DNA from: an uncultured Enterobacteriaceae bacterium
Lineage (GTDB): Bacteria; Pseudomonadota; Gammaproteobacteria; Eutrophobiales; Eutrophobiaceae
Assembly: GCA_964402775.1 (NCBI GenBank)
Contig: CAYOEQ010000002.1
Span: forward strand, 1 to 51,738
Length of the DNA stretch: 51,738 nucleotides
Reading direction: 5' to 3'
Shown here: piece after piece, positions 1 through 51,738 of the stretch
How positions within the stretch are numbered: the first letter of the stretch is position 1
Layout of the letters: each line of letters starts with the position of its first letter
Notes under the pieces: model-generated
Seen by the model: the letters and a program-made list of their open reading frames with translations, nothing else
What the model was told of the DNA's origin: nothing
Database searches by the model: none
Made by a program: the position numbers and the translations under genes

Positions 1-109
1 ACCCCTACTCGTTTTACCTTGGCAGCGTACAGCTTGTCATTCGGGGAGCGCCGGGTGAACTCATGGGAGTCGCCGACCCCCGGCGCGACGGCTCGGCGGG
101 CGGCACGGA

Positions 110-817
110 TTGAACGCCCTCCCGCTGGCGTTGTCCGTTCCACACAGTGGAATACGGGTCCCCGATGAGGTGAGGGACATCTGCGCGCTGGGCGCACAGG
201 AGGTCATCGAAGACGGCGACGTGGGCGCAGACGAAATTTATTCCCCGCTTGCACCTCATGTACTGGCGTTCCGGAAATCGGAAATCGCCCGGGCAATCGT
301 TGACCTGAACCGGGCTGCCGATGACTTCAGGAAGGACGGGATCATCAAGACCCATACCTGCTGGGATGTGCCGGTTTATCAGGAATTCCCCGATGACGAC
401 CTGATTGCCTCGCTGCTCGAAAACTATTACACCCCATACCACAAAACCTTGACGGAGTTTTCCACAATGCAGGATGTGCCCGTATGTATTGATTGTCATA
501 CCATGGCGACGCACGGTCCACCGGTCGGCCCTGACCCGGGCAAGGAGCGGCCCTTGATCTGTCTTGGAAATGTTCATCACAAAACCTGCTCGGAAGCATG
601 GATTGCCTTGCTGGCAGAGATACTGGAAGCGGAATTCCGACAGCCTGTCGCCGTTAACGCCCCCTTCGCCGGCGGGTATATCACTCGTCATTACGGTCAG
701 CGCAAGCCGTGGATACAACTGGAACTGTCCCGCACGAATAAGATCACAAACCAGGACAAAACGGCAGGACTGCTTAACTCGCTGCGTCAGTGGTGCGCAA
801 CTCTGTTCCCGGGTTAA
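110..817 (+). CDS. N-formylglutamate amidohydrolase family protein (FGase/HutG-like)
   Basis: 235-aa ORF. The TTG at 110 is the first possible start after an in-frame TGA at 56-58. It carries N-terminal SVPHSG, an internal IDCHTM and a C-terminal WIQLELSR segment, all typical of the FGase zinc-hydrolase family. Confidence 0.65.
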   Translation: MNALPLALSVPHSGIRVPDEVRDICALGAQEVIEDGDVGADEIYSPLAPHVLAFRKSEIARAIVDLNRAADDFRKDGIIKTHTCWDVPVYQEFPDDDLIASLLENYYTPYHKTLTEFSTMQDVPVCIDCHTMATHGPPVGPDPGKERPLICLGNVHHKTCSEAWIALLAEILEAEFRQPVAVNAPFAGGYITRHYGQRKPWIQLELSRTNKITNQDKTAGLLNSLRQWCATLFPG

Positions 818-985
818 AGAAGCTCTGAACCAGATTCAACCCGGAAGTAAACGATCCAGCGCTACCAGTACGCCTGCCGCGACGGCGCACGAACCCTTTT
901 TCCTATTGCAACAGCAGTAAAACATAGTAATATAACAACATTAAAACATTGTGAAACTACAACAACAAATACGGGTAACGCTGTA

Positions 986-2512
986 ATGGCCACATTTGAA
1001 ACTTTACTGGCAAATTCCCTGGAGCAGGCCAGACAAGCAGCACAGGATAATATCGTACAATCCGGTGAGTTGTCACGCTCTCACCGGGAACGCCTGCTCA
1101 AAGCGGGCTGGTTGACTCCGGTCATCCGGGGTTGGTATATCCTTGGTCATCCCGGTGACCAGGGTCAATCCACGCGCTGGTTTGCCTCCTACTGGGATTT
1201 TATTAAGCAATACCTGAACAAACGATTTGGCGCCGACTATTGCCTGTCGGCGGAAGCTTCGCTTGATTTTCATCTGGGCCAGAATGCGGTGCCGCCTCAA
1301 CTGGTAGTGATGATTGCAACAGGTGGCAGTAACCGACTTGAGTTGTTGCATCAGGCATCTCTATTCATGTATGAAACGATAGAGTTACCGAGCGATAGGG
1401 AGACTCGATTTGGGATACAGACACTGCCTCTGGCAGCCGCCTTATGTCGAAGTTCACCTGCTCTGTTCAGCCATGACCCCATCAAGGCAGAAATCGCGCT
1501 TCGCATGGTTGATCCAACAGACTTGGTCAGAATATTACTTAAGGGTGGACACACCAGCATTGCCGGCCGACTGATTGGGGCCTACCGTTTTTTAGGTGAT
1601 GACAGTACAGTACGATTAATAGAAAACAGCATGGCAAATGCCGGATATCAGGTAAGACCGGAGAATCCTTTTGAATCAAATCAACCGGTTTTTGGAAAAA
1701 GACCGGTACGCATCAGCTCACCCTATGCGGCTCGCATTCACGCACAATGGCAAGAAATGCGAGATTCCGTTATTATCCGGTTTCCTGGGCCTTCAGGATT
1801 AACAAGTGACCCTGTAGCCTCCGTGAAGGAAATCGAAAAACTGTACCAGCACGATGCCTACCACTCCTTATCTATCGAAGGTTATGAAGTCACACCGGAG
1901 TTGATTGAGCGTGTGCGCACCGGAGAATGGAATCCTGATGTCAATCAATCTGATATAGAGCAGCGTAATGCAATGGCAGCAAAAGGCTATTTTGACGCAT
2001 TCAGAGTTGTCTGTGAGAGCGTACAAAAAGTATTCAATGGCAGACACGCCGGAGAAACCGTAAGACGGGATTTACCAGACTGGTACCAGGCCTTATTCTC
2101 ACCAGGCGTTCAGGCGGGGATCATTAAACCTGCTGAACTGGCCGGCTATAGAAATGCTCAAGTCTATATTCGCAACTCTGCCCATGTTCCCTTGCCGAAA
2201 GAGGCCTTGCTTGATGCCCTGGATGCTTATTTTGAATGCTTAATTAACGAGCCCGCTCCCATTGTCAGTGCGATACTGGGGCATTTCTTTTTTGTATTTA
2301 TTCACCCATACATGGACGGCAATGGTCGAATTGCCCGTTTTCTCATGAATGTAATGCTGGTGTCAGGTGGTTATCGCTGGACAATAATTCGATCTGACAG
2401 AGCACGCCGCGAGCAATACATGCAAGCGTTAGAGCAGGCTTCCGTGCATAAGAATATAATTCCGTTTGCCGAGTTCATCGGGGAAGAAATGGCAGTGGAA
2501 TGGAAGAGTTGA
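986..2512 (+). CDS. Fic-domain protein (class II, autoinhibited AMPylase type) with a long extra N-terminal region
   Basis: 508-aa ORF with ATG at 986. The Fic active-site motif HPYMDGNGRIAR lies at nt 2303-2338. SLSIEG at nt 1865-1882 matches the [S/T]xxxE[G/N] inhibitory helix. N-terminal SRSHRERLLKAGWLTPVIRGWYILG resembles AbiEi-type winged-helix modules; that call is weaker. Confidence 0.85.
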   Translation: MATFETLLANSLEQARQAAQDNIVQSGELSRSHRERLLKAGWLTPVIRGWYILGHPGDQGQSTRWFASYWDFIKQYLNKRFGADYCLSAEASLDFHLGQNAVPPQLVVMIATGGSNRLELLHQASLFMYETIELPSDRETRFGIQTLPLAAALCRSSPALFSHDPIKAEIALRMVDPTDLVRILLKGGHTSIAGRLIGAYRFLGDDSTVRLIENSMANAGYQVRPENPFESNQPVFGKRPVRISSPYAARIHAQWQEMRDSVIIRFPGPSGLTSDPVASVKEIEKLYQHDAYHSLSIEGYEVTPELIERVRTGEWNPDVNQSDIEQRNAMAAKGYFDAFRVVCESVQKVFNGRHAGETVRRDLPDWYQALFSPGVQAGIIKPAELAGYRNAQVYIRNSAHVPLPKEALLDALDAYFECLINEPAPIVSAILGHFFFVFIHPYMDGNGRIARFLMNVMLVSGGYRWTIIRSDRARREQYMQALEQASVHKNIIPFAEFIGEEMAVEWKS

Positions 2513-2667
2513 CAAGAAGCGATGCACGCTTCAGGCTGAACAGGCCAAAACTCTCCGCAATACCCGGTTCAGTCGAACACCCTTGCTAACGGAGCAGTCC
2601 AGCACCAGCGAGGCCACTAACGACGTCCTTCCTTCCGTAAATCATTTATGGACAGGTCAGATCCGAG

Positions 2668-2859
2668 TCAAGTGCCTGTGCGGATACTATCCATTTCGGT
2701 AAATAATTCCTGTAGCCCGTCCTGCGAAACACGGTTGGCAGGCACCAGTTTTACGAGGGGTTTTTCGTGTCGGGTCACCAGAATTTCTTCACCCTGAGCC
2801 GCTTTTGTGGCAAGTTCGGAAAAATGGGCTTTTGCGTAAGTAAGAGGGACAGTGGTCAT
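2668..2859 (-). CDS. Phd/YefM-family type II antitoxin (orphan)
   Basis: 63-aa ORF. TYAKAHFSELATKAAQGEEILVTRHEKPLVKLVP is the typical Phd/YefM N-terminal pattern. A GGGAG Shine-Dalgarno sits 8 nt upstream of the ATG. The gene starts 22 nt after the stop of the endoQ-like gene. Confidence 0.7.
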   Translation of the reverse strand: MTTVPLTYAKAHFSELATKAAQGEEILVTRHEKPLVKLVPANRVSQDGLQELFTEMDSIRTGT

Positions 2860-2881
2860 GATATGACTCCCTATAAACTGA

Positions 2882-4180
2882 CTATTTACTGGTCATTTTG
2901 GGTGTTGAGGCAAAAGTGGCGGCTTGCTTCAGTTCATCTTCATGGAACAGTTTGATCCTGCCGTATTCGCCATCGTAACCGGCTTCGCGGATCACGTCTC
3001 CTTTGCGCATACGGGCGATGGCCTCGGGTATCAGGGAGGAATTGGAAAGATTTTGGATCTCCTCCAGGGGGAGGTCGTTCAGTATCCCTAATTCCGACCC
3101 CAGTTTGTGCAGCAGTTGTTCGTATTCGTTTGCTACCCGCTTGCTGTTCGGGCCGACGCCTTCCGTTTCCGCGATTACCTCCGGCAGGGGAACCAGGCTG
3201 ACAAAGGGATCGGTGGTTTCAGGCGCTTCCCCTGCGGTGCGATCAGCCAGTTCATGTACACGGTGCATCACGCCCAGGGTCAGCGGTTTGCCGCACACGG
3301 GACAGATACCGTCCAGTTGGCGGCTCTGTTCCGGTGACAGGCGGATATTGCATTTGCGATGCCCGTCCAGGTGGTACTTGCCCTCTTCCGGAAAGAATTC
3401 CGCGCTGCCGCCGTAGCCTTCACCCGTCTCCAGGGCGCGGCGCATGGAAAAATAGTCCAGGTCGGTGTTGAATATACAAGCCTCCCGTCCCAGTCTGGCC
3501 GGGGAATGCGCGTCCGAGTTGGAGACCAGGCGGTAACGATCAAGGTCCGAGACAAGCCTTATCATGGCCGGGTCGGCTGAGAGGCCGGTCTCTACGGCGA
3601 ATATGTGCTCCGCAAGGTCGCCGTAACACTCGCCTATGGAATCGAAGCCGGATTTCGACCCCAGGACGGCGAACCAGGGAGTCCAGATATGGGCCGGCAC
3701 CAGGTAGCAGCCCTCCCCGGCCTCCAGCACAATCTCCAGTAAATGGTGGGAATCCAGGCCCAGGATGGGCCGCCCGTCGGACTTGATGTTGCCGATACGG
3801 TCGAGCTTCCGGTTGATAAACTCCGCTTGGTTCAGGGTAGGCGCGTAGATCAGGTGGTGGATTTTGCGTGTCTTCTCGCCCTTCTTGTAGATGGTGGAGA
3901 TCTCCACCGACAGCATGAAACGGGTTGTGCCGTGACAACTTCCCGGCAGTTTCTCCGTCACTTCTTTTTCTATGTCAGCGCGCAGGCGGAACAGGCCTGG
4001 CTCCGCGGGAACGAGTTTTTCCTTTATTTCGCTGAACCAGGCCGGGTGGGTAAAGTCACCGGTGCCGATAACGGTAATGCCTTTTTTACGTCCCCAGAAG
4101 CTTAAATGCTCCAGGTCGCAATCCTTGCTGGTGGCGCGGGAATATTTTGAGTGAATATGAAGATCGGCATAAAAACGCAT
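2882..4180 (-). CDS. Endonuclease Q-like PHP-domain nuclease
   Basis: 432-aa ORF. Motifs DLHIHSKYSRATS, GTGDFTHPAW, IHHLIY, DGRPILG, PAHIWTPW, TGLSADP, SNSDAHSPARLGRE, GKYHLDGHRKC...CPVCG and the C-terminal GYDGEYGRI are colinear with archaeal EndoQ as I recall it. Confidence 0.72.
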   Translation of the reverse strand: MRFYADLHIHSKYSRATSKDCDLEHLSFWGRKKGITVIGTGDFTHPAWFSEIKEKLVPAEPGLFRLRADIEKEVTEKLPGSCHGTTRFMLSVEISTIYKKGEKTRKIHHLIYAPTLNQAEFINRKLDRIGNIKSDGRPILGLDSHHLLEIVLEAGEGCYLVPAHIWTPWFAVLGSKSGFDSIGECYGDLAEHIFAVETGLSADPAMIRLVSDLDRYRLVSNSDAHSPARLGREACIFNTDLDYFSMRRALETGEGYGGSAEFFPEEGKYHLDGHRKCNIRLSPEQSRQLDGICPVCGKPLTLGVMHRVHELADRTAGEAPETTDPFVSLVPLPEVIAETEGVGPNSKRVANEYEQLLHKLGSELGILNDLPLEEIQNLSNSSLIPEAIARMRKGDVIREAGYDGEYGRIKLFHEDELKQAATFASTPKMTSK

Positions 4181-4181
4181 G

Positions 4182-5153
4182 TCAGGGAATGAGGATAGGC
4201 GAACCGATGATGGATCGGTCTTCCAGGTGCCGATGCGCTTCTGCGGCGTCTTTCAATGCAAAAGGCACGCCGTTTTCAACGTCCAGCAAACCGCTTGTTA
4301 TGGCTGTGAAATAGCGTTGCGCTGATAGTAACAGGTCCTCCCTGCTCCCGGTGTATCCATACAGTGTGGGCCGGGTCAGGAACAGGCTACCGCGTTTTGC
4401 CAGGTCCAGGACATCAAGGGGTGGCGGTTTCCCGGAAGCATTGCCGAAGCTGACCATCATGCCCCTGGGCCTGATGCAATCCAGGGATTTCATGAAAGTG
4501 GCCTTGCCGATGGAGTCATAAGCGATATCGACGCCCTGCCCTCCCGTCAGTTCTTTTACTTGCGGGACAAAATCCTGCTGGTGCAACAGCACCTCCGAGC
4601 AGCCGTTTTCCCGGGCAATATCCATCTTCTCTTCGGAACCGACCGTGCCGAGCACCCTTGCGCCGATCTTGCTGGCCCACTGGCACAGGAGCCTGCCCGT
4701 GCCGCCGGCCGCGGCATGGACCAGCGCCGTCTCCCCTGCCTTCAGCTCATACAACCGGTGAGTCAGGTACTCAACGGTCAGGCCCCGGGTCAGCGTGGTC
4801 CCCGCCACTTCATTGGAAATACCCTCGGGCAGGGGCACGAGCAGGACCGCATCTATCACTCTTTCCGAGGTGTAGGCGCCCAAGGGCTTCGAGGCATAGC
4901 CGACCCGGTCCCCGGGGTTGAACCCGGTGACGCCGGCGCCGACCGCTTCAACGACGGCAGCGGCCTGGTCACCGGGTATCAGCGGCAATTCAGCCGGATA
5001 CAGCCCGGAACGGTAATAAGTGTCGATGTAATTCACGCCGATGGCGGTGTTGCGGACCAATACTTCACCCGGACCGGGCGCGCCGATGGGGTTATCCTGG
5101 TATGACAGTACCTCGGGGCCGCCATATTGATTGACAAAAACTGCCTTGCTCAT
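4182..5153 (-). CDS. qor: NADPH:quinone oxidoreductase (zeta-crystallin/MDR family)
   Basis: 323-aa ORF with PGPGEVLVRNTAIGVNYIDTYYRSGLYP and the nucleotide-binding VHAAAGGTG. Its stop lies 1 nt before the ATG of the endoQ-like gene. Confidence 0.85.
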   Translation of the reverse strand: MSKAVFVNQYGGPEVLSYQDNPIGAPGPGEVLVRNTAIGVNYIDTYYRSGLYPAELPLIPGDQAAAVVEAVGAGVTGFNPGDRVGYASKPLGAYTSERVIDAVLLVPLPEGISNEVAGTTLTRGLTVEYLTHRLYELKAGETALVHAAAGGTGRLLCQWASKIGARVLGTVGSEEKMDIARENGCSEVLLHQQDFVPQVKELTGGQGVDIAYDSIGKATFMKSLDCIRPRGMMVSFGNASGKPPPLDVLDLAKRGSLFLTRPTLYGYTGSREDLLLSAQRYFTAITSGLLDVENGVPFALKDAAEAHRHLEDRSIIGSPILIP

Positions 5154-5268
5154 GGTTGTTCTTCCTGATTAGTCGTTTATTGACTATTATGCTTGGCTGG
5201 AAAAATATAACAAGATAATACGTTGTCAGAGAAACTTATCCGGACATGTACGCGTTAAAATAATTTTT

Positions 5269-6696
5269 ATGAACGACTCACAATCAATTCAGGAAATCAT
5301 GGAAGATCACGCGCTGGAGCGGGTGCCGGATGGCCAGCGGCATGGCTGGCTCGACATGTCCTGGAACACCGTCGGCATCGTCACCACACTGGTGCAGATT
5401 TATGTGGGCGCGCTGATCACATTCATAGCGGGCATGAAAATCGCCCTGCTCTCCGGCGTCATTGTTGCGCTGGCCGGCGGGTTTCTCGGCTGGGGTGTAG
5501 GGCATATCGCCTACAAAACAGGACTGGCCAGCGGTGTCATGGCCAGGATCCACGGTTTCGGAATAAAAGGGTCGGTAATCGGTTCGTCCATTTTTGCTTT
5601 CATGATTATCGGCTTCATCGCCGCCGAGAACGTGCTGCTCTACAGGGGATTCCTGTTTTACCTGGATATTGAAGACACCTTGTCCAATCAAATCATAATT
5701 TACGGCATTTTCACCATTACCTGGATACTGCTCACTGCCTATGGTTTCAGGCTGGTCACCAAAGTCTCATCCGCCATGGTGATTGGTTTTCTTATTGTCC
5801 TGCTCTACATGTTATTCATCATCATCGTTTCCGCGGACCAGTCCTGGATGGATATGGTCTTTTTCGATACCCAGGTATCGGCCGAAACCCTGGAAAACAC
5901 CAACGCAACGACAGACTTCACCAAACTTGTATTCGGCATCAACATCCTGGCCGGTTCCGCGGGGGCGCTGGCGCTGATAGATGCCGACCTGGGACGCTAT
6001 TCCAGGAGTTCCATGGACATCGGTATAGCGGCGTTCCTGGGAAACTTTGCGCTGGACGTGTTCATGATCTTCATAGGCGGCGTAATCATGTACGCAGGAA
6101 TGCCGGTGCTGGTCGAGTATTACGTCAATACCGCCGGCATGACTGAGGCGGAGGCAAGGGTCATTGCCGTGGAAAACCCCGACCGGGTCGCAGCGGCATT
6201 CATCATCTTCGGCGGCGTACTCGGTACCGTGCTGATGTTCCTGGCTAATGCGAAGGCCCAGGTGCTGAATACCTACAGTTCGTCGCTGTCGCTGACGAAT
6301 ATCATGGATGCCCTGTTCGGCTGGAAACCGGGCAGGATCGTATTCGTGGTCGTCGCCAACCTGCTCTCCCTGCTGTTTCTCTATGGCGGGATTATAAGCT
6401 GGTTCAAGTCGTTCCTGATCATCCTCAGCGTGTTGACCGTGAGCTTTTCCGGGATCATGCTCGCTGATTATTTTATCGTCAAACGCTGGTTAAACCGGGC
6501 AGATTCGTCACCGGGACGCGTTCGGCAGGTCAACTGGGCGGGGGTTATCACCATTACCAGTTCGTTTATCCTGTCCCATTATATTTTCAACAGAATTATT
6601 CCCGTTGAATTTGTCACCGCGATAATTGTCTCCCTGCTACTATATCCCTCGCTGAGCATGCTGTTCATTACCTGGGAATACGGTGCGCAAAAATGA
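5269..6696 (+). CDS. NCS1-family (purine-cytosine/CodB-like) permease
   Basis: 475-aa ORF that is hydrophobic throughout, with about 12 predicted helices. The N-terminal LERVPDGQRHGW is typical of the purine-cytosine permease branch. Confidence 0.72.
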   Translation: MNDSQSIQEIMEDHALERVPDGQRHGWLDMSWNTVGIVTTLVQIYVGALITFIAGMKIALLSGVIVALAGGFLGWGVGHIAYKTGLASGVMARIHGFGIKGSVIGSSIFAFMIIGFIAAENVLLYRGFLFYLDIEDTLSNQIIIYGIFTITWILLTAYGFRLVTKVSSAMVIGFLIVLLYMLFIIIVSADQSWMDMVFFDTQVSAETLENTNATTDFTKLVFGINILAGSAGALALIDADLGRYSRSSMDIGIAAFLGNFALDVFMIFIGGVIMYAGMPVLVEYYVNTAGMTEAEARVIAVENPDRVAAAFIIFGGVLGTVLMFLANAKAQVLNTYSSSLSLTNIMDALFGWKPGRIVFVVVANLLSLLFLYGGIISWFKSFLIILSVLTVSFSGIMLADYFIVKRWLNRADSSPGRVRQVNWAGVITITSSFILSHYIFNRIIPVEFVTAIIVSLLLYPSLSMLFITWEYGAQK

Positions 6697-7709
6697 AACT
6701 GGCAAGCGTAAGGTATGAGGATGACGACGTGGTCGCGGTTCACCTTGATGATGAACGGCTTGTTGATGTCAGGACGTTGTTTGAATTGAACTCCACCCCG
6801 TCCGGAATTGCCGTTTTCACGGATATGACAGAAATCATACGCGCCGGCCGGACATTACTGGATAAACTCGATGCCGCTCTTGGCGTTCTGCGGACAGGTA
6901 ACAAACCAGTGCAATCAATTCCCATGCGGGACGTAACATGGCATGCGCCGGTGCGCAATCCGGGCAAGATCTGCGGCGTTGCCATGAACAATTCCGCCAG
7001 CAATGCCAGGAAGATCAGCGCGCCGGAACACCCTGCATTTTTCCTGAAACCGGCATCCTGTCTTACCGGGCATGACCAGCCCATACGCATCCGGCCCTAC
7101 TATGGCAGCGTGCATCCGGAGCCGGAATTATCGGTCATCATAGGCAGCGAGACCAGGGATATTCCCGCTTCCCGGGCGCTGGATGCCGTGTTCGGTTACA
7201 GTATCTTCAACGACATCACCGGTAACGGCATGCGCGCCGAGGACATGTTCGAGTACTGGGCCGTTTATGCCGATGAGGACAACCCCGCTGAAACGGTCCG
7301 GGTGAGGCAGCATCTATCCTATGCCGGACGTTACAAGGGCACGGATACTTTCGGCTGTTCGGGCCCCTGGCTGGTCACGAAAGACGAGATAGAGAACCCG
7401 GACGATCTGAACGTCTACTGCAAGGCCGGGGGTGAATTGATAGCCGAGGATAATACCCGGTACTACAACTACCGGGTCGCGGAAATCATCAGTTTCATCA
7501 GCCAGTTCCATACGCTTAATCCCGGGGACATCATTTCCTGCGGCACCGCCTTCAGGCCGTCTGCCACGCGCAAATCCATCCACCAAGCCAATCTCCAGGT
7601 TACCGGAGGTCCGGTAGAGGTCAGTATCGACGGATTGGGTACGCTGGCAAACCCGGTAATCATTGAAGACAGGGAAATGGGTAGCTGGCGTTTGCACAGT
7701 ACCCGCTGA
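6693..7709 (+). CDS. Fumarylacetoacetate hydrolase (FAH) family protein
   Basis: 338-aa ORF whose ATG overlaps the permease stop (ATGA). FAH-fold segments include GKICGVAMN, HPEPELSVIIG and FGYSIFNDIT. Confidence 0.8.
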   Translation: MKLASVRYEDDDVVAVHLDDERLVDVRTLFELNSTPSGIAVFTDMTEIIRAGRTLLDKLDAALGVLRTGNKPVQSIPMRDVTWHAPVRNPGKICGVAMNNSASNARKISAPEHPAFFLKPASCLTGHDQPIRIRPYYGSVHPEPELSVIIGSETRDIPASRALDAVFGYSIFNDITGNGMRAEDMFEYWAVYADEDNPAETVRVRQHLSYAGRYKGTDTFGCSGPWLVTKDEIENPDDLNVYCKAGGELIAEDNTRYYNYRVAEIISFISQFHTLNPGDIISCGTAFRPSATRKSIHQANLQVTGGPVEVSIDGLGTLANPVIIEDREMGSWRLHSTR

Positions 7710-7750
7710 GCTATACTCCCTCACATGATCCTGCACGGAGACAATCTGCC

Positions 7751-8710
7751 ATGACGACATCCCTGGTCTGTGCCTCCCATTCACCGCTGCTGTATTGCTA
7801 TGCCAGGGAACCCGGGGACTGGGAGGAGTTGCAACAGGCGTTTGCCGCGCGCGCGCAGGCCGTTGCGGAGTTTGACCCGGAACTGGTGATTGCCTTCGGT
7901 TCGGACCACTTCAACGGTTTTTTCCTGAAGACCATGCCGGCGTTCTGTGTCGGTCTCAGCGCCGGGGCGGCAGAGGATATTGGCGGGTTTGCAGGCCCTG
8001 TGAGCGTACCGGAGGACACGGCCATCGCCTGTGTCGAGCACTTGCGTAATAACGATATCGATACTGCGGTATCCTACAGCATGACCGTCGATCATGCTTT
8101 CTCCCAGACCATCACCCTCATGCTCGGCAGTCTCACGGCGCGTCCGCTGATCCCCGTCTTCATCAACTGTATTACGAAGCCGTTCGTGCCTTTCCGGCGC
8201 ACTCGCCTGCTGGGAGAAGCAATCGGGCATTTTGCGCTGGCCCTGAACAAGAGAGTGTTGTTGCTTGCCTCGGGCGGTATGTCGCACCACCCTGCCCGGT
8301 ATTATCCCGGGCACGGCGAGGGAGAACGTGAAGTTGAGGCCTGGAAACTTTCAGGTGGCGATGATCCTGAGTCCCTGACGCCGGCCCAATGGCTTGAACG
8401 CCTGGAGGTGATGCATCATGAGGGCGCAAAGATGATTGCCCGGGGAGAACGTACCGCGGACGATATGCGTTTGAACGCGGAATCGGATAAGCGCTTTCTG
8501 GGCTTGTTGACGCAGAACAGGCTGGAAGAATACGATGACTGGGACCAGTATCGACTGGTGGAAACAGGCGGCATCGGTTCCATGGAACTGCATACCTGGA
8601 TTGCCGCCGCTGCCGCGCACCGGGCAGCCGGCGGCAGGATGCCCGTCCGGGATTTTTACAGTGTTATGCCGGAACTGGGTATCGCCGCAGGTATTGTTCA
8701 CGCCGAGTGA
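7751..8710 (+). CDS. Class III (LigB-type) extradiol ring-cleavage dioxygenase, MhpB-like
   Basis: 319-aa ORF. It is colinear with E. coli MhpB as recalled: VIAFGSDHFNGFF, SYSMTVDHAFSQ, PVFINC, FRRTRLLGEAIG and LLASGGMSHHP. Confidence 0.8.
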   Translation: MTTSLVCASHSPLLYCYAREPGDWEELQQAFAARAQAVAEFDPELVIAFGSDHFNGFFLKTMPAFCVGLSAGAAEDIGGFAGPVSVPEDTAIACVEHLRNNDIDTAVSYSMTVDHAFSQTITLMLGSLTARPLIPVFINCITKPFVPFRRTRLLGEAIGHFALALNKRVLLLASGGMSHHPARYYPGHGEGEREVEAWKLSGGDDPESLTPAQWLERLEVMHHEGAKMIARGERTADDMRLNAESDKRFLGLLTQNRLEEYDDWDQYRLVETGGIGSMELHTWIAAAAAHRAAGGRMPVRDFYSVMPELGIAAGIVHAE

Positions 8711-9759
8711 CTGGTCAGTACCTCTGCAGCATTCCTGTGGCTGGCAAGCAGGCCGGGGACCCGTTTCGGGTCGGCCCTGCCCCAGCCGCATTCGGTGCCG
8801 ATACCAAAGTCCTTGACGTATTCCCGCGCGATTTCGATGCGCTGCAGGTCACCTTCTTCATCATCGTGGTGTATCAACCCGAAATACACTTTCATTGATC
8901 CCTTGAATTGCGCCAGCGGCATGAAATAAGCATGGTTGGTGCGGTCCTTCGGCACGGGAATATGCAGAAAATCCACTTTACGGTTTACGCCGCCGGCGAT
9001 TCCGTTCATCAGTTCCACCAGTATCCCTGCGTCTTTCGGCATAACCAGGTGCTCATCGTATGGCGTGCCGTAACACAGGTGGTAACCGAGTGTCACATCC
9101 TCCGGTACGGCGTCCCCCAGCGCGGCCAGTTCGGCAGATACCTGTTCCTTGTAGTCGGCGGGGCGATACGGAAAATAATTCTCGAAAATCAGTACTTCCT
9201 GGCAGACATCGTACTGTATGCACAGGTCTTCATGAGGGATGGTGTCGAGTATCCTGTTCAGTGCATTCAGCAGCGATTTCAGGTAGACGCGCTGGTAATC
9301 GTCATAAGACTTGTGGCTGACGTACATGTAGCAACTGGCCATGGGCGTGGGCAGGCATACCTGGAAACGGACTCCGGCAGGTATGACACCTTCCTCCCGC
9401 AGCCGGTTGAATACACTGTAGGAGTATTCCGCTGCCTTGTCATATCCGGTTTCAAACTCGACTTCGTCCGGGTTGACGTCTTCCCTGAAGCGCAACAGCG
9501 GCAGGGATCGTAATAACTTGCCGTCCCACTGGTATAAAGACAGTTCCGGCACCGTCGGGTCGATTTCCATGGCCGGGTGTTCCATAAGCATGGTTCTCTG
9601 GAAATAAATCCAGCGCGCCCGTTCACCGGTCTCGCCATCGGGGATATTATCCAGGTAAGGCCCCAGTTCAGCGCTGATTTCGCGAAAGACCTGTTCACAG
9701 TTGTCCATGGCGATGCTGCCGACCAGGTGGACGCCGGCGAAGCTGTTTGATTGATTCAC
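8698..9759 (-). CDS. Hypothetical protein, possible MetE-C-terminal-like zinc-binding fold
   Basis: 353-aa ORF with a GTG start at 9759. YHLCYG (H-x-C) and a later TECGWGR resemble the Zn ligand segments of cobalamin-independent methionine synthase-like proteins. The function call is weak. Its 3' end overlaps the dioxygenase 3' end by 13 nt. Confidence 0.4.
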   Translation of the reverse strand: MNQSNSFAGVHLVGSIAMDNCEQVFREISAELGPYLDNIPDGETGERARWIYFQRTMLMEHPAMEIDPTVPELSLYQWDGKLLRSLPLLRFREDVNPDEVEFETGYDKAAEYSYSVFNRLREEGVIPAGVRFQVCLPTPMASCYMYVSHKSYDDYQRVYLKSLLNALNRILDTIPHEDLCIQYDVCQEVLIFENYFPYRPADYKEQVSAELAALGDAVPEDVTLGYHLCYGTPYDEHLVMPKDAGILVELMNGIAGGVNRKVDFLHIPVPKDRTNHAYFMPLAQFKGSMKVYFGLIHHDDEEGDLQRIEIAREYVKDFGIGTECGWGRADPKRVPGLLASHRNAAEVLTSHSA

Positions 9760-9866
9760 TGTTTTATCCCTGCAGGTAAATAGGATCGGCAGACTCCGTT
9801 GACAGAGCAGTTGTATCCGGAGTCACGTGAGGTATTATGCATATCGTATGGTGATATACCGAAGCA

Positions 9867-11006
9867 ATGATGTCGAAAGATAACATAATACAAAGCGAAT
9901 TTCCCCAGGCGGAAGGATTGATATACCTGAATCATGCCGGGGTGGCTCCCTGGCCGGCGCGGACCCGGGATGCAGTGGTTGAATTCGCCCGGGAAAACGT
10001 TGCCTACGGCGCCAGCAGGTATTACCTGTTCAGTGAAAAAGAAAACCGGTTGCGCCGCCAGGCCCGGGACCTTATCAACGCCCCTTCAGTTGATGATATC
10101 GCCCTGTTGAAGAATACCTCCGAGGCCTTGTCGGTAGTGGCCGCAGGCATCAGGTGGAACCGGGGCGATAACGTAGTGACGTCCGCCGAGGAATTTCCTT
10201 CCAACTGGATTCCCTGGGATGCGCAGAAGATACACGGCGTCATCCTGAAGAAAGTGAACATCAGGGAGCGATCCTCAGAACAGGCATTGATTGAGGCCTG
10301 TGATAACCGCACCAGGTTGCTGAGTATCAGTTCCGTACAGTTCAGCAGCGGCATCAGGCTGGACCTGGAGTTACTGGGCGACTTCTGCAGGGCAAACAAC
10401 ATACTGTTCTGTGTCGATGCGATCCAGAGTATCGGCGCCCATGACATCGACGTGCAGAAAATACAGGCCGATTTCGTCATGGCCGACGCTCACAAGTGGA
10501 TGCTGGGTCCGGAAGGCATCGCCCTGTTTTATTGCAATGAAGCGGTTCGGGATGAATTGAACCTGTACCAGCACGGGTGGCACATGACGACAACGCCGGA
10601 TGACTTCGACATCCGTTCCTGGCAACCGTCAAAGACCGCCAGGCGCTTCGAACCGGGATCAAACAACCTGCTGGGCGTGTATGCCCTGTCTGCCAGCCTG
10701 AGTCTGATAGAAGACCTGGGCATGGCGTATATAGAGCGGGAACTGGAAGCCAGGGTCTCATACCTGATGGCAAGACTGGCGGAGCATGAAGGGATACGCC
10801 TTATTACGCCGGCCCATCCGGAACGAAGATCGGGGATTGTCGCTTTTCAGGTTACCGGATCAGAGCAACAGGAACTGCATAAACGGCTGATGCAGAACCA
10901 GGTAATATGCGCACTGCGCGGCGGCGCTATCCGCTTTTCTCCCCATTACTATATCAGTATGGATAAACTTAATAAGTCACTTGATATATTAATATCAACT
11001 ATTTGA
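9867..11006 (+). CDS. Class V aminotransferase / cysteine desulfurase-like PLP enzyme
   Basis: 379-aa ORF with LNHAGVAPWP, SISSVQFSSG and ADAHKWMLGPEG (PLP lysine context). Confidence 0.8.
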   Translation: MMSKDNIIQSEFPQAEGLIYLNHAGVAPWPARTRDAVVEFARENVAYGASRYYLFSEKENRLRRQARDLINAPSVDDIALLKNTSEALSVVAAGIRWNRGDNVVTSAEEFPSNWIPWDAQKIHGVILKKVNIRERSSEQALIEACDNRTRLLSISSVQFSSGIRLDLELLGDFCRANNILFCVDAIQSIGAHDIDVQKIQADFVMADAHKWMLGPEGIALFYCNEAVRDELNLYQHGWHMTTTPDDFDIRSWQPSKTARRFEPGSNNLLGVYALSASLSLIEDLGMAYIERELEARVSYLMARLAEHEGIRLITPAHPERRSGIVAFQVTGSEQQELHKRLMQNQVICALRGGAIRFSPHYYISMDKLNKSLDILISTI

Positions 11007-11013
11007 TAAACAA

Positions 11014-11829
11014 TTATTTTATTTTATCTATCGAAAACAAGTTTTTGAAATTGCCGGTTGTCGAATAAATCACATCAGTTATATCAATTTCATGCAGTTC
11101 GGCAATTTTTTCCGCGACATGACGAACGTAAGCGGGCTGGTTCTGTTTGCCGCGGTAAGGAACCGGCGCCAGGTATGGCGCATCGGTCTCTACCAGGATC
11201 CGGTCCAGGGGGAGTTGCCGGGCCACTTCCTGCAGGTCTTTTGCATTGCGAAAGGTGACAATTCCGGAAAAAGAGATATAAAAATTCAAATCCATCGCCT
11301 GTTTTGCCGTTTCCAGGTCATCAACGAAGCAATGCATTACTCCGCCGGCGGCATCCGCTCCTTCTTCCGTGAGGATTTTTATGACGTCTCCCCGGGCTTC
11401 GCGACTGTGGATAATAAGGGGTTTGCCAATCTGTCTTGCTGCGCGAATGTGGGTGCGAAACCGCTGTCTTTGCCACTCAAGGTCGCCCTGGCTCCGGAAA
11501 TAATCCAGACCGGTCTCGCCGATGGCAACCACCGAGGGATCCTCAGCCAGTTCCAGCAGGATGTCTTCGGATAATTCAATTTCCCTGTCGGAGTTCGGGT
11601 GTACGCCTGCCGAGGCTGAAATGCAGGGGTAGGAATCGGCCAGCCGCTTGATGTCAGGGAAGGTCTCAATGTCAACGGAAACACACAGCATATGCCCCAC
11701 CCCAGCCTCCAGCGCTGTGTTGATCACAGCACCTGCCCCGCCCTCCATTTCTATCAGGGGAATGTGGCAGTGTGAATCAATCAAGTACGGGCTTTGCATG
11801 GTTATTTCATCTGCGTTAATCTGCGTCAT
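11014..11829 (-). CDS. ycfH: TatD-family metal-dependent hydrolase (YcfH-like)
   Basis: LIDSHCHI N-terminal metal site. It lies downstream of holB as in E. coli. An alternative ATG at 11799 would give MQSPYLIDSHCH. Confidence 0.85.
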   Translation of the reverse strand: MTQINADEITMQSPYLIDSHCHIPLIEMEGGAGAVINTALEAGVGHMLCVSVDIETFPDIKRLADSYPCISASAGVHPNSDREIELSEDILLELAEDPSVVAIGETGLDYFRSQGDLEWQRQRFRTHIRAARQIGKPLIIHSREARGDVIKILTEEGADAAGGVMHCFVDDLETAKQAMDLNFYISFSGIVTFRNAKDLQEVARQLPLDRILVETDAPYLAPVPYRGKQNQPAYVRHVAEKIAELHEIDITDVIYSTTGNFKNLFSIDKIK

Positions 11830-12814
11830 CTGCGGATAAATTATTGTGCATGGATTGCCAGAGTACGATGATTTCCTCCAGCAGGCTCTGCTTGTTCAGG
11901 TTGGTCTCACCGGTGAGAAATTGGTAGTTCTTCAACGACAGAGCATAACAATCAATCAACTGTGAGAGATGTAATTCACGTGCAATACGGCTCAGATTAA
12001 CGTCAAAATCGGATTGACGGGTAGATTTGCCGGTGCGTAGCGCGGCCATTCTGCTGAACAGGAACAGTAACCGGTTCATCACTTCGGCCGCATCGTTTTT
12101 CTGCCATTTTTCGGCAATCCTGACGGGGTCGGCGTACGGCCGGGCGGCTTCCTGTAAATCTTCCAGCATTTCCTCGCGGTTCTGCAGCGCACCGGTTTCG
12201 TCCAGGTCCAGCGCCCTGAGCGGCGCGTTTCCTGCAAGTTCAAGCAGGTCGCTGGTCTGTGCAGGGTCGTTTATCCGTTTACGCAGCCACTCGGATGCCG
12301 AATGCCGGTCTGTCTGCTTGAAACTGATTAACCGGCAGCGACTGCGAATGGTAACGGGCAGTCTTGCAGGTTGATAGGAAACCAGTATAAGCAATGTTGA
12401 CAGCGTCGGCTCTTCCAGGGTTTTCAGCAAGCTGTTGGCCGAGTGCCGGTTCATACCCTCAGCCGGTTCTATGACGGCGATTTTACGCCTGCCATACTGA
12501 TTGCTGAGTTGCAGGTAGGCTATCATCTCGCGGATAGCATCCACCTTGATTTGTGAACCATTATCTTCCGGACTTATCAACCTGATGTCCGGATGATTGC
12601 CGGCATTAAACAATATACAGGATCGGCACTGTTCACACGCTGCGCGGCGCGCTGGTGTTTCACATAACAGGTACCGGGAAAGCTCCCGGGCAAAATGCCC
12701 CATGCCGCTTCCTTCCGCCCCGCTCAGCAACAACGCGTGGGCCAGCATGTTCCGGTCGGCGGCAACCCGGACCTGTTCCCATTGTTTCAACTGCCAGGGA
12801 TAAGGCATGAGCAT
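11816..12814 (-). CDS. holB: DNA polymerase III subunit delta-prime
   Basis: HALLLSGAEGSGMGHFA and the zinc module C..C(EQ)CRSC. The tmk-holB-ycfH synteny is conserved. Confidence 0.88.
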   Translation of the reverse strand: MLMPYPWQLKQWEQVRVAADRNMLAHALLLSGAEGSGMGHFARELSRYLLCETPARRAACEQCRSCILFNAGNHPDIRLISPEDNGSQIKVDAIREMIAYLQLSNQYGRRKIAVIEPAEGMNRHSANSLLKTLEEPTLSTLLILVSYQPARLPVTIRSRCRLISFKQTDRHSASEWLRKRINDPAQTSDLLELAGNAPLRALDLDETGALQNREEMLEDLQEAARPYADPVRIAEKWQKNDAAEVMNRLLFLFSRMAALRTGKSTRQSDFDVNLSRIARELHLSQLIDCYALSLKNYQFLTGETNLNKQSLLEEIIVLWQSMHNNLSADDAD

Positions 12815-12827
12815 CGTTCGGGGATTG

Positions 12828-13457
12828 TCAGCATAAACCGTTTTCCCTGAGTATCGTCCGTATTTCGTCCGCTATTTCATCAGCTCCCCTTGCGGCGTCG
12901 ATGACGCGGATTCTTTCAGGATATCGTTGGGACAGGTCCAGGTAACTGCGCCTGACACGTTGGAAAAAACTTATTGTCTCTGCTTCAAGCCGATCAGGTT
13001 TACTGCGCTCACCGATTCGGGCGAGACCGGTTTCGACCGGGGCGTCGAACAACAGGGTCAGGTCCGGCCTGAGCGTGTTCTGAACCATGTCCTGAAGCTG
13101 GGCTATCAGCTTCTCATCAACGCCGCGCCCTCCTCCCTGGTAGGCAAAAGTAGCATCGGTGAACCTGTCGCACAGTACGATTTTACCTGCCTTCAGCGAC
13201 GGTTCTATCACATCGTGTATATGCAGACGGCGAGCTGCGAATACCAGGAGCATTTCCGTCATTCCGTCAATGCCGTCATTACCGGCCTTTAACATGATGT
13301 TACGGATGGCCTCTCCGGAACTGGTGCCGCCGGGTTCCCTGGTTATAATGACTTTGCCGGGGTGCTTCGCATCGAGCAGGTCGAAGGCTTTTTTTGCCTG
13401 GGTGGTTTTGCCCACTCCCTCTATGCCTTCGAATGTAATAAAAAAACCTGTCATCAC
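12828..13457 (-). CDS. tmk: dTMP (thymidylate) kinase
   Basis: P-loop FITFEGIEGVGKTTQ and the CDRFTDATFAYQGGGRG lid region. Confidence 0.92.
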   Translation of the reverse strand: MMTGFFITFEGIEGVGKTTQAKKAFDLLDAKHPGKVIITREPGGTSSGEAIRNIMLKAGNDGIDGMTEMLLVFAARRLHIHDVIEPSLKAGKIVLCDRFTDATFAYQGGGRGVDEKLIAQLQDMVQNTLRPDLTLLFDAPVETGLARIGERSKPDRLEAETISFFQRVRRSYLDLSQRYPERIRVIDAARGADEIADEIRTILRENGLC

Positions 13458-14449
13458 TTAAGCTGGTATTCTGCTACTGCCCTGTTGTGTTCTGCAAGAG
13501 TCCGGGAAAAGTGGTGGCGACCGTTTTCTCCCGTTGCGACAAAAAACAGGGCCTCTCCCGGTTCGGGTTGCAGCGCTGCGCGTATTGAAGCTCTTCCTGC
13601 AGCGGCGATAGGCGTAGGCGGCAATCCCTTGTAGCGGTAGGTGTTGAATGGTGAATCGATATCCAGGTCCTTGTGCCTGATGTCCCCGTCAAAGCTCTCT
13701 CCTATCGCATATATCACTGTAGGGTCCGTCTGCAGTTTCATGTCTCTTTCCAGCCGGCGTATGAATACTCCTGCGATCCGTTCCCTTTCGTCGGCAACCG
13801 CTGTTTCCTTTTCAATCAATGAAGCCATTATCAATGCCTGGTAAGGTGACCGGTACGGCAGTCCGGTCATACGCAGTTCCCATTCGTCGTTTAATACTGC
13901 TTCCATCTGCTTGAATGCGCGGCGCAAAAAATCAACATCTGTAGTTTCCGCCGGGAAATAATAGGTGTCGGGAAAAAAACGTCCCTCTGCGGAATAACCG
14001 GGATAACCTATTTCCGTCATGACGCGTTGCGGGTCCGTTGAGGTCAACACCCTCCTGATGTGCGGGTGTTCGTGAAGCGAAGCCATGATCTGTCTGAAGG
14101 TCCAGCCTTCCGGTATCGTCAGCGCGTATTGGGTAATTTTTCCCGCCACTATCATATCCAGCAGGGAAAGGGCCGTGGCGCCGGGCGCAAGCTGGTACTG
14201 GCCGGCCTTTATCAGGCCGTCCACCCCGCGAATTTTGCCTTCAAGTTCCAGGTATAGCGGGTAATCGAACCAGCCCCGCCGGGCTACCTCATCGGCAACA
14301 GCAAGCAGGGACATGCCTGGCTCGATGGCGAAAAGTTCGGTGCGGTCCAGCTTGAGCGGCGCAATCAACTGTGCCTGCATGTCCTGATAAAGCCACCATC
14401 CGACCAGGATGAACAGAATGACGGGGATGAATAGCAGTTTCCGCATCAA
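13454..14449 (-). CDS. mltG: Endolytic murein transglycosylase MltG (YceG)
   Basis: N-terminal transmembrane segment, an ASLIEKET motif, and 4-nt overlaps with both tmk and pabC. Confidence 0.9.
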   Translation of the reverse strand: MMRKLLFIPVILFILVGWWLYQDMQAQLIAPLKLDRTELFAIEPGMSLLAVADEVARRGWFDYPLYLELEGKIRGVDGLIKAGQYQLAPGATALSLLDMIVAGKITQYALTIPEGWTFRQIMASLHEHPHIRRVLTSTDPQRVMTEIGYPGYSAEGRFFPDTYYFPAETTDVDFLRRAFKQMEAVLNDEWELRMTGLPYRSPYQALIMASLIEKETAVADERERIAGVFIRRLERDMKLQTDPTVIYAIGESFDGDIRHKDLDIDSPFNTYRYKGLPPTPIAAAGRASIRAALQPEPGEALFFVATGENGRHHFSRTLAEHNRAVAEYQLK

Positions 14450-15276
14450 ACAACAGCAATCACGTTTTCGCTGGTTAATTTCTTCATGAATTCGAGGGCC
14501 GTATCAATGCCGTTGAACACTTTATTGCCGATACACCTGACCGGCCAGACACCTATCACGCTGTTGCAATAGAATACTTCATCTGCCTCATACAATTCTT
14601 CCGGTTTTATCTCCCTGATACCTGTTTCATTACCTGCTGCCTCATTCCGCTCAATTATTGAATTTCTTATCACGCCTTCGATACCGCAACGGGACAGGTC
14701 CGGAGTTACCAGTTTACCGTCTTTTACCATGAACAGGTTGCTCATGGAACCTTCTATGACATTGTCATGCGGGTCCAGCGCTACACCCTCCGGATAAGGT
14801 GTAACTGCGATCTCAGAGCGCAGCAGAACCTGTTCCAGCCGGTTGAGATGTTTGATGCCGGCGAGATCGGGCGTATGAGCAAGGCGGCGTGTGCATATAT
14901 ATGACGGGATGCCCTCCCGGTAATATGCCGCCGGATAGGCCGGGCGTTCATGGACCGTCATTATCCTGTTGGGCGTAACCTCTTCAGGAAATCCATAACC
15001 CCGCCCACCGGCGCCACGGGTAACGACGATTTTCAGTACTGCCGCTTCGTGTGAGCGGCAAAGCTGCAGCGCCTCATGCTCCAGCAGGTTCCTGTCCGGA
15101 CAGGCTATGGATAAATGCCGGCAACCTGCTTCCAGTCTGGCAAAATGCGCTTCACGGCAAAGTGGCTCTCCTGACTGGACCGCGACCGTCTCGAACACGC
15201 CGTCGCCGAACTGAAGGCCGCGATCATGGATGGATATGACGCCGCCGGGTTCGCCGTTGACCAGAGCGTTTATCAC
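14446..15276 (-). CDS. pabC: Aminodeoxychorismate lyase (class IV aminotransferase fold)
   Basis: 276-aa class IV PLP-fold ORF with a GTG start. It sits between fabF and mltG exactly as in E. coli. Confidence 0.8.
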   Translation of the reverse strand: MINALVNGEPGGVISIHDRGLQFGDGVFETVAVQSGEPLCREAHFARLEAGCRHLSIACPDRNLLEHEALQLCRSHEAAVLKIVVTRGAGGRGYGFPEEVTPNRIMTVHERPAYPAAYYREGIPSYICTRRLAHTPDLAGIKHLNRLEQVLLRSEIAVTPYPEGVALDPHDNVIEGSMSNLFMVKDGKLVTPDLSRCGIEGVIRNSIIERNEAAGNETGIREIKPEELYEADEVFYCNSVIGVWPVRCIGNKVFNGIDTALEFMKKLTSENVIAVV

Positions 15277-15308
15277 CTTGCACGGACGAGTTCAAAGATT
15301 CCCATGAT

Positions 15309-16547
15309 TTATATCCGCTTCAAAATGACACACCCGTTAGTGCCGCCGAAGCCGAAGGAGTTGCATATCACGTGGTTTAATTCCATATCCCGCGCCTCAT
15401 GGGGAACATAATCCAGATCACAGTCAGGATCGGGATTATCCAGGTTAATGGTAGGAGGCGCCACCTGATCGCGTAATGCCAGGGCGCAGAATATGGTTTC
15501 GACACTGCCGGCGGCTCCAAGCATATGACCGGACATGGATTTCGTAGAGCTGATTACCAGGCGTTTTGCATGTTCGCCGAAAACCGATTTGACGGCATTG
15601 CTTTCGACGATATCACCTGCCGGCGTTGAGGTGCCGTGGGCGTTGATATAGTCTATGTCGGTTTTGTCGATACCTGCGTTCCCAAGAGCCATTTGCATGC
15701 ATCGTATCGCCCCTTCCCCGTCCTCGGAAGGCGCGGTCATATGGTAAGCGTCTCCATTCATGGCGGACCCGGTGAGCTCGGCATATACATTGGCGCCCCT
15801 GGCTCTGGCATGTTCAAATTCTTCCAGGACTATTACGCCTGCGCCGTCACTCAACACAAACCCGTCCCTGTCCCTGTCCCAGGGCCGGCTTGCTTTTTGC
15901 GGTTCGTCGTTACGTGTGGATAGTGCTTTTGCATTGGCAAATCCGGCCATGGACGTGGGAGACGAGGCAAACTCAGCGCCGCCTGCCACCATCGCGTCCG
16001 CATCACCATGCTCGATGATCCGGGCCGCTTCACTTATGTTATGGGTGCCGGTCGCGCACGCGGTCACAATGCTGAAATTAGGCCCCTTGAAACCAAAGCG
16101 AATAGACAGGTTGCCGGAAATCATGTTGATAATATTGGCGGGGACGAAGAATGGCGAGATCCTTCTCGGACCGCTGTTCAGGATGGTGTCACGCCCTTTT
16201 TCTATGCCTGAAATACCGCCTATGCCGGAACCGATAGCGACCCCGATTCGATACGGGTCAACTTTATCTGTGTCCATCCCTGCATCATGCACCGCCTGGA
16301 TGCCCGCCGCCATACCGTAATGTATGAAGGTGCCCATCTTTTTTTGATCTTTCCTGGGGATAAAGGCATCCAGGTCAAGGTTCTTTACCAACCCGGCTAT
16401 CCTTACGGGATATCCGCCGGCATCAAAGTGAGTAATCGTGGAAATCCCACTGTTGCCCGCTAAAGTGTTCTTCCATGCCTCCTCGACTGTATTTCCCATA
16501 GGGGTAACCAGGCCGAGGCCGGTGATAACAACCCGTCGTTTATTCAT
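15309..16547 (-). CDS. fabF: 3-oxoacyl-ACP synthase II
   Basis: Active-site VTACATG, plus [20 protein letters not shown] and NSFGFGGTN. Confidence 0.96.
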
Positions 16548-16576
16548 TGTTCGGAAAATTATTGATCGTATATATG

Positions 16577-16615
16577 AAAAAAAGGCCGCTTTCGGTGATC
16601 CAGTGAAGCGGCCTT
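16577..16615 (-). terminator. Intrinsic terminator/attenuator between acpP and fabF
   Basis: On the minus strand, a 10-bp GC-rich stem (AAGGCCGCUU / AAGCGGCCUU; 16606-16615 pairs with 16582-16591) has a 14-nt loop and is followed by a U-run (A-run 16577-16583 on plus). It begins 21 nt after the acpP stop. Confidence 0.6.
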
Positions 16616-16636
16616 GTCAGGGACTAGTCAGGGCAG

Positions 16637-16873
16637 TTATTCAAGATGAGTGTCAATATAGTCGATTGCCTGTTGTACGGTTGTTATTTTTTCTGCGTCT
16701 TCATCGGGTATTTCGATTTTGAATTCTTCTTCCAGAGCCATCACTAATTCTACTGTATCAAGCGAATCAGCCCCTAAATCATCAACAAACGATGCTTCAC
16801 TGGTAACTTCCTCTTCTTTAACCCCGAGCTGCTCTACAATGATTTTCATCACTCGTTCTTCAACGTTGCTCAT
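16637..16873 (-). CDS. acpP: Acyl carrier protein
   Basis: 78 aa with [19 protein letters not shown] (phosphopantetheinylated Ser in DSL). A strong AAGGAGG Shine-Dalgarno lies upstream. Confidence 0.97.
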
Positions 16874-17061
16874 GTGATATAACCTCCTTCTACGGTACTA
16901 AGACCAAAAGCCGATGTACGATAAGCCAAATAATCCCTGCTTTCAAGTTGTTTTTTGGCAATAAAAAAACATCTATGCAACAACGAAATATTATTATTGT
17001 GTTTTCTGCATATTATAGTCTCTGTGAAACCCAATAGAAAGACTTTTGCGTTTCTCATATC

Positions 17062-17811
17062 TCACGCCATATACATACCGCCGTTTACGTTAAGCACCTC
17101 GCCGGTTATGTAACCGGCAGCCGGTGATGCGATAAATTCGACAGCATACGCTACGTCATCAGCGAGACCAAGTCGCCCCAGGGGAATTTGCTCAAGCAGT
17201 TTTTCGCGCTGGCCGGCTGCGAGCTTCGCTGTCATGTCGGTATCAATGAAGCCCGGAGCAATGCAGTTGACAGTGATGCTTCGGCTGCCGGTTTCCTTGG
17301 CCAGCGCACGTGTAAAACCTATGATGCCCGATTTGGCCGCAACGTAATTGGTTTGTCCGGGATTCCCCGACAGCGCCACGACTGAGGTGATATTGATTAT
17401 CCGGCCATAGCGTGACTTGATCATGTTGCGCAGGCACAATTTACTGAGGCGATAAACAGCAGTCAGGTTGGTGTTAATGACTTCATCCCACTCCTGCTGT
17501 TTCATCCTCAACATCAGGTTATCCCGGGTGATTCCTGCATTATTCACCAGTATTGAAGGCGTTATGGACGCTGTTTTCAATACTTCATCCAGTTGTGCTA
17601 CCGAATCATCTGCGCTTATGTCCAGTACGAAGCCCCTGCCTTCTATTCCTGTTTCCCTGAAAAATTCTTCGATTCCTGCGGCGCCGGTTTCAGTTGTTGA
17701 CGTGCCCGCAACAAAAGCGCCGGAACGCCCAAGCCGTCCGGCGATTGCCTTTCCTATTCCCCGGCTCGCACCCGTTACCAGGGCAACCTGCTCTTTGAGA
17801 TGAAAGTCCAT
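17062..17811 (-). CDS. fabG: 3-oxoacyl-ACP reductase
   Basis: SDR motifs TGASRGIGKAIA, NNAG and YVAAKSG. Confidence 0.95.
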   Translation of the reverse strand: MDFHLKEQVALVTGASRGIGKAIAGRLGRSGAFVAGTSTTETGAAGIEEFFRETGIEGRGFVLDISADDSVAQLDEVLKTASITPSILVNNAGITRDNLMLRMKQQEWDEVINTNLTAVYRLSKLCLRNMIKSRYGRIINITSVVALSGNPGQTNYVAAKSGIIGFTRALAKETGSRSITVNCIAPGFIDTDMTAKLAAGQREKLLEQIPLGRLGLADDVAYAVEFIASPAAGYITGEVLNVNGGMYMA

Positions 17812-17818
17812 CTGCGGA

Positions 17819-18763
17819 TTATATCAACAAGGCGGCTTCAAGGGACTCCCTGTCAGAAATGTTGGCGCAGACAATTTTTTTATCTATGCGCCTGATCAGG
17901 CCGCTCAGCACCTTGCCGGGGCCGCACTCTATCATTGCGGTGGTCCCCAGTCGCTGCATGGTTGTTACACACCTTGACCACAGCACGGATTGACGCAACT
18001 GGAGGACAAGAGCGTGTTTAATCTCATGAGGGTCGGTCTGCGCCCTGGCATCGACGTTTTGTACAACCGGTATTGCGGCAGGCATAAACGTAATTTCATT
18101 GACGAGTGAGTGCAGCCTGTCCGCCGCAGGCGTCATCAGGCGACAATGGGACGGCACGCTGACCGGCAATGGTGTGACTCGTCGGGCTCCTGACTCTTTA
18201 GCGAGCAAGCACGCGCGATCCACTGCAACGGTATCGCCGGCAATAACCACCTGTCCCGGGAAATTGAAATTCGCTGCTGAGACAACTTCATCCTGCGCGG
18301 CGTTGGCACAGACATCGATTACCGTCTCATCATCCAGACCCGAAATGGCAGCCATGGCCCCTGTTCCACGGGGTACGGCTTCCTGCATAAACCGGCCCCG
18401 TTCGGCTACCAGTCCGACCGCATCGGTAAAATTGATGACTCCGGCGCACACCAGGGCAGAATACTCGCCCAGGCTATGTCCGGCCATATACATCGGGAGG
18501 GTTCCTCCCCGCTCCTGCCAGATTTGCCAGGCGGCATAACTGGCAGCCAGTAATGCCGGTTGGGTATATTCGGTTTGATGCAGTTTCTCCTCCGGCCCGT
18601 TTATGCACAGGGACAACAGGTCATAGCCCAGTACCGCGGATGCGTCGGCAAATGCCCTGCCTGCCGCAGGGAAGTTTTCCGCCAGGTCGGAGAACATGCC
18701 TATGTGTTGGGAGCCCTGTCCGGGAAACACAAAAGCTATTTTAACTTGTCTTTTTTTCGCCAT
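17819..18763 (-). CDS. fabD: Malonyl-CoA:ACP transacylase
   Basis: FVFPGQGSQ and GHSLGEYSA. I place the start at ATG 18763 (MAKKRQVKIAFVFPGQGSQ) because this exact start context is duplicated next to the fabH stop. An in-frame alternative ATG at 18805 is preceded by GAGGGAGGGAG inside the inserted segment. Confidence 0.92.
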   Translation of the reverse strand: MAKKRQVKIAFVFPGQGSQHIGMFSDLAENFPAAGRAFADASAVLGYDLLSLCINGPEEKLHQTEYTQPALLAASYAAWQIWQERGGTLPMYMAGHSLGEYSALVCAGVINFTDAVGLVAERGRFMQEAVPRGTGAMAAISGLDDETVIDVCANAAQDEVVSAANFNFPGQVVIAGDTVAVDRACLLAKESGARRVTPLPVSVPSHCRLMTPAADRLHSLVNEITFMPAAIPVVQNVDARAQTDPHEIKHALVLQLRQSVLWSRCVTTMQRLGTTAMIECGPGKVLSGLIRRIDKKIVCANISDRESLEAALLI

Positions 18764-18768
18764 GCTTC
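18743..18768. repeat. 26-nt direct repeat, copy 1 (true fabD start context)
   Basis: aacttgtctttttttcgccatgcttc is identical to 18864-18889. Confidence 0.95.
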
Positions 18769-18863
18769 GTTGGACTTCCTCATTCGGTCGGTCATGTACC
18801 GTCATGTACACTCCCTCCCTCATTCGTCGTCCGCCTCGCCTGGCAAAAAAAATCCGGCGTTAA

Positions 18864-18889
18864 AACTTGTCTTTTTTTCGCCATGCTTC
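18864..18889. repeat. 26-nt direct repeat, copy 2 (abuts and overlaps the fabH stop codon)
   Basis: Identical 26-mer. The two copies lie 121 bp apart and bracket 95 bp of unrelated sequence (18769-18863). Confidence 0.95.
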
Positions 18890-19844
18890 AATATCGCAGC
18901 AATGCAGAGCCCCAGGTAAAGCCTCCACCAACGGCTTCCATCAATATGACATCCCTGCGCTTGATGCGCCCATCACGAATGCCCACGTCAAGCGCCAGGG
19001 GAATTGAAGCGGCTGAGGTGTTGCCATGTTCCGCCACGGTCAAAATCACATCATCCATACTGATGCCCAGCTTCTTTACGGTAGCGGCAATGATTCGCTG
19101 GTTTGCCTGATGGGGCACAAGCCAGTCTATATCCGTTTTCGTCAAACCGGAATCGTCGAGGGTTTCATCTACGATCTCATCCAGTTTTTGCACGGCAAAC
19201 TTGAAGACTTCATTACCGCGCATTCTGATGAAAGGCTCTCCTTTCGGTCCGGAAACTCCTGACGGCACTTTCAGGTAATCGCTGTAACTGCCGTCAGCGT
19301 GTAACAATGTCCTGTAGATACCGGGCTCAGCACTGCTTCCAAGGATAACGGCGCCGGCGCCGTCGCCGAACAATACACAGGTCGAACGGTCTGTCCAATC
19401 CAGTATCCTGGAGTTCATGTCGGCGCCGATGACAAGTGCGCAGCGGGTTTCCCCGGTGCGGATAAATCGATCGGCAATACTCAATGCATAAATAAAACCG
19501 GAACATACGGCCTGCACGTCAAATGCTGCAGAACCGTTACGCAGACCCAGTTTTTTCTGCAACAGGCAGGCAGTGCTGGGGTAGATCAGGTCGGGAGTTG
19601 ATGTGGCAACGATGATCAGATCGATGCTGTCAGGCTTGATTCCGGCCATGTCTATGGCGCGAAGCGATGCATTGCAGGCCATGTCTGACGTGGTCTCATC
19701 CTCCCTGGCAATATGCCGCTGTCTTATGCCTGTTCTCGACCGGATCCATTCATCAGTTGTCTCAACCAGGTTTTCCAGTTCGGAATTGTGCATGATCCGT
19801 TCAGGAAGATATGCGCCGCTGGCAATGATGTGCGAGTAAAGCAC
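18888..19844 (-). CDS. fabH: 3-oxoacyl-ACP synthase III
   Basis: QAVCSGF (active Cys), HQANQRII and [12 protein letters not shown] start. Confidence 0.95.
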
Positions 19845-19847
19845 CGG

Positions 19848-20861
19848 TCACTTCCCGGTTAACAGCACTTCCAGTCGTGAAGCGATACGTGCGGGTATAT
19901 TTTTCTCAACTTCAAGAATGGCTTCTTCGATTGCGTGAGCAAAAGACAAGCGATCTGCACTGCCGTGGCTTTTTATTACAATTCCGCGCAACCCGAGCAG
20001 ACTGGCGCCATTATGGCGCCTGGGATCGGTTCTCCTGCGAATGGATTTGAGAATCGGCAATGAAGTGAGTGCGGCCAGTTTGCCATACAGACCCCGTTGA
20101 AAGCTCATGTTAACGTGATGCAGAAAAAATTCTGCTACGCCCTCACTGGCCTTCAGCGCGATATTACCGACAAAACCATCACAAACAATCACATGAGCAT
20201 CACCGGAATAAATATGGTTGCCTTCGACAAACCCGATGAAATTAAGGTGGCTCCTGTCCAAAAGGATTTTTGCTTTTTTTACGCGATCATTACCCTTGTT
20301 GTCCTCAGTCCCGACATTCAGCAGGGCTACTTTCGGCGCACTGATGTTCTCAACAGCGCCGGACAACTCCGCCCCCATAACCGCAAACTGGAATAATTGT
20401 TCCGGACTGGAATCAACGTTCGCGCCAAGGTCAAGAATGTGGGTGTGACTGTTAATGCCTGGTATGATTGTGCATATGGCAGGCCTGTCTATGCCAGGCA
20501 ACATCTTGAGAATATAGCGTGAAATTGCCATCAAGGCGCCGGTGTTGCCTGCGCTGACGCAGGCATGGGCCTGCCCCTTCTTAACCTGTTCGATGGCGAC
20601 CCGCATGGATGAGTTTTTTTTGTTACGCAGCGCCGAGGAAGGCGCTTCATCCATTGTTACTACTTCTGGCGCATGAAGCACCTGGATGCGGACAGCCAGT
20701 TCGTGATTCAGGTGGGCCAGCCTTGGTTTGATTATATCTTCCAGCCCTACCAGAAGAAGTTCGAGATCCCGGTGTTTTTTCAGTGAGTGTATCGCTGCGG
20801 GGACAATCTCGCCGGGCCCATGGTCCCCTCCCATGGCATCAAGCGCAAGACGGTATCCCAT
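19848..20861 (-). CDS. plsX: Phosphate acyltransferase
   Basis: LDAMGGDHGP N-terminus and the rpmF-plsX-fabH synteny. Confidence 0.95.
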   Translation of the reverse strand: MGYRLALDAMGGDHGPGEIVPAAIHSLKKHRDLELLLVGLEDIIKPRLAHLNHELAVRIQVLHAPEVVTMDEAPSSALRNKKNSSMRVAIEQVKKGQAHACVSAGNTGALMAISRYILKMLPGIDRPAICTIIPGINSHTHILDLGANVDSSPEQLFQFAVMGAELSGAVENISAPKVALLNVGTEDNKGNDRVKKAKILLDRSHLNFIGFVEGNHIYSGDAHVIVCDGFVGNIALKASEGVAEFFLHHVNMSFQRGLYGKLAALTSLPILKSIRRRTDPRRHNGASLLGLRGIVIKSHGSADRLSFAHAIEEAILEVEKNIPARIASRLEVLLTGK

Positions 20862-20890
20862 TTCAGATCAATAACGATCTCAAATGCGGG

Positions 20891-21076
20891 CTATTCATCC
20901 TCGTCCTCGGTATTCAGCACCTTTTCTCCCCGATAATACCCGTCGGGGCTGACGTGGTGGCGCCTGTGCACTTCACCTGTCGTCGGCTCAATTGATAAAC
21001 AGGGGGGAGACAGCGAGTCGTGGGCGCGCCGGGAATCCCGTTTTGCGGTCGATTTTTTTCTTTGCTGTACAGCCAT
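20891..21076 (-). CDS. rpmF: 50S ribosomal protein L32
   Basis: [19 protein letters not shown]. Confidence 0.96.
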
Positions 21077-21093
21077 AATTCAAATTCTCCTGT

Positions 21094-21597
21094 CTATCCG
21101 GATTTTAGCTTCTGTAATACGTGAAACGGGCCTGAAGCGGCGTTGTCGTTCTGCCTTACCTGTTCTGCCGCAGCGCATTCCTGCAATTCGTGCATGGGTG
21201 AAATCGGTAAGCCCAGTAAAATTTCTTCTTCAATAAAATCTGCCAGTAAAATAGTATCTCCCGTCAGCACCAGTGGTTCTGCTGAAGCAGGCAATTTATT
21301 CGCCGATCCTGATACTGCAAAAGTTACCCCGACGTTGATCATTTCCGCAAGTTTTACCGTTACGGGCTCCAGGCAGCGCTGGCAAGTCAACTGCATTTCC
21401 GTTTCATAACTGCCGGTGATACATGTCAACCCGTTCTCGGTGCGACTGAAAGCCAGTCTCAGGCTAACCCTGCCCCGGCTGTCTGCCAGTAACTTTGCAA
21501 GACGCGTCATTTCGTTCAATCCTACCTGCCCTTCCAGGTGAACGCCTTCAATTGCAAGGCGCTCGGGATCGATGTATTGAGGCAGGTCCGACGACAT
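21094..21597 (-). CDS. yceD: YceD (DUF177) large-subunit rRNA accumulation protein
   Basis: It lies upstream of rpmF and contains a TCQRCLEPV segment. I prefer ATG 21597 (MSSDLPQY) over the upstream 21636. Confidence 0.85.
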   Translation of the reverse strand: MSSDLPQYIDPERLAIEGVHLEGQVGLNEMTRLAKLLADSRGRVSLRLAFSRTENGLTCITGSYETEMQLTCQRCLEPVTVKLAEMINVGVTFAVSGSANKLPASAEPLVLTGDTILLADFIEEEILLGLPISPMHELQECAAAEQVRQNDNAASGPFHVLQKLKSG

Positions 21598-21676
21598 CAG
21601 AAAGGGAAGTTTAGCGATTGCGAAACGTACTGTCAAACTATTGACTTAACAGCAGATTACAGATCATCATGTGTAA

Positions 21677-22264
21677 ATGGCTGCAGCTACGGAACTAATT
21701 CTGGCTTCTTCATCGGTGCACCGCATTGGATTGATGGAACGGTTGCGGATTCCTTTTCGCAGCCAATCGCCGAATATTGATGAAAGCATTATGGATAATG
21801 AAACGCCGGCGGCTTTAGTCAAACGCCTGGCTTTGGCCAAGGCCCTGGAAGTGGCCAAGAGTTACCCGGACGCGCTGGTTATCGGGTCAGACGAGGTCGC
21901 TACAGTAGACGGGCAAATCCTTAATAAACCTGAAGACCATGCAGGCGCAGTGAGACAACTCAGGATGATGTCAGGACAGGTCGTGGATTTTCTGACCGGT
22001 GTATGTCTCGTCAACAGCAGGACAGGATACCGTCAACTTGACATGGTGACCGTAGAAGTCCATTTCAGGGTATTGACCGACGCCGGGATACATCGGTACC
22101 TGGATTGGGATAAGCCATATGACTGTGCGGGGAGTTTCAAATCAGAAACCGCCGGCATTACTCTGGTTGACAGGATAAGCAGTGACGACAACACTGCCCT
22201 ATTGGGACTTCCCTTGATAAGCCTGCAAAGGATGTTGCGTAACGAAGGTTATATCATACCTTAG
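21677..22264 (+). CDS. yceF: Maf-like nucleoside triphosphate pyrophosphatase
   Basis: LILASSS..R..L N-terminus. It is divergent from yceD as in E. coli. Confidence 0.85.
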   Translation: MAAATELILASSSVHRIGLMERLRIPFRSQSPNIDESIMDNETPAALVKRLALAKALEVAKSYPDALVIGSDEVATVDGQILNKPEDHAGAVRQLRMMSGQVVDFLTGVCLVNSRTGYRQLDMVTVEVHFRVLTDAGIHRYLDWDKPYDCAGSFKSETAGITLVDRISSDDNTALLGLPLISLQRMLRNEGYIIP

Positions 22265-23190
22265 AAGAGCGCACCCAGACTGCGTGAGAATTGATTCAGG
22301 AAGGTCTCCCGGTAAGTAAAGTCCACGATATCTTCAGCGCCGATAACTTCCCGGGCAACATAGTCGGCGTTGCCCAGTTCGTCCACCAGACCTAACTCAA
22401 TGGACTGCTCGCCGGTCCATATCAAACCGGAGAAAATTCTTTCATCATCGGCGAGGCGCTCCCCGCGGCCTTGCTTGACGGTTTCCACAAATTGTTGATA
22501 AATATCGTTCAACAGGTGATCGAGATGTTCCATCTCTTCCTGGCGTTGCGGTGAAAACGGGTCCATAAAGGCCTTGTGGTCGCCTGCATGATAAATACGC
22601 CGCTCTATTCCCAGTTTATTCAGCGTATCCACAAAACCGAAACCGGCCGCAATGACACCGATAGAGCCAACCAGGCTGGCCTTGTCGGCATAGATGCTGT
22701 CAGCCGCAACAGCAACATAATAACCGCCGGATGCACAGAGATCGCCTATCACGGCAAAAACAGGGATGTCGGGATATTCATTTTTCAGACGATTTATCTC
22801 GTCATTGACATGGCCGGCCTGTACCGGGCTTCCACCGGGACTATTGATGCGGATAATGATGCCTTCTGTATTGCCGTCTTCGTAAGCAGCCCGCAAGCTG
22901 GCCGTCACATAATCCGCCCTGGCCTGTTCGCCGGGAGCAATAATGCCCTGTATGTCGATCAGTGCCGTATGTTTGCCGGTTTTCAGAGTGGCCGGGGAAA
23001 TATCGGCTTTGCCAATCAGGTAAACCGCCAGGAAAATCGATACGATTAAGGCAAGGAACACTCTGAATGCGATATTCCAGCGCCTGGCGCGCCGTTGTTC
23101 GGCAAGGAATTCCCGGGCAATCCGGTTTACCAGGGCCTGTTCGAATCCGGGATCCGTCTTATCGGCGTTATCTTGCCACGGGTCACTCAT
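22261..23190 (-). CDS. sppA: Signal peptide peptidase SppA, 36K type (S49)
   Basis: N-terminal transmembrane segment and CASGGYYVAVAADSIYADKASLVGSIGV. Confidence 0.85.
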   Translation of the reverse strand: MSDPWQDNADKTDPGFEQALVNRIAREFLAEQRRARRWNIAFRVFLALIVSIFLAVYLIGKADISPATLKTGKHTALIDIQGIIAPGEQARADYVTASLRAAYEDGNTEGIIIRINSPGGSPVQAGHVNDEINRLKNEYPDIPVFAVIGDLCASGGYYVAVAADSIYADKASLVGSIGVIAAGFGFVDTLNKLGIERRIYHAGDHKAFMDPFSPQRQEEMEHLDHLLNDIYQQFVETVKQGRGERLADDERIFSGLIWTGEQSIELGLVDELGNADYVAREVIGAEDIVDFTYRETFLNQFSRSLGALF

Positions 23191-23232
23191 AACAGCAACT
23201 GCATAAAGCTATTGAGCCGGATTCCTCATCAG

Positions 23233-25254
23233 TTATTCTTCTGGTGAGGCGCTGACGGGCGCTTCCTTTTTCTCCGAGGCCCGCCCCGGGGAAGCGTTGG
23301 TTTCAGCAGGTTCACTTGTCTGTTTTTTTTCGCGTGCGCTCCTGTTCCTGGAAGCAGAACGGGATTGCCTGTTGTCACCGCCCCCCTGGTCGCGATTGCC
23401 TTGTCTGCGTTGACTGTTGCCGGACGTGTTTTCGTTTCTCCTGGAACTCCTGCGCTGTTGTTGCCGGCCGGCGTTGTTTCCGGAAGGCCTGCTCCTGCTC
23501 CTGTTGCGCGAGGTCTGTGGTTTCCTTGGCTTTGAAGGCGGTTCCTGCTTTTCCGGGACCTCGGCATTATTACCGAATAACCCGCCGAACAACCTGCTCA
23601 TCAGGCCTTTCTCCTTGTCCTGTCTTGTCGAAGGAGCGGGCCTGTCCGGCATGATCTGCGTCAAGGCAGGTTTTTCCGGTGTTTTACGGCTGTCACTGGA
23701 TACGGCGTGGCCGGCATTGTCCTGTTTTGTCTCAGCAAATTTGTAGCTCTCTTTCTGGGATGAATCCGATGACGACTCAGACAGGTTGATGCGTTGCACC
23801 AGATATTGGGGCGTTTCCATCATGGGATTGGGACTGATGATGATTTCCACGTCCAGCCGTTGCTCTATCTCGCGTATGGCCTGGCGTTTTTCGTTCAGTA
23901 AAAATGTGGCGGCTTCAACCGATAATTGGGCCACCACTTTGGCAGTCAACTCTTTCATCGCTTCTTCCTGAATAATCCGCAACACCGAGAGTGACAGGGA
24001 CTTAACCCCGCGAATGGTCCCCTGCCCGTCACAACGCGGGCATGGAATATGGCTCGATTCTCCAAGTGACGGCCGTAATCGCTGGCGCGACATTTCCAGC
24101 AGGCCGAAGCGGGAAATACGCCCCGTTTGCACCCTGGCTCGGTCCACCTTCAGACCGTCCCTCAGGCGATTTTCCACTTCACGCTGGTTCCGGTTATTGG
24201 TCATGTCGATAAAGTCTATGACAAACAGGCCGCCGAGGTCGCGCAGGCGCAATTGCCGGGCAATTTCATCGGCCGCTTCCAGATTCGTATTAAACGCCGT
24301 CTCTTCTATATCCTCGCCCTTGGTGGCGCGCGCCGAGTTGATGTCGATTGACGTGAGCGCCTCCGTATGATCAATTATAAGCACCCCTCCTGACGGGAGT
24401 TGAACATCGCGGGCAAAGGCGGTTTCAATCTGCCCCTCGATCTGGTAGCGGCTGAATAAAGGATCGCTGCCTGAATACAGTTTCAGTTTTTGCAGGTTAT
24501 GGGGCATGACCTGCTGCATGAAGTCGCGCGCCCGGTGGAAGATGTCGTTATCGTCGATCCATATCTCGGCAATATCGCTCCTGAGGTAATCCCGGATCGC
24601 CCTGATGATGACTTCGCTTTCCTGGTAGATAAGGAACGGGCCGGGCTTTTCCTTGGCGGTTGTCTTGATGGAATCCCAGAGCATATTCAGGTAGTCCAGG
24701 TCCCATTGAAGTTCTTCAGCGCTTTTGCCTACGCCGGCGGTGCGCAATATCAAGCCCATGCCCTGGGGAATTTCCAGGGTGCTCATCGCCTCACGGGCAT
24801 CGCTGCGATCATTGCCCTCAATTTGCCTGGAAACGCCCCCCGCCCTGGGATTATTCGGCATAAGCACCAGGTAGCGTCCGGCAAGACTGATAAAAGTGGT
24901 CAGCGCAGCTCCCTTGTTACCGCGTTCTTCCTTTTCGACCTGGACAATATATTCCTGTCCTACCTCCAGGGCATCCTTTACGTTTATGCGCCCGCGGTTA
25001 TCATCACTGTTCTTGGATTTTAACAGGGAACGGGCTATTTCCTTGAAGGGGAGGAAGCCGTGCCTCTCAGCGCCGAAATCGACGAATGCGGCTTCAAGAC
25101 TGGGTTCTATCCTGACTATCCGGCATTTATAGATGTTCGACTTCTTCTGTTCCCTGCCTGTTGCCTCGATATCAAGATCATACAAGCGTTGGCCATCCAC
25201 TAGCGCCACCCGCAACTCTTCCGGTTGAGTTGCGTTAATCAACATTCTCTTCAT
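23233..25254 (-). CDS. rne: Ribonuclease E (short C-terminal region)
   Basis: [30 protein letters not shown] at ATG 25254, an S1 domain, DFIDM, and the CPRCDGQG zinc link. The tail is Arg-rich and low in complexity. Confidence 0.92.
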
Positions 25255-25701
25255 TGTCTGTGTGTCCTTTACGCAATGGCCCGACCACACGCCGACTTGC
25301 AGTCAGTGGTCGAATATCCCGGCCGTCAGCCGGAAGCCATGTTAATCTGTAATCGTGCTGCCGTTCAGCAGCTACGATATTAATCCCGGGATTACAATTT
25401 TGGGTTCATTCTGATGCATGACGCAGTTCTGTTCCCGGGCTGTCAATGTACTTTATCTGCTCGGCCTTAACCCTGGTGGGTTAAAACCTGGTAATACGTT
25501 TTCCTGCAAATGTTATGTCTCCATCTATACATCTCATTCAGGGCAGGAGCGATGTTGTTTCGATCCGTCAGGATCGGCTCCTTCTTTCAAGTTTTTGCCT
25601 GTTAAAGACAGGCGCCCTGTTATGGCTTATCCTTGCAGGATATCTGATTATCAGCTTAAGCAGGAACACTATACCAGACTTGGGCCGTTACGGCAATATC
25701 G
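25255..25701 (-). promoter_or_regulatory. Long rne 5' leader plus divergent rluC promoter region
   Basis: About 450 nt of non-coding sequence lie between the divergent rne and rluC genes, the same arrangement as E. coli. There are several short stem-loops and a perfect 14-bp palindrome, taatcccgggatta, at 25381-25394. Confidence 0.4.
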
Positions 25702-25710
25702 TTGTTCAAA

Positions 25711-26694
25711 ATGTCACAACCCGGTAACAGAAAAAGCAAGCCCGCAAACATGGTAATCGGCGCTGACCAGGCCGGCCGGCGTATCGATAACTTTTTGTTT
25801 TCACGTCTCAACCGAATACCGAAAAGCCGAATTTACCAGATGTTGAGGCGGGGCGAAGTGAGGGTCAACGGAAGGCGGATCAAGCCCGATTACCGCCTGC
25901 AAACCGAAGATGAAATACGTATCCCCCCGGTATTTGAACAAAAATCCGGGACGCAGGACTCAGCACCCGCGTACCTGGTTGAGATGATTAGGGAATGTAT
26001 CATACACGAGGATGACAGGCTTGTCGTCATCAACAAGCCTGCCGGCCTGTCCGTACATGCGGGCACCGGCAGTAATTTCGGAGTGATAGAACTGCTGCGT
26101 GGGTTATTCCACCGCGAGGACAACCTGCACTTGATCCATCGGCTGGACAAGGAAACTTCCGGCTGCCTGATGATAGCAAAAAGCATGCCTGTCCTGCGCC
26201 AGGTCAACCTGGCGCTGAAAAAGGGCAATGTCCAGAAAGAATATGATGCGCTACTGAAAGGCCGCCTGCAGCAAAAAAAGACGATGGTGGATACCCCGTT
26301 GCAGCGTCACAGGAGTCGCTACGGGGAAGGAAGAGTCAAGGTCGAGGGATCCGGCAAGACTGCCCTGTCCGAGTTTAAAGCGCTGGAATTCTTCCGGGAT
26401 GCAACCCGCGTCAAAGTCAGGATCGGCACCGGACGAACCCACCAAATCAGGGTTCATGCCGACTCCATCGGTCATCCCATCGCCGGCGACAGGAAATACG
26501 GGGACAAGGAATTCAACAGGGAAATGCGTGCGGCCGGTCTGAAACGCATGTTCTTACACGCCGGCAAACTCTCCGTGCCTGAATTGAAAGCGACCGGAGC
26601 GTATCAGTTCAGCGCGCCGTTGCCGGTGGACCTTGAAGATATACTGAAACGTCTTGCTCACCAGGGCAAGTCATGGCGTGGAAAGGCAATATGA
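25711..26694 (+). CDS. rluC: 23S rRNA pseudouridine synthase RluC
   Basis: S4 domain (GRRIDNFL...) and the catalytic HRLDKETSGCLMIAK. I prefer ATG 25711 over TTG 25702. Confidence 0.9.
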   Translation: MSQPGNRKSKPANMVIGADQAGRRIDNFLFSRLNRIPKSRIYQMLRRGEVRVNGRRIKPDYRLQTEDEIRIPPVFEQKSGTQDSAPAYLVEMIRECIIHEDDRLVVINKPAGLSVHAGTGSNFGVIELLRGLFHREDNLHLIHRLDKETSGCLMIAKSMPVLRQVNLALKKGNVQKEYDALLKGRLQQKKTMVDTPLQRHRSRYGEGRVKVEGSGKTALSEFKALEFFRDATRVKVRIGTGRTHQIRVHADSIGHPIAGDRKYGDKEFNREMRAAGLKRMFLHAGKLSVPELKATGAYQFSAPLPVDLEDILKRLAHQGKSWRGKAI

Positions 26695-26706
26695 ACAGGC
26701 AGCCTT

Positions 26707-27438
26707 TTACTTCCTTGCCTCATCCATCAGGGTCTTCATGTCCTTGACCGCCTGGTAGAGACCGGAAAATACGGCCCTGGCTATGATGGAATGGCCAATA
26801 TTGAGTTCGGCCACCTGTTCGATTGAGGCGATTGGCCTGACATTATGGTAGTGCAATCCGTGTCCGGCATTAATCTGTAACGATGATGTCGCGGCGTGCT
26901 CGACAGCCCGGGCGATTTTATTGAATTCAATATCACGTGTTTCAGGGTTGTGGGCGTCTGCATAGTGGCCCGTATGGATTTCAATCATGTCTGCGCCGGC
27001 ATCAACCGCCGCGTCTATCTGGGCGGCGTCCGCATCTATAAACAGGGACACTCTGGAACCGCTTGCCTGCAGTCTGGCGCAGGCGGAGCGTATCCTGTCC
27101 GGCTGTCCGGCTACTTCCAGCCCCCCTTCGGTTGTCAGTTCCTCGCGCCGTTCCGGGACAAAACAGCAATAATCAGGTTGCAGTTTTTCGGCCAGTTCCA
27201 CCATTTCGTCCGTGACCGCCATTTCAAGGTTGATCGGAATCGTCAGCACGTCCTTCAACATCACTACGTCCCTTTCCTGGATATGCCGGCGGTCTTCCCG
27301 TAGATGTATCGTAATGGAGTCGGCGCCGGCCTGTTCGGCTTCCAGGGCAGCGTGTACCGGTTCCGGGTAACGAGTCAGCCTGGCCTGGCGCAGCGTTGCC
27401 ACGTGGTCGATGTTTACCCCCAGTTTTATTGGTTTCAT
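26707..27438 (-). CDS. pdxJ: Pyridoxine 5'-phosphate synthase
   Basis: [15 protein letters not shown]. Confidence 0.95.
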
Positions 27439-27446
27439 GTGCTTTG

Positions 27447-28169
27447 CTACCGTTGCATGTTCATGCTGAACTGATAAAGTTCCCGGCTCACCAGGGGCTT
27501 GTCGCCCAGCAGGTTACCCAGCGCCTTGCGCATCAGTTGTTTGGCTTCTGCGAGAACGATCTCGTCGCCGAGGTTTTCTTCCGCCAGGGCCAGCAATGTC
27601 CGTCCTGATATTGCCAGACCACCCGGACCAGGTGATGTCCCCGGTTCCGGCCCTCTTTCCGGCAGGTAATTATAATCCTCATCCGGCCTGACGGCATTCC
27701 CCTCGGTATCCGAATCCAGCGCCAGGCCGTAACCCAGCGCTTCAAGCAATCGTTTTTCAAATATTCTGAGGGTAACCTGTTCAGTTGCGGTATCCGTTAA
27801 TTTTTCCAGCGTTTCTGCATAGGAGTCAAACAGTTCCGCATGAGGCTCATGCCTGTGCAGCAACCTGACCAGCAGTTCGTTAATGTAAAATATGGTCAAC
27901 AATGCGCCTGCTGCCTGTGGATTATTGCCATGACAGGGTTCCGCCCTGGTCAGTGTTCCAAGTTCCCTGCGCATGGTCCAGGCAATATTGATCTTCCGCC
28001 CCGGCTGCAATAGCGCGCGGCTATCATTTTTCTGTCTTCTTGCTCCTTTTGCCACCAGGCTTATCCTGCCGTACCGGCGGGAAAACACATCCAGTAACAG
28101 ACTTGTTTCACGATAGTTACGGTTGTGCAGGATATAACATGGATTGAGTTCAACTCTCACGATTTTCAA
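27447..28169 (-). CDS. recO: DNA repair protein RecO
   Basis: [26 protein letters not shown] and the era-recO-pdxJ synteny. TTG start. Confidence 0.9.
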
Positions 28170-28198
28170 TTCCCGGGAACCTGTGACCCCTGGTATTT

Positions 28199-29104
28199 CT
28201 AATCATACCCCAGCATCTTCAGCGCCTTGATATCTTCGGTCCAGTTCTTTTTTGTCTTGACCCAGGTTTGCAGGTATACCTTTTTTGAAAAGAATTTTTC
28301 CAGTTCAATTCGCGCCTCGGCGCCTATCGATTTCAGCACTTTGCCGTTTCCCCCAATGAGGATGGCCCGCTGCGAGCGGCGCTCCACCCAGATGGTGGCG
28401 GATATGCTCAACAGTTCCGGCTCATCCTTAAAGACGTCGATAGTGACGGACGTCCGGTAAGGCAGTTCATCACCCAGACGCTCCATCACTTTTTCCCTTA
28501 TATATTCAGCCGCCAGGAAGCGCGTGCTTCTGTCACTGATCTGATCGGTCGGAAACAAGGGTTCTCCGGGTGGGAGCATTGCAACTATCTTGCTCTCCAG
28601 CAGGTCGACATCTCTCCGGCGTCTGGCGCTGAGCGGCACAATCTCCGCAAATGGCAGCTTTTCCTTCAGGTTATCTATGTACGGCAACAGGCTTGCGCGC
28701 TCCTTGAGCAGGTCCAGCTTATTGATAACCAGTATCAGGGTTGCGCTGACTTCCTTCAACAGGTCGGCAACCAGGGCGTCATTATGACCCCACTTGACTG
28801 CTTCAACGACAAACAATACCACGTCTATATGCGATAATGAGTTGGTTACCTCCCTGTTCATATACCGGTTAATCGCGTTTTTGTGGTTATTCTGGTAGCC
28901 GGGCGTGTCGGTGAAGATTATCTGGTACTCCGGAGTTGATTTTATCCCCCGAATCTGCCAGCGCGTCGTTTGCGGTTTTCGTGTAACGATACTGATCTTG
29001 TGCTCTATCAGCCGGTTCAGCAGTGTCGATTTGCCGACGTTGGGACGGCCGACGATAGATACATAACCGGCCTTGAATTCCGGACCTTTAACTTTGGTCT
29101 GCAT
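28199..29104 (-). CDS. era: GTPase Era
   Basis: IVGRPNVGKSTL, DTPG, NKLD and a C-terminal KH domain. Confidence 0.95.
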   Translation of the reverse strand: MQTKVKGPEFKAGYVSIVGRPNVGKSTLLNRLIEHKISIVTRKPQTTRWQIRGIKSTPEYQIIFTDTPGYQNNHKNAINRYMNREVTNSLSHIDVVLFVVEAVKWGHNDALVADLLKEVSATLILVINKLDLLKERASLLPYIDNLKEKLPFAEIVPLSARRRRDVDLLESKIVAMLPPGEPLFPTDQISDRSTRFLAAEYIREKVMERLGDELPYRTSVTIDVFKDEPELLSISATIWVERRSQRAILIGGNGKVLKSIGAEARIELEKFFSKKVYLQTWVKTKKNWTEDIKALKMLGYD

Positions 29105-29795
29105 CCGGAGATATTATTTTCAATGCCGCACTTGCCGCCGCCTGTTCCGCGTCCCTCTTGTTCCTGCCTTTTGCCACGACCGGCCCGGCAATACCGTCAA
29201 TACGGCATTCTATGGTAAACATCCTGTTATGCGCTTCACCTTCTTCTGCTACGACATGGTAGGCAGGCAGTGATTTTTTATTGGCCTGCAGGTATTCCTG
29301 CAGTTCGGATTTCGGGTCTTTCGGAATATTCTCGATGGTTAACTCATCCAGCAGACAGGCGTACAGGGCCAGGATGAAGCTGCGGCAGTTTTCCAGGTCG
29401 GAATCCAGGTAAACTGCTCCCATCAACGCTTCCATGGCGTTGGAAAGGAGCGACTTTTTTTGCCATCCACCGCTTTTGTGCTCGCCGATTCCGAATTTTA
29501 TATGGCTGCCAAGGTCCAGTTGCCTTGCAAGTCGCGCGAGCGTTTCCTTGTTGACCAGGGATGAACGCAGCCGCGTCAGGTCGCTTTCCGCAGCCTCCGG
29601 GAATTTCGCAAACAGCGCATCGGCAATGAACATGCCGAGCAAGGCATCACCGAGGAATTCAAGCCTTTCGTTGTGGTTCCTGCTGAAACTCCGGTGTGTC
29701 AATGCCTTGTTCAATAATTCGGCATCGCGAAATTCATATCCCAGGACATTCCTGATATGCAGGTTTAAATCCTTATCTGTGCCCACGTGCGCCAT
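29088..29795 (-). CDS. rnc: Ribonuclease III
   Basis: ALTHRS and NERLEFLGDA. I prefer ATG 29795, which lies 7 nt after the lepB stop, over 29858. Confidence 0.93.
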   Translation of the reverse strand: MAHVGTDKDLNLHIRNVLGYEFRDAELLNKALTHRSFSRNHNERLEFLGDALLGMFIADALFAKFPEAAESDLTRLRSSLVNKETLARLARQLDLGSHIKFGIGEHKSGGWQKKSLLSNAMEALMGAVYLDSDLENCRSFILALYACLLDELTIENIPKDPKSELQEYLQANKKSLPAYHVVAEEGEAHNRMFTIECRIDGIAGPVVAKGRNKRDAEQAAASAALKIISPDADQS

Positions 29796-29802
29796 TTGGG
29801 GA

Positions 29803-30606
29803 TTACTGTATCGCAGACCCGATGCGCTCCCAGTCCATGTCCCAGCTCCCCGGGTCAAGGATGCTGTCGTTGCTCCAGTTCATCCAGATGTAAAATGCCC
29901 TGCCCACGAGATTTTCGTCCGGAACCAGGCCCCAGTAGCGGCTGTCCCTGCTGTTGTCACGGTTGTCGCCCAGGACAAAATAATGCCCTTCCGGTATTTT
30001 TTGGTCAATCTCAACAGACGAAAGCTGCAAGGGGTTGATTAATATATCGTGTTTGAGTTTACCCAGTTGTTCTTCCACGAGGTATGAACCGTTCTCTCTC
30101 CTGCCTACTCCATCACTGTGATAAACCCCTTTGAGAGCGAGTCCGATTTGCGCGCCGTTTATTATCAGGTTTTTGTCCTTGTACTGCAGGCGATCGCCCG
30201 GCACGCCCACTACCCGCTTGATAAACGGCACTGCGGGGTCTTCAGGATACCGGAAGACGATGATGTCGCCGCGTTGCGGTTCCCCGCTACCGAACACCTT
30301 GGTGTTCAGCACCGGCAGGCGGATGCCGTAATCGTACTTGTTGACCAGGATGAAATCGCCTCTTAACAGTGTCGGCATCATGGAAGCGGAAGGTATCCGA
30401 AATGGTTCGACGATAAATGAACGCAGGATCAATACGATGAGAAAAACGGGGAAAAGTGAACGGGCATAATCGACGATCCACGGTTCAGTGCGTTCATCGC
30501 CGGTGGGAGGTTTCCTGTTACGGGCAAAAAACATGGCATCAATCGCCCAGATTATGCCGCTGACAGCGGTAAGCAATACCAGCAGGCCGGCGAGATCAAA
30601 GGTCAT
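29803..30606 (-). CDS. lepB: Signal peptidase I
   Basis: SASMMPTL and [14 protein letters not shown]. Confidence 0.94.
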
Positions 30607-32399
30607 TGCTCACCTCCGACATCGAGAATCGCCATGAACGCGGATTGTGGTATTTCCACCGAGCCCAGTTGTTTCATTCGTTTCTTTCCCGCCTTTTGTT
30701 TTTCCAGCAGTTTTCTCTTGCGCGTCACGTCACCGCCATAACACTTGGCCGTAACGTTCTTGCGCAACGCCTTGACGGATTCCCTGGCGATGATTTTTGA
30801 TCCTATGGCTGCCTGTATCGCCACCTCGTACATCTGCCGGGGCACAAGCTGTTTCATTTTGGCCGCCAGTTCACGCCCGCGTCGTTGCGCAAGGTCCCTG
30901 TGTACGATACTCGACAAGGCATCCACCCTGTCTCCATTGATCAACACGTCCAGTTTCACAAGTGGCGCTTCATTATAGCGTTCAAAGTGATAATCAAAGG
31001 AGGCATATCCCTTGCTGACCGATTTCAGCCTGTCAAAAAAATCCAGCACGATCTCACTCAGGGGCAGTTCGTATGATACGGATACCTGGCGCCCCGCAAA
31101 GTGCAGCTTCTTCTGCCGCCCTCTTTTCTCGATACAAAGGGAGATCACGTTGCCGAGGTATTGCTGTGGAGTCAGTATATCAGCATGGACCATGGGTTCC
31201 CGAACCGCAGCCAGTTTGTCCGTTCCAGGCAGGTCTGCCGGATTGTCGAGATATATTCTTGAACCGGAGGTGGTATCGACTTCATAGACTACGGTAGGGG
31301 CCGTTGTAATCAGGCTCATGCCATACTCGCGCTCCAGACGTTCCTGGACAATTTCCATGTGCAGCATGCCCAGAAAACCGCAACGGAAGCCGAATCCCAG
31401 GGCCTGGGAGGTTTCAGGCTCGAAATAGAGCGCGGCGTCATTCAATTTCAGCTTGGCAAGCGCTTCGCGGAAGTCTTCAAAATCACCGGAATCGATGGGA
31501 AACATGCCGGCAAATACGCGGGGTTTGGCAGGCTGGAAGCCGGGCAGCGGCTGTTCTGCAGGCCGTTTGCCGGATGTAATGGTGTCGCCGACGGGCGCTC
31601 CAAGAATTTCCTTGATCCCGGCGACCACATAGCCGACCTCGCCTGTAGCAAGGCAGGTTGCGGGGGTTCTTTTGGGGGTGAACGAGCCTACTCCATCAAC
31701 AATGTAATCCTGTCCGGTTGAGAATATCCTGATCCTGTCCCCGACGCTCAGGCTGCCCTCGATTACGCGTACCAGGGAAATTACTCCCAGGTAATTGTCA
31801 AACCAGGAATCGATGATCAAGGCAGTCATCGGCGCGTCGGCATCTCCCCGCGGAGGGGGTATACGCTCTATAATGGCGCTGAGCAGGTCGTCCAGGCCGG
31901 CTCCTGTCTTGGCGCTGACCATGATGGCATCTTTTGCATCAATCCCTATCAACTCCTCTATATCCAGTATGGCTTTTTCCGGGTCGGCAGCAGGCAGGTC
32001 AATCTTGTTCAATACCGGCACTACTTCCAGTCCGTTGTCGATTGCCGCAAAACAATTGGCTACCGTCTGCGCCTCTACACTCTGGGAACAATCCACGACC
32101 AGCAGGGCGCCTTCACAGGCGGACAGGGAACGGGAAACTTCATAACTGAAATCAACGTGGCCGGGCGTGTCGATGATATTCAACTGGTACACGTTGCCGT
32201 CATGGTGCGGGTAATCCAGGCGCACGCTCTGGGATTTGATGGTAATACCGCGTTCCTTTTCCAGGTCCATGGAATCCAGCACCTGCGCGGACATTTCCCG
32301 CTCACTCAGACCTCCGCATATCTGGATGAACCGATCCGCAAGGGTGGATTTGCCGTGGTCTATGTGCGCGATAATCGAAAAGTTTCTGATCCGCTCCAT
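30603..32399 (-). CDS. lepA: Elongation factor 4
   Basis: [20 protein letters not shown] and NKID. Confidence 0.97.
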
Positions 32400-32439
32400 A
32401 TAAACTGTGCTGTCGAGTATCCGGATCAGCCGAATATAC

Positions 32440-33870
32440 TTATTCGTCTTCGTCGCCGGCCAGTTTGAATGCCAGGAAGGTGGGCGCGCCGCGTCGTTGT
32501 ATCAGTAATGGGATTGGACGATCGCGCGGCAGGCCGGCAAGGATATCCTCAAACTGTGAAACGCTTTCAACATCCATATTGTTTATCATCAGAAGCACGT
32601 CACCCTTACGAATTCCCGCCTCGCTGCCCGGCCCTTCCATTACTTGTTCCACGATAATCCCCTGCGCGGGCAATTCCAGCCTTTTTCTCTGCTCCGCAGT
32701 CAATTCCCGCACCACGATCTTCATTTCGTTGGCCGCCGGAGCCGGCGAACCGGGCTTCTCAGCGCTTGCCATGCTGTCCTGTTCAGGCAGTTCTGCAATC
32801 AGCACTTTCAGTTTTTTCCGTGTGCCGCCCCGGATAATCTCCAGCGGCACGCTGGTGTTGACTTTGGTGTTTCCGACCAATGGCGGAAGATCGGATGAAA
32901 AGGCTACCCCGGCGCCGTCATATTCGACGATGATATCGCCTACTTCAATCCCCGCGTTCGCCGCCGGACTATCGTCCAGTACTTTCGCCACCAGTGCTCC
33001 ATGAGGCTTGTCCATGCCGAATGATTCCGCCAGTTCCCGGGTCACGTCCTGTATCAGCACACCGAGCCAGCCGCGACTGACATAACCGGTCTCGCGCAAC
33101 TGCGAATATACATTGTTGACGACGTCTATGGGCACAGCAAAAGACAGCCCCATAAATCCGCCGGTACGGCTGTATATCTGCGAGTTCACACCGATTACTT
33201 CGCCTTCCAGGTTAAACAGGGGGCCGCCGGAATTGCCGGGATTGATGGCGACGTCGGTCTGGATGAATGGAACGTAGTTTTCATTGGGCAGACTTCTCCC
33301 AATCGCGCTGATGATCCCCTGGGTGACCGAGTAGTCAAAACCAAACGGAGAACCGATTGCCAGCACCCATTCCCCGACCTTCAAATCGGCTGAACTGCCC
33401 CGCTTGACCACAGGCAGTTTATTTCCCTCGACCTTCAGTACGGCGATGTCACTGCGCCTGTCCGTTCCGACGATTTCGGCGACAAATTCTCTGCGGTCGT
33501 TCAGTCTCACGATGATTTCATCGGCATCGGCAACTACGTGGCTGTTGGTAATGACATAACCGTCCTCTGAAATGATGAAGCCGGACCCGAGAGATGCCGC
33601 CTTTCTGGGCGTTCCCGGGTTATCGGGCGCCTGTTCTTCGAAAAACTTGCGGAAAAAGTCATGAAACGGGCTGTCCTCAGGCAAATCCGGAACAATTGAC
33701 CGTCCGGATGATCCCGGATTGTCTTTCCTGGACGTCGTACTGATATTAACGACCGCCGCAGAGTTCTCCTGTACCATTCCGGTAAAGTCCGGCAGTGAAT
33801 CCGCGCCGGCAGTTCCGGCAATGCAGAACAGGAGTAACGGCAATACCAATCCGGCCCTTATTGTATTCAT
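32440..33870 (-). CDS. mucD: Periplasmic serine endoprotease DegP/MucD family
   Basis: Signal peptide, the trypsin-fold catalytic GNSGGPL, and two PDZ-like repeats. It lies downstream of rpoE-rseA. Confidence 0.9.
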
Positions 33871-34421
33871 GGGCAGTTCACCCCGGACTGTGCCTCCTGT
33901 GCTTCATTTCTGTCTGCCTGTTGCCCTTTGTCCGGGGCCGGGCGGCCGTTTTCTCCCGGCTTCCCGTTACATTCGGAGGTGATATTGCCGCTGCCTGTGC
34001 TTACCTGGCGCACCGGGGCATGGACGCTTCCATTGCCGCCGCCGGGTATGGATTGCACCAGGGGGGGCTGCGATATTTCATGGGGGGCGCCCGGTTGTTG
34101 CTGTTGTATGCCGAAAATGGCCAGTGCGGCAACCGAGGCGGCTATGGCAAAGCCGGCAGCAGGTTTTACGAATGAACGGGAAAGACCTCCAGGAGCGACA
34201 ATGGCAGGTTCCTGACGAATGGATTTGGAAATCTTCCCTGCCAGCCCCCTGTCCAGGTGTTCCGGAAGATTACGTTTCAGACAGTCAGAAACCAGGTGGT
34301 AACGGGACCAGGTATCCAACAGTTCAGGGTCTTTCAGTATCTGCTCGACCTGGTTTTTTTGCAGGTCGTCAATCTCATCATCCATGAAGGCAGACAACTG
34401 TTCTTTCTTTGTTTCGTTCAT
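33867..34421 (-). CDS. rseA: Anti-sigma-E factor (RseA/MucA-like)
   Basis: The N-terminal LSAFMDDE....W.RYHLVSD pattern, one transmembrane segment (AAGFAIAASVAALAIFGI) and a short periplasmic tail. Confidence 0.75.
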   Translation of the reverse strand: MNETKKEQLSAFMDDEIDDLQKNQVEQILKDPELLDTWSRYHLVSDCLKRNLPEHLDRGLAGKISKSIRQEPAIVAPGGLSRSFVKPAAGFAIAASVAALAIFGIQQQQPGAPHEISQPPLVQSIPGGGNGSVHAPVRQVSTGSGNITSECNGKPGENGRPAPDKGQQADRNEAQEAQSGVNCP

Positions 34422-34425
34422 AAAA

Positions 34426-35004
34426 TCAGTCGATAAGTAAAGGTTTCAATTGTTTATCCACCGCCTCCCTGGCACGAAAAATCCGTGACCGCACCGTGCC
34501 GACGGGACACGCCATTACCGTAGCGATTTCCTCATAGCTCAGCCCGTCTATTTCACGCAGGGTAATTGCCGAGCGCAAATCTGCCGGTAACTCTTCAATT
34601 GCTCTTATTATAGTCTCTTGAAGTTCGTGTGTAAGCAGCAAGCGCTCCGGGGTCGTCTGTTCCCTTAGAGTGCCGCTGTGGCCGATTTGTTCCATTTCAT
34701 CAAAATCTGAAGCCGTATCGAAGGGTTGGCGCGCTCTTGTAGCCAGGTAATTCTTTGCCGTATTTACCGCGATTCGGTAAATCCAGGTATAGAATGCGCT
34801 ATCGCCCCTGAATTTTGGCAAAGCGCGATATGCCTTGATGAAAGCTTCCTGGGCAACGTCGCCGGCATCACTGGGGTCATGGACAAAACGGGATATCAGG
34901 TTCAAAATCCTGCCCTGATATTTCAGCACGAGAGCATCGAACGCTTTCCTGTCTCCACGCTTTACCCGTTCTACGAGTATTTCGTCGGATATGTTATGAG
35001 CCAT
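34426..35004 (-). CDS. rpoE: ECF sigma factor sigma-E (RpoE/AlgU)
   Basis: Region 2 FYTWIYRIAVNTAKNY and region 4 SYEEIATVMACPVGTVRSRIFRAREA. It is divergent from nadB as in E. coli. Confidence 0.95.
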   Translation of the reverse strand: MAHNISDEILVERVKRGDRKAFDALVLKYQGRILNLISRFVHDPSDAGDVAQEAFIKAYRALPKFRGDSAFYTWIYRIAVNTAKNYLATRARQPFDTASDFDEMEQIGHSGTLREQTTPERLLLTHELQETIIRAIEELPADLRSAITLREIDGLSYEEIATVMACPVGTVRSRIFRAREAVDKQLKPLLID

Positions 35005-35121
35005 GTCAATATTAACTGGAAAGGGTACTGATTGCCGGATGATGAGAAATTCCTGAGCAGAGTTTCCTTAAGTACAAGCAAATAACCTATTATATTATCC
35101 CAGCCTGTATATTGCACGTAT

Positions 35122-36696
35122 ATGATTAACGATCAGCACCATTCCGATGTTTTGATAATCGGTAGCGGAGCATCCGGTTTGAGCCTGGCTTTGCAACTGG
35201 CCCGCCATGCGCATGTCACGGTGATTTCCAAGGCGGACCTGAAAGAGGGGGCGACATTCTATGCCCAGGGCGGCGTATCGGCAGTCCTGCATGCCAGGGA
35301 TTCAGTCGAATCCCACATTGATGACACGATTGGGACCGGATGTGGTTTATGCGATCCTGACGTGGTCAGGTTTGTTGTGGAAAACGGTAGAAAGAGCATT
35401 GACTGGTTGATTGATCTGGGAGTCAATTTCACACGGTTTCCCGATTCAGGCGGTCAGGAGTATCACTTGCACCAGGAAGGCGGGCACAGCCACCGGCGCG
35501 TCCTGCATGCGGCGGATTCTACGGGCAAGGCGATCGAGAACACACTTGAGAGTTGCACCCGCTCCCACGAAAACATCGAACTGTTCGAATTCCATACCAG
35601 CCTCGATCTCATCATCAGGGACGGCCGCTGTGTCGGCGCCTATGTGTACGACCAGGAGCGGGACCGGGTGAGAGTTTTCAAATCACGGTTTACTGTGCTG
35701 GCCACCGGCGGAGCCGGCAAGGTGTACCTGTATACCAGCAACCCGGATATATGCACCGGCGACGGCATAGCCATGGCCTGGCGCGCAGGATGCAGGGTTG
35801 CCAACATGGAGTTTGTCCAGTTTCATCCGACCTGCCTGTATCACCAGGAAGCAAAATCATTTTTAATCTCCGAAGCGTTACGTGGTGAAGGGGCGAATTT
35901 GTTGCTTCCCGACGGATCACGCTTCATGAAAAGGTTCGACTCGCGGGGAGAACTGGCGCCCAGGGACGTCGTGGCGCGGGCCATTGATCATGAGATGAAA
36001 CGCCTGGGCAGTGAATTCGTCTATCTCGATATCAGCCACAAGGGCAAGGACTTCATCATTGACCACTTTCCGACGATATATGCACGTTGCATACAGTACG
36101 GCTTTGACATTACCAGGGAACCCGTACCGGTAGTGCCTGCCGCGCACTACACCTGTGGCGGTGTGATCATTGATAAAAACGGGCGAACTGATGTCGATTC
36201 GCTGTATGCAATCGGCGAGGTATCCTGTTCAGGCCTCCACGGCGCAAACCGCATGGCGAGCAATTCATTACTGGAGTGCGTGGTATTCGCCCATTCAACC
36301 TGCAAGGATATTCACCGCCAACTCGAGCGGAAAGCCCACCCCGCCATGCTGCCTGAGTGGGATGAAAGCCGGGTTACGGATTCGGATGAAGAAGTCGTGG
36401 TCTCCCACAACTGGGATGAGGTCCGCCGTTTCATGTGGGACTATGTCGGCATTGTGCGTACCGACAAACGCCTGCAACGGGCCAAACACCGGATCAAACT
36501 TCTCCAGGATGAGATCCATGAATACTACGGCAATTTCCGTATCAACAACGACCTGATAGAGTTGCGCAACCTGTCCCTGGTAGCCGACCTGATTGTTGAG
36601 TCGGCCTTGCGCCGCAAGGAAAGTCGGGGGTTGCACTACACCCTCGACTACCCGGCGTCAAGTCAGGCCATAAAGACTGTCCTGCAACCGGAATAG
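35122..36696 (+). CDS. nadB: L-aspartate oxidase
   Basis: FAD motif [13 protein letters not shown] and the succinate dehydrogenase/fumarate reductase flavoprotein fold. Confidence 0.95.
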
Positions 36697-36723
36697 AGAC
36701 AATGGGGACGGATTTAAATCCGT
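36696..36723. repeat. Copy of a ~28-nt dispersed palindromic repeat (gagacaa[t/c]ggggacggatttaaa[a]tccgt)
   Basis: It matches 49547-49575 with one mismatch and one 1-nt indel. It starts on the last base of the nadB stop codon. Confidence 0.85.
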
Positions 36724-36756
36724 TCGTCATTCCTGCTTTCGCAGGAATGACGAACG
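36721..36756. terminator. Perfect 16-bp hairpin between convergent nadB and ligA (candidate bidirectional terminator)
   Basis: cgttcgtcattcctgc-tttc-gcaggaatgacgaacg. There is no clear U-run on either side, so its function as a terminator is inferred from position only. Confidence 0.5.
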
Positions 36757-36765
36757 GAGCGCGAT

Positions 36766-42311
<5,546 letters not shown>

Positions 42312-42518
42312 GAGTTATAACCATACCGTTTAGCACAGAAATATACAAGTAAGGCGCCGGAAAAAATGCGAATCAAAAACTTTATATTATAGTTTAATAC
42401 TATGCTTTATCTAGTTAATATAATTAAAATTTTATATTAAATATAAAGTAACATGTTAGACATGGCATTTCCAAAATTGATATATTGGAACCTCTGACCC
42501 GGATGATTGAGGAGAAGC

Positions 42519-42908
42519 ATGACGACAACACCATCCAAAAAACTGGATACTTTTACTAATCCGGAGCCCGGCCGTGATTATACTATCAGCATAAAACTGC
42601 CTGAGTTTACCTGTCTGTGTCCAATGACAGGCCAGCCTGACTTTGCTACCCTGGATCTTCGCTATGTTCCGGACCGGTTGTGCGTAGAACTGAAGTCGCT
42701 CAAACTCTATATCTGGTCATTCCGGGATGAAGGCGCGTTCCATGAAGCGGTAACCAACCGGATACTGTCAGATATGGTAGATGCCATTGCTCCCAGGTTT
42801 ATGAGAATAACTGCTGATTTCAACGTGCGCGGCGGGATTTACACGTCAGTAACGGCAGAGCATAGAAAGGATGGCTGGCGCAGTCCCGAAGTCGTGACAC
42901 TGCCCTGA
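42519..42908 (+). CDS. queF: NADPH-dependent 7-cyano-7-deazaguanine reductase, unimodular type
   Basis: [11 protein letters not shown] and [11 protein letters not shown] 42519 is preceded by GAGGAG; the ORF track begins at TTG 42507. Confidence 0.9.
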
Positions 42909-42982
42909 TATTGCAGCAAATACCTGAAAGACATTGACACGAAGTAATAATATGGTTTCAAATAAGCAAACGGACTGTATGT

Positions 42983-43462
42983 ATGCGCAAGAGAAGCGCA
43001 ATAAAGAGCGGTACGGTAAAGAATGAAATGAAAAACGTCGCTACGGGGGAGCAATCCCCCAATACAAGGCCGATGAGCAGAAAGGCAGCGGCAGGAGAAT
43101 ACATGAATCCTGCCCAGGTCGAGCACTTCCGCGAGATGCTGACTGATTGGAAACAGGCCCTGATGGAGGAAGTAGAGCGAACCGTGCACCACATGCAGGA
43201 TGAGGCATCCAATTTTCCCGACCCCAACGATCGGGCCACCCAGGAAGAGGAGTTTGCCCTTGAGTTAAGAACGCGGGACCGCGAACGGAAACTCATCAAA
43301 AAAATCAACGAGTCGTTGATGATGCTGGATTCAGGTGATTATGGCTATTGCGAAATTTGCGGGGGAGAGATCGGAATTCAGCGTCTTGAAGCAAGACCGA
43401 CGGCAACCCTGTGCATTGACTGTAAAACACTGGATGAAATCAAGGAACGCCAGATGGGGTGA
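42983..43462 (+). CDS. dksA: RNA polymerase-binding transcription factor DksA
   Basis: FPDPNDRATQEEE coiled-coil tip and the C4 zinc finger CEICGGEI...CIDC. The start is uncertain (42983 or 43028). Confidence 0.92.
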   Translation: MRKRSAIKSGTVKNEMKNVATGEQSPNTRPMSRKAAAGEYMNPAQVEHFREMLTDWKQALMEEVERTVHHMQDEASNFPDPNDRATQEEEFALELRTRDRERKLIKKINESLMMLDSGDYGYCEICGGEIGIQRLEARPTATLCIDCKTLDEIKERQMG

Positions 43463-43478
43463 CCCTGGGGCAGGAGCA

Positions 43479-44933
43479 CTAGCGCTCTTTCCACTCAGGG
43501 GCGACCAGCCGGCGGCGCCCGTCAACCGATAATTTAATACCCGGCTCATCAAGTTGCAGCCTGTCCCATAACTGGCAGGTCACCTGCTTGTGTTTCGTGT
43601 CCAGTCCTTCGCAGTAATTGGTATATTCACACACTCTTACCTGATCTCCCTTGCCGAGTCTCAGCTTGAGATACCAGTCGGGGTCCGCAAGGCTCTGGCG
43701 GGCGGCGCCTATGATATCCGCCCTGCCCTCGCGGAGCAGGCTCTCAGCCTGTTGAAATCCGTGGATGCCGCCGATGACGACCAGGGGTGTGGTAAAACCC
43801 GACCCGTTGACGGCAGCCTTTATGCGGGCAACGGGATCGACGTTTCTGCCGAACGGGCCGGTTTCATCGGATATATAACCAGGCATGCATTCATACCCGC
43901 TGCGCCCCGTATAGGGATACGCCGCCCAGCCGATTTGCGGTTGTTTGGCATCGTCAAATTTGCCGCCGCGTGAGAGAGACAGGAAATCCATGCCGGCCCC
44001 GGCAAATTCGACCGCATAATAAGCGGCATCCTCGACAGTACTGCCTCCGTCGATGCACTCATCGGACAGGAAACGGCAGCCTGTGCAATAATCGGCGCCG
44101 ACAACGTCGCGTACATGCCGGAAAACCTCCAGGGGCAGGCGTACGCGGTTTTCCCGGTTGCCGCCATAACCGTCCGTACGGGAATTTGTCGCCGACAGGA
44201 ACGAGGCCATCGTATAAGCATGGGCATAATGGAGTTCGACCCCGTCGATGCCTGCCTCCCGGGCGCGCCTGGCGGCCTGGGCGAACAGTTCGGGCATTGC
44301 CTGCGGCAGGTCTCTTACATGGGGCAGGTGCAGGTCGGTAACCCGCTCCCGGTACCCCACCCGCAGCGCCTCGAGTTCTCTTTCCGTCAGGTTCGCATCC
44401 AGTTCCTCATCCGGGAGACCCGCCAGGTGTGCCCTGACCTGCTCTTCCGGCCAGTCAAAGGCGCCCAGCTTTTCCCGGTGATGGTCGGTGATGGCCAGGA
44501 AACGGGAAAAATACCTGGCCGGATCCGGACGGCGGCGAATGGTGAGAAAGTCGATCACCTGGATCAGCAGGCGGGTTTTCCCGTCGCTGGCAGCTCTCAC
44601 CGTATCAGCAAGCTCCGTCAACCCCGGTATGAACCGGTCGTCGCCGATACGCAGCAACGGCCCGCTGGGGATATCCCGGATACCGGTGGCTTCGATGACG
44701 ATGGCTCCCGGCTGTCCTTTCGCAAAACGTTCATACCAGTCCAGCACGTCATCGGTGACAAACCCGTCCTCGTTGGAACGCCATGGGACCATTGCCGGCA
44801 CCCAGGTGCGTTGCTCAAGGGTAATGGGGCCGAGCCTGACCGGTGAAAACAGCAATGCCGAGCGGGCCTCCTCCGCAGTCGGACTCGGCCCGGGCTGGGG
44901 TTTGTACTTTATTCTTTCAGGGGGCTTCCACAT
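43479..44933 (-). CDS. OYE-family NADH:flavin (FMN) oxidoreductase
   Basis: LFSPVRLGPITLEQRTW.PAMV, GVELHYAHAYTMASFLS and ADIIGAARQSLADPDW. The C-terminal segment holds three Cys (CEYTNYCEGLDTKHKQVTC). Candidate starts at 44933, 44972 and 45035 all overlap the end of the Rieske gene. Confidence 0.8.
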   Translation of the reverse strand: MWKPPERIKYKPQPGPSPTAEEARSALLFSPVRLGPITLEQRTWVPAMVPWRSNEDGFVTDDVLDWYERFAKGQPGAIVIEATGIRDIPSGPLLRIGDDRFIPGLTELADTVRAASDGKTRLLIQVIDFLTIRRRPDPARYFSRFLAITDHHREKLGAFDWPEEQVRAHLAGLPDEELDANLTERELEALRVGYRERVTDLHLPHVRDLPQAMPELFAQAARRAREAGIDGVELHYAHAYTMASFLSATNSRTDGYGGNRENRVRLPLEVFRHVRDVVGADYCTGCRFLSDECIDGGSTVEDAAYYAVEFAGAGMDFLSLSRGGKFDDAKQPQIGWAAYPYTGRSGYECMPGYISDETGPFGRNVDPVARIKAAVNGSGFTTPLVVIGGIHGFQQAESLLREGRADIIGAARQSLADPDWYLKLRLGKGDQVRVCEYTNYCEGLDTKHKQVTCQLWDRLQLDEPGIKLSVDGRRRLVAPEWKER

Positions 44934-46236
44934 CTGCGGATACCATATAATTTTTCCAGGCCTGAAATTCATGACGGAACACGATGTCGCTGGTGCCGGG
45001 CGCCTGGGTAGTACCGTCACTGTTATGCTGGTCACGGCCGTAATGGCGGTGCTGGCTCACCCACTCGGAAGCCTCCGTCTGCAGGCCGTGCTGGATGCGG
45101 TGGTAGGCTTCGTAATCGTCATGGCCGGCTATGGAAAACGGTGAGAAGATCAACTGGTTGTAGAGCACCGAGGTGTGCAGCATGTCATCCGATACCCCGC
45201 CCAGCTTGAAGGTCCAGGTCTCCTGGATGGTCCTGTCGACGGCGATGGGACGGTAAACCCGTATCGTCTGCAACGCGCTCTTGAAGGCGATGCTCGGATA
45301 GATGATGGTGTTCTGCCGTTGCTGGGAAAGTATCCGGTCGGTCTTCTCTTCCCCATGGACCGCGACCAGGTCCCGTACGTATTTCGATTCGCGCGGGTAG
45401 CCGATATGGATGGTCGCATTCCCGCCGGACCAGGTATGGCCGTTGCCGCAGGTTGTCATGGCTATGGTGTCGAAAAAGTCGTAACTGGAACCGAACGGCT
45501 CCAGCATGGCGAGCGGCAGCGGCTTCTCATCATCAGGGTATTCCCCGGCCGCCTGTTTTGCAGGCTGCCATGCGGATTGGTGGGTGACGGCAGGATGCAT
45601 GTTGTCGGATACGTTTTCCAGCAGGATCTTCCAGTTGGCGTCGTGCATGTAACGTAATGTGCCGCCGGTTATCTCAAGCTCGCCGGTAGGAGACCGGTCG
45701 ACGGCATTGTCGATGGAAGTGATGGCCGGCCCCAGCCAGCTTGCCAGGTCGGGACCCTGCCGCGCCTGGCTGGCAAAAATAAAACCCCGGTAAACCTCGA
45801 CCCTTGCAACCCTGCGGATGCCGGTCATCGGGTCATCACGACTGAAAGACGAGTCCCGGTAGCCTTCTCCCCGGGGAATATGCACCAGTGCGCCGGCAGT
45901 ATCGAATACGTAACCGTGGTACGCGCAGCGTAACTGCTGCGCCTGGCCGCACGGGGCTACAGTCAACTGCGCGCCCTTATGGGCGCAGCGGTTATACAGC
46001 ACGTAGATCCGGTGGTCGCTGTGCCGGGTGACGATAACCGGCTGTTTGCCGATAGTGGTGGTAAAAAAATCACCGGGGGACTTCACCTGGCTTTCGTGCC
46101 CGATGAAAATCCAGGCATTGCCCCAGATCCGCTCCATTTCCAGGTCGAATATGCCGGGGTCGGTGTAGACCCGTTTGTGTACCCGGTCCGGTTGAACCAG
46201 CGAAGCTATTTCGTCGTTACTGATTGAAGCGCCCAT
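44917..46236 (-). CDS. Rieske [2Fe-2S] non-haem iron oxygenase, alpha-subunit type
   Basis: Rieske ligands CAHKG...CAYHGY and the mononuclear iron motif ENVSDNMHPAVTH. No beta subunit, ferredoxin or classical reductase gene is adjacent. Confidence 0.87.
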   Translation of the reverse strand: MGASISNDEIASLVQPDRVHKRVYTDPGIFDLEMERIWGNAWIFIGHESQVKSPGDFFTTTIGKQPVIVTRHSDHRIYVLYNRCAHKGAQLTVAPCGQAQQLRCAYHGYVFDTAGALVHIPRGEGYRDSSFSRDDPMTGIRRVARVEVYRGFIFASQARQGPDLASWLGPAITSIDNAVDRSPTGELEITGGTLRYMHDANWKILLENVSDNMHPAVTHQSAWQPAKQAAGEYPDDEKPLPLAMLEPFGSSYDFFDTIAMTTCGNGHTWSGGNATIHIGYPRESKYVRDLVAVHGEEKTDRILSQQRQNTIIYPSIAFKSALQTIRVYRPIAVDRTIQETWTFKLGGVSDDMLHTSVLYNQLIFSPFSIAGHDDYEAYHRIQHGLQTEASEWVSQHRHYGRDQHNSDGTTQAPGTSDIVFRHEFQAWKNYMVSADVEAP

Positions 46237-46251
46237 ACGGCACGCACGTTG

Positions 46252-46770
46252 TCAATTAACTGCCAGGCCCAGCAGGATGGTGGTCGTACAGTGGTAGACG
46301 TTGTTGCTTGAGCCCATGCACCAGTTGATATCATTGCTCTTGGACGGAAAATAATTCGGCAGGTCTCCCTCATTGCGATTGCACATGCAGCGATTACAAG
46401 TGCTTTTCCCGCAGCAGTCGTTATAGGCAATAATGTAATCGCGCCCGTCCGCGGGGTTCTTGCAGGTGCCTACCCAGGTCATGGGCGCCATTTCGGTGCC
46501 GGGCGGGCAACTGGTATGGCTGCCGCCGCAACAGGTGCACAGGAAACCGTCCATGCCGCAGTTGCGCCAGTATTCGCATTTCCCCGAGTCGCCTTCGGGT
46601 CCGGAAATCGAACTGTCATCCGGTCCCGTATTCGCATTCGCAACGGGCAGTAAGGGCACTGCGCCGGCGCCGACCAGCAGGACTCCGGCCTTGCGCAAAA
46701 AGCTCCGGCGTGACGTGTGGCGCGCCAGGGAGCGGGTTCTGTCTTGAAACCAGCGATCAAAAAAACTCAT
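46252..46770 (-). CDS. mauA: Methylamine/aralkylamine dehydrogenase light (TTQ-bearing) subunit-like protein
   Basis: 172 aa. The long Tat-type leader (TSRRSFLRKAGVLLVGAGAVPLLPV) and the Cys-rich core are colinear with Paracoccus MauA as recalled: CEYWRNC, DGFLC, SCPPGT, MTWVGTC, IIAYNDCCG, NDINWC and YHCT. Confidence 0.85.
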   Translation of the reverse strand: MSFFDRWFQDRTRSLARHTSRRSFLRKAGVLLVGAGAVPLLPVANANTGPDDSSISGPEGDSGKCEYWRNCGMDGFLCTCCGGSHTSCPPGTEMAPMTWVGTCKNPADGRDYIIAYNDCCGKSTCNRCMCNRNEGDLPNYFPSKSNDINWCMGSSNNVYHCTTTILLGLAVN

Positions 46771-46825
46771 TTTTCATCCTCATAATGGTCGGCGGGATAA
46801 ATGGTCATGAACGTTCAGGTCCTGT

Positions 46826-48040
46826 CTATGGCAACGGCGCCGGGTCGATCAAAAACGGCGTGATGCCGAGTTCTCCGGCCGAGCGCAGGTATTCGCCGCT
46901 GCTTGCGTCATAGATGTCCAGGGTGCTCAAATCCTCGGTAATAGTGTACAGCAGAGGGTTGTCATCCTGGCTCACTGCTATTGAAATGCTGGAATGCCTG
47001 GTCCTGATTTTATCCACCCGCTCCCGGGTCGCCAGGTCATAGACCCAGATTTCCGGTCCGGGCGCTTCATAGGTATAAAAATCACCCTGGTGCATCAGCA
47101 GGAAGAGACGTTGGGTCGCTTCATGCAGGGTGAGAGGCTGCATGCCGCCTATACGCCAGTTGTCCTCCCTGTCCTTTCCGTCCAGGTACCACCAGGTATC
47201 GGAAAAGACCGGCCCGTCGGCGGAAAATTCAACCGGGTGAACTTTTCCCAGCACCGACATGAAATACCAGGTATTGCCGCTGCGCACGCCGGTCTCCAGG
47301 ATCGGATCCTCGAGCGCGTTGAAAAAAGGCTCGCTCCTTTGCGCCGCGGCCTGGGTTCCCTCTTCCGTAAGGTCGATCAGCAGCAGTGCCCCGTCGCTGC
47401 ACAGCGCAAAAAAACGCCGGTCCCCCGCGCCGTAAGCCATCGCACAGCCGGGGGTCATGACTTCCCCGGCAAACCGGCGCTGTTCCAGGTCCACGATACT
47501 CAAGGAGGCCGCCGGTGTCAGGTTGAATACTGCCATGAAACGATCATCGTCGGTCAACGCCGAATCCGCCAGTCTCGGCAGGGTGGATACGCGTTTTGCC
47601 GGGATCTCTATTTCCGCCACCGGCGTTAATTTGAAAGGGTCGTAAATACTGACCACGTCGGTGCGCTCGCCGCGGGTGGTCCTGGCATAGTAGGTTTCAG
47701 CCGAATAGACTTCCCGGTAATGGCCCGGCAGGTTCAGCGCATTAAAGGAATAACCGGTGCTCAGCATGCCCAGCAACCGGGCAGTGTCTCCGTCATACAG
47801 GTAGGCGCGCCCGTCCGGCATCGAGTCCGCCGCCATATCGTAAATCCAGACCCAGTGGGGATGTGATGTCTCCGGCAAGGTGGCTACCTTGCCAAAAACA
47901 TCATTGGGCAATGGTTCACTGCTGACGTCCACGAACATATTGTTTGCGCCGGATGAGGTGGCAGGTGACGTAGGTTCATCCGCCGGTTGTTGCGCATCAC
48001 AACCCGCCAGGAAAAGGAGAAGAAGAGAGTAAAAACGCAT
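46826..48040 (-). CDS. mauB: Methylamine dehydrogenase heavy subunit-like beta-propeller, predicted lipoprotein
   Basis: RGERTDVVSIYDP and the C-terminal ISIAVSQDDNPLLYTITEDLSTLDIYDASSGEYLRS are colinear with MauB as recalled. ATG 48040 has a GGAG 4 nt upstream and gives MRFYSLLLLFLAGC (lipobox). The ORF track start at 48106 is an alternative. Confidence 0.8.
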   Translation of the reverse strand: MRFYSLLLLFLAGCDAQQPADEPTSPATSSGANNMFVDVSSEPLPNDVFGKVATLPETSHPHWVWIYDMAADSMPDGRAYLYDGDTARLLGMLSTGYSFNALNLPGHYREVYSAETYYARTTRGERTDVVSIYDPFKLTPVAEIEIPAKRVSTLPRLADSALTDDDRFMAVFNLTPAASLSIVDLEQRRFAGEVMTPGCAMAYGAGDRRFFALCSDGALLLIDLTEEGTQAAAQRSEPFFNALEDPILETGVRSGNTWYFMSVLGKVHPVEFSADGPVFSDTWWYLDGKDREDNWRIGGMQPLTLHEATQRLFLLMHQGDFYTYEAPGPEIWVYDLATRERVDKIRTRHSSISIAVSQDDNPLLYTITEDLSTLDIYDASSGEYLRSAGELGITPFLIDPAPLP

Positions 48041-48211
48041 CTTGCTCCAGGGAACTGAGATTTTATCCATGGGAAACTTAATCATTTTATACCGTGTTGT
48101 TATCATCTATAAATCCCGGACCGGATTCAAGAACTTTATCCCAATCCTTGATGAACGTACAGGGCAACAGGAAAAGATGATGGCAAAATTTACCGATATG
48201 AAACAGCACAT

Positions 48212-49537
48212 ATGACCGGAAAAGTAACTATTTTCTGGTTCAGGCGGGACCTCAGGCTGGAAGACAACTGCGGTCTCTATCATGCACTCCGGGAAGCCTG
48301 GCCGGTTAGACCGGTATTCATCTTTGATACCGATATCCTGGGCAGCCTTAGAAGCAGGCGTCATGCGCGTGTCGAGTTCATTCATGCAGAGATTTCCCGG
48401 CTCCAGGATGAACTCCGGCAGCGGGGGACGTCCCTGGACGTCAGGACAGGCAAGCCGCTTGAGGTCTGGAAGACTCTGTGTGCGGATTATGCGGTGCACG
48501 CGGTATGGGCTAACCGCGATTATGAACCGTATGCCGGGACACGGGACCGTGGGATCAGCGAATACCTGGAGGGTAAAGCCATTCCTTTCAGGACAGTCAA
48601 GGATCACACAATATTCGAGGAGAATGAAATCCTGAAAAAAGACGGTGCCCCCTATCTCGTTTATACGCCCTACAGCAAAGCCTGGAAGAAGAAACTGGCA
48701 GGGAAGCATCTGGAACCATATCCCTCGGAAACACAGACAAACTGGTTGAAGACCGGCATTAAACCGTTTCCCGGCCTTCCGCAGCTTGGCTTTGAACCGG
48801 CCGTTATTGAATTTCCCTCTCGGGAACCGGATGAAAGCATCATACGAAACTACCATGCAACGCGGGATATCCCTTCCATTCAAGGCACCACGCGCATGGG
48901 GGTGCACCTGCGTTTCGGCACCATCAGCATCCGCCGGCTCGCCGCAATGGCCGTTCGCTACAATGAAAAATACCTCAACGAACTCATCTGGCGTGACTTC
49001 TACCAGGCAATTCTCCGGCATTTCCCAAAGGTAGCAACCCGGAATTTCGATGCAAGATATGATGGAATTGAATGGAGAAACAACAGGGAGGAATTCGAGA
49101 AGTGGTGTAGTGGCATGACCGGCTATCCGCTCGTCGATGCGGGGATGCGCGAGTTGAACCATACCGGCTATATGCACAACCGGTTACGTATGATTACGGC
49201 AAGTTTCCTTACCAAGCACTTGCTGATCGATTGGAGATGGGGTGAAAGTTACTTCGCAGAAAAATTGCTGGACTATGAGTTGGCGAGCAACAACGGCGGG
49301 TGGCAATGGGCCGCCGGTACCGGAGTGGATGCCGCGCCCTACTTCAGGATTTTCAATCCTTATGCCCAGGCCGACAGGTTTGACAGGGACAGGAAATACA
49401 TCCGGCGCTGGGTGCCTGAATATGATACCCCGGACTACTCGACGCCCATGATCGACCATAAAACAGCACGAGCGCGTGCCCTCGCAGTTTTCAGGGAGGG
49501 AATTAAAAGCCGGGTAAGAAACTTGGGGTCAGAGTAA
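48212..49537 (+). CDS. phrB: Deoxyribodipyrimidine photolyase / cryptochrome family (class I-like)
   Basis: IFWFRRDLRLEDN and TGYPLVDAGMRELNHTGYMHNRLRMITASFL...NNGGWQWAAGTGVDAAPYFRIFNP are very close to E. coli Phr as recalled. Confidence 0.9.
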   Translation: MTGKVTIFWFRRDLRLEDNCGLYHALREAWPVRPVFIFDTDILGSLRSRRHARVEFIHAEISRLQDELRQRGTSLDVRTGKPLEVWKTLCADYAVHAVWANRDYEPYAGTRDRGISEYLEGKAIPFRTVKDHTIFEENEILKKDGAPYLVYTPYSKAWKKKLAGKHLEPYPSETQTNWLKTGIKPFPGLPQLGFEPAVIEFPSREPDESIIRNYHATRDIPSIQGTTRMGVHLRFGTISIRRLAAMAVRYNEKYLNELIWRDFYQAILRHFPKVATRNFDARYDGIEWRNNREEFEKWCSGMTGYPLVDAGMRELNHTGYMHNRLRMITASFLTKHLLIDWRWGESYFAEKLLDYELASNNGGWQWAAGTGVDAAPYFRIFNPYAQADRFDRDRKYIRRWVPEYDTPDYSTPMIDHKTARARALAVFREGIKSRVRNLGSE

Positions 49538-49619
49538 AAATATCACGAGACAACGGGGACGGATTTAAAATCCGTCCCCGGCATGCTGTGAATTGTATTT
49601 TTACTCTGACCCCAAGTTT
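49519..49619. repeat. 101-bp nested palindromic element spanning the stop codons of two convergent genes
   Basis: A perfect 24-bp inverted repeat has the arms aaacttggggtcagagtaaaaata (49519-49542) and tatttttactctgaccccaagttt (49596-49619). An inner 12-bp-arm palindrome, ggggacggattt-a-aaatccgtcccc, lies at 49555-49579. Confidence 0.9.
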
Positions 49620-50473
49620 TCTTCCGTATTGAGCAGGTAGTCTGCGATTGCCTGCGCCGTTTCGGCGGGTCGTTCGATGGAGATGAAGTGGCCGCAGTTC
49701 CCCAGTATTTCCAGCTTCGAATTCGGAATCAATTTATGCAGGTCGGTCATGCCGAGGCCGCTCGGCGATGATTGCACCGGCGTCATGATATCCTCATCGG
49801 TGCCGAGCAGGAGGGTCGGCGCCCGTATGTTCGCGGCATCGGTGCTGATGTCCACATTTTCTATCAATGTAAGGTCGCGGAGAAATTCCATGGGCGTCAT
49901 GCCTTGCAGGGCATAGACAAACGCATCCACCGTGTTTTCGCTCTCGGGCCTGTCCCAGAAGCCCCGTGAGAATCCCTGGTGGCTGGTGACCAGGGCAAGC
50001 GCTTCAACACCCGCTGCAGCGGCCATTCTCCATGTTTTGAAGATCACATGGCTCGCCCGGTCAAATTTTGCGAACGAACAGCTTATAACCAGTCTGTCGA
50101 TGAGATCAGGCCGCCTTCCAGCCAGCACCATAGCGACACACCCGCCCATTGACGTCCCATGGACGTGGACGGGCGCAAGCTCAAGAGTCTCTATGAATTG
50201 CGCCACGCTGTCGGCAAAATAAGTAATGCCGCGCTCGCCCGGCCCGCATTCGGACTCGCCGTATCCCGGCAGGTCGATATCGTACGTATGCAGGCGTTTC
50301 GACAGGTGGGGCGTTAACAGGTCGAAATTATTGTGTCCGGTCCCCAGTCCATGGACCTGGACAACGTTGACGGGATTCCCGGGACCTGCCTCCCGGTAGG
50401 AGGTGGAAATGCCTGAGCCAAGCTTTGCGTGGGTTACTGGCATCTTGTCAGGGAACTCTGTAGTAGGGCGCAC
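49601..50473 (-). CDS. Alpha/beta-fold hydrolase
   Basis: VHGLGTG oxyanion region, the nucleophile elbow GTSMGG and the C-terminal GNCGHF histidine. GTG start at 50473; an alternative ATG lies at 50443. Confidence 0.8.
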   Translation of the reverse strand: MRPTTEFPDKMPVTHAKLGSGISTSYREAGPGNPVNVVQVHGLGTGHNNFDLLTPHLSKRLHTYDIDLPGYGESECGPGERGITYFADSVAQFIETLELAPVHVHGTSMGGCVAMVLAGRRPDLIDRLVISCSFAKFDRASHVIFKTWRMAAAAGVEALALVTSHQGFSRGFWDRPESENTVDAFVYALQGMTPMEFLRDLTLIENVDISTDAANIRAPTLLLGTDEDIMTPVQSSPSGLGMTDLHKLIPNSKLEILGNCGHFISIERPAETAQAIADYLLNTEENLGSE

Positions 50474-50483
50474 ACATGACGAG

Positions 50484-51554
50484 TCACTTCAAGGAACAGA
50501 GTCTTGCCACACGCGGCATGACTTCCTCTGCGAAACGCCGCATTTCCCGCTCAAACGGCTGGAATTCAAGCAGGATAATTTCTATGCCCGCATCATGAAA
50601 AGCGACGATGCGCCTTGCAACTTCATCGTAGGAGCCCGTGAAACCACATCCTGTGCCGTTACCGACTCCGATCCCCGGCACCTTGGCAATCACTTTGGAG
50701 GTTACAACTTCCGGGTCGGCGTTCCTGTGCAGAGACTCATAGACTTCCCTGTCCTTTTCACGGAGTTCAAAGGCATAAGCAAGCGCTTCCTCTGCCTCGG
50801 ACTGTGTTGGACGCGCGAAGGGAAACGCCGAAACCCCGTAACTGAGTGGCACGCCGCGGCGCGGGCGCTTGCGCATGGCGGCGATTTTCCCGGCGACATC
50901 TTCCAGCGGTTGCCCGAACATGAACCAGGTGTCGCACAACTCGACGGTGAGGTTAAGCGCAGGCTCGGACTCGCCGCCCGAATAGAGTAAGGGACGCGGC
51001 CGCCATTTCGACGCGGGTTTGAATCGGTATCCGTCAAGTTTGAAGTTGTCTCCATCGACGGTCACCCGTTCGCCTGAGAAGAGCTTTTTGACGACCCGCA
51101 GCCATTCGCCGCCATAGACGTAGCGTTCATCGTGTGGAGGGAAAGGAATTCCCGCTTTCTCGAATTCGGGGCGAAACCACGCATTGACAAAATTGAGTGA
51201 AAAACGCCCCTCGCTGATCTCTTCCAGTTGCAACGCCATCTTCGCAAACACGGCCGGGTGGAACAGGTAAGGTTTGATTGCCGCGATGATCTCGATATTT
51301 TCCGTTATCGCTGCGAGTGCGCCGCAGGAAGTCAGGGTTTCCAGTTGGTCGAATTCATCTCCGAAGGGGTTGACGATGTGCTGGGCTACCAGCACGGAGT
51401 CGATGCCGAGAGCCTCCGCCTCGAGCACCAGGTCCCGGTTGCGAGCCCATGATGCGTCGGGCGGGTCTTCCGGATGATGGAGTGATGCCGAAGTACCGTA
51501 CACGACTGCCCAGATGCCGAACCGGGGGCCGGGACGTTTTGTAGCTGCAGTCAT
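50484..51554 (-). CDS. LLM-class (luciferase-like) flavin-dependent oxidoreductase
   Basis: 356 aa. The N-terminal FGIW....., LEAEALGIDSVLVAQH and FSLNFVNAW are typical of the bacterial luciferase-like TIM-barrel family. Confidence 0.78.
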   Translation of the reverse strand: MTAATKRPGPRFGIWAVVYGTSASLHHPEDPPDASWARNRDLVLEAEALGIDSVLVAQHIVNPFGDEFDQLETLTSCGALAAITENIEIIAAIKPYLFHPAVFAKMALQLEEISEGRFSLNFVNAWFRPEFEKAGIPFPPHDERYVYGGEWLRVVKKLFSGERVTVDGDNFKLDGYRFKPASKWRPRPLLYSGGESEPALNLTVELCDTWFMFGQPLEDVAGKIAAMRKRPRRGVPLSYGVSAFPFARPTQSEAEEALAYAFELREKDREVYESLHRNADPEVVTSKVIAKVPGIGVGNGTGCGFTGSYDEVARRIVAFHDAGIEIILLEFQPFEREMRRFAEEVMPRVARLCSLK

Positions 51555-51738
51555 AGTCCGCTTCTGTCTTGCAATACTTTATATTGTCAGGTGTACAAAC
51601 CTTGAACAATTATAGCGAACTGGTTCAAACCGTGGGATTAAAGGCAACAATACGAATTGGTCAAAGTCGAAAACCATGGTTAAGATAACAGGATGAAACT
51701 GGAACGCAGGTTATTTACCATTCTCGGCCCCGGTCTTT

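Follow-up and report, generated by a model that had tools for sequence, protein, structure and literature searches.

A TTQ amine dehydrogenase gene pair beside an IadD-like Rieske oxygenase and an OYE-family flavoprotein: breakdown of a tryptamine-like amine is more likely than a new route of quinone-cofactor building

What is a tryptophan tryptophylquinone (TTQ) amine dehydrogenase doing in one gene block with a Rieske oxygenase and an OYE-family flavoprotein? The original prediction offered two answers: the oxygenase prepares the substrate of the quinoprotein, or the oxygenase and the flavoprotein take over part of TTQ maturation. The window, i.e. the whole 51.7-kb stretch of DNA that was analysed, contains all four predicted genes as minus-strand open reading frames, and profile searches place each in the family proposed: the heavy (alpha, propeller) subunit B (46826..48040; PF06433, E 1e-48), the light (beta), TTQ-bearing subunit A (46252..46770; PF02975, E 1.4e-49), a Rieske [2Fe-2S]/mononuclear-iron oxygenase alpha subunit (44917..46236; PF00355 and PF00848) and an OYE-family FMN oxidoreductase (43479..44933; PF00724, E 8e-40, in two stretches). 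The operon-like packing is borne out as well, with 55 nt between the heavy- and light-subunit genes, 15 nt between the light-subunit and Rieske genes, as originally given, and an OYE start (ATG 44933) that gives a 17-nt overlap with the end of the Rieske gene; the flanks are, as described, a divergent photolyase gene and a convergent dksA. Upstream of the heavy-subunit gene lies a weak, tentative sigma-70-like promoter match (48084..48113, minus strand; TTTATA-18-TAAAAT, 9/12), in a region where such sites are no more frequent than in shuffled sequences.

The first two genes belong to the TTQ dehydrogenase families, as their earlier mauB-mauA-like label implied, but not to the mau type. Both proteins fall below the NCBIfam cut-offs of the methylamine dehydrogenase (MADH) equivalogs (heavy subunit against TIGR02658, 180 bits versus 454; light subunit, 164 versus 197), and the best solved relatives of both are chains of aromatic amine dehydrogenase (AADH; E 4e-49 for the heavy chain); on these grounds the pair is, as far as its sequences tell, AADH-like and not MADH-like. 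The light chain is 53.5% identical to that of Alcaligenes faecalis AADH (aauBEDA; EC 1.4.9.2), likewise a two-subunit TTQ quinoprotein, and 43% to that of MADH (mauFBEDACJGLMN in Paracoccus/Methylobacterium), with which the pair shares the two Pfam families and TTQ chemistry. It has 14 Cys, as in AADH (MADH has 12), and keeps both TTQ tryptophans, Trp99 and Trp150, together with catalytic Asp118 and Thr162, the equivalents of AADH Asp128 and Thr172; W99, W150 and D118 are invariant across 23 relatives. AADH oxidises tryptamine, tyramine and phenylethylamine. The light chain carries a predicted Tat-type signal (TAT_signal_seq, 17.2 bits, cut-off 16.7), and the heavy subunit, unlike that of AADH, is a predicted lipoprotein. 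Its reading frame extends to 48106, and from ATG 48040, which has GGAG 5-8 nt upstream, it begins with the lipoprotein signal MRFYSLLLLFLAGC, with lipobox LAGC and Asp at +2. The close relatives L006-L009, and L004 too, keep the lipobox; L003 has the variant L-F-G-C.

Direct adjacency of B and A was originally set against the characterised clusters, where mauE and mauD lie between the two. It is not rare: B-A without mauE and mauD is common among uncharacterised relatives. Of the 66 AADH-like loci flanked on each side by 5 kb or more, 22 have the B-A arrangement, and 20 (~30%) have no mauE or mauD anywhere in the locus. The window light chain, separate from that of AADH, belongs to a clade (bootstrap support 100/100) whose members are all B-A-only. 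Unlike in the aau cluster, neither mauE/mauD between B and A nor a small cytochrome c gene after A is present; tblastn with 27 queries found none of these in the 51.7-kb window (one 31-bit chance match). No open reading frame there has more than one CxxCH motif, so the window holds no MauG-like di-haem protein, and the earlier statement that mauE, mauD and mauG are not nearby holds. The open reading frames up to 5 kb on either side of the block were each assigned to other, non-cupredoxin families, and, in a further difference from MADH, amicyanin (mauC) is not evident. Because a screen of ~95 loci found no MauG-like gene within 10 kb in any of them, a missing mauG is the norm for this branch; in agreement with this survey, we know of no mauG in the aau cluster.

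The third gene points to what may follow amine oxidation. Its product matches IadD, the Variovorax indole-3-acetate (IAA) oxygenase (7YLS_B/8H2T/9O71; PMC10374108), with E 1.7e-121 and 42.5% identity. All Rieske and iron ligands are identical to those of IadD, as are seven of the nine IAA-pocket residues taken from PMC10374108 (N210, H216, H221, F251, K322, R329 and Y362), among them the basic pair Lys322 and Arg329; the pocket differs at L211V and H311Q, which leaves room for an acid other than IAA. Judged by these matches, the protein is an IadD paralogue and not of the N-demethylase type. The first original answer, in which an N-demethylase-type Rieske enzyme demethylates an amine and the quinoprotein then oxidises the resulting primary amine, thus keeps its general pathway logic but loses its enzyme type and order: an IadD-like enzyme would work downstream of the quinoprotein, on an arylacetate, and not upstream of it on a methylated amine. 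Rieske N-demethylases offer a general precedent, and the protein has some weak likeness to GbcA (89 bits, cut-off 670) and CntA (E 1.5e-16), besides a match to the Stc2-type chain 3vca (E 3.8e-12); the IadD match is stronger by about 100 orders of magnitude, with the pocket conserved. Moreover, since the Rieske protein lacks a signal peptide whereas the quinoprotein would be periplasmic, the demethylation product would need re-export, and the acyl-CoA ligase, thiolase-like and SDR genes linked to B-A in relatives act on acids, not on methylamines. We find demethylation barely credible.

A survey of gene neighbourhoods divides the Rieske-OYE linkage in two: the IadD-like Rieske gene recurs, whereas linkage of the OYE gene to B-A is confined to the close clade. 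An IadD-like Rieske gene occurs in the locus of 14 of 18 clade members versus 2 of 156 other AADH-like loci, counts that are not phylogenetically independent and correspond to roughly three to four independent lineages; this linkage sets the window apart from the AADH cluster. In the close clade, A is directly followed by the Rieske gene, as it also is in L090, a distant member whose light chain and Rieske protein are 68% and 56% identical to those of the window. The Rieske gene lies within ~3 kb of A in L086, L088 and L089, in the order Aldedh-B-A-GntR-TonB receptor-Rieske-AMP ligase; in L086 and L088 the aldehyde dehydrogenase gene immediately precedes B. In L008, whose light chain is 92% identical to the window's, one co-oriented run comprises IadD-like, IadE-like (E 3e-34 to 7yls_A), AMP ligase, thiolase-like, DUF35 and SDR genes and then B-A. 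The same kind of module is found upstream in L003 and L007, which have Rieske2-OYE in addition, convergent to MarR-B-A in the sister lineage L098/L099 (64-77% identity), and in the BEDA-type loci L084 and L085. Its composition is that of iadDEFGH (bioRxiv 10.1101/2025.10.25.684584); our literature search found no published iad locus with an attached TTQ dehydrogenase.

These arrangements bear on a simpler reading, in which a self-contained B-A dehydrogenase is fortuitously or loosely joined to an unrelated Rieske-OYE pair in a variable spot by dksA. The spot does look variable: dksA directly follows B-A in L008, and L006 has no photolyase gene, which marks the region as indel-prone. The GC content of the block (0.58-0.605) exceeds that of its surroundings (0.54), orthologues of the OYE gene (72-73% identity) are found on their own in unrelated neighbourhoods, and in L091 the OYE gene is intact despite broken B, A and Rieske genes. 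However, chance would have to account for a Rieske gene at or near A in L086, L088, L089 and L090, for iad-like modules flanking B-A in seven loci (L003, L007, L008, L098, L099, L084 and L085), and for the tight spacing and overlapping reading frames of the window. We consider it unlikely.

The second original answer was that the Rieske/OYE pair helps to build TTQ, perhaps by carrying out the first, MauG-independent Trp hydroxylation of the light chain, in place of the mauE/D/G functions not found in the window. A flavoprotein partner would have a parallel in LodB, which LodA-type CTQ enzymes require, and the Tat signal of the light chain makes cytoplasmic modification before export conceivable. 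TTQ formation, however, needs C6/C7 of the indole. IadD-type enzymes do oxygenate the indole ring, but they attack it at C2/C3 (PMC10374108), and Lys322 and Arg329, which belong to a small-molecule site, are kept. The relatives also argue against such a role: B and A are intact in L008 and L004/L005 with neither a Rieske gene after A nor an OYE gene, nearly all of the AADH-like loci that lack E/D and a nearby MauG lack Rieske and OYE too, and members of the OYE family are found widely in the absence of B-A. This disfavours the cofactor route, which we regard as highly improbable.

We propose instead that the four genes form a catabolic module whose substrate would be an aromatic (aryl-ethyl) primary amine, with tryptamine or one of its close analogues as the most plausible candidate. 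We give this proposal somewhat better than even chances; breakdown of a tryptamine-like amine is the most likely reading, ahead of a new route of quinone-cofactor building. The two subunits would be exported, A by its Tat signal and B as a lipoprotein on the inner membrane, and would assemble into a TTQ aromatic-amine dehydrogenase that turns the amine into an aryl-acetaldehyde and ammonium in the periplasm. An aldehyde dehydrogenase, whose gene is unlinked here, would convert the aldehyde into an aryl-acetate, an indole-3-acetate-like acid. In the cytoplasm, the IadD-paralogous Rieske enzyme would then oxygenate this acid, as IadCDE does auxin. TTQ maturation and the electron acceptor would be provided by genes outside the window. 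The pathway is locally incomplete, since the window contains no gene for an aldehyde dehydrogenase, an IadE-like beta subunit or a reductase and no iadF/G/H-like gene; the iad locus differs in having IadE, the PDR-type reductase IadC and iadF-J.

Lastly, the OYE-type FMN protein, perhaps with an Fe-S cluster, would be a lineage-specific addition to the catabolic module, supplying electrons or carrying out an auxiliary redox reaction on an intermediate of the pathway. From ATG 44933 it comprises 484 aa (homologues, 482-490 aa), has the PF00724 TIM barrel and falls below every NCBIfam cut-off. Foldseek searches with its AF2 model (pLDDT 80.5, pTM 0.85) place it near both OYEs, in particular thermophilic-like ones, and FMN/Fe-S-domain enzymes, namely the N-terminal domains of 2-naphthoyl-CoA reductase (NCR), 2,4-dienoyl-CoA reductase (DCR) and TMADH, as well as histamine dehydrogenase. 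A ~90-aa insertion in the barrel distinguishes it from both groups, and, unlike the FMN/Fe-S reductases, it has no C-terminal FAD/NAD(P)H domains. The family has six (near-)invariant Cys, including C435-x5-C441-x11-C453; C349, C435, C441 and C453 are invariant. The C-x11-C spacing after the barrel resembles that of the 4Fe-4S motif in the FMN/Fe-S domain of 2-enoate reductase, DCR, TMADH and NCR; the motif region of the window protein holds only three Cys, which keeps cluster binding putative, and model confidence is low exactly at the loops of the invariant Cys.

Such a cluster would suit a protein that replaces IadC and donates electrons specifically to an IadD-type Rieske enzyme lacking a beta subunit. 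This role is compatible with the catabolic module and agrees with the overlap of the two genes and with the lack of reductase, ferredoxin and beta-subunit genes nearby. However, L086, L088 and L090 carry the Rieske gene but no OYE gene, OYE orthologues occur where there is no IadD-like Rieske gene, and the known partner, IadC, belongs to a different fold class, so that we rate a dedicated donor as quite unlikely. Across many MAGs, members of the OYE family are more than 70% identical.

The four genes lie on the minus strand in close succession: the heavy subunit (B) of a tryptophan tryptophylquinone (TTQ) amine dehydrogenase (open reading frame 46826-48106, with an ATG at 48040 preceded by GGAG; PF06433, E 1e-48, covering profile positions 18-339 of 343), the light subunit (A) (46252-46770; PF02975, E 1.4e-49), the alpha subunit of a Rieske oxygenase (44917-46236; PF00355 and PF00848) and an Old Yellow Enzyme (OYE)-family FMN flavoprotein (43479 to its most likely start, the ATG at 44933; PF00724, E 8e-40). 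Profile searches thus confirm the families assigned in the original prediction, and the packing it described is equally borne out, with gaps of 55 nt between B and A and 15 nt between A and the Rieske gene, and a 17-nt overlap of the OYE start with the Rieske stop. This start gives an OYE of 484 aa, the same as the homologue length. A divergent photolyase gene and convergent dksA/queF flank the block, and the remainder of the window is occupied by housekeeping genes (fab genes, lepA/lepB, rpoE, ligA, smc). A promoter and terminator scan of the region returned site counts not above those of shuffled sequences. The GC content of the block (43479-48040) is 0.58-0.605, compared with 0.54 ± 0.03 for the window, and reaches the highest value anywhere in the window within the OYE gene, a slight deviation that would fit uptake of the block as a unit. 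The photolyase gene (48212-49537, plus strand; segment 48142-49622) is absent from a 92%-identical relative (L006, OZ244846.1), where the heavy-subunit gene directly follows alpha/beta-hydrolase and luciferase-like genes, and therefore represents a strain-level indel.

The quinoprotein had been described as mau-like, which holds for the superfamily (PF06433/PF02975) but not for methylamine dehydrogenase (MADH) proper. Both subunits fall below the cut-offs of the NCBIfam MADH equivalogs TIGR02658/TIGR02659 (heavy, 180 bits vs 454; light, 164 vs 197), and their closest solved structures are the chains of Alcaligenes faecalis aromatic amine dehydrogenase (AADH; light, E 1e-45; heavy, E 4e-49). 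With 53.5% identity, the light chain is nearer to AADH than to MADH (43%), and it contains 14 cysteines, as in AADH, as opposed to 12 in MADH. Its Trp99 and Trp150, the TTQ pair, align with AADH Trp109 and Trp160, and Asp118 and Thr162 with Asp128 and Thr172; W99, W150 and D118 do not vary among 23 diverse relatives. Since the chain retains both tryptophans, Asp118, Thr162 and all 14 cysteines and also passes the Tat-signal model (17.2 bits; cut-off, 16.7), it looks, on sequence evidence, like a functional TTQ chain. Read from ATG 48040, the heavy chain starts with MRFYSLLLLFLAGC-D (47998-48040), a predicted lipoprotein signal peptide in which the lipobox LAGC is followed by Asp, suggesting that the quinoprotein may be tethered to the inner membrane. 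Both subunits are predicted to be exported to the periplasm, the light one by its Tat signal and the heavy one by its lipoprotein signal. The lipobox and a Pro/Ala/Ser-rich linker are kept in the close clade, i.e., the nearest relatives of the window, and the lipobox is present in the homologous loci L004 and L006-L009. The pattern used is also matched by a few loci in which mauE and mauD separate B from A (B-E-D-A; L049, L075, L084), and the comparable VLNAC motif in the L018 heavy chain falls outside it.

The absence of mauE, mauD and mauG, originally noted near the block, extends to the entire 51.7-kb window, in which tblastn with 27 MauE, MauD and small-cytochrome queries gave no real match and no ORF contains more than one CxxCH motif. 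The window accordingly differs from mau/aau-type clusters, where E and D separate B and A, and, having no MauG-like ORF, from mau-type clusters with their linked di-haem MauG. Our survey covered 80 loci from reference genomes, 80 from metagenomes and 14 around individual homologues; genes were called with homology-weighted selection and clustered, and cluster identities were confirmed by Pfam (MauE, PF07291; MauD, redoxin-like). The most frequent gene order in AADH-like loci is B-mauE-mauD-A with the gene of a small CxxCH protein next, an arrangement like that of aauBEDA. Of the 66 light-chain genes that have 5 kb or more of sequence on either side, 44 come with E/D and 22 are in a B-A layout, 20 of the latter without E/D anywhere in the locus. 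The adjacency of B and A, presented in the original prediction as a departure from the mau/aau layout, is therefore genuine but not exceptional: B-A pairs without E/D make up about one third of the AADH-like branch, and the textbook B-E-D-A layout fits only about two thirds of the AADH-like loci surveyed. Likewise, none of ~95 AADH-like loci has a MauG-like protein (>300 aa, two haem motifs) within 10 kb, so that a locus of this branch normally lacks mauG. As a B-A pair stands beside a complete B-E-D-A cluster in L019 and L068, maturation in trans is the economical assumption.

AADH-like pairs are duplicated, in tandem or convergently, at several loci (L019, L055/L056, L068, L101/L104, L134, L167), either as B-A next to B-E-D-A or as two B-A pairs with one common cytochrome, which hints at paralogous enzymes with common maturation genes. 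In most B-E-D-A loci (>100 loci; e.g., L044:1944-2444), the gene behind that of the light chain encodes the small CxxCH-motif protein, of about 130-170 aa. One representative gave no Pfam match at E 1e-3; the protein, which does not occur in the clade of the window, probably acts as a dedicated cytochrome c acceptor.

A neighbour-joining tree of light-chain core sequences, with the root set on MADH, places the window together with L001-L010 and L086-L090 (bootstrap 100/100). With the metagenome loci added, this clade comprises 18 tips, all devoid of E/D and of a cytochrome after A, and its successive sisters (L102, L097-L099, L011) are all of the B-A type. This well-supported B-A-only subfamily, whose heavy subunit is a predicted lipoprotein and whose loci have no cytochrome gene alongside, provides a defined genome set for work on TTQ biogenesis, the question for these genomes being whether MauE and MauD work in trans or are not needed at all.

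The best solved matches of the Rieske protein (7YLS_B/8H2T and 9O71, E 1.7e-121) are all IadD, the alpha subunit of the Variovorax indole-3-acetate (IAA) oxygenase IadDE; benzene and biphenyl dioxygenases come next, at ~1e-46. Identity to IadD is 42.5%, and all metal ligands are the same, both the Rieske Cys/His residues (equivalents of C85, H87, C106 and H109) and the His-His-Asp iron triad (H216, H221, D377). Seven of the nine published IAA-pocket residues of IadD (N210, L211, H216, H221, F251, H311, K322, R329, Y362; PMC10374108) are identical in the window protein, including Lys322 and Arg329, the changes being L211V and H311Q. The complete pocket (9/9) is found in 71 more distant homologues, ~50% identical to the window protein, which makes the window type a distinct sub-branch. 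The oxygenase had originally been likened to N-demethylases of the Stc2/GbcA/CntA type. It does match CntA (E 1.5e-16) and Stc2-type 3vca (3.8e-12), but IadD is so far ahead, and the GbcA score so low (89 bits vs a 670 cut-off), that the idea fails, and N-demethylation by this enzyme is scarcely credible. The IadCDE system also includes the beta subunit IadE and the phthalate-dioxygenase-reductase (PDR)-type reductase IadC, neither of which lies beside the Rieske gene here. No IadE-like match was obtained by tblastn of the window, and an IadE-like gene is located upstream of B-A only in L003, L007 and L008.

IadD-like genes recur next to B-A pairs. In the window and its close clade (L001, L003, L006, L007, L009, L010, L095, L096) the IadD-like Rieske gene directly follows A, as does the Rieske gene of the more distant clade member L090 (light chain 68%, Rieske 56% identical), and in L086, L088 and L089 the order is Aldedh-B-A-GntR-TonB receptor-Rieske-AMP ligase. 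In L008, a co-oriented run of IadD-like, IadE-like (E 3e-34 against 7yls_A), AMP ligase, thiolase-like, DUF35 and SDR genes precedes B-A; L003 and L007 have the same iad-like module upstream, plus a Rieske2-OYE pair. The module is also convergent with MarR-B-A in the sister lineage L098 and L099 (64-77% identity) and present in L084 and L085, which are of the B-E-D-A type. Its composition in these relatives agrees with the published functions of iadDEFGH, namely oxygenase, acyl-CoA synthetase, thiolase and dehydrogenase (bioRxiv 10.1101/2025.10.25.684584). An IadD-like gene is present in the locus of 14 of the 18 clade tips, which are phylogenetically non-independent, vs 2 of 156 other light-chain genes, and we estimate that three or four independent lineages underlie the linkage. 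A chance adjacency of these genes is one alternative, which, given the recurrence across lineages, we regard as unlikely. At L098:4086-6405, B is immediately preceded by the gene of a MarR-family regulator; in Variovorax, auxin-binding MarR regulators control the iad locus. Several relatives (L003, L007, L091) have a gene for an Nramp transporter upstream of B.

The Rieske-OYE linkage for which the original prediction proposed a survey recurs only in part: the IadD-like Rieske gene recurs with B-A, but the OYE is linked to B-A-Rieske in the close clade only, and orthologues with 72-73% identity stand alone in other contexts. Sequence identity within the family exceeds 70% over many MAGs, some of them labelled Alpha- and Gammaproteobacteria, with a constant length of 482-490 aa. 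In L091:4800-9476, the OYE gene (76% identical) and the adjacent dksA are undamaged, whereas the coding sequences of B and A are each broken up among three reading frames and the Rieske gene is disrupted as well; this locus is either an operon in decay or the product of an error-prone long-read assembly. The OYE barrel contains an insertion of ~90 aa, and six cysteines are (near-)invariant (286, 293, 349, 435, 441, 453). The cysteines spaced as C435-x5-C441-x11-C453 resemble the Fe-S motif of DCR and TMADH. The enoate reductase/DCR/TMADH group combines a 4Fe-4S motif of four cysteines with FAD/NAD(P)H domains at the C-terminus, whereas the motif region of the window OYE holds three cysteines alone and the protein ends at residue 484, without such domains; C349 is a possible candidate for the fourth ligand of a putative cluster. 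The AF2 model (pLDDT 80.5, pTM 0.85) is least confident at the Cys-motif loops, and a Foldseek search with it retrieved OYEs at E 1e-20, classical OYEs and the N-domains of Fe-S flavoenzymes both being matched and not separable. We also considered IadC as an OYE-type reductase, in which case Rieske and OYE would mirror the IadD-IadC pair, and rejected it, IadC being of the PDR type. The overlapping genes are suggestive of an OYE that serves as the Rieske reductase, but with the stand-alone orthologues this role appears improbable. Conserved over 484 aa with invariant cysteines, the family is a separate target for study.

Based on these observations, we propose that the TTQ dehydrogenase feeds the IadD-type oxygenase, a general logic that we consider somewhat probable. 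From family membership, conserved residues and gene linkage, we infer the substrate, the reaction order and the localisation as follows. The periplasmic, membrane-tethered quinoprotein would oxidise an aryl-ethylamine, for which tryptamine is our best, and more tentative, guess; an aldehyde dehydrogenase would convert the product into the aryl-acetate, which the cytoplasmic IadD paralogue would then oxygenate, the OYE being an accessory in the pathway. The absence of mauE, mauD and mauG from the window might instead point to a role of the Rieske protein and OYE in TTQ cofactor maturation. Considering the largely conserved IAA pocket, this seems very improbable; still less probable is its specific form, in which the B-A-only clade would make TTQ without MauE/MauD/MauG-type helpers, the IadD-type oxygenase, with the OYE as electron donor, carrying out the first Trp hydroxylation of the light chain in the cytoplasm prior to Tat export.

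All four parts belong to known families; the novelty lies in a lipoprotein subfamily with B-A alone and in the coupling of this subfamily to iad-type genes, a combination for which a literature search found no description. If the proposed pathway is correct, a TTQ quinoprotein would supply an iad-type route of auxin degradation, the turnover of tryptamine and related biogenic amines would be joined to indole-3-acetate catabolism in uncultured Gammaproteobacteria, and the iad system would reach beyond plant-associated Variovorax. Lastly, at 5269-9759, ~35 kb from the block, the window carries a 475-aa ORF, a fumarylacetoacetate-hydrolase-family gene and a LigB-type extradiol dioxygenase gene. 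The ORF, for which Pfam gave no match at E 1e-3, may encode a permease, a guess made from its N-terminus, and the genes of this segment possibly provide aromatic ring-cleavage functions in the same genome.
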